Shown here one piece after another: positions 1 through 49,057 of a stretch of DNA of 49,057 bases. This DNA is from Archangium sp. (lineage in GTDB: Bacteria; Myxococcota; Myxococcia; Myxococcales; Myxococcaceae). Position numbers and translations under genes: made by a program. Position 1 is the first letter of the stretch. Every line of letters starts with the position of its first letter. The stretch spans positions 1-49,057 of the forward strand of contig JANLPS010000080.1 in NCBI GenBank assembly GCA_031367385.1, in the 5' to 3' direction. The notes beneath the pieces are model-generated. The model did no database searches, was not told the DNA's origin, and worked only from the letters and a program-made list of their open reading frames with translations.

Positions 1-33
1 CTCGACGCGCTGGCCACGGAGCTCAAAGCGTGA
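1..33 (+). CDS. 3' end of an upstream gene (partial)
   Basis: Frame 1 reads LDALATELKA then TGA at 31-33, with host-like GC3 codons. Confidence 0.5.
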   Translation, partial: LDALATELKA

Positions 34-68
34 ATTCGTTGCCGCGCACGATCGTCGTGAGGAGCTCA

Positions 69-623
69 ATGCCCCGCATTCTCGCCGCCGCTCTGACGCT
101 GTTGGTCGCCTTGCCTGCCTTCGCCGACGACGAGCTGGCCGTGCAGGGCAAGCTGGCGCCGATGTTCCGGCTGCCCGTCTACAACGGCAAGGCGCTGAAC
201 ATCCCGAACCTCGGGCTCGACAAGTATGTCGGCGCCGACGCGCCGGACAAAAAGGCCAAAGTGGTGCTGCTGTCGTTCATGGCCAGCTTCTGCGCGCCCT
301 GCAAAAAAGAGATGCCGTACCTGCAGACCTTGAGCGAGAAGTACAAGGCCGATGGGTTGCGGGTGATGCTCGTGGCGATCGACAAAGACGAAGACGGTCA
401 GAAGAAAGTCGCTGACCTCATCGCGTCGAACAAGGTCACTTTCCCCGTGCTCAAAGATCGATTCAACATCGTCGCCCGCAGGTGGCTCGGTACGCAGAGC
501 CCGTTGCCATCGCTGTTCATCGTGCGCCCTGACGGCACGATTGGCGCGGTGCACCGCGGCTACGGCGAAGACGGCAGTGTCTTGCTCGCCAAAGAGGTCG
601 AGACCGCACTCGGCAAGAAGTGA
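69..623 (+). CDS. TlpA/redoxin-family thiol-disulfide oxidoreductase, exported
   Basis: ASFCAPC CxxC motif, TFPVLKD and PLP (cis-Pro) motif; signal peptide ending AFA; GAGGAG RBS before ATG69. Confidence 0.85.
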   Translation: MPRILAAALTLLVALPAFADDELAVQGKLAPMFRLPVYNGKALNIPNLGLDKYVGADAPDKKAKVVLLSFMASFCAPCKKEMPYLQTLSEKYKADGLRVMLVAIDKDEDGQKKVADLIASNKVTFPVLKDRFNIVARRWLGTQSPLPSLFIVRPDGTIGAVHRGYGEDGSVLLAKEVETALGKK

Positions 624-1483
624 TTACGGTGATCGCGGGGCCGACGGCCTCGGGCAAGACCGCGATGGCTTTGGCCGAAGCGAAGAAGCTCGGAGCCGAG
701 ATCGTCAACGCCGATTCGCAGCAGGTGTACCGGTACTTCGACATCGGTACCGCCAAGCCGAGCGCCCAAGAGCTCGCCGCGGTGCCGCACCACGTGATCT
801 CCTGCATCGACCCGCTGGGTGAGTTCTCAGCCGCTCAGTATCAGCGGCTGGCTGACGCGGCGATCGCCGACATCACGTCGCGAGGGCGCCAGGTGGTCGT
901 GGTGGGCGGCACCGGCATGTACTTGCGCATCTTGCTTCATGGCGTCGTCGATGCACCCGGCAGTGACGCCGGGCTGCGAGCTGAGCTCGAGACACACGAG
1001 AGCGCTGAGCTTCATGCCCGGCTGCACGAGGTCGACCCAGAGACCGCGGCGCGGCTCCCGGTGGCCGACCGGGTTCGCATCATTCGGGCGCTCGAGATTC
1101 ACCAGCTCACCGGCAAGCCAGCGTCAGTGCATCGCGCGGAACATGCCTTCGCGCCAGACCGCTACGCCCACCGGCTGCTGGTCTTGAACCCCGACCGGGC
1201 GGCGCTCTACCAGGCGATCAACACCCGCACCCAACGCATGTTCGAAGGCGGTCTCATCGAAGAGACCAAGTCACTGGTGGCGAGGGGGTATCGAGAAGCC
1301 GCGCCGATGCGAGCAGTCGGCTACACCCAAGCACTCAAGCACCTCGACGGCGCGATGACCCTCGACGAAGCGATCGCCGATACCGCACTGAAAACGCGGC
1401 ACTACGCGAAGCGGCAATTCACCTGGTTCAAGAAAGAACCCGGCGCGGTATTTCTCGCGCACCCGTATCGTCTCGAGAATTGA
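620..1483 (+). CDS. miaA: tRNA dimethylallyltransferase
   Basis: GPTASGKT P-loop, DSQQVY, IGTAKP, GGTGMY, RIIRALE and YAKRQFTW motifs. Confidence 0.97.
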   Translation: MITVIAGPTASGKTAMALAEAKKLGAEIVNADSQQVYRYFDIGTAKPSAQELAAVPHHVISCIDPLGEFSAAQYQRLADAAIADITSRGRQVVVVGGTGMYLRILLHGVVDAPGSDAGLRAELETHESAELHARLHEVDPETAARLPVADRVRIIRALEIHQLTGKPASVHRAEHAFAPDRYAHRLLVLNPDRAALYQAINTRTQRMFEGGLIEETKSLVARGYREAAPMRAVGYTQALKHLDGAMTLDEAIADTALKTRHYAKRQFTWFKKEPGAVFLAHPYRLEN

Positions 1484-1522
1484 GAATCAGCAACCGCTCG
1501 CCGCTTCGTTCGAGAATCGTGC

Positions 1523-2122
1523 ATGGCCCTGACCCTCTCGCAGCTGGTTGATTCGAAGATTCGCAAGGCGAAGATCACCCCTGCCGATGCGCGCGAGGTG
1601 CTCGCCGTCGTCGAGAAAGATTCGAAGTACGACAAAGCCGAAGTGACGCAACTGCGCCGTCTCACCGCGCTGCCCGCCTCGAAATTTCAAAAGAAAGACG
1701 AGTTCATACCCAACCCGAGCGACGCCGATGACGGCGTGACCGTCACCGCCGACCCCAGAAAATGGCTCAAGGGAGCGGTCGAGTTGGCGACGGCCAAGCT
1801 CACCGTTCGCTCCACCATACCCGAGGTGTCGATCGCGCTGTCTGACGTGAAAGAATACGACGTTGAAGACTTCGGTACCCACCTTGCCCGCTCGCTCGAC
1901 GTGACGGTCAAAGGTCGCAACGCGGCCCAGGCCGGTACCATCGCGTTCAGCTACGGCTCGAAGAAGATCGAAGTGCCGGTGAAGAAGGGCGAGTCGATGT
2001 TCTCAATCAACGAGAAGATCGAAGCCAAGTTGCTCAAAGCGCAAGGCGGCAGCCTCAGCATCAACGGCTTCATTAGCGCCAATCGAACCGCGCCTCAGAC
2101 CGTGAAGTACGAGGTGCTGTAA
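1523..2122 (+). CDS. hypothetical protein
   Basis: 199-aa ORF with host-like codon usage; no motif recognised. Confidence 0.7.
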   Translation: MALTLSQLVDSKIRKAKITPADAREVLAVVEKDSKYDKAEVTQLRRLTALPASKFQKKDEFIPNPSDADDGVTVTADPRKWLKGAVELATAKLTVRSTIPEVSIALSDVKEYDVEDFGTHLARSLDVTVKGRNAAQAGTIAFSYGSKKIEVPVKKGESMFSINEKIEAKLLKAQGGSLSINGFISANRTAPQTVKYEVL

Positions 2123-2125
2123 CCG

Positions 2126-3322
2126 TCAGCTTGCAGTTTCGCGCGTTGAGGTCGGCTCGTGGCCCACGAATGAGCGGCGCGTCCACACGTGAATTGACCC
2201 GATGACGGCTGCCGTCGCGACTGCGCCGAGCACCGGTATCGGCTGAAGCAATGTTAAAGCGAACAGGCCGAGGCCCTTGAAGATGCGGGCGCCCAGATGC
2301 TCTTGCCACCCGGAGTACGAGGCCAACGCGCCTGCCGGCGAGAGTCGGTAGAAGACCAGCGCTGCGCCCAGCCCAAGCACCGGCACCAGCCCCATCGCGA
2401 TGAAGACGGGGGCGAACGCGAGCGCTCGCTTGTCGACATGGGTGACGAACGCACGAACTTCGGCGGGGTCTCCGAGGGGGTTCACGCCGCAGCCAGGGCA
2501 GGTGATGTGGCCGGCATCGTTGCGAATGCCTTCAGCGCACGAAGGGCAGCGCCTCGAGGTGAGTAACGAGAGTCGATGTGAGGGTGAAGGCGGCCCGGTC
2601 ACGATTCGGCCCAATGCGCCGATTCGGCTCGGTACTCGCGAGGCCTTGCATCGAGGGCACACGCTGGCGGCGCGGTGAAGTGACTTGCCGCACGCTTCAC
2701 ACGGCCCTCGGGCGAGCGCTTGAATGCCTCGCAGCATCATCAACGCCGCGAGCATGGCGAGGAGTGACAACACCATCATCACGAAGCCCACCACGGGCCA
2801 GGTGACCACGATGGCCAGGCCGACGACAGTGGTGACCATCTCCGCGAGAAAGATCGCCTGCTGCACTTTGCCTTCGCCCACGAAGGGTATGACCTCGGCC
2901 GCTGAGGCGAGCCATTGCCGCAGCTTGGCGAAGAAGAACGCGGTGATGCCGACCGCGATCGTGATCACCGCATTGCGATCGAACCCAGCCAACGCCACCA
3001 CTGCCGCCGCGGGCGCAGCCGTCGAAAGCATGAAGCTCGCGAAAAGCATCGCGGCCACCGGCACCGCCAACAGCTTCAGCTGGCTGGCAAATCGCCCCCA
3101 CTGCTCCCGTGCATAGCGCATCATGCTGGTGAGCATCGCCACCTGGGCGACGGTGCCAAGAACCGACGCGACCAACGCGAAGACAATCGTCTTGGGTGTC
3201 AGCTCGTGTTGCGCTCGCGCACTTTCGACCAGGCCCCACGCGAGCATCACGCCAATGGCAAACGTGGTGCGCCCAGCAAGAAACGGCACCACGGCGAAGC
3301 ACAAGAAGATGACTTCCATCAT
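2126..3322 (-). CDS. multi-pass membrane protein with double zinc ribbon
   Basis: Many hydrophobic segments; four CxxC motifs (CEAC, CPRC, CPSC, CPGC). Confidence 0.7.
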   Translation of the reverse strand: MMEVIFLCFAVVPFLAGRTTFAIGVMLAWGLVESARAQHELTPKTIVFALVASVLGTVAQVAMLTSMMRYAREQWGRFASQLKLLAVPVAAMLFASFMLSTAAPAAAVVALAGFDRNAVITIAVGITAFFFAKLRQWLASAAEVIPFVGEGKVQQAIFLAEMVTTVVGLAIVVTWPVVGFVMMVLSLLAMLAALMMLRGIQALARGPCEACGKSLHRAASVCPRCKASRVPSRIGALGRIVTGPPSPSHRLSLLTSRRCPSCAEGIRNDAGHITCPGCGVNPLGDPAEVRAFVTHVDKRALAFAPVFIAMGLVPVLGLGAALVFYRLSPAGALASYSGWQEHLGARIFKGLGLFALTLLQPIPVLGAVATAAVIGSIHVWTRRSFVGHEPTSTRETAS

Positions 3323-3388
3323 TCGCTTTCAGTGAAGAGCCTGGCCCCCAACGGCGTGGCCACGCCATCGACTCAAGATCGTGGTCTT

Positions 3389-4135
3389 TTAGCGACGCAT
3401 GAAGCGCGAGCGCCGGCCGCCGCCCTGAAACTGGGCCTGCTGCATCGGAGGCGCCTCGAGGCCGAGCTGGTACCACATCGGCACCCAGGGCTGCATCTTC
3501 AGCTTCTTGTCGTTCTGGAGGGCCGTCAGGGCTGACTTGAGCTTGTCGTCTGCGGGGTTCGCTTCAACGCCGCGCGCGAGCACGCGAACGGCCTTGTCGC
3601 TCTCTTTGTTCTGCATGAGGCACCAGGCGTATGAAGCCCAGATCAAACCTTCTTTCTTGCCGCTGTTCACTGCCGCTTCGAAGGTCTTCTCCATCGCGGC
3701 AAAGTCTTTCTTCTGAAAGTAGACCGCGGCTTCCATCGCCTTTGCCATGTAGTTGCGGTTGCTCGTCTTCGCGAACGAGGCCATCGCGCCTTGATGATCT
3801 TTGAAGAGGTACTTGATCATGCCGATCTGCCCGTGCACTTCGCTCTCGACCAAGAACTGCCAGCGGCCCAACGGCAGCGCCGACTCGAGCATCTTCACGG
3901 CCTTGTCGGCCTTGACCTTTTGCTCCTTGGGGTTGGGAGACATCGACTGCAGCTCGGCCTGCACCTCGCCCATGATCTTCTGGAGCGCGAGGAAGGTTCG
4001 GCGCCCCAACAAGATGAAAACACCGACGAAAACCAGAGTACCGGGGATAATGCCGGCGATAAGACTGAAGCCGAAGAGCGTGATCACCACGGTGGTGACG
4101 AGACCGGCGGCGAGGGCGAACAGCAGGTTGAACAT
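3389..4135 (-). CDS. membrane-anchored TPR-like protein
   Basis: Two N-terminal TM helices followed by TPR-like helical repeats; likely start ATG4135. Confidence 0.75.
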   Translation of the reverse strand: MFNLLFALAAGLVTTVVITLFGFSLIAGIIPGTLVFVGVFILLGRRTFLALQKIMGEVQAELQSMSPNPKEQKVKADKAVKMLESALPLGRWQFLVESEVHGQIGMIKYLFKDHQGAMASFAKTSNRNYMAKAMEAAVYFQKKDFAAMEKTFEAAVNSGKKEGLIWASYAWCLMQNKESDKAVRVLARGVEANPADDKLKSALTALQNDKKLKMQPWVPMWYQLGLEAPPMQQAQFQGGGRRSRFMRR

Positions 4136-4195
4136 GGTGAAAAAGCACATAAACCAGGGCAGGGAGATGTGCTAGACGGCAAACCCGTCGAAGAA

Positions 4196-4277
4196 GGCCC
4201 TTTGGCGAAATTGGTAGACGCGGCGGATTCAAAATCCGCTGTCGCAAGACATCCCGGTTCGAGTCCGGGGAGGGCCA
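4196..4277 (+). tRNA. tRNA-Leu(CAA)
   Basis: Acceptor GGCCCTT/GAGGGCC, anticodon arm GCGGA-TTCAAAA-TCCGC, long variable arm, T arm CCCGG-TTCGAGT-CCGGG; CCA not encoded. Confidence 0.97.
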
Positions 4278-4608
4278 CTGTCTTTCTCAGAATGAAGTTC
4301 GTGGGTTGAGTCGTGCTGGTAGAAAGCCCGGTAGAAAAGGGCTCCATGTTGGCGGCACCGCATCCTCGGCGGCCCTCGATAAGGTGGGCGGGGTCGGGAG
4401 GAGCCGACCCATTCAGACACGGTTCGATGCAGTGCCGTGAGCCCACCAGCGGCCTGCGATTGTTTTCCGCCAGGCGACACTCTCGCGGGTGCGAAGACCG
4501 AGCAAGGGTTGACTCATTGAGGTCGGCCATCGCACAGGCGTCGCAGAGACTCGCGCCACCGGTGAGTCAGGGCCTGCGAGGTGCTATGGCGCGACCAGGA
4601 GATACCGA

Positions 4609-5478
4609 ATGCAAATCACCGCGCTGTTGACGATCGCATTGATCGCTTCATCGACACCTGACGGCGGTGAACCTCGCGAATCGAGAGCAGCGATCGCGAA
4701 GCCTCAGCTTGTCGCGGCACGGTGCCCAACCGATCAGTTGACGATGTTGAGCTGCCCTATTGGGAGAAGTCGCACGCAGATGCTGTGTGCACACGAAACG
4801 CGCGGTGAAATAGACCACCTTGCAGTGATTCGGCAGGAAGCGAAGACTTCGAGGGTCGTTTGGTCAGCCCCCGTTCTCGATGTGCATCTCGACAGGTGGT
4901 CGAGCGGGGCGATGCATGGCTTGACACTGACCTATCCCTCCCGGGACTCGATTTTCTTGGTGGAGAATTCGGCTGATGGGTCGATCGCATGGGTTGAACA
5001 CCGCATCGGTTCGAAGACCGTCAAGACTGAGACGTGTGTGGGCGCCGATGAACAAATGATCGACGAGACCTACGACCTCAACCTCCCATTCTCGACTTCG
5101 AATTCGCAGACCGAAGGCGCTTACTTGAGTGGTACGCTCTCATTGTCTGCGAGTGGCCGCGACAGCATTCCGGCATTCAATGAAGTGTTAGCGACCGAAG
5201 CAGAGCCGAAGTCATGCAAGTCATCGGGTGAGCCGGAGCACGACGTTCTTCAAGCAAGAGTCATTTCTGTTTCGAAGCGAGGTACGGCTCTGCACTCGTG
5301 CCGCGCATACCTGGGCAACCAACACATTCGCGGAGTGCCCGCTGTGTTTCTCGGCGGCGTGGTGGGCGCTTGTGTCGCCATCGTTGATTGCGGCGCGGAC
5401 GGCGTGTTTCGCGGGCGCATGACTTTGGGTGCGGCATCCGCAACATTGACTCTCACAACAGGCCCGTCGCCCCCGTGA
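4609..5478 (+). CDS. hypothetical secreted protein
   Basis: AGGAG RBS, signal peptide, paired Cys; codon usage visibly less GC3-biased than neighbours. Confidence 0.65.
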   Translation: MQITALLTIALIASSTPDGGEPRESRAAIAKPQLVAARCPTDQLTMLSCPIGRSRTQMLCAHETRGEIDHLAVIRQEAKTSRVVWSAPVLDVHLDRWSSGAMHGLTLTYPSRDSIFLVENSADGSIAWVEHRIGSKTVKTETCVGADEQMIDETYDLNLPFSTSNSQTEGAYLSGTLSLSASGRDSIPAFNEVLATEAEPKSCKSSGEPEHDVLQARVISVSKRGTALHSCRAYLGNQHIRGVPAVFLGGVVGACVAIVDCGADGVFRGRMTLGAASATLTLTTGPSPP

Positions 5479-5495
5479 AGTTTCCAGCAAACCGT

Positions 5496-6158
5496 TCAGC
5501 ACGCGGCCTTATTGGGCTCGGGGGTGAGCTGACGGCGGTGACGCCAAGCGATGAGGGCTGCGGTTAGGCCACACAGCAGTGCAAGCGCTGGTGCCATCGT
5601 CACCCACCCGCCCATCGCGAACGCACACGAAAACTCACTCGCGCACGACTCGACCCCGCGATGAGCGAGCTGACCAGCCAAGGCCATCGCTCCCCCAGGC
5701 ACGAGCGCGGCGATCGAACCGAACAGAATCGAATGCGCCCATCGATTTGGGCCAGCTTTCGTTTCGCGCCAGACGCGTGGGTTGGCGGCCACCGAGAAGA
5801 AACTTGCATTGACGGGCATCAACCACACCACCGCAATAAGAGGCATCACGACGAATGCAGCGTTCACGACGTAGATCAACGGGCCCCAGCCGGTCATCTT
5901 GACCGTAAAGAAAGCAACCAGCCGAAGGCAGACACATGAGCCAGCAATTACGCCGATGGCTTTGAGTCCGAACTCAAGGCGACGCCTTGTCGAGTCCGGG
6001 TGCTCCCGAAGGCTGAGCACTGCCAATCCAAGCGCCGAGATCAGCTGCGCGTAAATGCCAATGGTCCACGCTAACGACGGGGAGGGCGACTGCTCGAAGT
6101 AGAACTGCGCATACCGTTCACTCGCACCGCTGCGTACACGGCCGTCGGGGGCAACCAC
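5496..6158 (-). CDS. hypothetical membrane protein, possibly 5'-truncated
   Basis: About 5 TM segments; in-frame TAG directly before the start and no clear RBS. Confidence 0.5.
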   Translation of the reverse strand: MVAPDGRVRSGASERYAQFYFEQSPSPSLAWTIGIYAQLISALGLAVLSLREHPDSTRRRLEFGLKAIGVIAGSCVCLRLVAFFTVKMTGWGPLIYVVNAAFVVMPLIAVVWLMPVNASFFSVAANPRVWRETKAGPNRWAHSILFGSIAALVPGGAMALAGQLAHRGVESCASEFSCAFAMGGWVTMAPALALLCGLTAALIAWRHRRQLTPEPNKAAC

Positions 6159-6320
6159 CTACGAGGGCGATGCGCTGACCGCTGAAGTGGAGGCGGAATG
6201 CCTCGCCGCCCGAGCAAGAAGTTTCTTCGTATGCGCACGGGGCACGGTACGATGGATATGCTCGCGGTCGCGCCGGTTCGAAACTCTTCTGGCGCAACTG
6301 CTCACGAGGGGGCCCATCTG

Positions 6321-9300
6321 ATGCGAAATGCTCTGACGCTTGCGCTTGCCGGTGTTCTCGCCGTCTGTCTTCCCGCCTGCGACTGCAACAACGCGCCGCC
6401 GCAGAACGATGGAGGGCGCACCGACGCAGGCAAAGTGCAGAGCGACTCCGGCATCGCGCCCACCGATAGCGGCACCGCGACGACCGACGCCGGGAGTGGC
6501 AATACGGATGCCGGCACCGTCGACGCCGGTGTGATCATCGTGCTCCCCGACGGCGGCAGCTGCAGCTCTGACCCCGGGTGCATTGCCGCGAGCACCTCGG
6601 CCTGCGACCCGGCCGGTACGCCCTCGCTGGGCACCTGCGTCGACGTCGGCGCCGGGTGTCTCAAGGTGCAAACGCTCGTCGCATGCCCCTCGGCCCTTCA
6701 GGCCTGCCCCGCGGGCGCCACCGCCTGCACCTGCCCCAACACCGCCTGCGCGGTCGGAGCGACCACCTGCAGCACCGGCACCTCGGTCGGCACCTGCGCC
6801 CTCGACGTGGCGGGCGGCTGCGGCGTCTTCCCCTCGACGGGAGTGGCCTGCGCGGCCCACCAAAGCTGCACCGGCGCGACCCCCTCTGCGATCTGCAGCT
6901 GCGACACCGACCTTCTCTGCGCGGCGGGGGTGGGCACGAGCTGCAATGCCCTCAACACCGGCACCATCACCTGCGCCCTCGACGCCAATTCATGCCTCTT
7001 CTCGTCACCGTCGGTGGCCTGCTCGACGCCCAAGGTCTGCACCGGCGCCGCTCCCGCCTCGGGCTGTGCCTGCCCTGCGTTGGCCGCTTCACCCGTTGTC
7101 GGAGGAGGCTGTAACTCCGTCGGAGCGACCGCGTGCGAGACCGGCGCGACCAACAACATTCTCACCTGCACCGCGACCGGCGGGTGCAATGCCTGGCAGC
7201 TGACCACCTCGTGCAGCGCGTCGAGCCTGGTCTGCGGCTCGAAGAGCGGCTCGGCCGACTGTGAGTGCGGCGGCAACGGCACGTCGACCTTCTACGCTGA
7301 CCCGGTGGGTGGCTCGGCGACCGGAGCTCTGCCGTACCCGACGGGCCTGGCTTCTCCCGCGAAGTGCCGCTTCAAGACGCTCACCAGCGCGTTGGTTCAA
7401 GCAAACGCCGCTGGAGCACTCGGCAGTGGCACCGTCATCGCCACCGGCCAGGCGGGCTCGGGCGCGGCGACGTTCGACGCCGAGACCTTCCCCCTCACTG
7501 TGAATTCGAATGTCACGCTGACCACCGCCGACGCAACGCCGACGCCTGCGAACTACGTCATCGCCTTCAATGACAACGCCGCGTCACGAAGCGCCGTGGT
7601 GCTGCACGATCTGGCGCACTTCACCGGCTTCACGATTCAGAACGTGAGCGTGGCCGCGACCTCGACGGGCATCTCCACCGCCTGCGCTTCACCGTCGGCG
7701 GGCGTCTCAGTCGTCACCGGCGTCGCGGTCAATGGCAAGTCGACGGCTTCTGCCAACCCGTCGATGGCGAACGGGCTCAATGTGGTCTCGAACTGCAGCG
7801 TGAACGTGACGGGGTCGACCTTCGCCTTCACCGGCTTCGGCGTGCGGTTGATCGCCACCACCGATGCCACCACCGTCGCTGTGAGCAACAGCACGCTCGA
7901 TTCGAACTTCGGCATTGGAGCGTTGGTCACGCGAGGCACGCTGACCTTCAATACGGTCAACGTGAAGAACAGCGCCGGCGAAGGCGTGCGGCTCTCGCCA
8001 GTCGCGGGAGACGTGGTCTTCACAGATACCGGCAGCACCATCGAGAGCAACGCGCACGAAGGGCTGAACATCTTCGCTGGAGGCACGGCCGCGAGCACCA
8101 CGACCCTGACCAACACCGAGATTCGCAACAACGGCTCGAGCCCCGGGGGCCCCTCGACCTTCGCGGGCATCACGACCACCGCGGCGCGCGCGTTGACCTT
8201 GACCGGCGTGAATGTGCATCAGAACGCAGCCGCCGGGCTCACGGCGAGCGGTGGCCCGACCATCGTCATCACGGGTGCTTCGCACTTCGACAACAACGGT
8301 ACGCAAACCAACACCGCGCCCGGCTTGAACGCGACGGGCGCCGGCACGAGCGTCACTGCCACTGGCGCAACCTTCAACAGCAACCGAGGCTCGGGCGTGC
8401 ACGTCGGTGGCTTGGCGGTGGGCACCTTCGATGGCATCACCGTGACGGGTAACGGCGCCGGGCAGCTCGCGGCCAATCGGCCGGGCGCCTTCGAGGTCGA
8501 AAACGGCACTGCCACGATCAATACCGTCAAGACGGCGACCACGATCACCGGCAACGTCTTCAACGGCATCAAAGACAGCAGCGGCTCACTCATGATCAGC
8601 GGCACCGTTCTGACCCCCGTCGACGTAGGCAACAATGGCGTGCCGAGCTTGACGCAGCCCACGCCCTTCAACGGAGCCTTCGTCGGTGGTGCGACCTTCA
8701 GCGCAACGAACGTCAACTTCCACGACAACGGCAGCCACGGCGTGCAGGTCGCGAACACCGGCGCGAACCCGATTGGTCAGCCCATCGCCATCACGAGCTC
8801 GACGTTCTCGAAGAACGGCGGAGCCGGTCTGCGAGTCGATGTCTCGTCGGCCATCTCGGGCACCGGGGCGAACTCGCTCAACGTGAGTGGGTGTGTCTTC
8901 ACCGGCAACCTCCACGCGCTCAACATCGCCGCCAACCTGGGTGACGTGCACGCCGCGTTTCAGAACAACAGCTTCAGTGGCGCCTCAGACACTGCCGCGT
9001 TGGTCACCGGCACAGCGGGCTCGGTACTGAACTTCACGAACAACGTCGCCTCGAACAACAAAGCGAGCACGCAGTATTCGGGGCAGGGGGTCGGCGGCTT
9101 CCTCTTCACTGGAGTCGCTCCGGGCACGTTCTCCTTCGTCTCGAACCAGGTGCACCACAACGAAGCGAATCAGGTCATCGTGTTCGGCAACGGGGTGGCC
9201 ACCACGTGGGCGCTCAACGGCACCGCTGGCGCCTCGTGCAACGCACCCACCGCGAACGTCTTCGCTTGCTACAGCAACTCACCCACGGTTTCGACGTCGG

Positions 9301-9467
9301 TCGGCGTCGCGGCGATCGGCGCCGGGGTCGTCGTGCAGGCGAACGGCAACTCGTGGCAGAACGCGGCGCCCGCGGGCGGCACCGACTTCAGCACCGCCAA
9401 CGGAGCGGTGTTCTTGCCCTCGCCGCCTTCTCCGGTGTGCCCTGCGAGCACGATCGCCTGCCCGTAA
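6321..9467 (+). CDS. large lipoprotein: Cys-rich repeats + DUF1565-like cap + parallel beta-helix
   Basis: Lipobox-like LPAC, DAG linker, Cys-rich region, FYADP..G...FKTLTSAL/ETFPL cap, N/G-rich beta-helix repeats. Confidence 0.8.
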   Translation: MRNALTLALAGVLAVCLPACDCNNAPPQNDGGRTDAGKVQSDSGIAPTDSGTATTDAGSGNTDAGTVDAGVIIVLPDGGSCSSDPGCIAASTSACDPAGTPSLGTCVDVGAGCLKVQTLVACPSALQACPAGATACTCPNTACAVGATTCSTGTSVGTCALDVAGGCGVFPSTGVACAAHQSCTGATPSAICSCDTDLLCAAGVGTSCNALNTGTITCALDANSCLFSSPSVACSTPKVCTGAAPASGCACPALAASPVVGGGCNSVGATACETGATNNILTCTATGGCNAWQLTTSCSASSLVCGSKSGSADCECGGNGTSTFYADPVGGSATGALPYPTGLASPAKCRFKTLTSALVQANAAGALGSGTVIATGQAGSGAATFDAETFPLTVNSNVTLTTADATPTPANYVIAFNDNAASRSAVVLHDLAHFTGFTIQNVSVAATSTGISTACASPSAGVSVVTGVAVNGKSTASANPSMANGLNVVSNCSVNVTGSTFAFTGFGVRLIATTDATTVAVSNSTLDSNFGIGALVTRGTLTFNTVNVKNSAGEGVRLSPVAGDVVFTDTGSTIESNAHEGLNIFAGGTAASTTTLTNTEIRNNGSSPGGPSTFAGITTTAARALTLTGVNVHQNAAAGLTASGGPTIVITGASHFDNNGTQTNTAPGLNATGAGTSVTATGATFNSNRGSGVHVGGLAVGTFDGITVTGNGAGQLAANRPGAFEVENGTATINTVKTATTITGNVFNGIKDSSGSLMISGTVLTPVDVGNNGVPSLTQPTPFNGAFVGGATFSATNVNFHDNGSHGVQVANTGANPIGQPIAITSSTFSKNGGAGLRVDVSSAISGTGANSLNVSGCVFTGNLHALNIAANLGDVHAAFQNNSFSGASDTAALVTGTAGSVLNFTNNVASNNKASTQYSGQGVGGFLFTGVAPGTFSFVSNQVHHNEANQVIVFGNGVATTWALNGTAGASCNAPTANVFACYSNSPTVSTSVGVAAIGAGVVVQANGNSWQNAAPAGGTDFSTANGAVFLPSPPSPVCPASTIACP

Positions 9468-9485
9468 CGTCGAAGGGTGGCTAAA

Positions 9486-9508
9486 GCGGGGGCCGAAATG
9501 GCCTCCGT
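9486..9508. terminator. hairpin between convergent genes
   Basis: GCGGGGGCC-GAAAT-GGCCTCCGT. Confidence 0.5.
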
Positions 9509-9513
9509 TGGGC

Positions 9514-10185
9514 TCAGATGCTGTTGTCAGGCGAGCCTGCTTCGGCGGGCTTGAGCTTCTGAAGATCATCAACCCCTTTGCCCTCGACCCACTTCTTCAC
9601 CATCGCGCTGATCGCGTTCTCTTCGAGCGTCGCGCAGCCGGCCTCGAACGTGGGGTAGGTGTCGTTGCTCTGCGCGGTGCCAGCGAACGAGTAGGCGTAG
9701 TCGGCCTGTTCGCTCGGGCGCAGGGCGAACCCCCAGGTCATTTCGATGAGCTGGTAGGTGAGTGACCCCCGCGCGAGCGCCGTCAGACGGATGTCGTCGA
9801 TCTTCACGTCGGCGACCACGTGCGGAGTACTCGGCAACACCGTCGCGGCCTCGACCACGGTGACGCTCGAGAAGTAGGCCTCCATCACCGCCTTGAGGTC
9901 GCGCTTCACGAAAGTCTGCACCTCGAAGAGGTTGAAGCGCTCGCAGCCAAAGCTCTCGGTCGCGCAGGGCTGCGTTTCGAGCGGCCAGGTGTCTTTCACC
10001 TTCGCCGCATCGAGCCTGATGAAGAGCGGGCGTTGTATCTTTCGCGACACCATCAGGCTCGGCGGCTTTGGCTTGGCGTTCGCGAGGCTGTAGCCGCCGC
10101 TCGTGCCATTGACGCTGCGTGAGTAGTTGCCAGCCGCGCAGCCGAACACCAAAACCATCGAGACGAACGGGAGGAGTCGGTTCAT
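9514..10185 (-). CDS. hypothetical lipoprotein
   Basis: Lipobox VFGC; host-like codons. Confidence 0.75.
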   Translation of the reverse strand: MNRLLPFVSMVLVFGCAAGNYSRSVNGTSGGYSLANAKPKPPSLMVSRKIQRPLFIRLDAAKVKDTWPLETQPCATESFGCERFNLFEVQTFVKRDLKAVMEAYFSSVTVVEAATVLPSTPHVVADVKIDDIRLTALARGSLTYQLIEMTWGFALRPSEQADYAYSFAGTAQSNDTYPTFEAGCATLEENAISAMVKKWVEGKGVDDLQKLKPAEAGSPDNSI

Positions 10186-10224
10186 GGCCCGGCCTGCTAC
10201 TCGGTTGGCCGCCGGTTCGCAGCC

Positions 10225-11223
10225 CTATTCAGTCACGCTGGCCATGCGAACCACCGTCTGCCCACGGGCGTGCCCCGAGCCGACGTGCACGAGGGCCTGA
10301 CTCACTTCGTGAAGCTGGCACCGTCGTTCAATGACCGGCTTGACCTTGCCCGACCCGACGAGCTCACCCAGAAACTGCAGGTCTTCACGCTTGGGCGCCA
10401 TCACGAACGTCTTGAACTGCTGGCTCGAGAACATGAACGAGAGCAGGCCCCAGATGATGCGAACGACCGGGCCAACCCAATCGCCGCCTCCGCCGGAGCA
10501 CGCCACGTAGCGACCGCCGGGCTTCAACATCGAACGGCATTGTGACAGTGACCGGTTGCCGACCAGGTCGACCATCACGTCGTACCGGGGCCCTCCCTGC
10601 GCCACATCGGTCTTCGTGTAGTCGATGACCACGTCGGCGCCGAGCGCCTTGACCAGCTCGGCGTTGGGCGTGCTGCAGACGGCGGTGACGGTCGCTCCCA
10701 GGGCCTTGCCGATTTGAACCGCCCAGGTCCCCACGCCTCCCGACGCGCCGTAGATCAACACCTCTTGGCCAGGGGTGACCCCGCCCGCATCTCTGAGCGC
10801 CTGAAGCGCCGTCGCGGCCCAAGGCACCGCCGACGCGTCGTCGAATGACAGGGCAGGGGGCTTCTGCACGATCGCGGCCTCCGACACGGCCACGTATTCG
10901 GCGAAGGCGCCGGCCCGGGCCTGGCCGAAGACTTCGTCGCCTACTCGAAACCCCGTGACCTGCGAGCCGACGGCCTCGATGGTGCCCGAGAAGGCCGACC
11001 CGGGTACTGGGTTGCGCGGCCGTGGCAGGCCTCCGAAAGGGCTGAGCCGAATCAAATACGGCTTGCCAGTGACGGCGTGGTGGTCGCCGATGCTCACCCC
11101 CGCAACTGAGACTTTCACCACCACCTCGCGCTCACCGGGGCTCGGCCGTGGCCGCTCTTCGACCGCCAGCACCTCGGGCTCTCCGTACTCGCGATAGACC
11201 AGCGCTTTCATCGGGGGGCTCAT
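10225..11223 (-). CDS. MDR-family NAD(P)-dependent oxidoreductase (zinc-independent, quinone reductase-like)
   Basis: MKALVY..YG.PEVL, GDEVFG, GAFAEY, GASGGVG Rossmann motif; start 11223 or 11211. Confidence 0.9.
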   Translation of the reverse strand: MSPPMKALVYREYGEPEVLAVEERPRPSPGEREVVVKVSVAGVSIGDHHAVTGKPYLIRLSPFGGLPRPRNPVPGSAFSGTIEAVGSQVTGFRVGDEVFGQARAGAFAEYVAVSEAAIVQKPPALSFDDASAVPWAATALQALRDAGGVTPGQEVLIYGASGGVGTWAVQIGKALGATVTAVCSTPNAELVKALGADVVIDYTKTDVAQGGPRYDVMVDLVGNRSLSQCRSMLKPGGRYVACSGGGGDWVGPVVRIIWGLLSFMFSSQQFKTFVMAPKREDLQFLGELVGSGKVKPVIERRCQLHEVSQALVHVGSGHARGQTVVRMASVTE

Positions 11224-11240
11224 GTGCGACTCCTGGTTGT

Positions 11241-11300
11241 GCTTACGCCGTAAGTTAAAGACCAGTGGCGCTCGAGTCAAGTCAGACTTACGCTGTACGT
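11241..11300. promoter_or_regulatory. two TetR operators plus sigma70 promoter of the MDR gene
   Basis: GCTTAC-GCC-GTAAGT (11241-11255) and ACTTAC-GCT-GTACGT (11286-11300); minus strand TTGACT-N17-TAACTT (11280-11252). Confidence 0.75.
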
Positions 11301-11963
11301 ATGAAGAAGCAGAAGCCACGTCGCCCGCTCACGCGCGACAAGGTCTTGGCAGCGGCGCTCAAGATGGCCGACAAGCGCGGCATCGAAGGCCTCTCGATGC
11401 GCAACCTGGCGCGATCGCTCAAGGTCGAGGCGATGTCGCTCTACAACCACGTCGAGAACAAAGAACAGATTCTCAGCGAGCTGGTCGACCTCGTCGCGGG
11501 AGAAATCGCGCTCCCCTTCGTTGGCGGCGATTGGCGAAGCGAGATGCGACACCGCGCGTTCTCGGCCCATTCAGCGCTGTTGCGGCACCCGTGGGCCACG
11601 ATGCTGTTCGTCTCACGGCTCAACATCGGCCCCAACATGCTGCGCTACGTCGACGCGACCATCGGGTGCTTGCGCGAGGCCGGCTTCTCATACCCTCTGG
11701 CCGACCACGGGTGGACGGCGCTCGACGGGTTCATCTACGGGTTCACCATTCAGAAGCGCAACTTCCCCCTCGACCCAGCCGAGTACGCCGCCGCAGCGAA
11801 GGGGTTCATTCACATGATTCCTCCCGAGCGTTTTCCGTACCTGAACGGCATGTCACAGGAGATCATCGATGGCCGCCACGACGGGTTGCACGATCTCGAG
11901 TTCGGGCTCGAGCTGATTCTCGACGGGCTCGAGCGGTTGCTTCGTGCGGCTCGGCCGGCGTAG
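11301..11963 (+). CDS. TetR/AcrR transcriptional regulator with TetR C-terminal domain
   Basis: LSMRNLA..LKVEAMSLYNHV.NKE HTH; C-terminal EFGLELILDGL. Confidence 0.93.
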   Translation: MKKQKPRRPLTRDKVLAAALKMADKRGIEGLSMRNLARSLKVEAMSLYNHVENKEQILSELVDLVAGEIALPFVGGDWRSEMRHRAFSAHSALLRHPWATMLFVSRLNIGPNMLRYVDATIGCLREAGFSYPLADHGWTALDGFIYGFTIQKRNFPLDPAEYAAAAKGFIHMIPPERFPYLNGMSQEIIDGRHDGLHDLEFGLELILDGLERLLRAARPA

Positions 11964-12034
11964 TGCAAGCGCTTTCACGAATACTCGCGACGCGCTGATC
12001 GAATCGCAGTACGGGCAAGTGCTCGAAACTCGCC

Positions 12035-13351
12035 ATGACCACCGCCCCCGAGCCCGAAGAGCGCACGTCGCCCGAGATGGGCCAGGTCGTCGGCAAGCCC
12101 ACCCGCGCGGCGGTCTCGGCGGCGATCAAGGCACACGTCGCGGTGATCAAAGGCAAGCCCTTGCGCGCGGCCATCTCTGAGCAGCTCTTCGAGAACGAGA
12201 AGCTCGGAGGCAAAGAACGCCGCTTCGTCGCCTTCGCCAGCCGCGAGCTCTCGCGGCACCTGCGCCGCGTCGACCTCTCGGCGAAGGCCCACGGTTGGCC
12301 ACCCTCGAAGCTCTCACTGCCCGAAGACCTGGCGATCTTGCGCTTCGCCCTCTGGCGCAAAGAGCTCACCCACGCCTCGGCCGCCCGAACCTCGCTCGAG
12401 CTCGCCCTGCCAGGCCCGATTCGGCCCCGCTCGCTCCCCGATGCGGTGTTGGCCAAGATTCTCGGGCAAGAGGTCACGCTCGAGCTCGGCAAGACCCCGG
12501 TCGACAGGGCCGCGAACATTCACTCCTTTCCCACCTGGCTGGCGGAGGCCATCAGCGCGTCGGCCCCCCAAGGGCAGCTCGAGCCGATTCTCGAGGCCCT
12601 CAACCGGGAGCCGTTCATGACCTTTCGGGTGCGGCCCCCCGGCTCGCGCGATCAGCTGCTCGAGGCAGCGAACGCCGAGGGGTTTGCGCTCGTGCCCTGC
12701 GCCGACGCCCCAGATGCGGTGCAGGTGAGCGACGAGCGCCGCGCCATCTTCGACTCCCGGTGGGTCAAAGAAGGCCGTCTTCAGGTGATGGATCTCGGCA
12801 GTCAGCAGCTCGCCGCGCTCTGCCGGCCCACCGAAGGCCAGACCGTCGTCGACTACTGCGCCGGAGCCGGCGGCAAGACCATCTACCTCGCCGACGCCGT
12901 CGGGCCCAAAGGCCGCGTCTACGCCTGGGACAACAACCCCAAGCGCCTCAAAGAGGGCAAGCAGCGCGTCGGAGAAGCCAAGCTTCGGCACGTCAGCTTC
13001 CCCAATGAGCCGCGCCTCGATCTCGCCGACCTGGTGCTGGTCGACGCGCCCTGCAGTGGCACCGGCACCCTGGGCCGTGAGCCCGACCAGAAGTGGAAGC
13101 TGAGCAAAGACGCCGTCGTCGAATTCACCAAGACCCAGCGTCAGATTCTCGACCAGGTCAGCGCCAAGATGAAAGCGGGCGCGGTGCTCGTCTACGGCAC
13201 CTGTTCGGTCTTGCGCGACGAAGACGAGGCGGTCGTCGAGGGGTTCTTGGCCCAGCACCCCGAGTTCTCGCTCGATGGCCCGATGTTGCGCGTGTGGCCC
13301 CACCAAATCGACGGCGGTGGGTTCTTCGGTGCTCGCCTCATCAAGCGGTGA
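12035..13351 (+). CDS. RsmB/NOL1/NOP2 family RNA m5C methyltransferase
   Basis: DYCAGAGGKT, DAPCSGTG, YGTCS and DGGGFF motifs. Confidence 0.9.
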   Translation: MTTAPEPEERTSPEMGQVVGKPTRAAVSAAIKAHVAVIKGKPLRAAISEQLFENEKLGGKERRFVAFASRELSRHLRRVDLSAKAHGWPPSKLSLPEDLAILRFALWRKELTHASAARTSLELALPGPIRPRSLPDAVLAKILGQEVTLELGKTPVDRAANIHSFPTWLAEAISASAPQGQLEPILEALNREPFMTFRVRPPGSRDQLLEAANAEGFALVPCADAPDAVQVSDERRAIFDSRWVKEGRLQVMDLGSQQLAALCRPTEGQTVVDYCAGAGGKTIYLADAVGPKGRVYAWDNNPKRLKEGKQRVGEAKLRHVSFPNEPRLDLADLVLVDAPCSGTGTLGREPDQKWKLSKDAVVEFTKTQRQILDQVSAKMKAGAVLVYGTCSVLRDEDEAVVEGFLAQHPEFSLDGPMLRVWPHQIDGGGFFGARLIKR

Positions 13352-13363
13352 TACGTTTTTTCA

Positions 13364-13756
13364 ATGCCTGACCCGATGCAAAGCGAGCGTCTCAAGAACA
13401 TTCAAGCCGCCTGGGAAGAAGCGCAGGCCCAGCTCTCGGTGCTGCGCGATCAGGTCACCCACCTCTCGGCGCTGGCTCAAGCGAAGACGCAGAACAACGT
13501 GCTGACCCGCGACCTCGACCGGGCCTACCGCGACCTGGGCGAAGCCCTCTGGGCCGAGGTCTCGAAGGGGAGGTTGCAGCTGCCCCCAAACTTGTCGAAC
13601 GTGCGAAAATCACTCGAACAGGTCACCGGCCGCATTCGAGAGCAGAATGCGTCAATCAATGACTTGCTCTCTGAAGGCGCCGACATCGCCAAGCGCCTTC
13701 AGGAAAAGATGACCTCGCCGTCAAAAGGGGTGGTCAATCCGTTGAAAAAGCGATAG
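13364..13756 (+). CDS. hypothetical coiled-coil protein
   Basis: 130-aa helical ORF with host-like codons. Confidence 0.7.
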   Translation: MPDPMQSERLKNIQAAWEEAQAQLSVLRDQVTHLSALAQAKTQNNVLTRDLDRAYRDLGEALWAEVSKGRLQLPPNLSNVRKSLEQVTGRIREQNASINDLLSEGADIAKRLQEKMTSPSKGVVNPLKKR

Positions 13757-13814
13757 TCCGTCGCGCGCCGAAGCGGTTCCAGCTGCTTCGGGGTAGCAAA
13801 AACAGAATGAATAC

Positions 13815-13887
13815 GGGGTCTTAGCTCAGCTGGGAGAGCGCCTCAATGGCATTGAGGAGGTCAGCGGTTCGATCCCGCTAGGCTCCA
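13815..13887 (+). tRNA. tRNA-Ala(GGC)
   Basis: Acceptor GGGGTCT/AGGCTCC with G3:U70, anticodon arm CCTCA-ATGGCAT-TGAGG, T loop TTCGATC. Confidence 0.97.
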
Positions 13888-13892
13888 CACCG

Positions 13893-13933
13893 AAAGCCCT
13901 TCGAGAGAAATCTCGAGGGGCTTTTTCTTTTTT
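13893..13933 (+). terminator. intrinsic terminator after tRNA-Ala
   Basis: GCCCTTCGAGA-GAAA-TCTCGAGGGGC followed by a T tract. Confidence 0.85.
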
Positions 13934-13953
13934 CGCCGCACCAGAAACCCACG

Positions 13954-13989
13954 AAAAAAGGGCCAGCCCGGTGAAGAGCTGGCCCCTTT
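13954..13989 (-). terminator. intrinsic terminator of the FKBP operon
   Basis: GGGCCAGC...GCTGGCCC stem preceded by A6 on the plus strand. Confidence 0.75.
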
Positions 13990-14012
13990 GGTTCACGTAC
14001 CGACTCGCCGAA

Positions 14013-14867
14013 TTACTTCGTCGGGGCCGGGGGCGGAGGCGCCGCGTTGCCACCCATCACGGGAGCCGGCGGCGGGGTCTTCTCTTTGATGCTGATGAGC
14101 TCGACCTCGAAAATGAGCGTCGCGTTCGGGCCAATCTGACCACCCGCGCCACGCTCGCCGTAGGCAATGTCGCCCGGGCAGACCAGCTTGGCCTTACCGC
14201 CGACGTGCATCATGCCGACGCCCTCCGTCCAACACTTGATGACGCCGTTGAGGGGAAACTCGGTCGGCTCGCCACGCTTGTACGACGAGTCGAACTCGGT
14301 GCCGTCGGGCAGGGTGCCCTTGTAGTGCACCTTGACCGTATCGGTGGCCGCGGGTACCGGCCCCGTGCCAGCGAGGGTCTCGAAGTAGATCAGGCCCGAG
14401 GGCATTTTCTTCGCGCCCTTCTCTTTGGCGAACTTGGTGAGCAGCTCAGCGCCGGCCTTTTTCGCCTCGGCCGCCTTCGCCTCGCGACGCGCGTTGAGCA
14501 CCACGTCGACCTTGCTGCCGTAGTCTTCGACCTTGACCGCGAGCGGCTTGTTCAACGCGGCGTCTTGCATGCCCTTGATCACCTCGTTCAGCTCGGCCTC
14601 GGTGAACGCAGCCTGACCCACTGGCGTGCGCTGCGCGATGAGCGAACCGAACACGTACAACGTCTTGTTCAGCTCTTCGCCCGTCGGCGGAGGCGGCTTT
14701 GGCGCCGCGGGCATCTCAGGCGGCTTGTTGGCGGCAGCGGTCGGCTGGGGCGGCGTACCATTGTTGCCGGCCGGCACCCCATCGGTCGCCTTGTCAGGCG
14801 TAGCGGCCTTGTCGGGGCACGCGGTGAAAACCACGACGAAACACAGTGCAAGTAGAGCTCGGTTCAT
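14013..14867 (-). CDS. FKBP-type peptidyl-prolyl isomerase (FkpA/Mip-like), lipoprotein
   Basis: [33 protein letters not shown]; lipobox FTAC. Confidence 0.95.
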
Positions 14868-14870
14868 AAA

Positions 14871-15635
14871 TCACTTCCCCTTGATGCTGATGAGCTCGAC
14901 TTCGAAGACCAACGTCGCATTGGGGCCGATCTGGCCACCCGCGCCGCGCTCGCCATAGGCAATGTCAGCCGGGCAGACCAGCTTGGCTTTGCCTCCGACC
15001 TTCATCTTGGCGACACCTTCGGTCCAGCACTTGATCACGCCGTTGAGGGGAAACTCGGTGGGCTCGCCGCGCTTGAACGACGAGTCGAACTCGGTGCCGT
15101 CGAGCAACGTACCGCGATAGTGCACCTTGACCGTGTCAGTCGGTGCCGGAGTCGGGCCTTCACCCGCCTTGGTCTCGAAATAAATCAAACCCGACGGCAA
15201 CTTCTGCGCTCCGGCCTCGGCCGCGAACTTGGCCAACGCCGCTTCGCCCTTGGCCTTTTCAATCTTGCCCTTTTCTTCGCGCTTGGCGCCCAGCACCAGG
15301 TCGACCTTCGGGCCGTACTCGGCCGCGTTGACCGTGAGGGTCTTCGCCATCGCCGCGTCTTTGAAGCCCTTGATCACCTCGGCAAGCTCTGCCTCGGTGA
15401 AGCTCGCTTGCCCAATCGGGGTGCGCTGCGCGATCAAGATACCCAATGCGTAGAGGGTCTTGTTCAGCTCGGCGCCAGTCGGCACCTCGACCTTGGGCAT
15501 GGTGGGAGCATCAGACATCTTCGGCGCATCAGAGCCCTTGCCAGCCGGAGCGGCCTTGGCCCCCGGCTTGACCGGGTCTGCGGCGAACGCTTGCAGCGAC
15601 GCGAGCAAGCACAGCGTTGAAAGAATGCGAACCAT
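14871..15635 (-). CDS. FKBP-type peptidyl-prolyl isomerase (FkpA/Mip-like), periplasmic
   Basis: Same FKBP motifs; SPI signal ending AFA. Confidence 0.95.
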
Positions 15636-15680
15636 TGAACGTGTCCTTCGAAAGAGAATTGCTGGGGGTGAGAGAGATGC

Positions 15681-16595
15681 CTACGACTTGAAAACCGCCA
15701 TCACGTCTTTGAGCAGGGTGATCGACTCGGCGCGCGGCCGCTGAAACGCGTTGCGGCCCATGATCGACCCGAAGCCGCCGCCGTCGCGAATGCCTTTGAT
15801 GTCTTCCATCAGGGCCGAGGTCTCTTTGGCCTCGCCGCCCGAGAAGATGACGATGCGCTTGCCGTTGAACGCGCTCTGCACGACGTGCTTGACCCGGTCG
15901 GCCATCGTCTTGGTGGGTATGGAGTATTTCTCGAACACCTTCTTGGCCTCGGCCTGCTCAATGAAATCTTTCGGAGGCTTGACCTTGATCACGTGCGCGC
16001 CCAGCTGGGCTGAGATCTGCGCCGCGTAGGCCACCACGTCGATCGCGGTTTCTCCGTCTTTCGACATGTTGCCGCGGGGGTACGCCCACAGCACGGTGGG
16101 CAGCCCGTAGGCCTTGGCCTCGAGAATCAGGTCGCGCAGGTCTTTGTACGTCTCGTTGCGGGCCGCCGAGCCCGGGTAAATCGTGTAGCCGATGGCGACA
16201 CAGCCCAGGCGCACCGCGTCTTTGACACTGGCGGTGAGCGCCGACTGGGGCTCGACCTTCGAGAGCGAGTCAGAATTGTTGAGCTTCAAAATGAGGGGTA
16301 TTTCGCCGTTCAGCTTGCCGGCGACGAAGTCGAGAAAACCGAGCGGGGCCGCGTAGGCATTGCAGCCCGAGTCGATGGCCAGCTGCGCGTGGTACTCGGG
16401 GTCGTAGCCGCCAGGGTTCGGTGCAAACGACCGCGCGGGGCCGTGCTCGAAGCCTTGGTCGACGGGCAGAATCACCAACTTGCCCGTGCCCGCCAGCGTG
16501 CCCGTGTTGAGCAGGCGCGCGAGGTTCGTCAGCAGGCCAGGCGTCTCAGAGGGGTACCACGAGAGAATCTGTCGAACGCGTTCGGTGTAGGCCAT
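15681..16595 (-). CDS. fbaB: class I fructose-bisphosphate aldolase (DhnA type)
   Basis: ILPVDQGFEHGP, TIYPGS, WAYPRG, IKVK Schiff-base Lys, GRNAFQR. Confidence 0.92.
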   Translation of the reverse strand: MAYTERVRQILSWYPSETPGLLTNLARLLNTGTLAGTGKLVILPVDQGFEHGPARSFAPNPGGYDPEYHAQLAIDSGCNAYAAPLGFLDFVAGKLNGEIPLILKLNNSDSLSKVEPQSALTASVKDAVRLGCVAIGYTIYPGSAARNETYKDLRDLILEAKAYGLPTVLWAYPRGNMSKDGETAIDVVAYAAQISAQLGAHVIKVKPPKDFIEQAEAKKVFEKYSIPTKTMADRVKHVVQSAFNGKRIVIFSGGEAKETSALMEDIKGIRDGGGFGSIMGRNAFQRPRAESITLLKDVMAVFKS

Positions 16596-16638
16596 GGCGG
16601 GCTCCCCTTGCGAAATTGCAAGCGCCCGTCTACCCGAC

Positions 16639-17226
16639 TCACTCTTTTTTTGCCTCGATTTTCAAGGGCAACGCGGCGACTTGCTGACCGGCCACAGAAA
16701 TCTGCATCGTGCAGTCGCCAGGGGTGCGAAGCATCGCGGGGGCCCACTCGACCGTCCACTCCACTTCGTCGCCGTGAAAGATCAGCTGGCCCTCCGCGTC
16801 CATCACGGTGTCTCCGCGGCTGTCGACGACCTTGACCGTGATGATCGAGCCCCGCTTGCCGGCCCCTCGCACTTTGATCACCGAGGCGAATTTCTCGGTC
16901 ATCAACGGAGTGCCCCGCGCCGCGATCGACTCGAGCGGCGGAGAAGACCTGATCGTCGCTCCGCTGCGGGTGAAGGCCTTGGCGTTCACCACGCTGACCA
17001 CCTGGTAGGGCGTGTCGCTCGAGGGGCTCGGCGCTTCAGCCGGCGGCTTCTCGGTGGCCTTCTGGAGCTGAATGTCTTTGGGCTTGTCGAAGGTCGGCAT
17101 GCCCAGGTCGATCTTCGGCGCCGATTCTTTCTTCGAGCCCTTGAGCTTGGGGGCCGGCTCGGTGCCGTACGCGCTGGTGACGGCGAGACAAACGGCGAGG
17201 GCGCACAGTGTGGTCTTTTGGGGCAT
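16639..17226 (-). CDS. hypothetical exported protein
   Basis: Signal peptide, Pro/Lys linker, beta-rich C-terminus. Confidence 0.7.
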   Translation of the reverse strand: MPQKTTLCALAVCLAVTSAYGTEPAPKLKGSKKESAPKIDLGMPTFDKPKDIQLQKATEKPPAEAPSPSSDTPYQVVSVVNAKAFTRSGATIRSSPPLESIAARGTPLMTEKFASVIKVRGAGKRGSIITVKVVDSRGDTVMDAEGQLIFHGDEVEWTVEWAPAMLRTPGDCTMQISVAGQQVAALPLKIEAKKE

Positions 17227-17310
17227 GCGAGTAACCGACCTTAGCCCTCAATGAAACGATGAGAGAAGAAGCGCTTCTTTTTTCGGGCGCGCTGCGCTAC
17301 CTGACGCGGC

Positions 17311-18720
17311 GTGCGAGCGGTGCTTTTGAGCGTGGCGTTGATCTCGGCGGCCAGCCAAGCCTCACCCATGACCTTGCCGATGTTGATCGAGCGGGCGCGC
17401 GAGAACGATTACCGCGTCAAAGAGGCCGAGGCACAACTTCGGTACTTTCGCGCGAAGTACGACGAGGCGTGGTGGGCCTGGTTTCCGAAAATCGAGTCGT
17501 ACGCGGCAGTTGCGGGCCCGACGCCCGAGGCGCGCAACAACGGCCTGGGTGGGCCTCCGACGACGGCTGCCTCGTTGATGTACGACCTCGACTTCGGCAA
17601 CCCCGGAGCGATGTTTCGGGCCGAGGCGTCGGCGGTGCTGCCGATTTACACCTTCGGCAAGCTGACCGCGCTGCAGAAGGCCGGCAAGAAGGGCGTCGAA
17701 GCGGGGCAGGCGCTGGCGGTGACGGCGAAAGACGAGGCCGAATACCAGGTCTCGCAGGCGTACTGGGGCTACTGCCTGGCGCAGTCGGGCAAGACGGTGA
17801 TCGCCGAGACGTTGGGGCGGCTCGAAGAGGCGTCGAAGACGCTCGAGCGGCTGCGCAGCAACGGCAGCGAGCAGGTCACCCAGATGGACGTGTACAAGGT
17901 CGATTATTACCGGCGTCAGGCCGAGGTGCAGGTGGCCACGGCCGAGTCGGGCACCAACTTCGCGCTCGCGGCGATTCGCCTGCTGATCGCCGCCAAAGAC
18001 GACGAAGAGATCGAGCTGGCCGCGGTGCCCCTCGAGGCGCCGAATGGGGTGCTGTTACCAGTGTCGTCGTATGTCGAGACGGCGAAGACCTACCGGCCCG
18101 AGCTCTCAGCCATCGAGGCGGGCATCGCCGCCCGCGAGCAAGAGGTGTTCATTCGCGAGCGCATGTACCTGCCAGACTTCGGCATCGCCGGGTTCGCCCG
18201 CTGGGTGTGGACGACGAACACCACGCGGCAGCGCTCTCCGTTTGCGTACGACCCGTACAACGATCTCTCGGCCGGGTTCGCCCTGGTGATGAAGTACACC
18301 TTCGATTTTCCCCAAAAGGGCATCGCACTCGAGCAGTCGCGCGCCGAGCTCGAAAAAATGCAGCATCAGCGTGACCTGTTGGTCGGCGCCGTACGCCTCG
18401 AGATCGAGAAGGACTGGAACGACACCAACGCGGCGATGACCAAGGGCGAGAAGCAGACCCTGGCCGAGAAGAGCGCCCGGCGATGGGCGACGGCCGCCTT
18501 CACGGCGTTCGACCTCGGCACCGGTGACACCCGCGAGCTGGTCGACTCCTTCATCGCCCTCGCCGGAGCGTCGGCGCAGCGCTACCAGGCCTTTCACGAC
18601 GCCCAGGTGGGGTTGAAGGCGCTGACCCGGGCGACCGGCCATCCCGTTGAATTATCAGCGAAACCGGCCCCTTTGGTGGCGCCTCCGCCAGCGATTTTAC
18701 TGCCCAAAACCCTGAAATGA
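17311..18720 (+). CDS. TolC-family outer membrane efflux protein
   Basis: Signal peptide and duplicated OEP pattern (LPIYTFGK, RPEL, YLPDF, C-terminal GHP). Confidence 0.85.
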   Translation: MRAVLLSVALISAASQASPMTLPMLIERARENDYRVKEAEAQLRYFRAKYDEAWWAWFPKIESYAAVAGPTPEARNNGLGGPPTTAASLMYDLDFGNPGAMFRAEASAVLPIYTFGKLTALQKAGKKGVEAGQALAVTAKDEAEYQVSQAYWGYCLAQSGKTVIAETLGRLEEASKTLERLRSNGSEQVTQMDVYKVDYYRRQAEVQVATAESGTNFALAAIRLLIAAKDDEEIELAAVPLEAPNGVLLPVSSYVETAKTYRPELSAIEAGIAAREQEVFIRERMYLPDFGIAGFARWVWTTNTTRQRSPFAYDPYNDLSAGFALVMKYTFDFPQKGIALEQSRAELEKMQHQRDLLVGAVRLEIEKDWNDTNAAMTKGEKQTLAEKSARRWATAAFTAFDLGTGDTRELVDSFIALAGASAQRYQAFHDAQVGLKALTRATGHPVELSAKPAPLVAPPPAILLPKTLK

Positions 18721-18799
18721 ATTGCAGGCCGTGAATTCGGTGTTGGCAGCGCGCGTCACGACGCTACAACCGCCGTCTGTTCGCCTTGAAGGAGGCCTC

Positions 18800-19381
18800 G
18801 TGTTTTCTCATCTCATCGCAGTCGTTGCCCTCGCAGCCGCCACCTCAAGCCCCCTCGCCGTGGTCAAGAACGCCGATGTCGAAGTGCAGAAGGTGCTCAA
18901 AGCCCCTGACCCGACTGTCGACAAGCTCGCCAGCAAAGCCGATGAGTACGTCGACTTCATCGAGCTCGCCAAGCGCGCGCTCGGAGAGCAGTGGACCAAG
19001 GTCTCGAAGGCCCAGCAGGCCGAGTTCAGCAACACGATGAAGGGCCTGCTGCGGGCGAGCTACGCGCAGAAGGCGATCTCCGACAGCCGGGGCGAAGCCA
19101 AGTTCGATTACGGCGAAGAGAAGGTCGCCGGCAACGAGGCCATCGTGAACACGTCGCTCGTTTCGGCGAACGACAAGGTGCCGGTGATCTACAAGCTGTA
19201 CCGGCCCACCGCGAACGGCTCGTGGAAGATCTACGACGTGGTCACCGATGACGTCTCACTGGTCGCGACCTACAATGATCAGTTTCGCCAGGTGATCGCG
19301 AAGAAGGGCTTTCCCGGGTTGCTCAGCTCGCTCAAGGCCAAGCGCGACCAGCTCGAGAAGAAGGTCGTCACCCAGAAGTAG
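18800..19381 (+). CDS. mlaC: MlaC/HpnM-family periplasmic lipid-binding protein
   Basis: DF..LAKRALG..W and WKIYDV...VSLV.TY..QF motifs; GGAGG RBS before GTG18800. Confidence 0.85.
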   Translation: MFSHLIAVVALAAATSSPLAVVKNADVEVQKVLKAPDPTVDKLASKADEYVDFIELAKRALGEQWTKVSKAQQAEFSNTMKGLLRASYAQKAISDSRGEAKFDYGEEKVAGNEAIVNTSLVSANDKVPVIYKLYRPTANGSWKIYDVVTDDVSLVATYNDQFRQVIAKKGFPGLLSSLKAKRDQLEKKVVTQK

Positions 19382-19384
19382 CCG

Positions 19385-20686
19385 CTACGACTTGCGATTT
19401 CGCGTGCGGTCGATCAGCGCTCGAATCGCGTCGGTGCCGGGCAGGCGAGCGGTGCGCAGGTTGGCGGCCCTCCACGTGAGGGTCTCCACTGCGTCGAAGA
19501 CCCGATTCGACAAGGTGCGTGGCAGGGCCGCCGTCTCGGGCTCGTCGACCGCCTCGGGCAAGTCGAACTCCACCCACTTCGGAGCGCAGGGCGCGGCCAT
19601 TACGAAGCTGCCCGGCCTCGACAGCGTGACCGGTGCCCGCGCGTTCGGCGAGTCGGGAGCGGGCAGCTTTCGAGCGGCTTTGTCGACCCCTTCGAGCAGC
19701 GTATCGAGCTGCGCGTCGCTGATCGTCGCGGCGACCGAGAACAACAACCTCGAGCGGTGACCGGCGAGCAGTGCCCGGGTCGCGATGCCCGCTTCGAGCA
19801 GGGCGCGCAGCCACTGGTCGGTGAGCGCTTCATCGCCCAACCACACGGGCACCCACGGCGTCACGCAGGGCCCGGTGTCGAGGCCGCGCTGGCGAAAGGC
19901 GTTGAGCAGGCGCTGTGCGACGTCGAAGGCCCGTGATCGCCGCTGGGGCTCGCTGTGCAGAATTTCGAGCGCGCGCAACGTCGCGGCGACCGAGGGGAGC
20001 GACGGCGCGGCAGCCGTGAACGCTTGAACCGCCGCGACCAGCGGGCGCTTGCCTGCGGCGACCCACCCATGGCCTCCGAGGGCGCCCAGCGAGAGCAGGT
20101 GCAGGTCGCCCTGGCCCGCGATGCCGAGGTGCTCGGCGACTCCGCCGCCCGTCGCCCCGAGAACGCCAAGGCCGTGGGCTTCGATTGAGATGACGGTGCT
20201 CTGCTCGTGTTGGGCCTGCTCGAACAGTCTCGGTAATGGCGAGAGGTCGCCTTCGAAAGGGTGCAGGGCATCGGTGACGAACAGGCGGCCGATGGGGGCG
20301 TTGCCCGCATCGAGCGAGAGCACTTCGCTGGCCATGACGTCGACCCGTCGGGCGGTGCGGCCTTCGGCGGCGACGCGGCCGGGCAGAGCACTGAGCAGCG
20401 AGAGGTCAGGCATCAACGCGGCGGCTTCGAGGTTCAGGTGGCTCGCGAGGCGTGACTCGAGCTCCTCCCTCAGACGAGTGAGCGGGCCGGGGGCGAGGCC
20501 GAACTTGCGAATGGCTCCGATTGCCGCTTCGCGAACGCGCACGTCGGCGGCCAGGCCGAGGAGGTCGTCGGTGCTGCCCTGAATGCACCGGGCGCCCGCA
20601 GACTCGACCTCGGCAGCGCTCAAGATGGCGTCGATTCGCACGTTCGAGACGACGCGTTCAAGGTGGGTCAGATCAGTCAACGGCAC
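19385..20686 (-). CDS. degenerate alpha-oxoamine synthase (BioF/SPT-like) fold protein
   Basis: DDLLGLA, LEsRLA.HL..EAA, EGDLSPL and EAHGLGVLG motifs; PLP lysine motif absent. Confidence 0.75.
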   Translation of the reverse strand: MPLTDLTHLERVVSNVRIDAILSAAEVESAGARCIQGSTDDLLGLAADVRVREAAIGAIRKFGLAPGPLTRLREELESRLASHLNLEAAALMPDLSLLSALPGRVAAEGRTARRVDVMASEVLSLDAGNAPIGRLFVTDALHPFEGDLSPLPRLFEQAQHEQSTVISIEAHGLGVLGATGGGVAEHLGIAGQGDLHLLSLGALGGHGWVAAGKRPLVAAVQAFTAAAPSLPSVAATLRALEILHSEPQRRSRAFDVAQRLLNAFRQRGLDTGPCVTPWVPVWLGDEALTDQWLRALLEAGIATRALLAGHRSRLLFSVAATISDAQLDTLLEGVDKAARKLPAPDSPNARAPVTLSRPGSFVMAAPCAPKWVEFDLPEAVDEPETAALPRTLSNRVFDAVETLTWRAANLRTARLPGTDAIRALIDRTRNRKS

Positions 20687-20704
20687 GATGCGGGGTATAC
20701 CGCT

Positions 20705-22580
20705 TCACTGACAGCGATGGGTGCTCGGTGCACAGCTGAGCGAGCAGCAATCAAAGTTCGAGCTGCAGGGCCCGTTTGGGGGGGTGGCAGGTCGTGTCGC
20801 ACCTGCCAAGCGAGTTTCGCACCAGGCCATCGCAACAGTCATTCGAGCTCGCCGCGGCGCCCTGGTACGGCACGCAGGTGCTCCGGCAGGTCTGCAATTG
20901 ATTCAACGTGTCGGAGCCGCAGAAGTGCACCGTGCTGCAGCACTCGGTGCTCGAAGCGCATTGCGCGCCGGCCTGCTTGCACGTCGGGGTCGCTGCCACA
21001 CAGGCGCCGTTCGTACACACAGCGCTGCAGCAATCACCCGCGCTGGTGCATGCGTGGCTCACCGCGCCACAGCTCGATGCACAGCGGGCGTCGACACAAA
21101 ACGGAGTCGCCGCGCAGCACGCCGCGCTCGAAGCGCAGCTCGACCCCGAAGCGCCGCAGGTCGGTTTTGCGGTGCAGACTCCGCTGACGCAGTTGCCCGA
21201 GCAGCAACTGCCGGTGCCGCACGAAGCGCCGATTGGCACACAGGCCGACACGGCCTCGCAGCTCGTGCCAGTGCAGGTGAGACCACCGCAACAATCGGCC
21301 GTCGAACAGCTCTGGCCTGACTCGGCGCACGGGGGCCGGGTCTGTGAATCGACGCATCTGCCGTCGGCACACGAGAGGCGGGCACAGCACTCGCCCAGGC
21401 CCGCGCCGCAGCCTTCGCCCGTCCCGCTGCACGAGGTCAGCAATTCGCAGACACCCCCGGTGCAGGTCTCCGAGCAGCACTCCTTCGCTGCCGCGCAGGC
21501 TTCGCCGCCGAACTTGCACGAGAAATCATCGACGCAGGTGCCGTGATCGCACGAGCCGGGGAAGCAACAATCAACGGTCGTCGTACAGGATGAACCGGCC
21601 CCGAAGCAGAAGCGGCCCTCGAGGGTGTCGATTTGGCATCGACCGCCGAAGCAGGTGTACCCGGGGCAGCAGCCTGGGCCGCACGTGCCGGTGCCAACGG
21701 GTTCGCACTGATCGAAGCTGCAGCGCCCCTCGATGCAAGACTGCGAGAGGCAGTCTTCATGGTTGTAGCAAGGGTCGCCCTTCTTGCGCTGAGTGCAGTG
21801 GCCGCTCTGGCAGGTCATCGAGCCGCAGCAGTCGGTAGAGTACTGACAGGTGCTCCCGACCAGGCGGCAGCAGCGGTACCCGCCTTTGTACATGCACGAG
21901 TCAGCGTCGGCGCAGCACTCGGTGACCGAGGTGCAGCCGAGGCTGCTGTCGAGTTGGGTACAGGTCTTCGGGTCGGGGCGAACGTCGCAGGCACCGGCTC
22001 GGCAAAACCCCGAGCAGCACTCGATGTCTTTCGCGCATGGCAGTTGCTGACCCGCACATTCGCGGCATTCACCCGAGAGGCACTTGGCGCTGCCGCAACA
22101 GGCATCGGTACCGCTGCCGCAGGCGTTGCCGGTGCCAACGCAGACTGCCGGGGTCGTCGTGCACTGGTGGTTCTCACACGTCAGGCCGGCACAGCAGCCC
22201 CCGGCTTCGTCGGTGCAGAAAGCGCCGTGGGGTATGCAGTAGCTCTGCGGCTTGCAGACCGACTGGCCACAGCTCAGGCCATCGCAGCAGGCTGCGCCTT
22301 CGCACAACACCCCATACTGTTCGCACCCGCCGTCGAGACGCCCCAGCGGCGGCCCGGCGTCACGGCCGGGGGTGACGATCTGCCCTGCGTCACTCGAGAT
22401 GGCCGACCCGCTGTCAGCCGATGGAAAAGACCCGTCTGGCGCGGGCGTCGACCCGTCAGGAGTGGGGCTCCCGCCGCTTTGCGCACCAGAGCAGCCACAC
22501 ACCACCACCACCACGAGGGCCGTCACTCTCAGCACGACCGGCCATGTAGCATCGGTCGTTTGGGCCGTAACACCCCGCAA
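20705..22580 (-). CDS. Cys-rich tandem knottin-like repeat lipoprotein (frameshift near 3' end)
   Basis: About 18 C-C-CC-C-C units; the frame as read stops at 20751, but the Cys pattern continues in a shifted frame to TGA at 20705. Confidence 0.75.
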
Positions 22581-22641
22581 CCTCAGAAATAGGCGATTGA
22601 GCCATGCAGTTCAAGCCGTCGTGAACTATATGAACTGCACC

Positions 22642-23619
22642 ATGGACCCGACCATCGCTTTCAAAGGGTATCTGCGCCAAGTCGAGCAGTTGATCGTCGA
22701 GCATCTCGGAGGCCCCGCGCCCTCGGTCGATGACACGCTGGTCGGCGCCGCGAGGCATTTGGTGCTGGGCGCAGGCAAGCGCGCTCGCCCGTTGCTGGTG
22801 AAGATCTTCGGCGAGACCCTTCAGGTGCCCGAGGCGAAGCTGATCGACGCTGGAGTCGCGGCAGAGCTGATTCACGCGGCGTCGCTGCTGCACGATGACG
22901 TGGTCGACGCGGGCATGTACCGGCGCGGCCGGCCCACGGTAAATGCCCGCTGGGGCAACATCGTGGCGGTCATGTCGGGTGACCTGCTCTTGTCGGGCGC
23001 GCTGTTGCGGCTGGCGAAGTTCGACCCCCGGCTGACGGCGAGCGCGTTGGCGACGGTCTCAGAGATGACCCGTGCCGCCATCGCCGAAGTCGAAGCCCGC
23101 GGCAACTTGGACCTGACCCTCGAGCAATTGCGCTCGATTGGTGAGGGCAAGACGGGGTCGCTCTTCGGGTGGTGCGGCGTGGCAGCGGCGACGGTGGCAG
23201 GCAACGAAGACGCGGCCCGGCGCTTCGATGCGTTCGGCCGAAAAATCGGAGTCGCCTTTCAAATGGCCGACGACATTCGCGACATCACTGGCACCGACGA
23301 GGGCAAGCCGCAGTACGCCGACCTCCAGTCGCGCACGCCGTCACTCCCGGTGCTGCTGGCGGTCGGAGCCGACGTGAAGCTCAAGAAGCGCATCGCCGAG
23401 GCCTGGAGCTTCAGCTCGCTGACCCCTGAGCGCGCACGTGAGTTGGGCACGGCGGTGCTGGTCTCGGGCGCGCTCGACCGGGCGACCGACATGATGAACG
23501 TCGAGATCGACGCGGCCGTGCACGCCCTTGGGCCGTACGCAGAGAATGAAATCGGCGCGAACCTGGTGATGTGGGCGCGGGCGTTGGCGCAGGGCATCGC
23601 CCTCAAGGGAGCCGCATGA
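22642..23619 (+). CDS. polyprenyl diphosphate synthase
   Basis: GKRARP, LLHDDVVD (FARM), RRG, GKTG, DDIRD (SARM). Confidence 0.92.
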   Translation: MDPTIAFKGYLRQVEQLIVEHLGGPAPSVDDTLVGAARHLVLGAGKRARPLLVKIFGETLQVPEAKLIDAGVAAELIHAASLLHDDVVDAGMYRRGRPTVNARWGNIVAVMSGDLLLSGALLRLAKFDPRLTASALATVSEMTRAAIAEVEARGNLDLTLEQLRSIGEGKTGSLFGWCGVAAATVAGNEDAARRFDAFGRKIGVAFQMADDIRDITGTDEGKPQYADLQSRTPSLPVLLAVGADVKLKKRIAEAWSFSSLTPERARELGTAVLVSGALDRATDMMNVEIDAAVHALGPYAENEIGANLVMWARALAQGIALKGAA

Positions 23620-24170
23620 AAGGCTACCTCTGGGCACCCGCCGAGGTGGCGGCTCCGAAGCACGAGCCGCATCTCTCGAGCTGGGAGGCCGTTGCGGTCG
23701 ACGCGGTCGGCAATGTGATTGAGTTCTGGGGCTTCAAGCGAAATCAGGGGCGGGTGTGGGCGCTGCTCTACCTGCGCGACGTCACCCTGACCGCGGCTGA
23801 GATCGAACGCGAGCTCGACCTGTCGAAGGGCGGCGTGTCGATGCTGCTGCGTGACCTCGAGCGGTGGGGCGTCATTCTCCGCGTGCGCTCGACCGGTGAG
23901 ACCTCGTGGCGGTACCGCGCCGAAACCGACCTGCTCAAGATGGCCCGGCACGTGATTGAAGAGCGCGAGTTCGCCTTCATTGCGCGCATTCGCAGCGACC
24001 TTGCCGAAGCGAGAAAGATGGCTGAAGCCGACGCCACTACCGCTCCGGCGCAGGTCACGCGTCTCAAGAAGATGGAGTCACTCGCCGACGCCACCGAGCG
24101 CGCCCTCAAGCTGTTCTTGAAGACCTCGAAGCTCGACGTGGGCGGCATGTTTCAGCTGTTTCGGTCGTGA
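23616..24170 (+). CDS. GbsR/MarR-family transcriptional regulator
   Basis: WGFKRNQGRVWALLYL and LDLSKGGVSMLLRDLERWG wHTH. Confidence 0.85.
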   Translation: MKGYLWAPAEVAAPKHEPHLSSWEAVAVDAVGNVIEFWGFKRNQGRVWALLYLRDVTLTAAEIERELDLSKGGVSMLLRDLERWGVILRVRSTGETSWRYRAETDLLKMARHVIEEREFAFIARIRSDLAEARKMAEADATTAPAQVTRLKKMESLADATERALKLFLKTSKLDVGGMFQLFRS

Positions 24171-24195
24171 GCCACTGACGTGGTAGAGCCGTGAG

Positions 24196-24714
24196 ATGGA
24201 CGCACACTACGACCAAGTGATGAAGGCCCGCGAAGCCGCGGGGCAGGGCAGCAAGAAGTACTTCGCCTACTCGACGGTGCTCGATCGCGCGGCGTTCGAA
24301 GAGTGGCGCGGCCAGCACTCGTACGACTTCTTCGACTTACCCAAAGGCGTCATCGGCGAGGCGCTCGACGTCGGGCTGGTTTACGACTTTCCTTCGCGGT
24401 GGTGGGGAGGCCGGGTTGCGGGCTTGAAAGACGCGCCGGGGTCGAAGGTGTTCGGCGTGGTGTTCGAGATCGCCGAGAAAGACTGGGCGATCATCTCGCA
24501 CAAAGAGGGCGGCGTGACCGGCATGTGCATCGAGCGCCCGGTGACGGTGAAGGTTGGCGGCGACACTGTTCAGGCGACGGCGTTCACCACCAACCCCGTG
24601 CGTCAGAGCCTCGATGGCCCGATCAGCCCGCGCTTCATCGAAGCGATCGTTCGCGGGGCGCAGTCAGCGGGGTTGCCCGCCGAGTGGGTCGCGACCCTCT
24701 CGAAGCCCGCCTAG
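24196..24714 (+). CDS. gamma-glutamylcyclotransferase-fold protein
   Basis: YFAYS, V.GVVFEI, KEG, P.SPRF...IVRGA...GLP.EW motifs. Confidence 0.8.
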   Translation: MDAHYDQVMKAREAAGQGSKKYFAYSTVLDRAAFEEWRGQHSYDFFDLPKGVIGEALDVGLVYDFPSRWWGGRVAGLKDAPGSKVFGVVFEIAEKDWAIISHKEGGVTGMCIERPVTVKVGGDTVQATAFTTNPVRQSLDGPISPRFIEAIVRGAQSAGLPAEWVATLSKPA

Positions 24715-24788
24715 AGCAATCGGCTGATGTTACAACTGGAGTTACAGAAATGTCCCGACAATCGGGACATATTTGTACGACAGGTGAC

Positions 24789-26966
24789 CTACGGCTTATC
24801 GATGGGCGCGAGCCACATCACGCTCAGTGGCGGCAACGTCAGCGTCAGCGAGCCGGGCTGGTGGTCCCACGATTGGGTATCGGCGAGCTGAGGCGCATTC
24901 GTCACCCCTGAGCCGCCGAACTCGTTCGAGTCGGTGTTGAGAATCTCGGCCCAATACCCACCGGCGGGCACGCCGACCCGATACCCATGCCGCACCTCGG
25001 GCGAGAGGTTCGCGACGCAGAGCACCTCGCGCCACGCGTTGTGCCCGCGCCGAACGAACGCGTACACATTCAGGTCGGCCGCGTCGGCCTGCACCCACTG
25101 AAACCCGTTGTGCCAGAAGTCGCTCTCGTGCAGCGAGCCCTCGTGGGCGTACAGCGCATTCAGCCGCTTCACCAACGCCTGCATCGTGCGATGCGGCTCG
25201 TACTGCAGCAGGTGCCAATCGAGGCTGGCGTCGGCGTTCCACTCCTTCCACTGGGCGAACTCCTGGCCCATGAAGAGCAGCTTCTTGCCCGGGTGCGCCC
25301 ACATCCACCCCAAGAGGGCGCGCAGGTTGGCGAACTTCTGCCAGTCGTCGCCCGGCATCTTGGCGATGAGCGACTTCTTGCCGTGCACCACTTCGTCGTG
25401 GCTGATCGGCAGCACGAAGTCTTCTGAGTACGCGTACAGCAGCCCGAAGGTCAGCTGGTGGTGGTGAAAGCGCCGGTGCACGGGCTCTTTCTCGAAGTAC
25501 TGCAGGGTGTCGTGCATCCACCCCATGTTCCACTTGTGGGTGAAGCCCAGGCCACCTTGCGCAGTCGAGCGGCTGACCTGCGGCCACGAGGTCGACTCCT
25601 CGGCCATCACCATCACATCGGGGTACAGCGAGCCCATCGTCTCGTTGAGCTCTCGCAAGAAGGTGATCGCCTCTTCGTTCTCACGCCCGCCATAGCGGTT
25701 GGGTATCCACTCCCCGGGGGCGCGGGAGTAATCGAGGTAGAGCATCGAGGCCACCGCGTCGACGCGCAGGCCATCGATGTGAAATTCATCGACCCAGAAC
25801 AAGGCATTGGCGATGAGAAAATTTCGAACCTCGTTTCGGCCGAAGTTGAAGATCAGCGTGCCCCAATCAGGGTGCGCGCCTCGCCGGGGGTCTGAGTGCT
25901 CGTACAGCGCGGTGCCGTCGAACTGCGCGAGCGCCCACGCATCACGGGGAAAGTGGCCTGGCACCCAATCGACCAGCACGCCAATGCCGGCCTGGTGGAG
26001 CGCGTCGACCAGAAACCGGAAGTCGTCAGGCGTGCCGAACCGCGAGGTGGGCGAATAATACGAGCTGACCTGGTAGCCCCACGAGCCGCCGAACGGGTGC
26101 TCGGCCACCGGCAACAGCTCGACGTGGGTGAAGCCCATCTCTTTCGCGTACGCGGGCAGCTGCACTGCCAACTCACGGTAGGTCAGCGGCCGGTTGCCCT
26201 CTTCAGGCACGTGCCGCCACGAAGCGAGGTGCACTTCGTAGATCGAGATCGCCTTGCGGCTGCGGTTCTGCGCGCGGCGGGCAGCGAGCCAGCGCTGATC
26301 GGCCCATTGGTGGCGCGAGCGCTGAACGACCGAGGCCGTGAGCGGGGGCACTTCGGTGCGAAAAGCGACCGGGTCGGCTTTGAGCTTGGTGCCACCGCCA
26401 TGCGTACGCAGCTCGAACTTGTAGCGCGCGCCATCGGTGACGCCGGGCACGAAGAGCTCCCACACGCCTGAGGCGCCCATCGAGCGCATCTGGTGCACGC
26501 GCCCGTCCCACCCGTTGAAGTCGCCGACGACCGAGACCCCTTCGGCGTTGGGGGCCCACACCGCGAAGGCCGTACCGTCGACGCCCTGGTGGCGAATCGG
26601 GCGGGCGCCGAGGCGCTCCCAGAGACGGCGGTGGCGGCCTTCACCGACGAAGTGGAGGTCTTGCTCACCGAGCGTGGGCTCGAAGCTGTACGGGTCGCGA
26701 AAGGTCGAGGTCTCGATCGGGGTCTTGACCTCGATCTCGTACGACGGGGCGGTGGTCGAGGCCCATTGCGCCTCAAAAACACCGGGAAAATCGGGGCGCT
26801 GATGAAGCGGTAGCCTGCGGTTGGCCGCAATGGCAACCACCTGCGTGGCCTCGGGGTGAAAGACCCGCAAAACCACGTCAGGCCCGGCCGGGTGAATACC
26901 CAGCAGGGAATGTGGATCGGGGTGACGCAGCGAAACCAGCCGGTTGAGGGCGTTTTCGCGCATCAC
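24789..26966 (-). CDS. glgB: 1,4-alpha-glucan branching enzyme
   Basis: FAVWAPNA, IYEVH, SWGYQ, DWVPGHF, RVDAVASM, AEES, WNMGWMHD, SHDEVVHGK. Confidence 0.97.
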   Translation of the reverse strand: MMRENALNRLVSLRHPDPHSLLGIHPAGPDVVLRVFHPEATQVVAIAANRRLPLHQRPDFPGVFEAQWASTTAPSYEIEVKTPIETSTFRDPYSFEPTLGEQDLHFVGEGRHRRLWERLGARPIRHQGVDGTAFAVWAPNAEGVSVVGDFNGWDGRVHQMRSMGASGVWELFVPGVTDGARYKFELRTHGGGTKLKADPVAFRTEVPPLTASVVQRSRHQWADQRWLAARRAQNRSRKAISIYEVHLASWRHVPEEGNRPLTYRELAVQLPAYAKEMGFTHVELLPVAEHPFGGSWGYQVSSYYSPTSRFGTPDDFRFLVDALHQAGIGVLVDWVPGHFPRDAWALAQFDGTALYEHSDPRRGAHPDWGTLIFNFGRNEVRNFLIANALFWVDEFHIDGLRVDAVASMLYLDYSRAPGEWIPNRYGGRENEEAITFLRELNETMGSLYPDVMVMAEESTSWPQVSRSTAQGGLGFTHKWNMGWMHDTLQYFEKEPVHRRFHHHQLTFGLLYAYSEDFVLPISHDEVVHGKKSLIAKMPGDDWQKFANLRALLGWMWAHPGKKLLFMGQEFAQWKEWNADASLDWHLLQYEPHRTMQALVKRLNALYAHEGSLHESDFWHNGFQWVQADAADLNVYAFVRRGHNAWREVLCVANLSPEVRHGYRVGVPAGGYWAEILNTDSNEFGGSGVTNAPQLADTQSWDHQPGSLTLTLPPLSVMWLAPIDKP

Positions 26967-26973
26967 GACCGAC

Positions 26974-27147
26974 TTACTTGCCAGCGTCGAGCGTGTACAC
27001 GCACTTATTGCCGGTGCACGTGGTGATGTTGTTCAGCTTGGGCGCGCAGTCGAACGTGTCGACGCACTCCGGGTTGCAAGCCGAGAACAGCATCGAGGCG
27101 GCGGCGGCCAGGGCGACGACGGCGACAATCGTAGATTTTTTGTTCAT
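26974..27147 (-). CDS. small Cys-rich lipoprotein (57 aa)
   Basis: GGAGGG RBS, lipobox FSAC, four further Cys, ends DAGK. Confidence 0.7.
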   Translation of the reverse strand: MNKKSTIVAVVALAAAASMLFSACNPECVDTFDCAPKLNNITTCTGNKCVYTLDAGK

Positions 27148-27299
27148 TTGAAATCCCTCCAAAGGACACGCGAACGGGAATGCACTCCCGAGTTGAGGCC
27201 GCGGGTTGTACGCGAGACGCATAGAGCGTCAATCACAAAGTGTCGATTTTGTGGCCGAAGGCACGCTTCAGGTGACTGGCTTGATATGCCTTTGGCTCG

Positions 27300-29405
27300 A
27301 TGCGATCGCTGCTGCTCCTATGTTTGACCATGCTCGCCTGCAGTGGCGCGGCGCCCTCCGCGGGCCCCGTGCGGCGGTGTACCGAGCAACTGAGATACGC
27401 CCCGGATATTTCGGGCGCGGTTCAAATACGGGGTGAGTGGAGCAACTTCGCCGCCGAGCCGATGACCGAGAAGAACGGAGTCTGGTCATGGGAGGGCACG
27501 CTGCCCCAACGCCAACAGGGGTACGCCTACCGGTACGAGGTCAATGGCGAGCAGCTCAACGACCCGCTCAACGGGTTCACCCGGTGGGTCGGCCAGACCG
27601 AGTATTCGCGGGTGTTCACGCCCGATTGTTCGAAGCCGCTGGTCGAGGTGACGCAGTTCGAGGTGACTGCGTCGGGTGAGCTGACGGTGGCACTGCTGGC
27701 GTCGCTCGGGTCGGCAAACCGCACGCTCAGCCCGCCGGTCATCGCGCTCGATGACGCGACCCTGACCGAGCCGCTCAACGCCGCGACGGGGGTGTTCACG
27801 GTGCACCAGACCGGGTTGAGCGCAGGCAAGCACCGCTTGTCGATCGAGCTCTCCGATGTGAGCGGGGCGAAGGCAGAGCCGTTGATCTTGCCGTTCTGGG
27901 TCGAGGCGAAGCCGTTTCAGTGGCGAGACGCGCTGCTGTACTTCGCGTTCACCGACCGGTTTCGCGATGGCGACCCGGCCAACTCAACGCCCACGCCGAA
28001 GGTCGACCCACAAGCCAACTACCAGGGCGGAGACTTCGCCGGGCTCACCGCGGTGATCGACGAAGGGTACTTCGACAAGCTCGGAGTCACCGCGATCTGG
28101 CTGTCTCCAGTCGACCAGAACCCTGACGGCGCGTTCATGGGTACGGGAGGGCACCTCTACACGGGGTACCACGGCTATTGGCCCTCGGCTCCACGGGCGG
28201 TGCAGACCCGCTTCGGTGACCTGGCCGCGCTCAAGAAGCTCACCCACACCGCGCACGCCCACGGCATTCGCGTGGTCGGAGACCTGGTGCTCAACCACGT
28301 GCACGAGAGCCACCCGTACTTCACCGCGCACCAGGACGACGGCTGGTTCAACACCGGCAACAGCTGCGTGTGCGGCACGAGTGGGTGCAGCTACGACGAC
28401 AAGCCGTTGGTGTGCTGGTTTACCGCCTACCTCCCTGATGTGAATTGGCGAAACACGGCGGTGGCCGATCAGGTGACCTCAGACGTGCTGTGGTGGGTCG
28501 AGAACGCCGACTTCGACGGGTTTCGGCTCGACGCGGTGAAGCACTTCGATCAGACCGCGGTTCGCTCGGTGCGTGCCTCGCTGGCCAAGATCACCGCTGT
28601 CACCGGCGTGCCATTTTACCTCGTGGGAGAAACCTTCACGGGCTCCGATGGCCGCGCGCAGATCAAGTCGGTCATCGGGCCACAGTTGCTCGATGGCCAA
28701 TTCGACTTTCCGCTCTACTGGCCGGTGATTGACGCCTTCGCGAAGGGCCAATCGCTGCGCGGCGTCGAAGCGGCGATGCGGCAGAACGAGCTGACGTATT
28801 CGGCCGAGACGGTGAACTCACCCTTTCTGGGCAATCACGACGTGGCGCGGTTCATCTCGACGGCGGCGGGGCAGATCACCGACGACCCCGGGGGTCAGGC
28901 GTGGGCCTCGACGAAACCTCCGAGCACAGTCGAGAGTGACGAGGCGTTTCGCAAGGCGAAGTGGGCCTTCACCTTCGTGCTGACCCAGCCCGGCATGCCG
29001 CTCATCTATTACGGAGACGAAATCGGTCTGCCCGGCGCCGGTGACCCCGACAATCGCAGGCTGATGAAGTGGGGTGCGCTGCTGCCACGCGAAGCCGACC
29101 TGCTGGCATTCATGCAGAAGCTGGGCACCACGCGGCAAGCCCACGCAGCGTTGCGCACGGGCGCGCGAGATACGCTCTTCGTCGACGACGAGGCCCTGGT
29201 GCTGCAGAAAAGCAGTGCCGACGAGGCCGTTTTGGTGGTGATCAACCGCAGCGCTTCGGCACGCACGGTAGCGGTCAGTCTGACCCGGCAATTGGCGGGC
29301 GCCAGTCATGCCTTCGTCGACGCACTCTCAGGAGCCACCCTCGAGGTGAGCACCGAGCTGACGATGCCGGCGAACGCTTCGATGCTGCTCATCGAAAAAC
29401 GGTGA
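27300..29405 (+). CDS. GH13 alpha-amylase-family lipoprotein
   Basis: Lipobox MLAC; DRF.DGD, YHGYW, DLVLNH, GFRLDAVKH, GE, FLGNHD, YYGDEIG. Confidence 0.93.
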   Translation: MRSLLLLCLTMLACSGAAPSAGPVRRCTEQLRYAPDISGAVQIRGEWSNFAAEPMTEKNGVWSWEGTLPQRQQGYAYRYEVNGEQLNDPLNGFTRWVGQTEYSRVFTPDCSKPLVEVTQFEVTASGELTVALLASLGSANRTLSPPVIALDDATLTEPLNAATGVFTVHQTGLSAGKHRLSIELSDVSGAKAEPLILPFWVEAKPFQWRDALLYFAFTDRFRDGDPANSTPTPKVDPQANYQGGDFAGLTAVIDEGYFDKLGVTAIWLSPVDQNPDGAFMGTGGHLYTGYHGYWPSAPRAVQTRFGDLAALKKLTHTAHAHGIRVVGDLVLNHVHESHPYFTAHQDDGWFNTGNSCVCGTSGCSYDDKPLVCWFTAYLPDVNWRNTAVADQVTSDVLWWVENADFDGFRLDAVKHFDQTAVRSVRASLAKITAVTGVPFYLVGETFTGSDGRAQIKSVIGPQLLDGQFDFPLYWPVIDAFAKGQSLRGVEAAMRQNELTYSAETVNSPFLGNHDVARFISTAAGQITDDPGGQAWASTKPPSTVESDEAFRKAKWAFTFVLTQPGMPLIYYGDEIGLPGAGDPDNRRLMKWGALLPREADLLAFMQKLGTTRQAHAALRTGARDTLFVDDEALVLQKSSADEAVLVVINRSASARTVAVSLTRQLAGASHAFVDALSGATLEVSTELTMPANASMLLIEKR

Positions 29406-29407
29406 AG

Positions 29408-29596
29408 TTACGCGGTCTTTTGCTTGTAGAAGAACATGATCGAGTAACAGTGAAACTCGTTGTCGCTCGACTGGCGCACGACCTTGTCGACGATCTCGAG
29501 GTCGGCGTTGCTCTTGAGCCAGCGGGTGACGTTTTCGCTCAACTCTTCGCGTTCTTTTGCTTTCGTCGCTGAAAAGACCTTGACGCCTGTGAACAT
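29408..29596 (-). CDS. small hypothetical protein (62 aa)
   Basis: MFTGVKVFSATK...HCYSIMFFY with host-like codons. Confidence 0.7.
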   Translation of the reverse strand: MFTGVKVFSATKAKEREELSENVTRWLKSNADLEIVDKVVRQSSDNEFHCYSIMFFYKQKTA

Positions 29597-29644
29597 GGGG
29601 GGCTTATCCCACGTGCCTGATTCGCCGTTCAAGAGGTTTTGAAA

Positions 29645-30361
29645 ATGCTCGTCGACCTGCACGTTCATTCATACCTGTCGCGCGACTGCCCGCTCGACCC
29701 GAAGGCCGTTCTCGCCCGCGCCGAGAGCTTCGGCCTCGACGGAGTGGCGTTCACCGAGACGAACACCCAGGACGGCTGCGACGAGCTGTTCGACCTGCAG
29801 CGAACCTCGAAGCTGAAGATCTTCGTGGGGCTCGAGCTCGCCACCGACAAAGGTCAGTACCTGTGTTTCTTCGACAAGCCTGACCGTGCACCTGAGCCGG
29901 TCATGCTGTGGGGCAGCAACCGCGAGAAGGCGTGGAGCGCGGATGAGTGCTTGCCCAAGCTCAAGTCACTTGGCGCGGCGATCATCGCGGCCCGGCCGTA
30001 CGACCGGGAGTACCCGACACCGGCGAACGAGTACGTGAAGACGCTGAAGTTCTTGTCGGGGGTCGAGGTCTACAACCCGAAGGTTCGCACCGGCGCGAAC
30101 GAGCAGGCGATTGAGGCTGCGCAGCTGCTCAAGGTGCCCGGAGTCAGTGGCAGCGACGCGAAGGGCTCGGTCGATGAGGTCGGGTACGGCGCGACGTGGT
30201 TTCACACTCCGGTGAGCACGCAGGCTGAGCTGGTGAAGGCGATCTTGGCTGGGCAGATGAGCCCGGTGCAGATGGGTGAGCTGCCACATCTGAGACGACC
30301 GGGTGAGGCGAAGGTCGAAGAGGCGAAGAAGAAGAAGGTTCGTCGCCGCTGGCCCCGCTAA
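29645..30361 (+). CDS. PHP-domain protein with degenerate metal site
   Basis: DLHVHS, GLDGVAFT, GLE, VEVYN and GSDA motifs. Confidence 0.85.
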   Translation: MLVDLHVHSYLSRDCPLDPKAVLARAESFGLDGVAFTETNTQDGCDELFDLQRTSKLKIFVGLELATDKGQYLCFFDKPDRAPEPVMLWGSNREKAWSADECLPKLKSLGAAIIAARPYDREYPTPANEYVKTLKFLSGVEVYNPKVRTGANEQAIEAAQLLKVPGVSGSDAKGSVDEVGYGATWFHTPVSTQAELVKAILAGQMSPVQMGELPHLRRPGEAKVEEAKKKKVRRRWPR

Positions 30362-30364
30362 CGA

Positions 30365-33280
30365 TCAGTGAATGGGGAAGGTGTCGTACGCCCCAGACCC
30401 ATCGGCATCGATCAAGATTGCGTTCGTAAAGGCAGACGGTCTCGCCGTGTTCGCCGTGCAAATGCCTCCCGTGCAGGTGACCGTCTCCCACGCCAGGGGG
30501 TACAAGGTTCGGCTCGCCGTACCGCCACCCACCATCGCGACCAGCCACGTGTCGGCCGTCGCGGTCACCGTGAAGTGCTCGACCACATGCACCCGGGCGG
30601 CTGAGAAGCCGTTCAGGCCAGGCACCGGCTCGAGGGGTAACGCAGTCGGGTCGTATTGTTTTCTCTGCAAGATTCGCGAATCGGGCCAGCTCGTGTTCGC
30701 GACGCCGTCGCGCGAGTCTCGCCCAAGGGCATGGCTGTAGAGCTCGATCGAATCGAACTGCATCCACTCAGGAGCCTGCACATCGACGGTGACGTCGATC
30801 GTCTGGCCCGCCGCGACCGAGAGCGTGTCTCCGATGCCGACGGCAGCCCCCGCGCCCTTCGCGGTCATGGTGATGAACGGGCCTGTACCGCCAATCGCAT
30901 GATGCGCCTTCATGGCCTTCGCCAGCTCAGCCGATGAGAACCCTGCGATCGTGTCGTGCTCGACCCGCACCCACGTGCGGCCATAACCGCCGGTGGTCGA
31001 GTACGAGTTGTGCGAATCAGAAACGCCGGTGGCGGCCTTCACCCAGCCGCGCGACAAGAAGGTCATCCAGTCGTTGAGCACGGCGTGGCTCGCGGTGAGG
31101 CCATTCATGATCTCCATCGCGTCGAAGGCGTTGCTGAACAGCTTGGTGTCAGTCGCGGTCGCGTCGGGGTGGGGTGCCATTCGAAATGATACCGGCGATG
31201 CGGTGCTCGCTCCGGTCAGCGTGTCGACCTTCAGCGCAGTCAGCGAGCCTCCGGGAGACCCGCGCGGGTGGTTCATTTGAATCACCGCATCAGGGTCACG
31301 CGCGCGAAGCCCCGCGTACAACTGGTCGAGCCGAAGCGAAGGGCCTTCACCACCGCCCCAGTCAAACGGCGACCCATCAAGCCCGGCACCTCGCGCAATC
31401 GGGTACGTCTGCTGGTGCCCGTAATCGAACGGAGTCACCTCGCACCCGATCATCGTCGCCATCTGATCTTGCACGCCGAGCTCGCGAACCAACGGCGCAT
31501 AGTCAGTGATGAAATCGTGATCAGTCGAGACCAGCACATCGACGCCCTCAGCCGCGAACGACATGACCCGCAGTGAGTTCGGCACGGTGCTGTCAGGGCT
31601 GTTCACCGCATGCACGTGCAAGTCGGCGCTGACCCACCCGGTGGTGTCGACCACATGGGCCAGCGTCACCGACAGCTGCGCATCGGCCGAGGTGAGATCG
31701 ACGCTTTGGCCGCGCACCGGGTAGGTCGAGGGAAACGCCGAGTACTCGGGCCCGCGCGTGACAGTGACCTCGTATTTCCCGGGCGGGAGTTGAACCTGAG
31801 CAACGCCCTGTGCCGAGGCGAAGGCGATCGCCTGAATCGTCGACGGCCAATCTTCGGTCGCGAACAGGTGCCGGTACGCCGCGGGCTGCAGCGCACAGGG
31901 CCCCCCTGGGCAGGTCACGACCACTCTGGCCGTCAGCCCACTGCCGAACGGGTCAGCGACATGAACGGTCAGCGTGCGGCTGGCTCCTACTTTGATTGTC
32001 ACTTCGCCGGCGCTCTTCGAGAGCAGCGCGACGGGCGTCGGTGCCTCGAGTGCAGCGCCGAGGGACCCCGTCGAGACGAGGTAATTACCAGGTGGCAAGT
32101 CGACCTTCCCCTTGCCGTCGGCGTCGGTGACGAGAAGGGTCACCTGCTTGCCAGTCTCGGCGGTCATGATCGCCACCCGGGCCCCAGGAGCCGCCGTGCC
32201 ATCGAAGCCCTGGGCGGTCACCGTCAGCCGCAATTTGATCGACTCATCGAGGGCGAGCAGGGTGCTCGAGATTTCGCTCAAGTCGCGGCCGACGAAGAAG
32301 TCGCGCAAGAACTGGCGGTTCTGCCCAGCGAGAATGCCGAACGACCCGGGCCGCTTCGACGCCTGCGGGTCGACCCAGGTCAACACGCCAGACTGGTTCT
32401 CGGCTTGCGCGATGAGCCCGCCGATGCCGGCAATGGTGATCAGCGCGCTGTGTGAAACGACCGCGGGGTTCGAAAACTCATACGCTCGGTACCCGTACGC
32501 GACGCCGGCGGCCTGAGTGCCGAACCAGGTGGCGGGGTCGACCAGGCAGGCGGCGCTGCCGAGCCCATTCGTGCACCCCGAGGGGTTGAACGTCGACGAC
32601 TCTCCGCCGGAGTCGAAGAGGTCTCCCACCGCGGTGACGATGGTCTCTTTGCCGGTATTGCAGAAGGCGGTGAGCACCCGCACCCGCGTCTCACCTGGGG
32701 AGAGCACGTAGTAGGTCGTCGCCGTGATCGGCAGCGCGGTGTTCGGGTCAGCGACGAGCTTCACGCTCGACCCGATGAACTGATCGAGCACGTTGGGCGC
32801 GTTGAGGTAGTCGATGACGTCGTCGTCTCCGGTGGCGGCGATGACGGCGTAGCCGCCCTTCGAACCGTCGTTGAGCACCTCGACCTTGCTGACGTTGATC
32901 GTGCGGCCGAACTGCGTGAGCACCTCGACCTTGCCGAAGGTGTCTCTGCCGGCGCCGTCGTGCACGGTATCGGCGTCGATGATCGTGCCGCCAAAGGGGG
33001 CAGGGGCCATCGCGCGCGACGGGCGTTGAATCACCACGCGAATTCGGTCATTCGACATCAGGTAGTCGCCGACGATGCCCTGGGCATAGCCTCCGCCGAT
33101 CAGGTCGTCGGGTGACTCGATGCGCTTGGCTTTCGAGCCAGAGCCGACGGCTGAGAACAGCCCGGTGTCACCCAGCTTCACCTCACACCGCCCCGACGGA
33201 GGATCGGGCGGAACGACCTTTTTCGCGGGGCAGGCGCTGACCACGACCAACACCCCGAGCATGGACAGCTTGAAACGCAT
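30365..33280 (-). CDS. CehA/McbA-like PHP metallohydrolase lipoprotein with beta-sandwich domains
   Basis: Lipobox VSAC; ADLHVHA..SPDS, STDHD, GCE..GH, NHPR, DAMEIMNG, SDSH. Confidence 0.85.
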   Translation of the reverse strand: MRFKLSMLGVLVVVSACPAKKVVPPDPPSGRCEVKLGDTGLFSAVGSGSKAKRIESPDDLIGGGYAQGIVGDYLMSNDRIRVVIQRPSRAMAPAPFGGTIIDADTVHDGAGRDTFGKVEVLTQFGRTINVSKVEVLNDGSKGGYAVIAATGDDDVIDYLNAPNVLDQFIGSSVKLVADPNTALPITATTYYVLSPGETRVRVLTAFCNTGKETIVTAVGDLFDSGGESSTFNPSGCTNGLGSAACLVDPATWFGTQAAGVAYGYRAYEFSNPAVVSHSALITIAGIGGLIAQAENQSGVLTWVDPQASKRPGSFGILAGQNRQFLRDFFVGRDLSEISSTLLALDESIKLRLTVTAQGFDGTAAPGARVAIMTAETGKQVTLLVTDADGKGKVDLPPGNYLVSTGSLGAALEAPTPVALLSKSAGEVTIKVGASRTLTVHVADPFGSGLTARVVVTCPGGPCALQPAAYRHLFATEDWPSTIQAIAFASAQGVAQVQLPPGKYEVTVTRGPEYSAFPSTYPVRGQSVDLTSADAQLSVTLAHVVDTTGWVSADLHVHAVNSPDSTVPNSLRVMSFAAEGVDVLVSTDHDFITDYAPLVRELGVQDQMATMIGCEVTPFDYGHQQTYPIARGAGLDGSPFDWGGGEGPSLRLDQLYAGLRARDPDAVIQMNHPRGSPGGSLTALKVDTLTGASTASPVSFRMAPHPDATATDTKLFSNAFDAMEIMNGLTASHAVLNDWMTFLSRGWVKAATGVSDSHNSYSTTGGYGRTWVRVEHDTIAGFSSAELAKAMKAHHAIGGTGPFITMTAKGAGAAVGIGDTLSVAAGQTIDVTVDVQAPEWMQFDSIELYSHALGRDSRDGVANTSWPDSRILQRKQYDPTALPLEPVPGLNGFSAARVHVVEHFTVTATADTWLVAMVGGGTASRTLYPLAWETVTCTGGICTANTARPSAFTNAILIDADGSGAYDTFPIH

Positions 33281-33347
33281 GCGGCGTCTTACACCTAAGT
33301 AAACGGCAATTTCCCCTGGCGTGTTTTCGCCACTATCGTGCGGGGCG

Positions 33348-33929
33348 ATGACCCCGGCGCGTACCGATGCAGAGCTGGTCGCGGCGATCGAGGCGATGTA
33401 CCGCATTCGCGCCGTCGAATCGCCGCCTGACGCAAAGGGTCAAAGAACCATCTGGCACCGGGCCAATCGAAACGCGGAGTTGGTGACTGAAGTCGATGCC
33501 GACGGCCGGGTGCTGCGGCAAGAGCTGATGCTGTTCGACGACATCTTGGTGTGGGACCGCGCGGGTGGCCTCAAGACCGGCGTCGTGGTGCCCACCGTCG
33601 GTTCGCGGGTGCTCAAGCCGTCTGACTCGGTCACGCTCGATGAGGCGGTCGCCGAAGACCGCGTCAGTCGAATGAGCCGAGGCCTGGCCGCGTACGGAGG
33701 TGATGACCGTTTCATCAGCCACATTCGCGAGCTGGTGCAGCCGCTGGCCGCCGCGATTGACTTCGGGCATCCGGTCATCACGCGCAGCTCGAATGAGATC
33801 TTGAAGCATATTGAAGAGAGCCGGCCGGGCGTTGCGAAGCCGACGTCGCGTGCACCCGTGCTCGCGATGGTGATTGGCCTCGTGCTCTTGCTGCTGGCGG
33901 TGGCGTTGGTGCTCGTCTTCTGGGAATAA
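33348..33929 (+). CDS. hypothetical protein with C-terminal TM anchor
   Basis: Host-like codons; hydrophobic C-terminus. Confidence 0.7.
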   Translation: MTPARTDAELVAAIEAMYRIRAVESPPDAKGQRTIWHRANRNAELVTEVDADGRVLRQELMLFDDILVWDRAGGLKTGVVVPTVGSRVLKPSDSVTLDEAVAEDRVSRMSRGLAAYGGDDRFISHIRELVQPLAAAIDFGHPVITRSSNEILKHIEESRPGVAKPTSRAPVLAMVIGLVLLLLAVALVLVFWE

Positions 33930-33945
33930 AGGGGAGTACGAGACG

Positions 33946-34982
33946 ATGGAAAGCCAGCGCGTCTCGAGCTTCGGCACGACGATCTTTACTGAGATGTCGC
34001 GACTTGCGCTCGAGGTCGGCGCGGTCAATCTGGGCCAGGGCTTCCCCGACTTTGATGGGCCCGAAGAGGTTCGCGAGGCGGCGATTCACGCGATTCGAAG
34101 CGGGGTGAATCAGTATGCCGTCACCATCGGCGCGCTCAGCAGATTGACTCGGCGAACCAGGTCATCGTCACTTCGGGAGCGACCGAGGCGATCTTCGACG
34201 CGGTGATGGCGTTCGTCGACCCGGGCGACGAGGTCGTGCTCTTCGAGCCGTTTTACGACTCGTACCAGGCGAGCGTGAAGATGGCCGGGGGCTCGGCGAA
34301 ATATGTGCGCATACGGCCTCACGACGCGGGGCATGAGACGTGGTGGTTCGATGAGACCGAGCTCGCCGCGACGTTCAGTGAGCGCACGGCTTTGGCGATC
34401 ATCAACCCGCCGAACAACTCGTCAGGCAAGGTCTTCACCCGCGATGAGTACGAGCACCTCGTGTTCGCGCCGCGACGTTCGTGCGCCCGGCGGCGGGGGC
34501 AAGAGCTTCTCGTTCACCGGGTGGAAGGTAGGCTGGGCGCTCGGGCCTGCGAAGCTCGTCGCCGCCGTGCAGAAAAGGCGCATCAGTGGGTGACCTTCGC
34601 GACGTCGGCTCCGTTTCATGTGGCGATCGCGACGGCGCTCACGTTGCCCGACTCATACTTCACGCAGTTTCGAGCCGACTCCCTGCGCAAGCGCGATTTT
34701 CCGGCGGCGGCGCTGAACGGCATCGGGCTGCCGACCTACCGCTGCGACGGCGCGTCCTTCTTGATCGCTGATATTTCGAAGACCCGCTTCGAGAACGATG
34801 TGACGTTCTGCAAGTGGCTCACGACCGAGGTGAAGGTCGCGGCGATACCGCCCTCGGTGTTCTACGTCGACCCGGCTGATGCGAAGGGCCTGGCGCGGTT
34901 CGCGTTCTGCAAGACCGACGCGGTGCTCGCTGAGGCCGCGAGTCGCCTTGCTCCGCTTGGCAGAGCTGCCTCGGCTCAATAG
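33946..34982 (+). pseudogene. class I PLP aminotransferase (YbdL/methionine aminotransferase-like) pseudogene
   Basis: NLGQGFPDF, TSGATEA, EPFYDSY and GKSFSFTGWKVGW lie in different frames, with internal deletions. Confidence 0.88.
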
Positions 34983-35848
34983 TAGTAGGCCGAACACACA
35001 TCGCTCGACGACGGTGTCTTTTCTCTGATCACGATGCTGCCCGCGTAGGTCACCCCGTTGGTGACGCAGTTGCCGCCTGAGCAGACGCTGTTGCAGCTGC
35101 CCATCGGCGTGAAGCCGCTGCAGCCATACGAGGTCGCGCAGGTACGACCCCAGGCGCCGGCCAAGCCTGCATTGCTGCACATCTGCTGCGTGTAGGGTAA
35201 ATTCGAATAGCCGGTACACCTGGCGTAGTACGTCTTGTTGTAGTTGCAGGTATAAGCCGTCGGGTTGGGGCCGAACACGTTGCCCCAGAATTTACCCTCG
35301 AGAATCTGAAACGAGCCTTCAGCGGCACTGTCGTAAGCCAACGTGTCGCTCTGGAGCGATATCTGAACGACCTGCCCAGCCGAGTTGACGTGAGCCATCA
35401 GACACGCCGTGACTCGCTGCTGGTCGGCGACTGTCGGGTTGCCATACTTCCAGTTCGGAGCAACACCCAGCGCGCCGGGCCACGCGTACGTGCGAAAAGT
35501 GACCTGTTCGCCGGCCGGGAGCGCGCACCTGACGAAGTACTTCATCCATTCCGCTGCGGTTGGCGTCGAGTCGAACCACGTGTTGAAGGCCGCGTTCCCC
35601 GCTCCCTCCGCGATCACCGCGCCACCGCTGAGCACGGTTCTCAACCCGTTTGCCGAAAAACCATTCGCGCTGAACCCGTTCGCGCTGAACCCGTTGGCAG
35701 AAAACCCGTTCGCGCTGAACCCATTCGCGCTGAACCCGTTGTCGTCGTTTATTTCGGCTTTCGAGACGCCCACCGACTCGGTTTCATCGAGTTGTTGTAC
35801 GCCGCACGCTGTGAACAGCACACACGCAGCCAGCCAGTTGGTTTTCAT
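34976..35848 (-). CDS. lipoprotein with NGFSA pentapeptide repeats and Cys/His-containing domain
   Basis: Lipobox FTAC; (NGFSA)6NG; YFVRCALP, GALGVAPNW, ACLMAHVN. Confidence 0.8.
   Translation of the reverse strand: MKTNWLAACVLFTACGVQQLDETESVGVSKAEINDDNGFSANGFSANGFSANGFSANGFSANGFSANGLRTVLSGGAVIAEGAGNAAFNTWFDSTPTAAEWMKYFVRCALPAGEQVTFRTYAWPGALGVAPNWKYGNPTVADQQRVTACLMAHVNSAGQVVQISLQSDTLAYDSAAEGSFQILEGKFWGNVFGPNPTAYTCNYNKTYYARCTGYSNLPYTQQMCSNAGLAGAWGRTCATSYGCSGFTPMGSCNSVCSGGNCVTNGVTYAGSIVIREKTPSSSDVCSAYYY
35645..35740 (-). repeat. 15-bp coding tandem repeat (NGFSA x6 + NG)
   Basis: AACGGGTTCAGCGCG units with synonymous variants. Confidence 0.95.
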
Positions 35849-35978
35849 GAGCTGACCTACAGCAACCGTCGTACCCATCGAGCCCTTGACTGAGATCAAC
35901 GCGTTACCCGTCAGCGGCGCTGCGCGAGATGGCTAACAGATGCGCAAGTCGCTCCAGAAAGCACCGTGAAGTCTTTCG

Positions 35979-36701
35979 CTAGGGCATCTGCAGTTTCACG
36001 TTGAAGACGTACTTCACGCTGACTGGCTGGCCTTGAAACATCACTGGCGTGTACCGCCGGGTCTGCAGCGCCGAGATCACCGTGTCGGTCATCAGCGGCA
36101 GCCCTTTGATCACCTGGCAGTCGCGAATTTCACCATCGCGCGTCACCGTGCACCGCGCGATCAACATTCCTTGCACCCGGGCCTCGCGGGCCTCTCGCGT
36201 GTACTGAATCTCACGCCCCGACAGCAGCCGCGGAGCGACCATGCCTTCGCCGAAGCTGACCACGTCGTCTCCGCCGCCGCTCGGCCCGGGGCCAGGCGCG
36301 GCATGGGGCACGCCACCGACCGCGACTCCGGTCGGGTCTGAGCCTTCGATGAACGGGAGCGACGGGTCGACCGGTTGGTTCGTGGCGCTCGCGACCGCTG
36401 GTGGTGGGTCGACTGGCAACGGCTTGATCACCGACGGCGGGGCCATCGCACGTTTCTTCGGCTTGACGACGGGCGGTGGCGCGGCAGCAGATGCGGCCGG
36501 CATCGGGTTGCCTTTCGGAGGCCGCGGCGCGAAGACGATCGTCGGCTCTTTCGAGATCACTTTCTCGGGCGGCGGGCGCGAAGAGATGAACGCGACGACC
36601 GCGATGCCCACGGCATGCGCGAGAACCGACAGCCCAGCACCAGACTTGAGCTTGCCAACCTTCCACGCGGGGGGAGCCTCGATGACTGAATTGAACATCA
36701 C
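35979..36701 (-). CDS. tonB: TonB-family energy transducer
   Basis: TM helix S..AH, Pro-rich linker, YTREAREARVQG C-terminal domain. Confidence 0.88.
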   Translation of the reverse strand: MMFNSVIEAPPAWKVGKLKSGAGLSVLAHAVGIAVVAFISSRPPPEKVISKEPTIVFAPRPPKGNPMPAASAAAPPPVVKPKKRAMAPPSVIKPLPVDPPPAVASATNQPVDPSLPFIEGSDPTGVAVGGVPHAAPGPGPSGGGDDVVSFGEGMVAPRLLSGREIQYTREAREARVQGMLIARCTVTRDGEIRDCQVIKGLPLMTDTVISALQTRRYTPVMFQGQPVSVKYVFNVKLQMP

Positions 36702-36749
36702 CGAGAAATAGGTCGCCGCGAACGCGCACGAGTCGACGCTCGCTCATCG

Positions 36750-36771
36750 TTTCGTCATGATTTCGTCATGA
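36750..36771 (-). promoter_or_regulatory. 11-bp tandem direct repeat, OmpR/PhoB-type box candidate
   Basis: TTTCGTCATGA x2, about 50 bp upstream of tonB. Confidence 0.6.
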
Positions 36772-36773
36772 GT

Positions 36774-36960
36774 GCCATCGATTCACGCGAATTCGCCGGG
36801 GTTCTTCGGAGATGAGCGGCCGATTCAGGTCAAGGGCTGGCCCCTTTTCGGAGCGGGCCGATCGATTCACGTGAATTGGTGCACCCGCTCGCAAAAGGTT
36901 CGATCGATTCACGTGAATTGGCCGCACCTGCGCCGATAACCCCGCGATTCACCTCGAGTA
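36774..36960. repeat. 42-bp-period array with palindromic core ATTCACGTGAAT
   Basis: GATTCA at 36780, 36822, 36864, 36906 and 36946, with variable sequence between. Confidence 0.8.
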
Positions 36961-37036
36961 CCAAAAAGAAGTGAAGGTCGGTGAATACGCCACCCACGCG
37001 CACGTCTGACGGGCTCACCCGCAGGGGAGGTACCGC

Positions 37037-37690
37037 ATGGCAACGAACACACCCACGAAGTTGGCAATCGGCCAAATCATCATCACTGCGCTGGTCGCCG
37101 TGACCTCGAAGATCATCAAAGTGCCCCGTGACGCATTCATCAGGGCCTTTCGCGCATTGGCCGACGCGGAGGCGGCCGTCACGAAGGCCGATGCGTTGGT
37201 CGAGAAGGAAACCGCCCTGTGTGTCGCCGCCGATGAAGAACAAGACCGCGCGGCCATCGACCTTGCCACCAAGATGTCAGGCGACGGGTATGGTCGGCTC
37301 AACCCGTTCAAGTCGTTCGGCGTCGACAACCCGTCGAAGCTCTGTGGCATGGGCGACGTCACCGAAGCCGAAATCGCCATCGGCCTCTGTGCGCGCGTGA
37401 TTGTTCACCCGAAGAGCAGCCCCGCCACCAAGAAGGCCGCTGCAACGCTCGACCGCGCGGCCAAGAAGGTGAAAGAGGCCGCTCCCCCGCGACGCAAGGC
37501 CCTCGAAGCGCGTGCCGCCGCGGTCGACCATCGCGATGGTGAGCTGCAGCGGGAGTACGCCGTGGCCCTCGCCAACCTCCGCGCGGCGGTCAAGTACGCC
37601 GACTATGTCGAGAACACCGCCCACTACTTGAACGTCTTCCCTCGCGTGCCGAAGACCAAGAAGAAGCAGGTCGCTGAGCCCGTGAGCTGA
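37037..37690 (+). CDS. hypothetical alpha-helical protein with basic C-terminal tail
   Basis: GGGGAGG RBS, Ala-rich helices, own terminator. Confidence 0.8.
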   Translation: MATNTPTKLAIGQIIITALVAVTSKIIKVPRDAFIRAFRALADAEAAVTKADALVEKETALCVAADEEQDRAAIDLATKMSGDGYGRLNPFKSFGVDNPSKLCGMGDVTEAEIAIGLCARVIVHPKSSPATKKAAATLDRAAKKVKEAAPPRRKALEARAAAVDHRDGELQREYAVALANLRAAVKYADYVENTAHYLNVFPRVPKTKKKQVAEPVS

Positions 37691-37699
37691 AAACGAAGC

Positions 37700-37734
37700 G
37701 AGCCCCCAAGGAAACCGCTTGGGGGCTCTTTCTT
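37700..37734 (+). terminator. intrinsic terminator
   Basis: GAGCCCCCAAG...CTTGGGGGCTC followed by TTTCTT. Confidence 0.8.
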
Positions 37735-37754
37735 CGCGGTGTACGCAGCGCGGC

Positions 37755-38201
37755 ATGAGCGTTCTGAAAGACTTTCGAGACTTCATCGGCAAAGGCAGCG
37801 CGATTGATTTGGCAGTCGGCCTGATCATCGGCAGCGCGATCACCACGATTCTCAAGTCATTCGTCGAGGAGCTGATCATTCCGCTGACCGGTTTGCTGGG
37901 CAAGGTCGACTTCAGCAACAACTACGTCGTGCTCAAGGGCGCGGTGCCTGAGGCAGTCGCACTGAGTGAAGCCCGCAAAGTGCCCGGTGCGGTGGTCTTG
38001 GGGTACGGCCAGTTCTTGAGTGTGTTGATCAACACGTTGATTCTGGCGCTGGTGGTCTTCTTGATCGTGCGCGCGATCAACAACCTGCGCCTAAAGATCA
38101 GGCGCGAAGAGATGGCGGTGCCAGCGCCGGTCGCCGCAGCGCCCGCCGATGTCGTGCTGCTCAGTGAGATTCGCGACCTGCTCAAGACCCGCGCGCCTTG
38201 A
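37755..38201 (+). CDS. mscL: large-conductance mechanosensitive channel
   Basis: LKDFRDFI.KG.AIDLAVG.IIG, YGQFL, LLSEIRDLL. Confidence 0.95.
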   Translation: MSVLKDFRDFIGKGSAIDLAVGLIIGSAITTILKSFVEELIIPLTGLLGKVDFSNNYVVLKGAVPEAVALSEARKVPGAVVLGYGQFLSVLINTLILALVVFLIVRAINNLRLKIRREEMAVPAPVAAAPADVVLLSEIRDLLKTRAP

Positions 38202-38218
38202 TCGATGCCACTTCGCGT

Positions 38219-39888
38219 TCAACGCAAACACACGTCGACACAGAGGTTGCGCTCGCACGCATTGGAGGCGCAGTCGAAGTCAAACTGGCACGAGGCACCG
38301 CCAGGGCGCGGCGCGACACACTTCGTGCCATCGCAGCTCAGCCCGACATCACAATGGCTGCCGATCGCTGCGCACCCAGCGTCGAGTTGCAGCAACGGCT
38401 GGCAGGTCGTGCCAACTCCGTAGGCGCAGGTCGAATCTCGCCGGCAGAGCGCACTCGGGCAGGGTTGACCGCGCACAGGCAGTGCCCCACATTCGCGACC
38501 CCATCTGAGACGCCGAGGCACTGCAGCCCCGTCGCGCACCAAAAGTCTTCGCGACATGGAGTACCAGCCGCCAGTGGAGGCAGACACAGGCCCTTTTTCG
38601 CCGCGCTCCCGCTCGTCGTGAGACACGTCAGGCCCCGTTGGCATGCGGCGACCCCGTAGGCCGGTGCAAGCTCGTACTCAAAGCTTGGCAAAAGAGGGCA
38701 CTCGGCCCCCATGGGGAGACTGAACGACGCCAGCGACACACAGCGCCCGCCCAGACACGCCGCGGTGCCTCCCGCACACGGGTCGGCAGGCGCACCCCAG
38801 TCGTCGTTGCAGGTCTCGCCTAGCACTCGCCGTGGCGCGCACCTGCCCAGCGTCACCCCGGCGTCTGCCAGCACCAGCCCCAGACAAATATTCGGTGAGC
38901 TGTAGTTTCCGCAATCGGAGGCGGCGGCACATGGAGCTCCAAGCGCGAGTGGCCCGCATTTCGAGTCGGTCGGTCGACACAGCCCGCTCGAGCACTGGGC
39001 GCTCTTGTCACAGCTCACGTTGTCAGCCCGGGTTGCCTGGCAGGCGAACTGCCCAGCGACGGGGTACTCACAATAGCTGCCGGGCTCACACGGAGCCGCC
39101 CGACAGTCGTCTCCAACTCGCGCGAGGGCTTGGCACGTGTCGACCCGGCACCACGCGGTCGCGGGGTTGCAATATGCGAATGGCCCCGAAAACCCCTCGT
39201 TGCAGGACTGGCCGACTTCTCGAAACGGCTGGCAACTCGCACCTGAGCAGAGCTGATCGCAGCGCCCGGCGTCACACACGGTGTTGCGACAGGCATACGC
39301 GCGGGCCGTGAACACCCCTCCGAACCCCACGCCCGGCACGGTACTCGGGTTGTAAAGCTGCAGGCACGCGCTCCAATTGCTGAAGCACGTGGTGGTCGCG
39401 GCTCCGAGCTCATCGAGACACGCCTGGGCCAAGACGCTGTCGTACTCATACGCGCCGGCGGCTGCCTTGGCACACGCAACACTCAGGCTCTGCATCGCCA
39501 AGCACGAGGTTGAATTCGCCGATTCGTAGAGGCCGCACCCGGCGAAGTGTTGGCAGGCTTTTTCGGGGTATTTTGCGCAGAATTCGGCCAAGGCAATTGA
39601 CGCAGGGCCTGCGTCAGGTGCAATCAGACCCGAGTCTGCGGCGCTTGCGTCGGGTGGGCTCACCCCTGAGTCTGCGGCGCCTGCGTCATGGCGGGAGCCC
39701 GCATCGACTTCGCTGATGCCGCCGTCGTCGTCTTTGGTGACTGTGCCGCCGTCGACTTCAGTGCCACCGTCCGCGCACACTCCACTGTCGCAGGCGAACC
39801 TCTGAATGGAGCTCAAATCAATGCACACGCAGCTGGTCAGCGTTGTAACAGCCGCCCCGAGCACCACCGCCCCGTACACAGTTCGCAT
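38219..39888 (-). pseudogene. Cys-rich (Dickkopf-like repeat) lipoprotein, frameshifted near 38480
   Basis: Lipobox LTSC and DAG linker; Cys repeats switch frame after GHC and continue to VDVCLR*. Confidence 0.65.
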
Positions 39889-39897
39889 CGGGTGAAC

Positions 39898-40593
39898 CTA
39901 TGCTACCCGAGCCTCAAATCGGTACCCTACGCCACGAATCGTGTGAATGGTGAACCCGGCTTCGGGCGACCAGGCCAGCTTCTTCTTCAGGCTCGAGACG
40001 AAGTTGTCGACGGTGCGCGGGTCGACCACCAAATCGCGCCCCCAGACCTCGTTCAAAATGTCGTCGCGGGTCAATGCTCGGTCTTTATTGCGCACGAGGT
40101 ACACCAACAGGTCGAGCTCGGTGCGCGTCAGGTCGATTGGGGCGGTGGTACTTCGGCGCGTGAGGGTTCTCTTGGTGAGGTCGAGCGCGAAGTCGGCGAA
40201 CTCGAGCGTCTGCGCAGGCAACGCCGGTGGAGCGCCTCGGCGAATGAGGGCCCCGACCCGGGCCAAGAGCTCTCGCAGTCGGTACGGCTTGGTCACGTAG
40301 TCTTGAGCGCCCGCCTCGAAGCCGCGAATCACGTCGTCTTCGAGGCTGCGTGCGGTGAGCATCAAGACCGGCAGAATCATGCCCGCCCCGCGCATTCGCC
40401 GGCACCAGGTGTACCCATCTTCACCGGGCAACATCACGTCGAGAATGACGAGGTTGAAGTCGCGCTGGGCCATCGCTTGCTCAGCTTCAGTGATGCTCGC
40501 GCACGCCACGACCTCGTAGCCTTCGGCGTGCAGGTTGTACTGCAGCCCCTCGCGAAGGTTCTGATCGTCTTCAACCACTAGAATCGATGTCAT
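39898..40593 (-). CDS. OmpR/PhoB-family response regulator
   Basis: ILVVEDD, LDVMLP, LTAR, KPY; wHTH VDNFVSSLKKKL...TIRGVGYRF. Confidence 0.95.
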   Translation of the reverse strand: MTSILVVEDDQNLREGLQYNLHAEGYEVVACASITEAEQAMAQRDFNLVILDVMLPGEDGYTWCRRMRGAGMILPVLMLTARSLEDDVIRGFEAGAQDYVTKPYRLRELLARVGALIRRGAPPALPAQTLEFADFALDLTKRTLTRRSTTAPIDLTRTELDLLVYLVRNKDRALTRDDILNEVWGRDLVVDPRTVDNFVSSLKKKLAWSPEAGFTIHTIRGVGYRFEARVA

Positions 40594-42182
40594 GCGCGTG
40601 TCGGCCGAGCGAAGGTGAGGGCGAAGGTGGTGCCACGGGGGCTGGAGGACTCGATCGTGATGCGGCCTCCATGCAGACGCAAGATTCGTCGACACAGCGC
40701 GAGGCCAAGGCCGCTGCCGTGCACCTCGGTGCCGCTGGGTTTGAGGCGGTAGAAGTCGTGAAAGACGTTCTCCCATTCGTCACCAGCGATGCCGATGCCG
40801 TTGTCGATGAAACGAAGGGTGACGGAGCCCGCGACGTCGCGTTCGGCACGCACCGAGATCTCGACGGAGGGGCGGTCGTTGTAGGCGCAAGCGTTGCGGC
40901 CCAGGTTGATGAAGAGCAACCGCATCAGCGCTGGGTCGGCGAAGAGCTCGAGGTCGTCACCGGTCAGTGAGAGGTGCACCGGCTTGGCGCTGGCATCGGT
41001 CAGGTCGGCGCGCAGGTCGTCGACCAGCGCGTCGAGCCGGAGCACCTTGGGCTCCGCGACCCAGCGGCCTTTCGTGACCTGATTGAACGACAGAATGTTC
41101 TCGACCAGAAAGTGCAGGCCGTCGGCGACGCGCACGATGCGACCGGGGAACTGCTTGATGGTCTCGTCGAAGGCGCCAGTGCCGCTCCGCTCGAGCGTCT
41201 CAGCAAGGAGTCGAATCGAGGCGAGCGGTGTGCGCAGCTCATGCGAGACGGTCGCCACGAAGTCGCTCTTCAGCTCGAGAAAACGCTCTTTGCGTCGCTG
41301 CCCCAGAATGCCGAACACCGTCAGCGCGATTGCCAGCAGCCCGCAGACGATGACCATCGCGTTCTTGAGGCCGTATCTCCGCGCGAGCTCGGCTTCGGCG
41401 AGCCCGACGAGGCGCAGGTCGGCGTTCACCTCCAAGAGGTTCATTCGCTGCACCGGGTCGACTTCGACGCTGAGCCGATCGTCGGCAGAGAGCACTCCCT
41501 CGGCGCGGAGCCGGCGCGAGACTTCGCTGAGCATCTGATCAAGCGGGGCTTCGATGCCGCGATCGTCATCGGGAGTGACCGGTTCGACGTACCAGGTCTG
41601 ACGAAACAGGGTCGGGCCGGCGAATCTCGAGGGCAGAACGGGCACTCCGGTCTCGAGCTCGTGCAGGGCCTTCACGAAACGTTCGGTTGGCTCGCGGTGC
41701 TCGTGAGATCGTTCGAGGATCTTCGATGCAAGAAAGTCGAAGTCGGGCTGCGAGAGCTCGCTGGCTTCGCGCAGCAGGTGTTGCTGGAGATCTCCGTCGG
41801 GAACCTGCCCGGACAGGATGGCCCATCCGAGGCCGCAGGCTTCTCCGTTCTTGAAGCCGTGCATCACCGGCGCCTCATCGACCGCGCGCGGCCGCACCAT
41901 GCTGGGCAGCTCCATGTGGCCGGAGTGAACCCACAACGCGCGTGGGTCGCGCTCGAGTGGGTCGGGCGATGCGGTGCGAATCGACTCGCGCAAAGTGCTC
42001 GCATACAGCGCGCGGAGCTCATCAGCCGCACGTTGGGCGACCGCGCGACGTTGACTCGTGAGCTGCGCCTTCGCCGCCTCGTTCTCCTCAGCGAACATGC
42101 GCTGCAAGGTGACGAGGCCCCACGCCAGGGCGATGAGACCAACACCAAGCGCAACGAATGCGGGAAGAAGCCGGCGGAACAC
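40590..42182 (-). CDS. sensor histidine kinase
   Basis: Two TM helices; SHELRTPL H-box, NACAY, DNGIGI, GSGLGL. Confidence 0.93.
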   Translation of the reverse strand: MFRRLLPAFVALGVGLIALAWGLVTLQRMFAEENEAAKAQLTSQRRAVAQRAADELRALYASTLRESIRTASPDPLERDPRALWVHSGHMELPSMVRPRAVDEAPVMHGFKNGEACGLGWAILSGQVPDGDLQQHLLREASELSQPDFDFLASKILERSHEHREPTERFVKALHELETGVPVLPSRFAGPTLFRQTWYVEPVTPDDDRGIEAPLDQMLSEVSRRLRAEGVLSADDRLSVEVDPVQRMNLLEVNADLRLVGLAEAELARRYGLKNAMVIVCGLLAIALTVFGILGQRRKERFLELKSDFVATVSHELRTPLASIRLLAETLERSGTGAFDETIKQFPGRIVRVADGLHFLVENILSFNQVTKGRWVAEPKVLRLDALVDDLRADLTDASAKPVHLSLTGDDLELFADPALMRLLFINLGRNACAYNDRPSVEISVRAERDVAGSVTLRFIDNGIGIAGDEWENVFHDFYRLKPSGTEVHGSGLGLALCRRILRLHGGRITIESSSPRGTTFALTFARPTRA

Positions 42183-42431
42183 GGGAGCTCAGAGCATACC
42201 GTTCATGTCGAGGACTCGAACCTTCCTGTTTCATTGGGTTCTTCCCAGTCGCGCAGGCCCCGGCGGTTTCCACGTGACGGGTTTGAGACACAAGCGCCAC
42301 CGAGGCGACGCTCAGCACTCGCCCGGTCACGCCGAGTTGCGCGCTCGTGACCGAGCAATGCCCCAACTGTCACCGTGAATTCGAACCCGCAGAGGTATTT
42401 CGCTCTCGCACTTTACGAAAGGGCATTACCC

Positions 42432-43595
42432 ATGAACCGAATCGCTCTCACCGCATCGTTGGCGCTCTTTTCAAGCGCTGCCTTTGCGGCTCCCTGCAGC
42501 GCGCTGGTGAACCCCGTCTACATCACGGGTTCCAGCGCGGTGAAACCCATCTTGGCGGCCGTCTCGGCGCCACTTCTCGCCGGCACGCCGTCGGTGACCA
42601 TCGTCTACAAATCGCAAGGCTCGTGCGCCGGCGTTGATGCCATCGCCAACGGCACCGTCATCCCCGCGGGTGCGGCGTCGTACTGGGTCGCTGGAGTCGA
42701 ATCGACCTGTGACCTGCCTGGCACCGGCATCGCCGCCGACATCGGCGCTTCAGACGTCTACGCCGACACCTGCGGCATCACGCTCGACGCGGCCAAGGGC
42801 GAGTTCTCAGGCCCGATTCAAGTCATGAACTTCATCGTGCCGGTCGGCTCGAACGAGAGCGCGATCAGCGAAGAGGCCGCCAACGTGCTCTTCAAGTTCG
42901 GCGGCGTGAACAAGGTCGTCGCGCCGTGGAGCAACAAAGACTTCTTCTTCATGCGCCCCGACAGCTCAGGCACCAAGCAGATGATCGCCAAGGCGATTGG
43001 CCTGCCCGCCGCGAGCTGGATCGGCACCAGCAAAGCCGGCTCAGGCGACGTGCTCTCGGCGGTCGGCGGCTCGACCAGCCCGGCGACCACCATCGGCATC
43101 TTGGCGTCAGACCTCGCAGACAAGAGCCGCGACAAGGTCAAAGTCTTGGCCTACCAGGCGAAGAACCAGCTGTGCGGCTACCGACCCGATCTCGGCGCGG
43201 GCACCTTCGACAAGAAGAACGTACGCGACGGGCACTACCCCATCTGGGGGCCGGTGCACTTGCTCGCTTCGAAGACTGGCGACATCGCGACGAATGTGAA
43301 TGCACGCGCGGTGATCGACTTCTTGGGCATGAAGGCCACTGCCGAAGCCGACGTGAAGATCGTGATCAACGCGATCAGCGCTGCCTACTCGGTGCCTGAC
43401 TGCGCGATGAACGTGAAGCGCACCACCGAGATGGGAGCGCTCTCGTCGTACCAGCCCGACCGCCCCTGCGGTTGCTACTTCGAAAGCAAGAACGGCGGGG
43501 CTTCGGCCAGCTGCCACATCTGCACCACCAACACCGAGTGCGCGACTGTTCCTGGCGCTCCGACCTGCCGTTACGGCTTCTGCGAGGCGAAATAA
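42432..43595 (+). CDS. PstS-like (PBP2) substrate-binding protein with Cys-rich C-terminus
   Basis: Signal ending AFA; ITGSSA, QGSCAG, ADIGASD, RPDSSGT, GHYPIW. Confidence 0.75.
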   Translation: MNRIALTASLALFSSAAFAAPCSALVNPVYITGSSAVKPILAAVSAPLLAGTPSVTIVYKSQGSCAGVDAIANGTVIPAGAASYWVAGVESTCDLPGTGIAADIGASDVYADTCGITLDAAKGEFSGPIQVMNFIVPVGSNESAISEEAANVLFKFGGVNKVVAPWSNKDFFFMRPDSSGTKQMIAKAIGLPAASWIGTSKAGSGDVLSAVGGSTSPATTIGILASDLADKSRDKVKVLAYQAKNQLCGYRPDLGAGTFDKKNVRDGHYPIWGPVHLLASKTGDIATNVNARAVIDFLGMKATAEADVKIVINAISAAYSVPDCAMNVKRTTEMGALSSYQPDRPCGCYFESKNGGASASCHICTTNTECATVPGAPTCRYGFCEAK

Positions 43596-43598
43596 CTT

Positions 43599-43880
43599 AT
43601 GAAAGCTCTTCGATTGACGATGTTGGGTCTTGGTGCGGCGCTGGCCATGGTTGCGTGCGGCAGCCCTTCAACCACAGTTGACGGTGGCACCGGTGGCGGC
43701 TCGGGCGGCGGCACTGGTGGTGGCGGAGGCTCGATGGCTGTCGACTCCGGCACCGTGTGTACCCCTGACGCGGGCACCTGCAATTCGTGCCTCGCCGCTG
43801 GTGCCGACCTCGGCAACCAGTGCGTCGCTGGCACCGGCAACTGCATTCACTTCGACAACTCGCGCGTTCCGGCGCCCTGA
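43599..43880 (+). CDS. small Gly/Cys-rich lipoprotein
   Basis: Lipobox VACG, Gly linker, C-terminal Cys cluster. Confidence 0.75.
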   Translation: MKALRLTMLGLGAALAMVACGSPSTTVDGGTGGGSGGGTGGGGGSMAVDSGTVCTPDAGTCNSCLAAGADLGNQCVAGTGNCIHFDNSRVPAP

Positions 43881-43919
43881 GGTCTGACCGATGACGCGAC
43901 GTGGTTCGACAGGCTCACC

Positions 43920-45245
43920 ATGAGAGTTCCGCACATGATGGTGGCGGCGCTCACGGCGCTGCTCTCTGGGTCGGTCTTCGCGCAGGTCGAAGACGTCGAT
44001 GGCGGAGCTTCGTCGGGTGAAGTCGATGCGGGTGAGGCGAGGGTTCTTCCGGCCGAGCGGGGGCCCTCGCTCTTCACCTCGATCACCGATGGGCTGGCGG
44101 TCACCGGGTATGCCCAGGCGCAGTACGAGATGCATCAAGACTCGGTCGAGCAGCTTCGACAGGGCTCGAATGTGTTGAACCAAGACCGCTTTTTGCTGCG
44201 TCGCGGCCGCGTGCGCGTCACCGGCACGTGGGAGTACGCGCAGATCGTGCTCGAGGTCGATGGCAACACGACCCGTGCACCGGTGTTCGGCTTTCGCAAG
44301 GCTGAGGTGTCACTGAAGTGGCGCGCATCGACCGACCCGGGTGCATTGGCGTTGATGCTCACCGGTGGCCTGTTCGACGTGCCGTTCGGCGCCGAGCTGG
44401 TCGAGTCTCCGCGGTACCGCCCGTTCATGGAGCGCTCGCTCGCCTCACGTGCGCTCTTCCCCGGCGAGCCGGATTTGGGCGTGCGGTTGTCGTTGTCGTG
44501 GTCGTTTCTGCGGTTGACCGCGGCGGTGGTGAATGGTGAGCCGATTGACGAGCCCAGCGCGTTCACCTTGCGAGATGCGAACAAGGGCAAAGACATCGTC
44601 TTTCGCGCTGGCGTTGACACCAAGCCGACAGAGCACTTGCACGTGACAGGCGGCCTGTCGGGTCTGACCGGCTGGGGCTTTCACGCGGGCTCCGATGTGA
44701 GCAAAGGGTACGTCGAGTGGAGAGACCTGAATGAAGACGGGCAGGTGCAGCAGTACGAGCTGACTCCGGTGGTGGCGGCGTCGGTCGACCCGTCGGTGAG
44801 CTTCGCGCGCTGGGCCACGGCGATTGATGCAGCCGTCTCGCTCGACTGGCGCTGGGGCACCACGTCGCTGAGCGGAGAGCTGGTGCTGGCGACGAACCTC
44901 GACCGCGGGTTTCTGCCTGCAGACCCCACGGTGCTGAGCGTCGATGCACGTGAGCTGGGGTGGCATGTGCGCTTGATTCATGAGTTTCAGAAGTGGGCGG
45001 TGATCGGCGTTCGGTTCGATCAGTACAACCCGTCGATCGACTTCTTCGACAACCGCAAAGGCAAGCTCATCGGCTCGGTACAGACGGTGTCGACGGTGTC
45101 GCCGCTGATCGGGTTCAAGGTGCCGCATGGCCGGCTGTACCTGCAATACGACGTGATCGTCGATCGCCTTGCGCGTGGCACCGATGGGGTGCCGAGTGAC
45201 CTTCGCAACGACACGTTCACGGCGCGCCTCCAGGTGGATTTATGA
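43920..45245 (+). CDS. outer membrane porin, OprO/OprP-like
   Basis: GYAQAQY, RFLLRRGRV, GLFDVPFG.E, FMERS; ends RLQVDL. Confidence 0.75.
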   Translation: MRVPHMMVAALTALLSGSVFAQVEDVDGGASSGEVDAGEARVLPAERGPSLFTSITDGLAVTGYAQAQYEMHQDSVEQLRQGSNVLNQDRFLLRRGRVRVTGTWEYAQIVLEVDGNTTRAPVFGFRKAEVSLKWRASTDPGALALMLTGGLFDVPFGAELVESPRYRPFMERSLASRALFPGEPDLGVRLSLSWSFLRLTAAVVNGEPIDEPSAFTLRDANKGKDIVFRAGVDTKPTEHLHVTGGLSGLTGWGFHAGSDVSKGYVEWRDLNEDGQVQQYELTPVVAASVDPSVSFARWATAIDAAVSLDWRWGTTSLSGELVLATNLDRGFLPADPTVLSVDARELGWHVRLIHEFQKWAVIGVRFDQYNPSIDFFDNRKGKLIGSVQTVSTVSPLIGFKVPHGRLYLQYDVIVDRLARGTDGVPSDLRNDTFTARLQVDL

Positions 45246-46174
45246 GTGCGCGGCGAGAGCCTCCAGGAGCGGCCACCTGCTTGTTTCTCAGCTGTTTGCT
45301 GATTGCCTGCGGCCCGGCCGACCCCTTCGGTACTGCCGAGCCGTTTCAAGTGCGTGGCGGCCAGTTCTTCAAGGGCGCGCTGCCGACGGCTTCGGTCGAC
45401 GCACCCGCTGTCACCTTCTTGTCGATGCAAAACGCCGTGGTCCTGCCGGGCCAGGCCGCCAAGCGCCTCTCCGCACGGGCCAACACCGCGACTTCTTCGC
45501 TGGCCCTGGCGCTCAGCGACTCAGGCACCGGCTACTGGGTGGTGCCGCTCGGCCCCGAAGACCCCCAATACGTTGGCGAATTCACGGTGGAGTCATCAAT
45601 CGACTTCGGCCTCTCACTCGCCGAAGGCCCGCACCTCATTCGCGCGGTGCCGATTGACGAGCAGCACCGGGCCGGCGCCGAAGCCCAGACCAGCGTGTGC
45701 GTTGCCTCGCGAATCCCCGACAACCAGCACGTCTGCAACCCTGACGCGGTGGTGCCCGACGCGGTGATCTCCCTGCAGTGGGACTCGCGTTCAGATGTCG
45801 ACCTGGTGGTGACGACGCCAGAAGGTCGTGAAGTGTCGCCAAAGCGCCCGACCGTGGTGCCAACCGACACCCGCCCGACGGCCGAGGCCGCGGTCATCGA
45901 CCGAGATTCGGTGTTCGCCTGCCAAGAAGACGGTCTTCGACAAGAAGACCTGGTCTTTCAGAATCGCCCCGTTGGCGCCTTTCGCGTCGCAGCCTCGCTG
46001 TTCGATCTCTGCCAGGCCCCGGGCGTTCGATTTCGCCTGCGCGTCTTCGAAGCAGAAGGCGAGGGCGCCGAGCGCCACCTCGTCGAAAAAGATTCGTTCG
46101 TCGGTCAATTCACGCCGATCGAAGCCACCGGAGGCCTCACCGCTCCGGTTCTCATCACCACCTGGACGTTTTGA
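45242..46174 (+). CDS. lipoprotein with YfaP/DUF2135-like domain
   Basis: Lipobox IACG; ISLQWD..SDVDLVV.TPEG motif. Confidence 0.65.
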   Translation: MSARREPPGAATCLFLSCLLIACGPADPFGTAEPFQVRGGQFFKGALPTASVDAPAVTFLSMQNAVVLPGQAAKRLSARANTATSSLALALSDSGTGYWVVPLGPEDPQYVGEFTVESSIDFGLSLAEGPHLIRAVPIDEQHRAGAEAQTSVCVASRIPDNQHVCNPDAVVPDAVISLQWDSRSDVDLVVTTPEGREVSPKRPTVVPTDTRPTAEAAVIDRDSVFACQEDGLRQEDLVFQNRPVGAFRVAASLFDLCQAPGVRFRLRVFEAEGEGAERHLVEKDSFVGQFTPIEATGGLTAPVLITTWTF

Positions 46175-46196
46175 TTCAACAAGGGAGCTGAACGAC

Positions 46197-46916
<720 letters not shown>

Positions 46917-46919
46917 GTC

Positions 46920-47333
46920 ATGGCTGCTGCGCTCTCGAGTGGCAAAGGCCGTCGCGGTGGCATCGTCGGCATCAACGTCACCCCGATGGTCGACGTGGTG
47001 CTGGTGTTGCTCGTGATCATGATGGTGTCGGCCACCTACATCGTCTCGCAGAACCTGCAGGTCGAGCTGCCGAAGAGTCAGTCATCTGACGAGCCGGTCT
47101 CGACGGTGACGCAGGTGTCGATTGCGAAAGACGGCAAGCTGGGGTTCAACGGCACGCCGATCGACGAAGCCGGGCTGGTCTCGCAGCTGAAGACCGCCAT
47201 CGCCGGCAACCCCGACTTGAGCCTGGTGATCGCCGCTGACGCTGCCGCGCAACATGGCGCCGTGGTGCACGTGATCGACCTGTCGAAGCGCGAGGGCATC
47301 ACCAAGTTCGCCATCAACATCGAACGGGAGTGA
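46920..47333 (+). CDS. exbD: ExbD/TolR biopolymer transport protein
   Basis: INVTPMVDVVLVLLVIMMV and IAAD motifs. Confidence 0.93.
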   Translation: MAAALSSGKGRRGGIVGINVTPMVDVVLVLLVIMMVSATYIVSQNLQVELPKSQSSDEPVSTVTQVSIAKDGKLGFNGTPIDEAGLVSQLKTAIAGNPDLSLVIAADAAAQHGAVVHVIDLSKREGITKFAINIERE

Positions 47334-47337
47334 CCCC

Positions 47338-48054
47338 ATGGCCGCGGCTGCGTCACTTCATGCACCGAAGACAACGAGCACTCCGAGATGGGTGCTGTAC
47401 GCGGTCAGCGCGATCGCCCACGTTGCGTTGGCGGTGCTGATCTTCGCGTACCCGGTTCACAAGCCGAAGAAATTCGAGAAGGTGGCGGTCGCGATTCACG
47501 AGACCAAAAAGGCGAAGCCGCCTGAACCGGTGAAGCCGCCCGAGCCTCCGAAGGCCGAGCCGCCTCCACCGCCCGCTCCGAAGGCGGCGGCTCCGAAGGC
47601 TCTGGCACCTCCCAAGGCGGCTCCGGCCGCGGCGCCGGCAGCGGTCGCGTCGGCGGTGCCTGATCTCGGCATGGTGGGTGGCGGGCCCGGCGGCAACGGG
47701 CCGGTGCTCCCTGCCGCGGGTGGGCCGACCCGAGAGGCCGATTCAAGCAAGCCTCCGGCGCCTCATGACGAGTGCGCTGAAGGGCCGACCAAGGCCAAGC
47801 GCGTCGAGGGGCCACAGCCGACCTACACGCAAGAGGCGCGGGAGGCCGAGGTCGAAGGCGTGGTGAAGATCGAGGTCACCATCGACGAGAGCGGCAAGGT
47901 GGTCTCGGCGAAGATCGTCGTGAGCCTCGGGCATGGGCTCGATGAAGCGGCGCTCGAGGCGGCTAGAGAATGGCAGTTCGAGGCGGCCACCCGGTGCGGC
48001 AAGGCCATCGCGGGGTCATCGACCTTGCCGTTTCGCTTCAAGTTGGATTCGTGA
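47338..48054 (+). CDS. tonB: TonB energy transducer
   Basis: S..AH TM helix, PK-rich linker, YTQEAREAEVEG...LDEAA. Confidence 0.9.
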   Translation: MAAAASLHAPKTTSTPRWVLYAVSAIAHVALAVLIFAYPVHKPKKFEKVAVAIHETKKAKPPEPVKPPEPPKAEPPPPPAPKAAAPKALAPPKAAPAAAPAAVASAVPDLGMVGGGPGGNGPVLPAAGGPTREADSSKPPAPHDECAEGPTKAKRVEGPQPTYTQEAREAEVEGVVKIEVTIDESGKVVSAKIVVSLGHGLDEAALEAAREWQFEAATRCGKAIAGSSTLPFRFKLDS

Positions 48055-49057
48055 TCGTGCGCGCTCTGGTCACATCGGTGTTGCTGACCGGGTTCGCCGC
48101 GTTCGCGCAGACCGAGGCCCCAGTCGAGGCTGCCGCGGTCACGCCGCCCGTCTTGACCAAGTTCGTCGAGGCGCCGTTTCCTGAAGCAGAGAAGGCGTCG
48201 GGGCGGGGCGCGAGCGTCGTGCTGCAGCTCTCGATTGATGAGAAGGGCGCAGTGACGTCGGCGACGGTGCTCACTCCGGCGGTCAGCCCGGCGTTCGATG
48301 AAGCGGCGGTCAAGGCCGCGCAGCAATTCGTCTTTTTGCCAGCCACGCGGGGCGGAGTGCCCTTGGCGGTGAAACTGTCGTACCGATACGACTTCGTGTG
48401 GAAGCAGGAGATGGTGCTCGTGCAAAAGGCCACCGCTGACTTCGTCGGTCTGGTTCGCGATGGCACCTCGAAGGCCCCACTCGCCGGAGCCGTGGTGAAG
48501 CTCGACTCTGGCCAGACCGCCACGACCGATGCCGAGGGCAGATTCTCGATCTCCGACATCGTGCCGGGAGATCACCAAGTGAGCGTGAAGTTGAAGTCGC
48601 TGCCCGGCGTGAAGACGCGCGAAAAGTTCGAGGCCGGCAAGAAGGTCGACGCGACCTATGAGCTGACGACCGAGAAGCCGAAGAAGCCGGCGAGTGAAGA
48701 CGATGAGATCGTCGTGACCGCGCCGCGCATCACCCGGCAGGTGCTGGTGACCGAGGTCAAGACCGAGCAAGCCCGCAAGGTGCCAGGCACGCAGGGCGAC
48801 GTGCTCAAGGTCGTCGAGAACCTGCCCGGGGTGGCGCGCGCTGCGGCAGGGTCGGGGCAGCTGGTGGTGTGGGGTGCGGCTCCGGAGGACACGCGCGTGT
48901 ACCTGGGCGGCGTGCGATTGCCTCGGCTGTACCACGACGGTGGTTTTCGCTCGGTCATTCACTCTGACCTGGTGCGCTCGGTCGAGCTGATACCAGGCGG
49001 GTACGGCCCGACGTACGGGCGTGGCCTCGGTGGTCTGGTCACCGTGCAGTTGCGGCC
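48051..49057 (+). CDS. TonB-dependent receptor with N-terminal TonB-C and carboxypeptidase-regulatory-like domains (partial, runs off window)
   Basis: GTG48051 open to window end (absent from ORF track): signal, FPEAEK..V.LQL.IDE.G.V...FDEAA, TTDAEGRF, EIVVTA, LPGV, GGYG..YGR.LGGLV. Confidence 0.9.
   Translation, partial: MIVRALVTSVLLTGFAAFAQTEAPVEAAAVTPPVLTKFVEAPFPEAEKASGRGASVVLQLSIDEKGAVTSATVLTPAVSPAFDEAAVKAAQQFVFLPATRGGVPLAVKLSYRYDFVWKQEMVLVQKATADFVGLVRDGTSKAPLAGAVVKLDSGQTATTDAEGRFSISDIVPGDHQVSVKLKSLPGVKTREKFEAGKKVDATYELTTEKPKKPASEDDEIVVTAPRITRQVLVTEVKTEQARKVPGTQGDVLKVVENLPGVARAAAGSGQLVVWGAAPEDTRVYLGGVRLPRLYHDGGFRSVIHSDLVRSVELIPGGYGPTYGRGLGGLVTVQLR

Follow-up and report, generated by a model that had tools for sequence, protein, structure and literature searches.

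How a PstS-like binding protein might operate when it is encoded together with an outer-membrane porin, a TonB motor and a TonB-dependent receptor rather than with an ABC permease is the question raised by one end of this myxobacterial contig. The window, a stretch of 49,057 nucleotides that constitutes the entire contig G000:C46, contains eight plus-strand ORFs packed into positions 42432-49057 with gaps of 3, 39, -4, 22, 3, 4 and -4 bp, and these coordinates bear out the tight gene run and the divergent kinase/regulator pair described in an initial annotation. The contig end cuts the receptor gene, which runs on into contig C200 via an exact overlap of 34 bp. Since this join is bridged by contigs of two runs (7603 bp in run X4 and 599 bp in run X6), we reject a broken assembly at the receptor. 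On C200 the receptor end is followed by a gene for a lipoprotein of 305 residues, here termed lipo3, and the operon thus comprises nine genes instead of eight. No pstCAB genes were found on either C46 or C200, which rules out their location downstream and leaves the claim that the operon lacks an ABC permease intact. Pfam searches of the window genes identified PBP_like_2, MotA_ExbB, ExbD and TonB_C and, in the receptor, TonB_C, CarboxypepD_reg and Plug, in agreement with the proposed TonB motor and TonB-fused receptor, while the porin, lipo1 and lipo2 gave no match. The features of the locus are:

39898-40593, minus strand: divergent OmpR-type regulator, adjacent here but not conserved with the system
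40590-42182, minus strand: divergent histidine kinase, likewise a neighbour and not a conserved part
42270..42291, minus strand: PHO-box-like pair with 11-nt spacing, facing the divergent kinase (score 12.1)
42367..42373, plus strand: PHO-box-like single half-site CTGTCAC, 65 nt upstream of the PBP start (second unit poor, pair score 4.7)
42432..43595, plus strand: PBP, PstS-fold phosphate-binding-type protein of 387 aa, phosphate site predicted from sequence alignment
43173..43175, plus strand: PBP Cys248, bond to lipo1 Cys82 predicted from covariation
43599..43880, plus strand: lipo1, 93-aa lipoprotein, predicted membrane anchor of PBP
43842..43844, plus strand: lipo1 Cys82, co-varying with PBP Cys248
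43920..45245, plus strand: 16-stranded OprP/OprO-like porin
44724..44759, plus strand: EF-hand-like porin loop D269-x-N-x-D-G-x-V-x-x-x-E280, predicted extracellular loop 5
45242..46174, plus strand: lipo2, 310-aa lipoprotein of no known family, stop/start overlap with the porin
46197..46916, plus strand: ExbB/TolQ-family motor subunit
46920..47333, plus strand: ExbD/TolR-family motor subunit
47338..48054, plus strand: TonB
48051..49057, plus strand: TonB_C-fused TonB-dependent transporter, N-terminal 335 aa of about 876
G000:C200, locus L198:1996-3648, minus strand of L198: receptor barrel
G000:C200, locus L198:1085-1999, minus strand of L198: lipo3, the ninth gene

Gene order in two genomic contexts

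The PBP family encompasses 629 clusters at 50% identity (E at most 1e-30), whose members are annotated only as hypothetical or ABC-type. Cultured organisms that encode PBP include Vulgatibacter incomptus (P0004, 54%), Labilithrix luteola and Minicystis rosea. Among 108 loci of this family, the gene order of the operon recurs in 28 (context A), and all 24 of these loci with enough sequence show the full arrangement PBP-porin-lipo2-[ExbBD-TonB]-receptor-lipo3. The operon is thus more than a chance assembly, and the conservation of gene order, which had been proposed as a check, is confirmed. Within the 24 complete operons, the ExbBD-TonB motor is present in 20 and absent from four. In a second setting (context B), which accounts for 59 of the 108 loci, PBP is found without porin or receptor behind genes encoding a Ser/Thr kinase and/or a TPR-PEGA protein, and thus must have another use; one context-B strain is Sorangium cellulosum So0157-2 (locus L084). 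Together with the four operons that contain no motor, these loci indicate that PBP is independent of the TonB machinery. As 11 of 12 genomes with the operon encode canonical pstC at another location, we also reject the operon as a replacement of the Pst system.

The binding protein and its predicted anchor

PBP contains a Sec-type signal, as read by eye, and 13 cysteines. Its AF2 model (pLDDT 93.9) displays the PstS-class type II periplasmic-binding-protein fold in Foldseek and VIA comparisons. In VIA, the top 13 rows are all phosphate-binding proteins (best Z 25.0, rmsd 2.9, 252 aligned), while a sulfate and a molybdate binder reach Z 14.6 and 14.2. None of the three outcomes that the initial annotation had named as speaking against its proposal, an unconserved gene order, pstCAB directly downstream or the lack of a PBP2 fold, was therefore found. 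The fold is shared with PstS proteins of C. perfringens (PBP-1, 4gd5/4q8r), L. brevis (4ecf) and S. pneumoniae (4exl) at Z 23-25, from which PBP differs by an identity of only ~20%, its many cysteines, large insertions and the Cys-rich tail that had already been recognized; insertions and tail are absent from PstS structures and the comparison barely reaches beyond position ~355. PBP scores far below the cut-off of TIGR02136 (40.8 vs 206.6 bits) and has no match to TIGR00975 at E 1e-8.

The residues of the phosphate site are common to PBP and PstS. Nine ligand positions for phosphate, described for C. perfringens PBP-1 in the available part of PMC5381212, map in a sequence alignment (4q8r/4exl) to S34, S35, A36, S64, D108, R175, S179, G180 and T181 of PBP, eight of which are identical or of Asp type. 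Between 205 and 231 of 242 rows retain S64, D108, R175, S179, G180 and T181, with a count of 217 for D108, the counterpart of the site aspartate which the same part of PMC5381212 links to high phosphate selectivity. Cys65, the neighbour of Ser64, is near-invariant (238/242 rows), and the position equivalent to the Arg-partner Asp varies (D177 in 23/242 rows). Secreted or surface PstS-like proteins such as DING and LapA exist, as do lipid-anchored PstS proteins of Gram-positive bacteria, all of which resemble PBP in carrying a PstS fold outside the classical periplasmic shuttle role. If PBP were of the DING/LapA type, it would bind or hydrolyse a phosphoester or another oxyanion and feed porin or receptor instead of trapping phosphate, a possibility to which the insertions, the Cys-rich tail, Cys65 and the variable Asp position would all lend themselves. 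We nevertheless regard it as improbable in light of the retained selectivity aspartate, of the cysteine parity, which singles out Cys248 and not Cys65 as the odd residue, and of the closest folds, which are ABC-type PstS proteins. The S. maltophilia PBP 5jk4, which we take to be of the DING type, ranks lower against the model (Z 16.9).

Unlike the PstS of PstSCAB, PBP is encoded in an operon without a permease and has a lipoprotein module of its own as putative anchor; the pst clusters that adjoin the operon in L095, L102 and L131 carry a pstS of their own. The module is found in lipo1, which consists of a lipobox Cys20, a linker rich in Gly, Ser and Thr and a C-terminal Cys module at residues ~53-93. 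In 103 of 109 loci, this module of ~47 residues is located beside PBP or fused to it (the latter in 24), with linkers of 10-83 residues. It does not constitute an internal repeat of PBP, and two longer fused forms that were found, neither with an informative extra domain, offer weak evidence. In 143 of 143 pairs, scored by alignment with a check of every row, the module cysteine (lipo1 Cys82) and PBP Cys248 are either both there or both missing. Eight changes map to the tree, whose supported branches provide five independent contrasts (sign test p 0.0625). Of all pairings between the 349 x 48 inter-chain columns, this one also ranks first (z 9.2 vs 6.1). From this co-presence we predict a disulfide tether, in which PBP would be held to lipo1 by an inter-chain Cys248-Cys82 bond, with lipo1 as near-constant partner and putative covalent anchor. 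Such anchoring, via a disulfide to a second gene product or via a fused module, would distinguish PBP from DING, LapA and the lipid-anchored PstS proteins. The near-constant partnership with lipo1 and its predicted anchoring role had been missed in the initial annotation and are the main novelty of the system.

A covalent tether is needed only where a protein could diffuse away, and PBP is thus probably surface-exposed, as also suggested by its heavy disulfide load and the precedent of CglB in the available part of PMC9946355. Alternatively, the same tethered scavenging unit could hold PBP on the inner leaflet of the outer membrane, where it would act beneath the porin as a sink, buffer or sensor in the periplasm. 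This arrangement, which we consider rather unlikely but worth keeping in view, would accord with most outer-membrane lipoproteins facing the periplasm (PMC9946355, same part), would place PBP within reach of the membrane Ser/Thr kinase and TPR-PEGA protein that precede the context-B module and would benefit from the movement permitted by the linkers; all phosphorus evidence fits it equally. Conversely, a periplasmic protein would be retained without a tether, canonical PstS is already present, and the six predicted internal disulfides would suit an exposed protein.

Porin, promoter repeats and pho neighbours

The model of the porin contains 16 long strands and matches OprP (Z 27.6) and OprO (Z 27.3) better than any other structure (at most 24.9), consistent with the proposed OprO/P-type barrel. 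A search of the porin profile against PDB sequences gave nothing significant, and identity to OprP amounts to 16%. At twenty positions, a basic residue (Arg/Lys) recurs in at least 85% of 126 rows, which makes these residues candidates for an arginine ladder in the lumen. The 16 strands and the many conserved Arg/Lys are features in common with OprP/OprO. The protein is also homologous to the porin that precedes canonical pstS in myxobacteria, as observed in all 17 paralog loci fetched. The operon porin differs from both by the TonB system and three lipoproteins alongside and by an EF-hand-like loop, whose pattern is found in 102 of the 126 rows and in none of the 17 pst-operon paralog loci. 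Intact full-length homologs reside beside PBP in 12 of 12 cases. PF07396 does not match the window porin; among 120 listed homologs, a minority carries it as a precomputed annotation, and two pst-operon paralogs pass its cut-off.

PHO-like pairs of at least 10 bits are located upstream of the operon in 17 of 27 relatives, with the other ten below this value, and occur in 3.4% of 1514 upstream regions of G000 and in 6.1% of 1071 other genes of the same loci. Pairs of at least 14 bits are found in ten of the 27 at a spacing of 11 nt and in none at 9, 10, 12 or 13. The plus-strand box of the host genome is weak, with its score reached in 97 of 200 shuffles, and the canonical pst promoters of this genome score only 1.2-10.2. 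In L095, the operon adjoins phoB-phoR-pstSCAB-phoU with ppx upstream, and in L102 a phoB-phoR-pstB-phoU-pstS-pstC cluster, with the same protein cluster in L101 and L119; the phoR/phoB homologs of the host genome are encoded on C154. Promoters of context-B kinases reach at least 10 bits in 17 of 42 cases, compared to 8 of 38 for unlinked kinases and 7 of 103 for those of G000. We do not count this as Pho evidence, since the context-B matches are mostly from one clade and equally readable as inverted repeat. The ligand class initially suggested, an anion or phosphorylated macromolecule, is thus narrowed to phosphorus by the phosphate site, the porin ancestry, the PHO-like repeats and the PhoB-like, pst and ppx neighbours. 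The further suggestion of prey as its origin finds no support.

The flanking two-component pair is a different matter. The kinase matches TIGR02966 with 124.5 bits in its catalytic core only, compared to 275-277 bits for PhoR in pho clusters, and is therefore not a PhoR ortholog. The regulator has TIGR02154 as top match (201 bits, cut-off 296) and is placed on a long branch outside a group of ten rows (85/90) that includes two pho-cluster PhoB proteins, in a tree with unsupported deep forks. Homologs of the sensor part of the kinase are found in 0 of 108 family loci; the two-component system thus flanks the operon in the host genome but is no conserved part of the system.

TonB-dependent transporter and proposed function

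The receptor contains plug and barrel domains in the TonB_C-plug-barrel build common in myxobacteria, followed by a lipoprotein, and a TonB-dependent transporter with adjacent lipoprotein gene is present in 24 of 24 complete loci. As similar pairs are also encoded elsewhere in the host genome (C95, C64), the combination is not phosphorus-specific in itself. The best NCBIfam match of the receptor is the myxochelin receptor MxcH, in the TonB_C part only and with 75 bits against a cut-off of 925, which would be the argument for uptake of a non-phosphorus nutrient such as iron, or for a chance cluster. With the PHO-like repeats, the pho/pst neighbours, a gene order conserved across several families and a PBP and porin of phosphate type, the chances of either are very slight. 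Export or display of the PBP-lipoprotein pair by the transporter, in analogy to the Oar-dependent export of PopC in M. xanthus reported in the available part of PMC6434023, would provide the passage across the outer membrane that a folded, tethered and exposed PBP must have; given 59 context-B loci with the pair and no receptor nearby, and the common build of the receptor, we find this highly improbable.

In function, the receptor/lipo3 pair is best compared to PusCD, where, in the parts available of PMC8115612 and bioRxiv 10.64898/2026.09.03.749221, a TonB-dependent transporter beside a lipoprotein is tied to phosphate limitation. Unlike PusCD, neither 18 lipo3 nor 22 lipo2 members match the SusD family (PF07980/PF14322), and no hydrolase or phosphatase gene was identified in the operon, whereas Pus loci of Flavobacterium include a hydrolase (PMC8115612, available part). 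In the same sources, Pus strains mostly lack PstSCAB, which operon-bearing myxobacterial genomes keep, and the parts at hand describe no tethered PstS or porin. PhoB-regulated TonB receptors of Caulobacter (PMC11208175, available part) are similar in their Pho control and proposed import of alternative phosphate donors; that part describes no operon with PstS-fold protein, porin and own motor.

Taken together, we consider it moderately likely that the nine genes encode a phosphate-starvation-induced outer-membrane unit for phosphorus scavenging, with a surface-facing PBP disulfide-held to lipo1. PhoB-type control, suggested by promoter repeats and neighbours in relatives and weak in the host genome, would switch the operon on. 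PBP and lipo1 would be exported separately and, as fusions and covariation predict, joined through their cysteines, and PBP would thus be tethered by lipid and flexible linker. Judged by its site residues, PBP may bind inorganic phosphate and concentrate it near the OprP-like porin, for which lipo2, by gene coupling, is a candidate partner. By analogy, ExbBD-TonB could power the transporter and lipo3 to take up a phosphorus compound that is larger or less abundant, for instance polyphosphate or a phosphoester, and canonical PstSCAB, whose genes are present elsewhere, would carry phosphate across the inner membrane. More tentatively, two genes may suffice as a surface phosphate trap, a PstS-fold protein disulfide-clipped to a mini-domain that a flexible leash connects to its lipid anchor, and may plug into either porin and TonB uptake or Ser/Thr kinase-TPR/PEGA signalling; this broader proposal is possible, if short of probable.

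PstS fold, OprP-type porin and TonB import are familiar parts, whose combined architecture was not found in the literature searched. If correct, the system would show a soluble binding protein anchored through a second gene product and offer a candidate route of phosphorus scavenging in a phylum widespread in soil, sediment and sludge. The two-gene trap would anchor its binding protein in a manner not described before and offer a new phosphate-sensing route, and the kinase-linked copies might provide a phosphate input for Ser/Thr kinase signalling in myxobacteria. The underlying prediction is sharp, as it concerns one inter-protein disulfide, between PBP Cys248 and lipo1 Cys82.

For lipo2 and lipo3, we found no Pfam family common to their members and no solved relative by profile. 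In the Atlas, both neighbour Myxococcota clusters without names, and lipo2 alone has a weak lead to DUF2135 (0.85).

Operon organization and conservation

Starting at position 42432, eight closely spaced genes on the plus strand (gaps of 3, 39, −4, 22, 3, 4 and −4 bp) extend to the contig end, divergent from a two-component pair:

39898-40593, −, OmpR-type regulator
40590-42182, −, histidine kinase
42432-43595, +, phosphate-binding-type protein (PBP), 387 aa, PBP_like_2
second gene, +, lipo1, 93-aa lipoprotein
third gene, +, porin, 441-aa barrel
fourth gene, +, lipo2, 310-aa lipoprotein
genes five to seven, +, ExbB, ExbD and TonB
eighth gene, +, receptor with TonB_C, CarboxypepD_reg and plug domains

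The window spans contig C46 in full, and the receptor runs on into contig C200; the ends of the two contigs have 34 bp in common, and the junction is spanned by contigs of the runs X4 and X6. C200 carries the receptor barrel (PF00593), a 305-aa lipoprotein (lipo3) and an unrelated gene; pstCAB, whose presence directly downstream would have spoken against the initial annotation, is absent. The canonical pst and pho homologs of this genome sit on C238, C154 and C169. Between lipo1 and the porin (43895-43932), contig breaks in several runs and a high depth suggest a small repeated or palindromic element. Window DNA was also found in sediment metagenomes from two studies.

PBP matches were obtained in 30 of 401 sampled genomes of the phylum, the weakest of which (G005) overlaps an ordinary PstS match, and in 181 of 188 pattern-matched GTDB stretches (80 kept). 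The family comprises 629 clusters (50% identity, E at most 1e-30), whose named records are mostly from Myxococcota or unclassified delta/proteobacterial MAGs. Among 108 examined loci, which include five duplicate or near-identical ones, all outside context A and dropped from alignments, the porin immediately follows PBP in 28 (context A), a Ser/Thr kinase and/or TPR-PEGA genes precede it in 59 (context B; 40 of these have both kinds), and the remaining 21 show other arrangements or are cut by contig ends. The gene order proposed initially is conserved, with porin, lipo2, receptor and lipo3 following each other in all 24 context-A loci with enough room, 20 of which include ExbBD-TonB. In a search with a stricter first look, full-length intact porin homologs adjoin PBP in each of 12 genomes, among them the present one; G017 contains a broken porin copy on another contig. 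The two-component flank noted initially is local, since no homolog of the sensor part of the kinase was found among the 108 loci.

In context B (L033-L042, L062, L070-L075 and others), PBP and a lipoprotein with a Cys module, often fused, follow a membrane Ser/Thr kinase and a TPR-PEGA protein with a C-terminal beta-hairpin-like segment ending in Phe, a possible phosphate-sensing kinase cassette. Directly downstream of the window regulator, and possibly co-transcribed with the pair, lies a very Cys-rich 516-aa predicted lipoprotein (38338-39888, −). Another predicted lipoprotein (34976-35899, −) combines about six tandem FSANG pentapeptides, with sub-threshold GLTT-repeat matches only, with a Cys-rich C-terminus, and an aminotransferase-like gene (33874-34982, +) is apparently shortened and split across two frames.

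The phosphate-binding-type protein and its predicted tether

The PstS-like fold assigned initially is borne out by the PBP model (pLDDT 93.9), whose best structural match is 4ecf (Z 25.0, rmsd 2.9, 252 aligned), in a comparison that hardly covered the tail past residue ~355. The top 13 matches are all phosphate binders, in agreement with Foldseek, whereas sulfate and molybdate binders reach Z 14.6 and 14.2. The nine ligand residues described for C. perfringens PBP-1 in the consulted part of PMC5381212 align with S34, S35, A36, S64, D108, R175, S179, G180 and T181. Six of these are identical, T12 is replaced by S35 and S13, a backbone contact, by A36, while the Ser59 position holds Asp (D108), a substitution tied to high selectivity in the same portion of that source. 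Across 242 family rows the predicted site is largely kept (S64 222, D108 217, R175 231, S179 205, G180 215, T181 215). Since PBP scores below the PstS family cut-off and the operon encodes no permease of its own, it is predicted to work like PstS without being a canonical member; that it is instead an enzyme or a binder of another ligand is improbable given these matches.

Lipo1 is built from a lipobox, a linker of Gly, Ser and Thr, and a Cys module. In 103 of 109 loci the module profile is found next to PBP (27 downstream, 52 upstream) or fused to it (24, one of these C-terminally); its one distant match is part of a second PBP copy. In the window and L031 the module is present though under the profile threshold, and it occurs in 45 of the 48 long family representatives among 150 listed. 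Mature PBP contains 13 Cys, an odd number. Of 96 pairs, 85 have its Cys248 together with the third core Cys of the module (lipo1 Cys82), and 11 have neither residue. Once 46 fused representatives and the paralog from this same genome are included, whose module states were read by eye, the tally becomes 125 with both and 18 with neither among 143 pairs, and no mismatch. With z 9.2, this pair ranks first among the 349 x 48 inter-chain columns, ahead of a runner-up at 6.1, and the remaining variable module Cys show correlations of 0.26 or less. The history requires eight changes on the tree, and the five independent contrasts located on supported branches point the same way; the sign test, at p 0.0625, does not reach 0.05. 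Where Cys248 is lost, the PBP core has 11 instead of 12 Cys, and the N-terminal Cys then brings the count to an even number. The simplest reading of these sequence patterns, and a very likely one, is an inter-chain disulfide between Cys248 and Cys82. The 18 pairs lacking both residues imply that the module also attaches to PBP non-covalently or is just fused to it. One such case is a second PBP of this genome, the module-fused paralog at G000:C291:615-2066 (L201), which follows, ~0.8 kb downstream, a series of large membrane, DUF1302-like barrel and lipoprotein genes.

PstS, OprP and PusCD-like uptake are known kinds, and one feature is apparently undescribed and directly testable. In full-text, mostly non-subscription literature we found no description of a PstS tied by an intermolecular disulfide to an outer-membrane lipoprotein. 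Full-text literature also gave none of a PstS, TonB-dependent and porin combination in myxobacteria, where M. xanthus Pho-regulon studies and supplements could list such genes.

Proposed Pho control

The half-site matrix was built from 16 units of 7 canonical pstS promoters; of 27 such promoters inspected, 9 had a strict match, and 2 of these were dropped. The training pattern was picked after repeats had already been noticed in context-A promoters and also drew on the E. coli box. Regions upstream of PBP reach at least 10 bits in 17 of 27 relatives, against a background of 3.4% of 1514 regions of this genome and 6.1% of 1071 other genes in the same loci. At the 11-nt spacing of PHO-box repeats, a rule taken from part of PMC4415409, 10 of the 27 score at least 14 bits and none does so at 9, 10, 12 or 13 nt. 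Ten relatives stay below 10 bits, and the window itself yields only 4.7 bits on the plus strand. The 250 bp upstream of PBP do contain four half-sites (background 0.8%) and, toward the kinase, a pair scoring 12.1 bits (1.8%); the canonical pst promoters of this genome are likewise weak.

In 11 scanned loci the operon is bordered by a regulator with PhoB as top match (207-260 bits, under the 296 cut-off). Among them are L095 (243 bits) and L102 (254 bits), where the operon adjoins a pho/pst cluster possessing its own pstS. Ten rows group together at 85/90 in the regulator tree; they include these two as well as a sister of L121 from outside the scanned set. Two further flanking PhoB-like regulators (L069:8749-9774, L096:1087-1926), divergent from the operon, are degenerate, with poorly matching receiver domains. 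Canonical pstC is found in 11 of 12 operon-bearing genomes, and the operon therefore adds to Pst. A phosphorus role is highly probable, and a non-phosphorus role or a chance assembly most improbable. A GTCAC-N6-GT(G/A)AC element recurs in divergent kinase promoters (L073, L085, L088, L090, L100) and in L033-L041; it could represent either a degenerate PHO pair or an inverted repeat recognized by another regulator.

Porin, receptor and proposed uptake

The porin model contains 16 long strands and, as initially suggested, ranks closest to OprP (Z 27.6) and OprO (27.3), above general porins (at most 24.9), although Foldseek E-values by themselves do not place these two first. It has 20 conserved Arg/Lys positions and an EF-hand-like motif in a long loop, assigned to the extracellular side by strand count; all 126 rows share D269 and E280 of this motif. 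Weaker paralogs are widespread in the phylum and directly precede a canonical pstS homolog in all 17 intact fetched loci (L181-L197, Myxococcota); unlike the operon porin, none of these 17 OprP/OprO-like pst-operon porins carries the EF pattern.

We slightly favor a Pho-induced outer-membrane unit for phosphorus scavenging. Once turned on by Pho control, the tethered PBP, probably facing the surface, would trap phosphate next to the OprP-type porin, while the TonB-driven importer would take up a larger phosphorus compound. The observations lend no support to prey as its source, the possibility raised initially. A surface location is probable, because of the need for a tether and the precedent of CglB, a Cys-rich surface lipoprotein (PMC9946355, in part); a PBP facing the periplasm is less likely. 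A phosphorus cargo of the receptor is likewise the likelier reading, by analogy with PusCD (PMC8115612; preprint 10.64898/2026.09.03.749221) and the PhoB-controlled receptors of Caulobacter (PMC11208175), as far as the consulted parts of these sources go.

The receptor might conversely export PBP, as Oar reportedly does for its cargo (PMC6434023), which we consider quite unlikely. Two other TonB_C-fused receptors of this genome (C95 and C64; L199, L200) are each followed by a lipo3-like lipoprotein, which suggests that receptor and lipoprotein form a general myxobacterial pair without a Pfam family.
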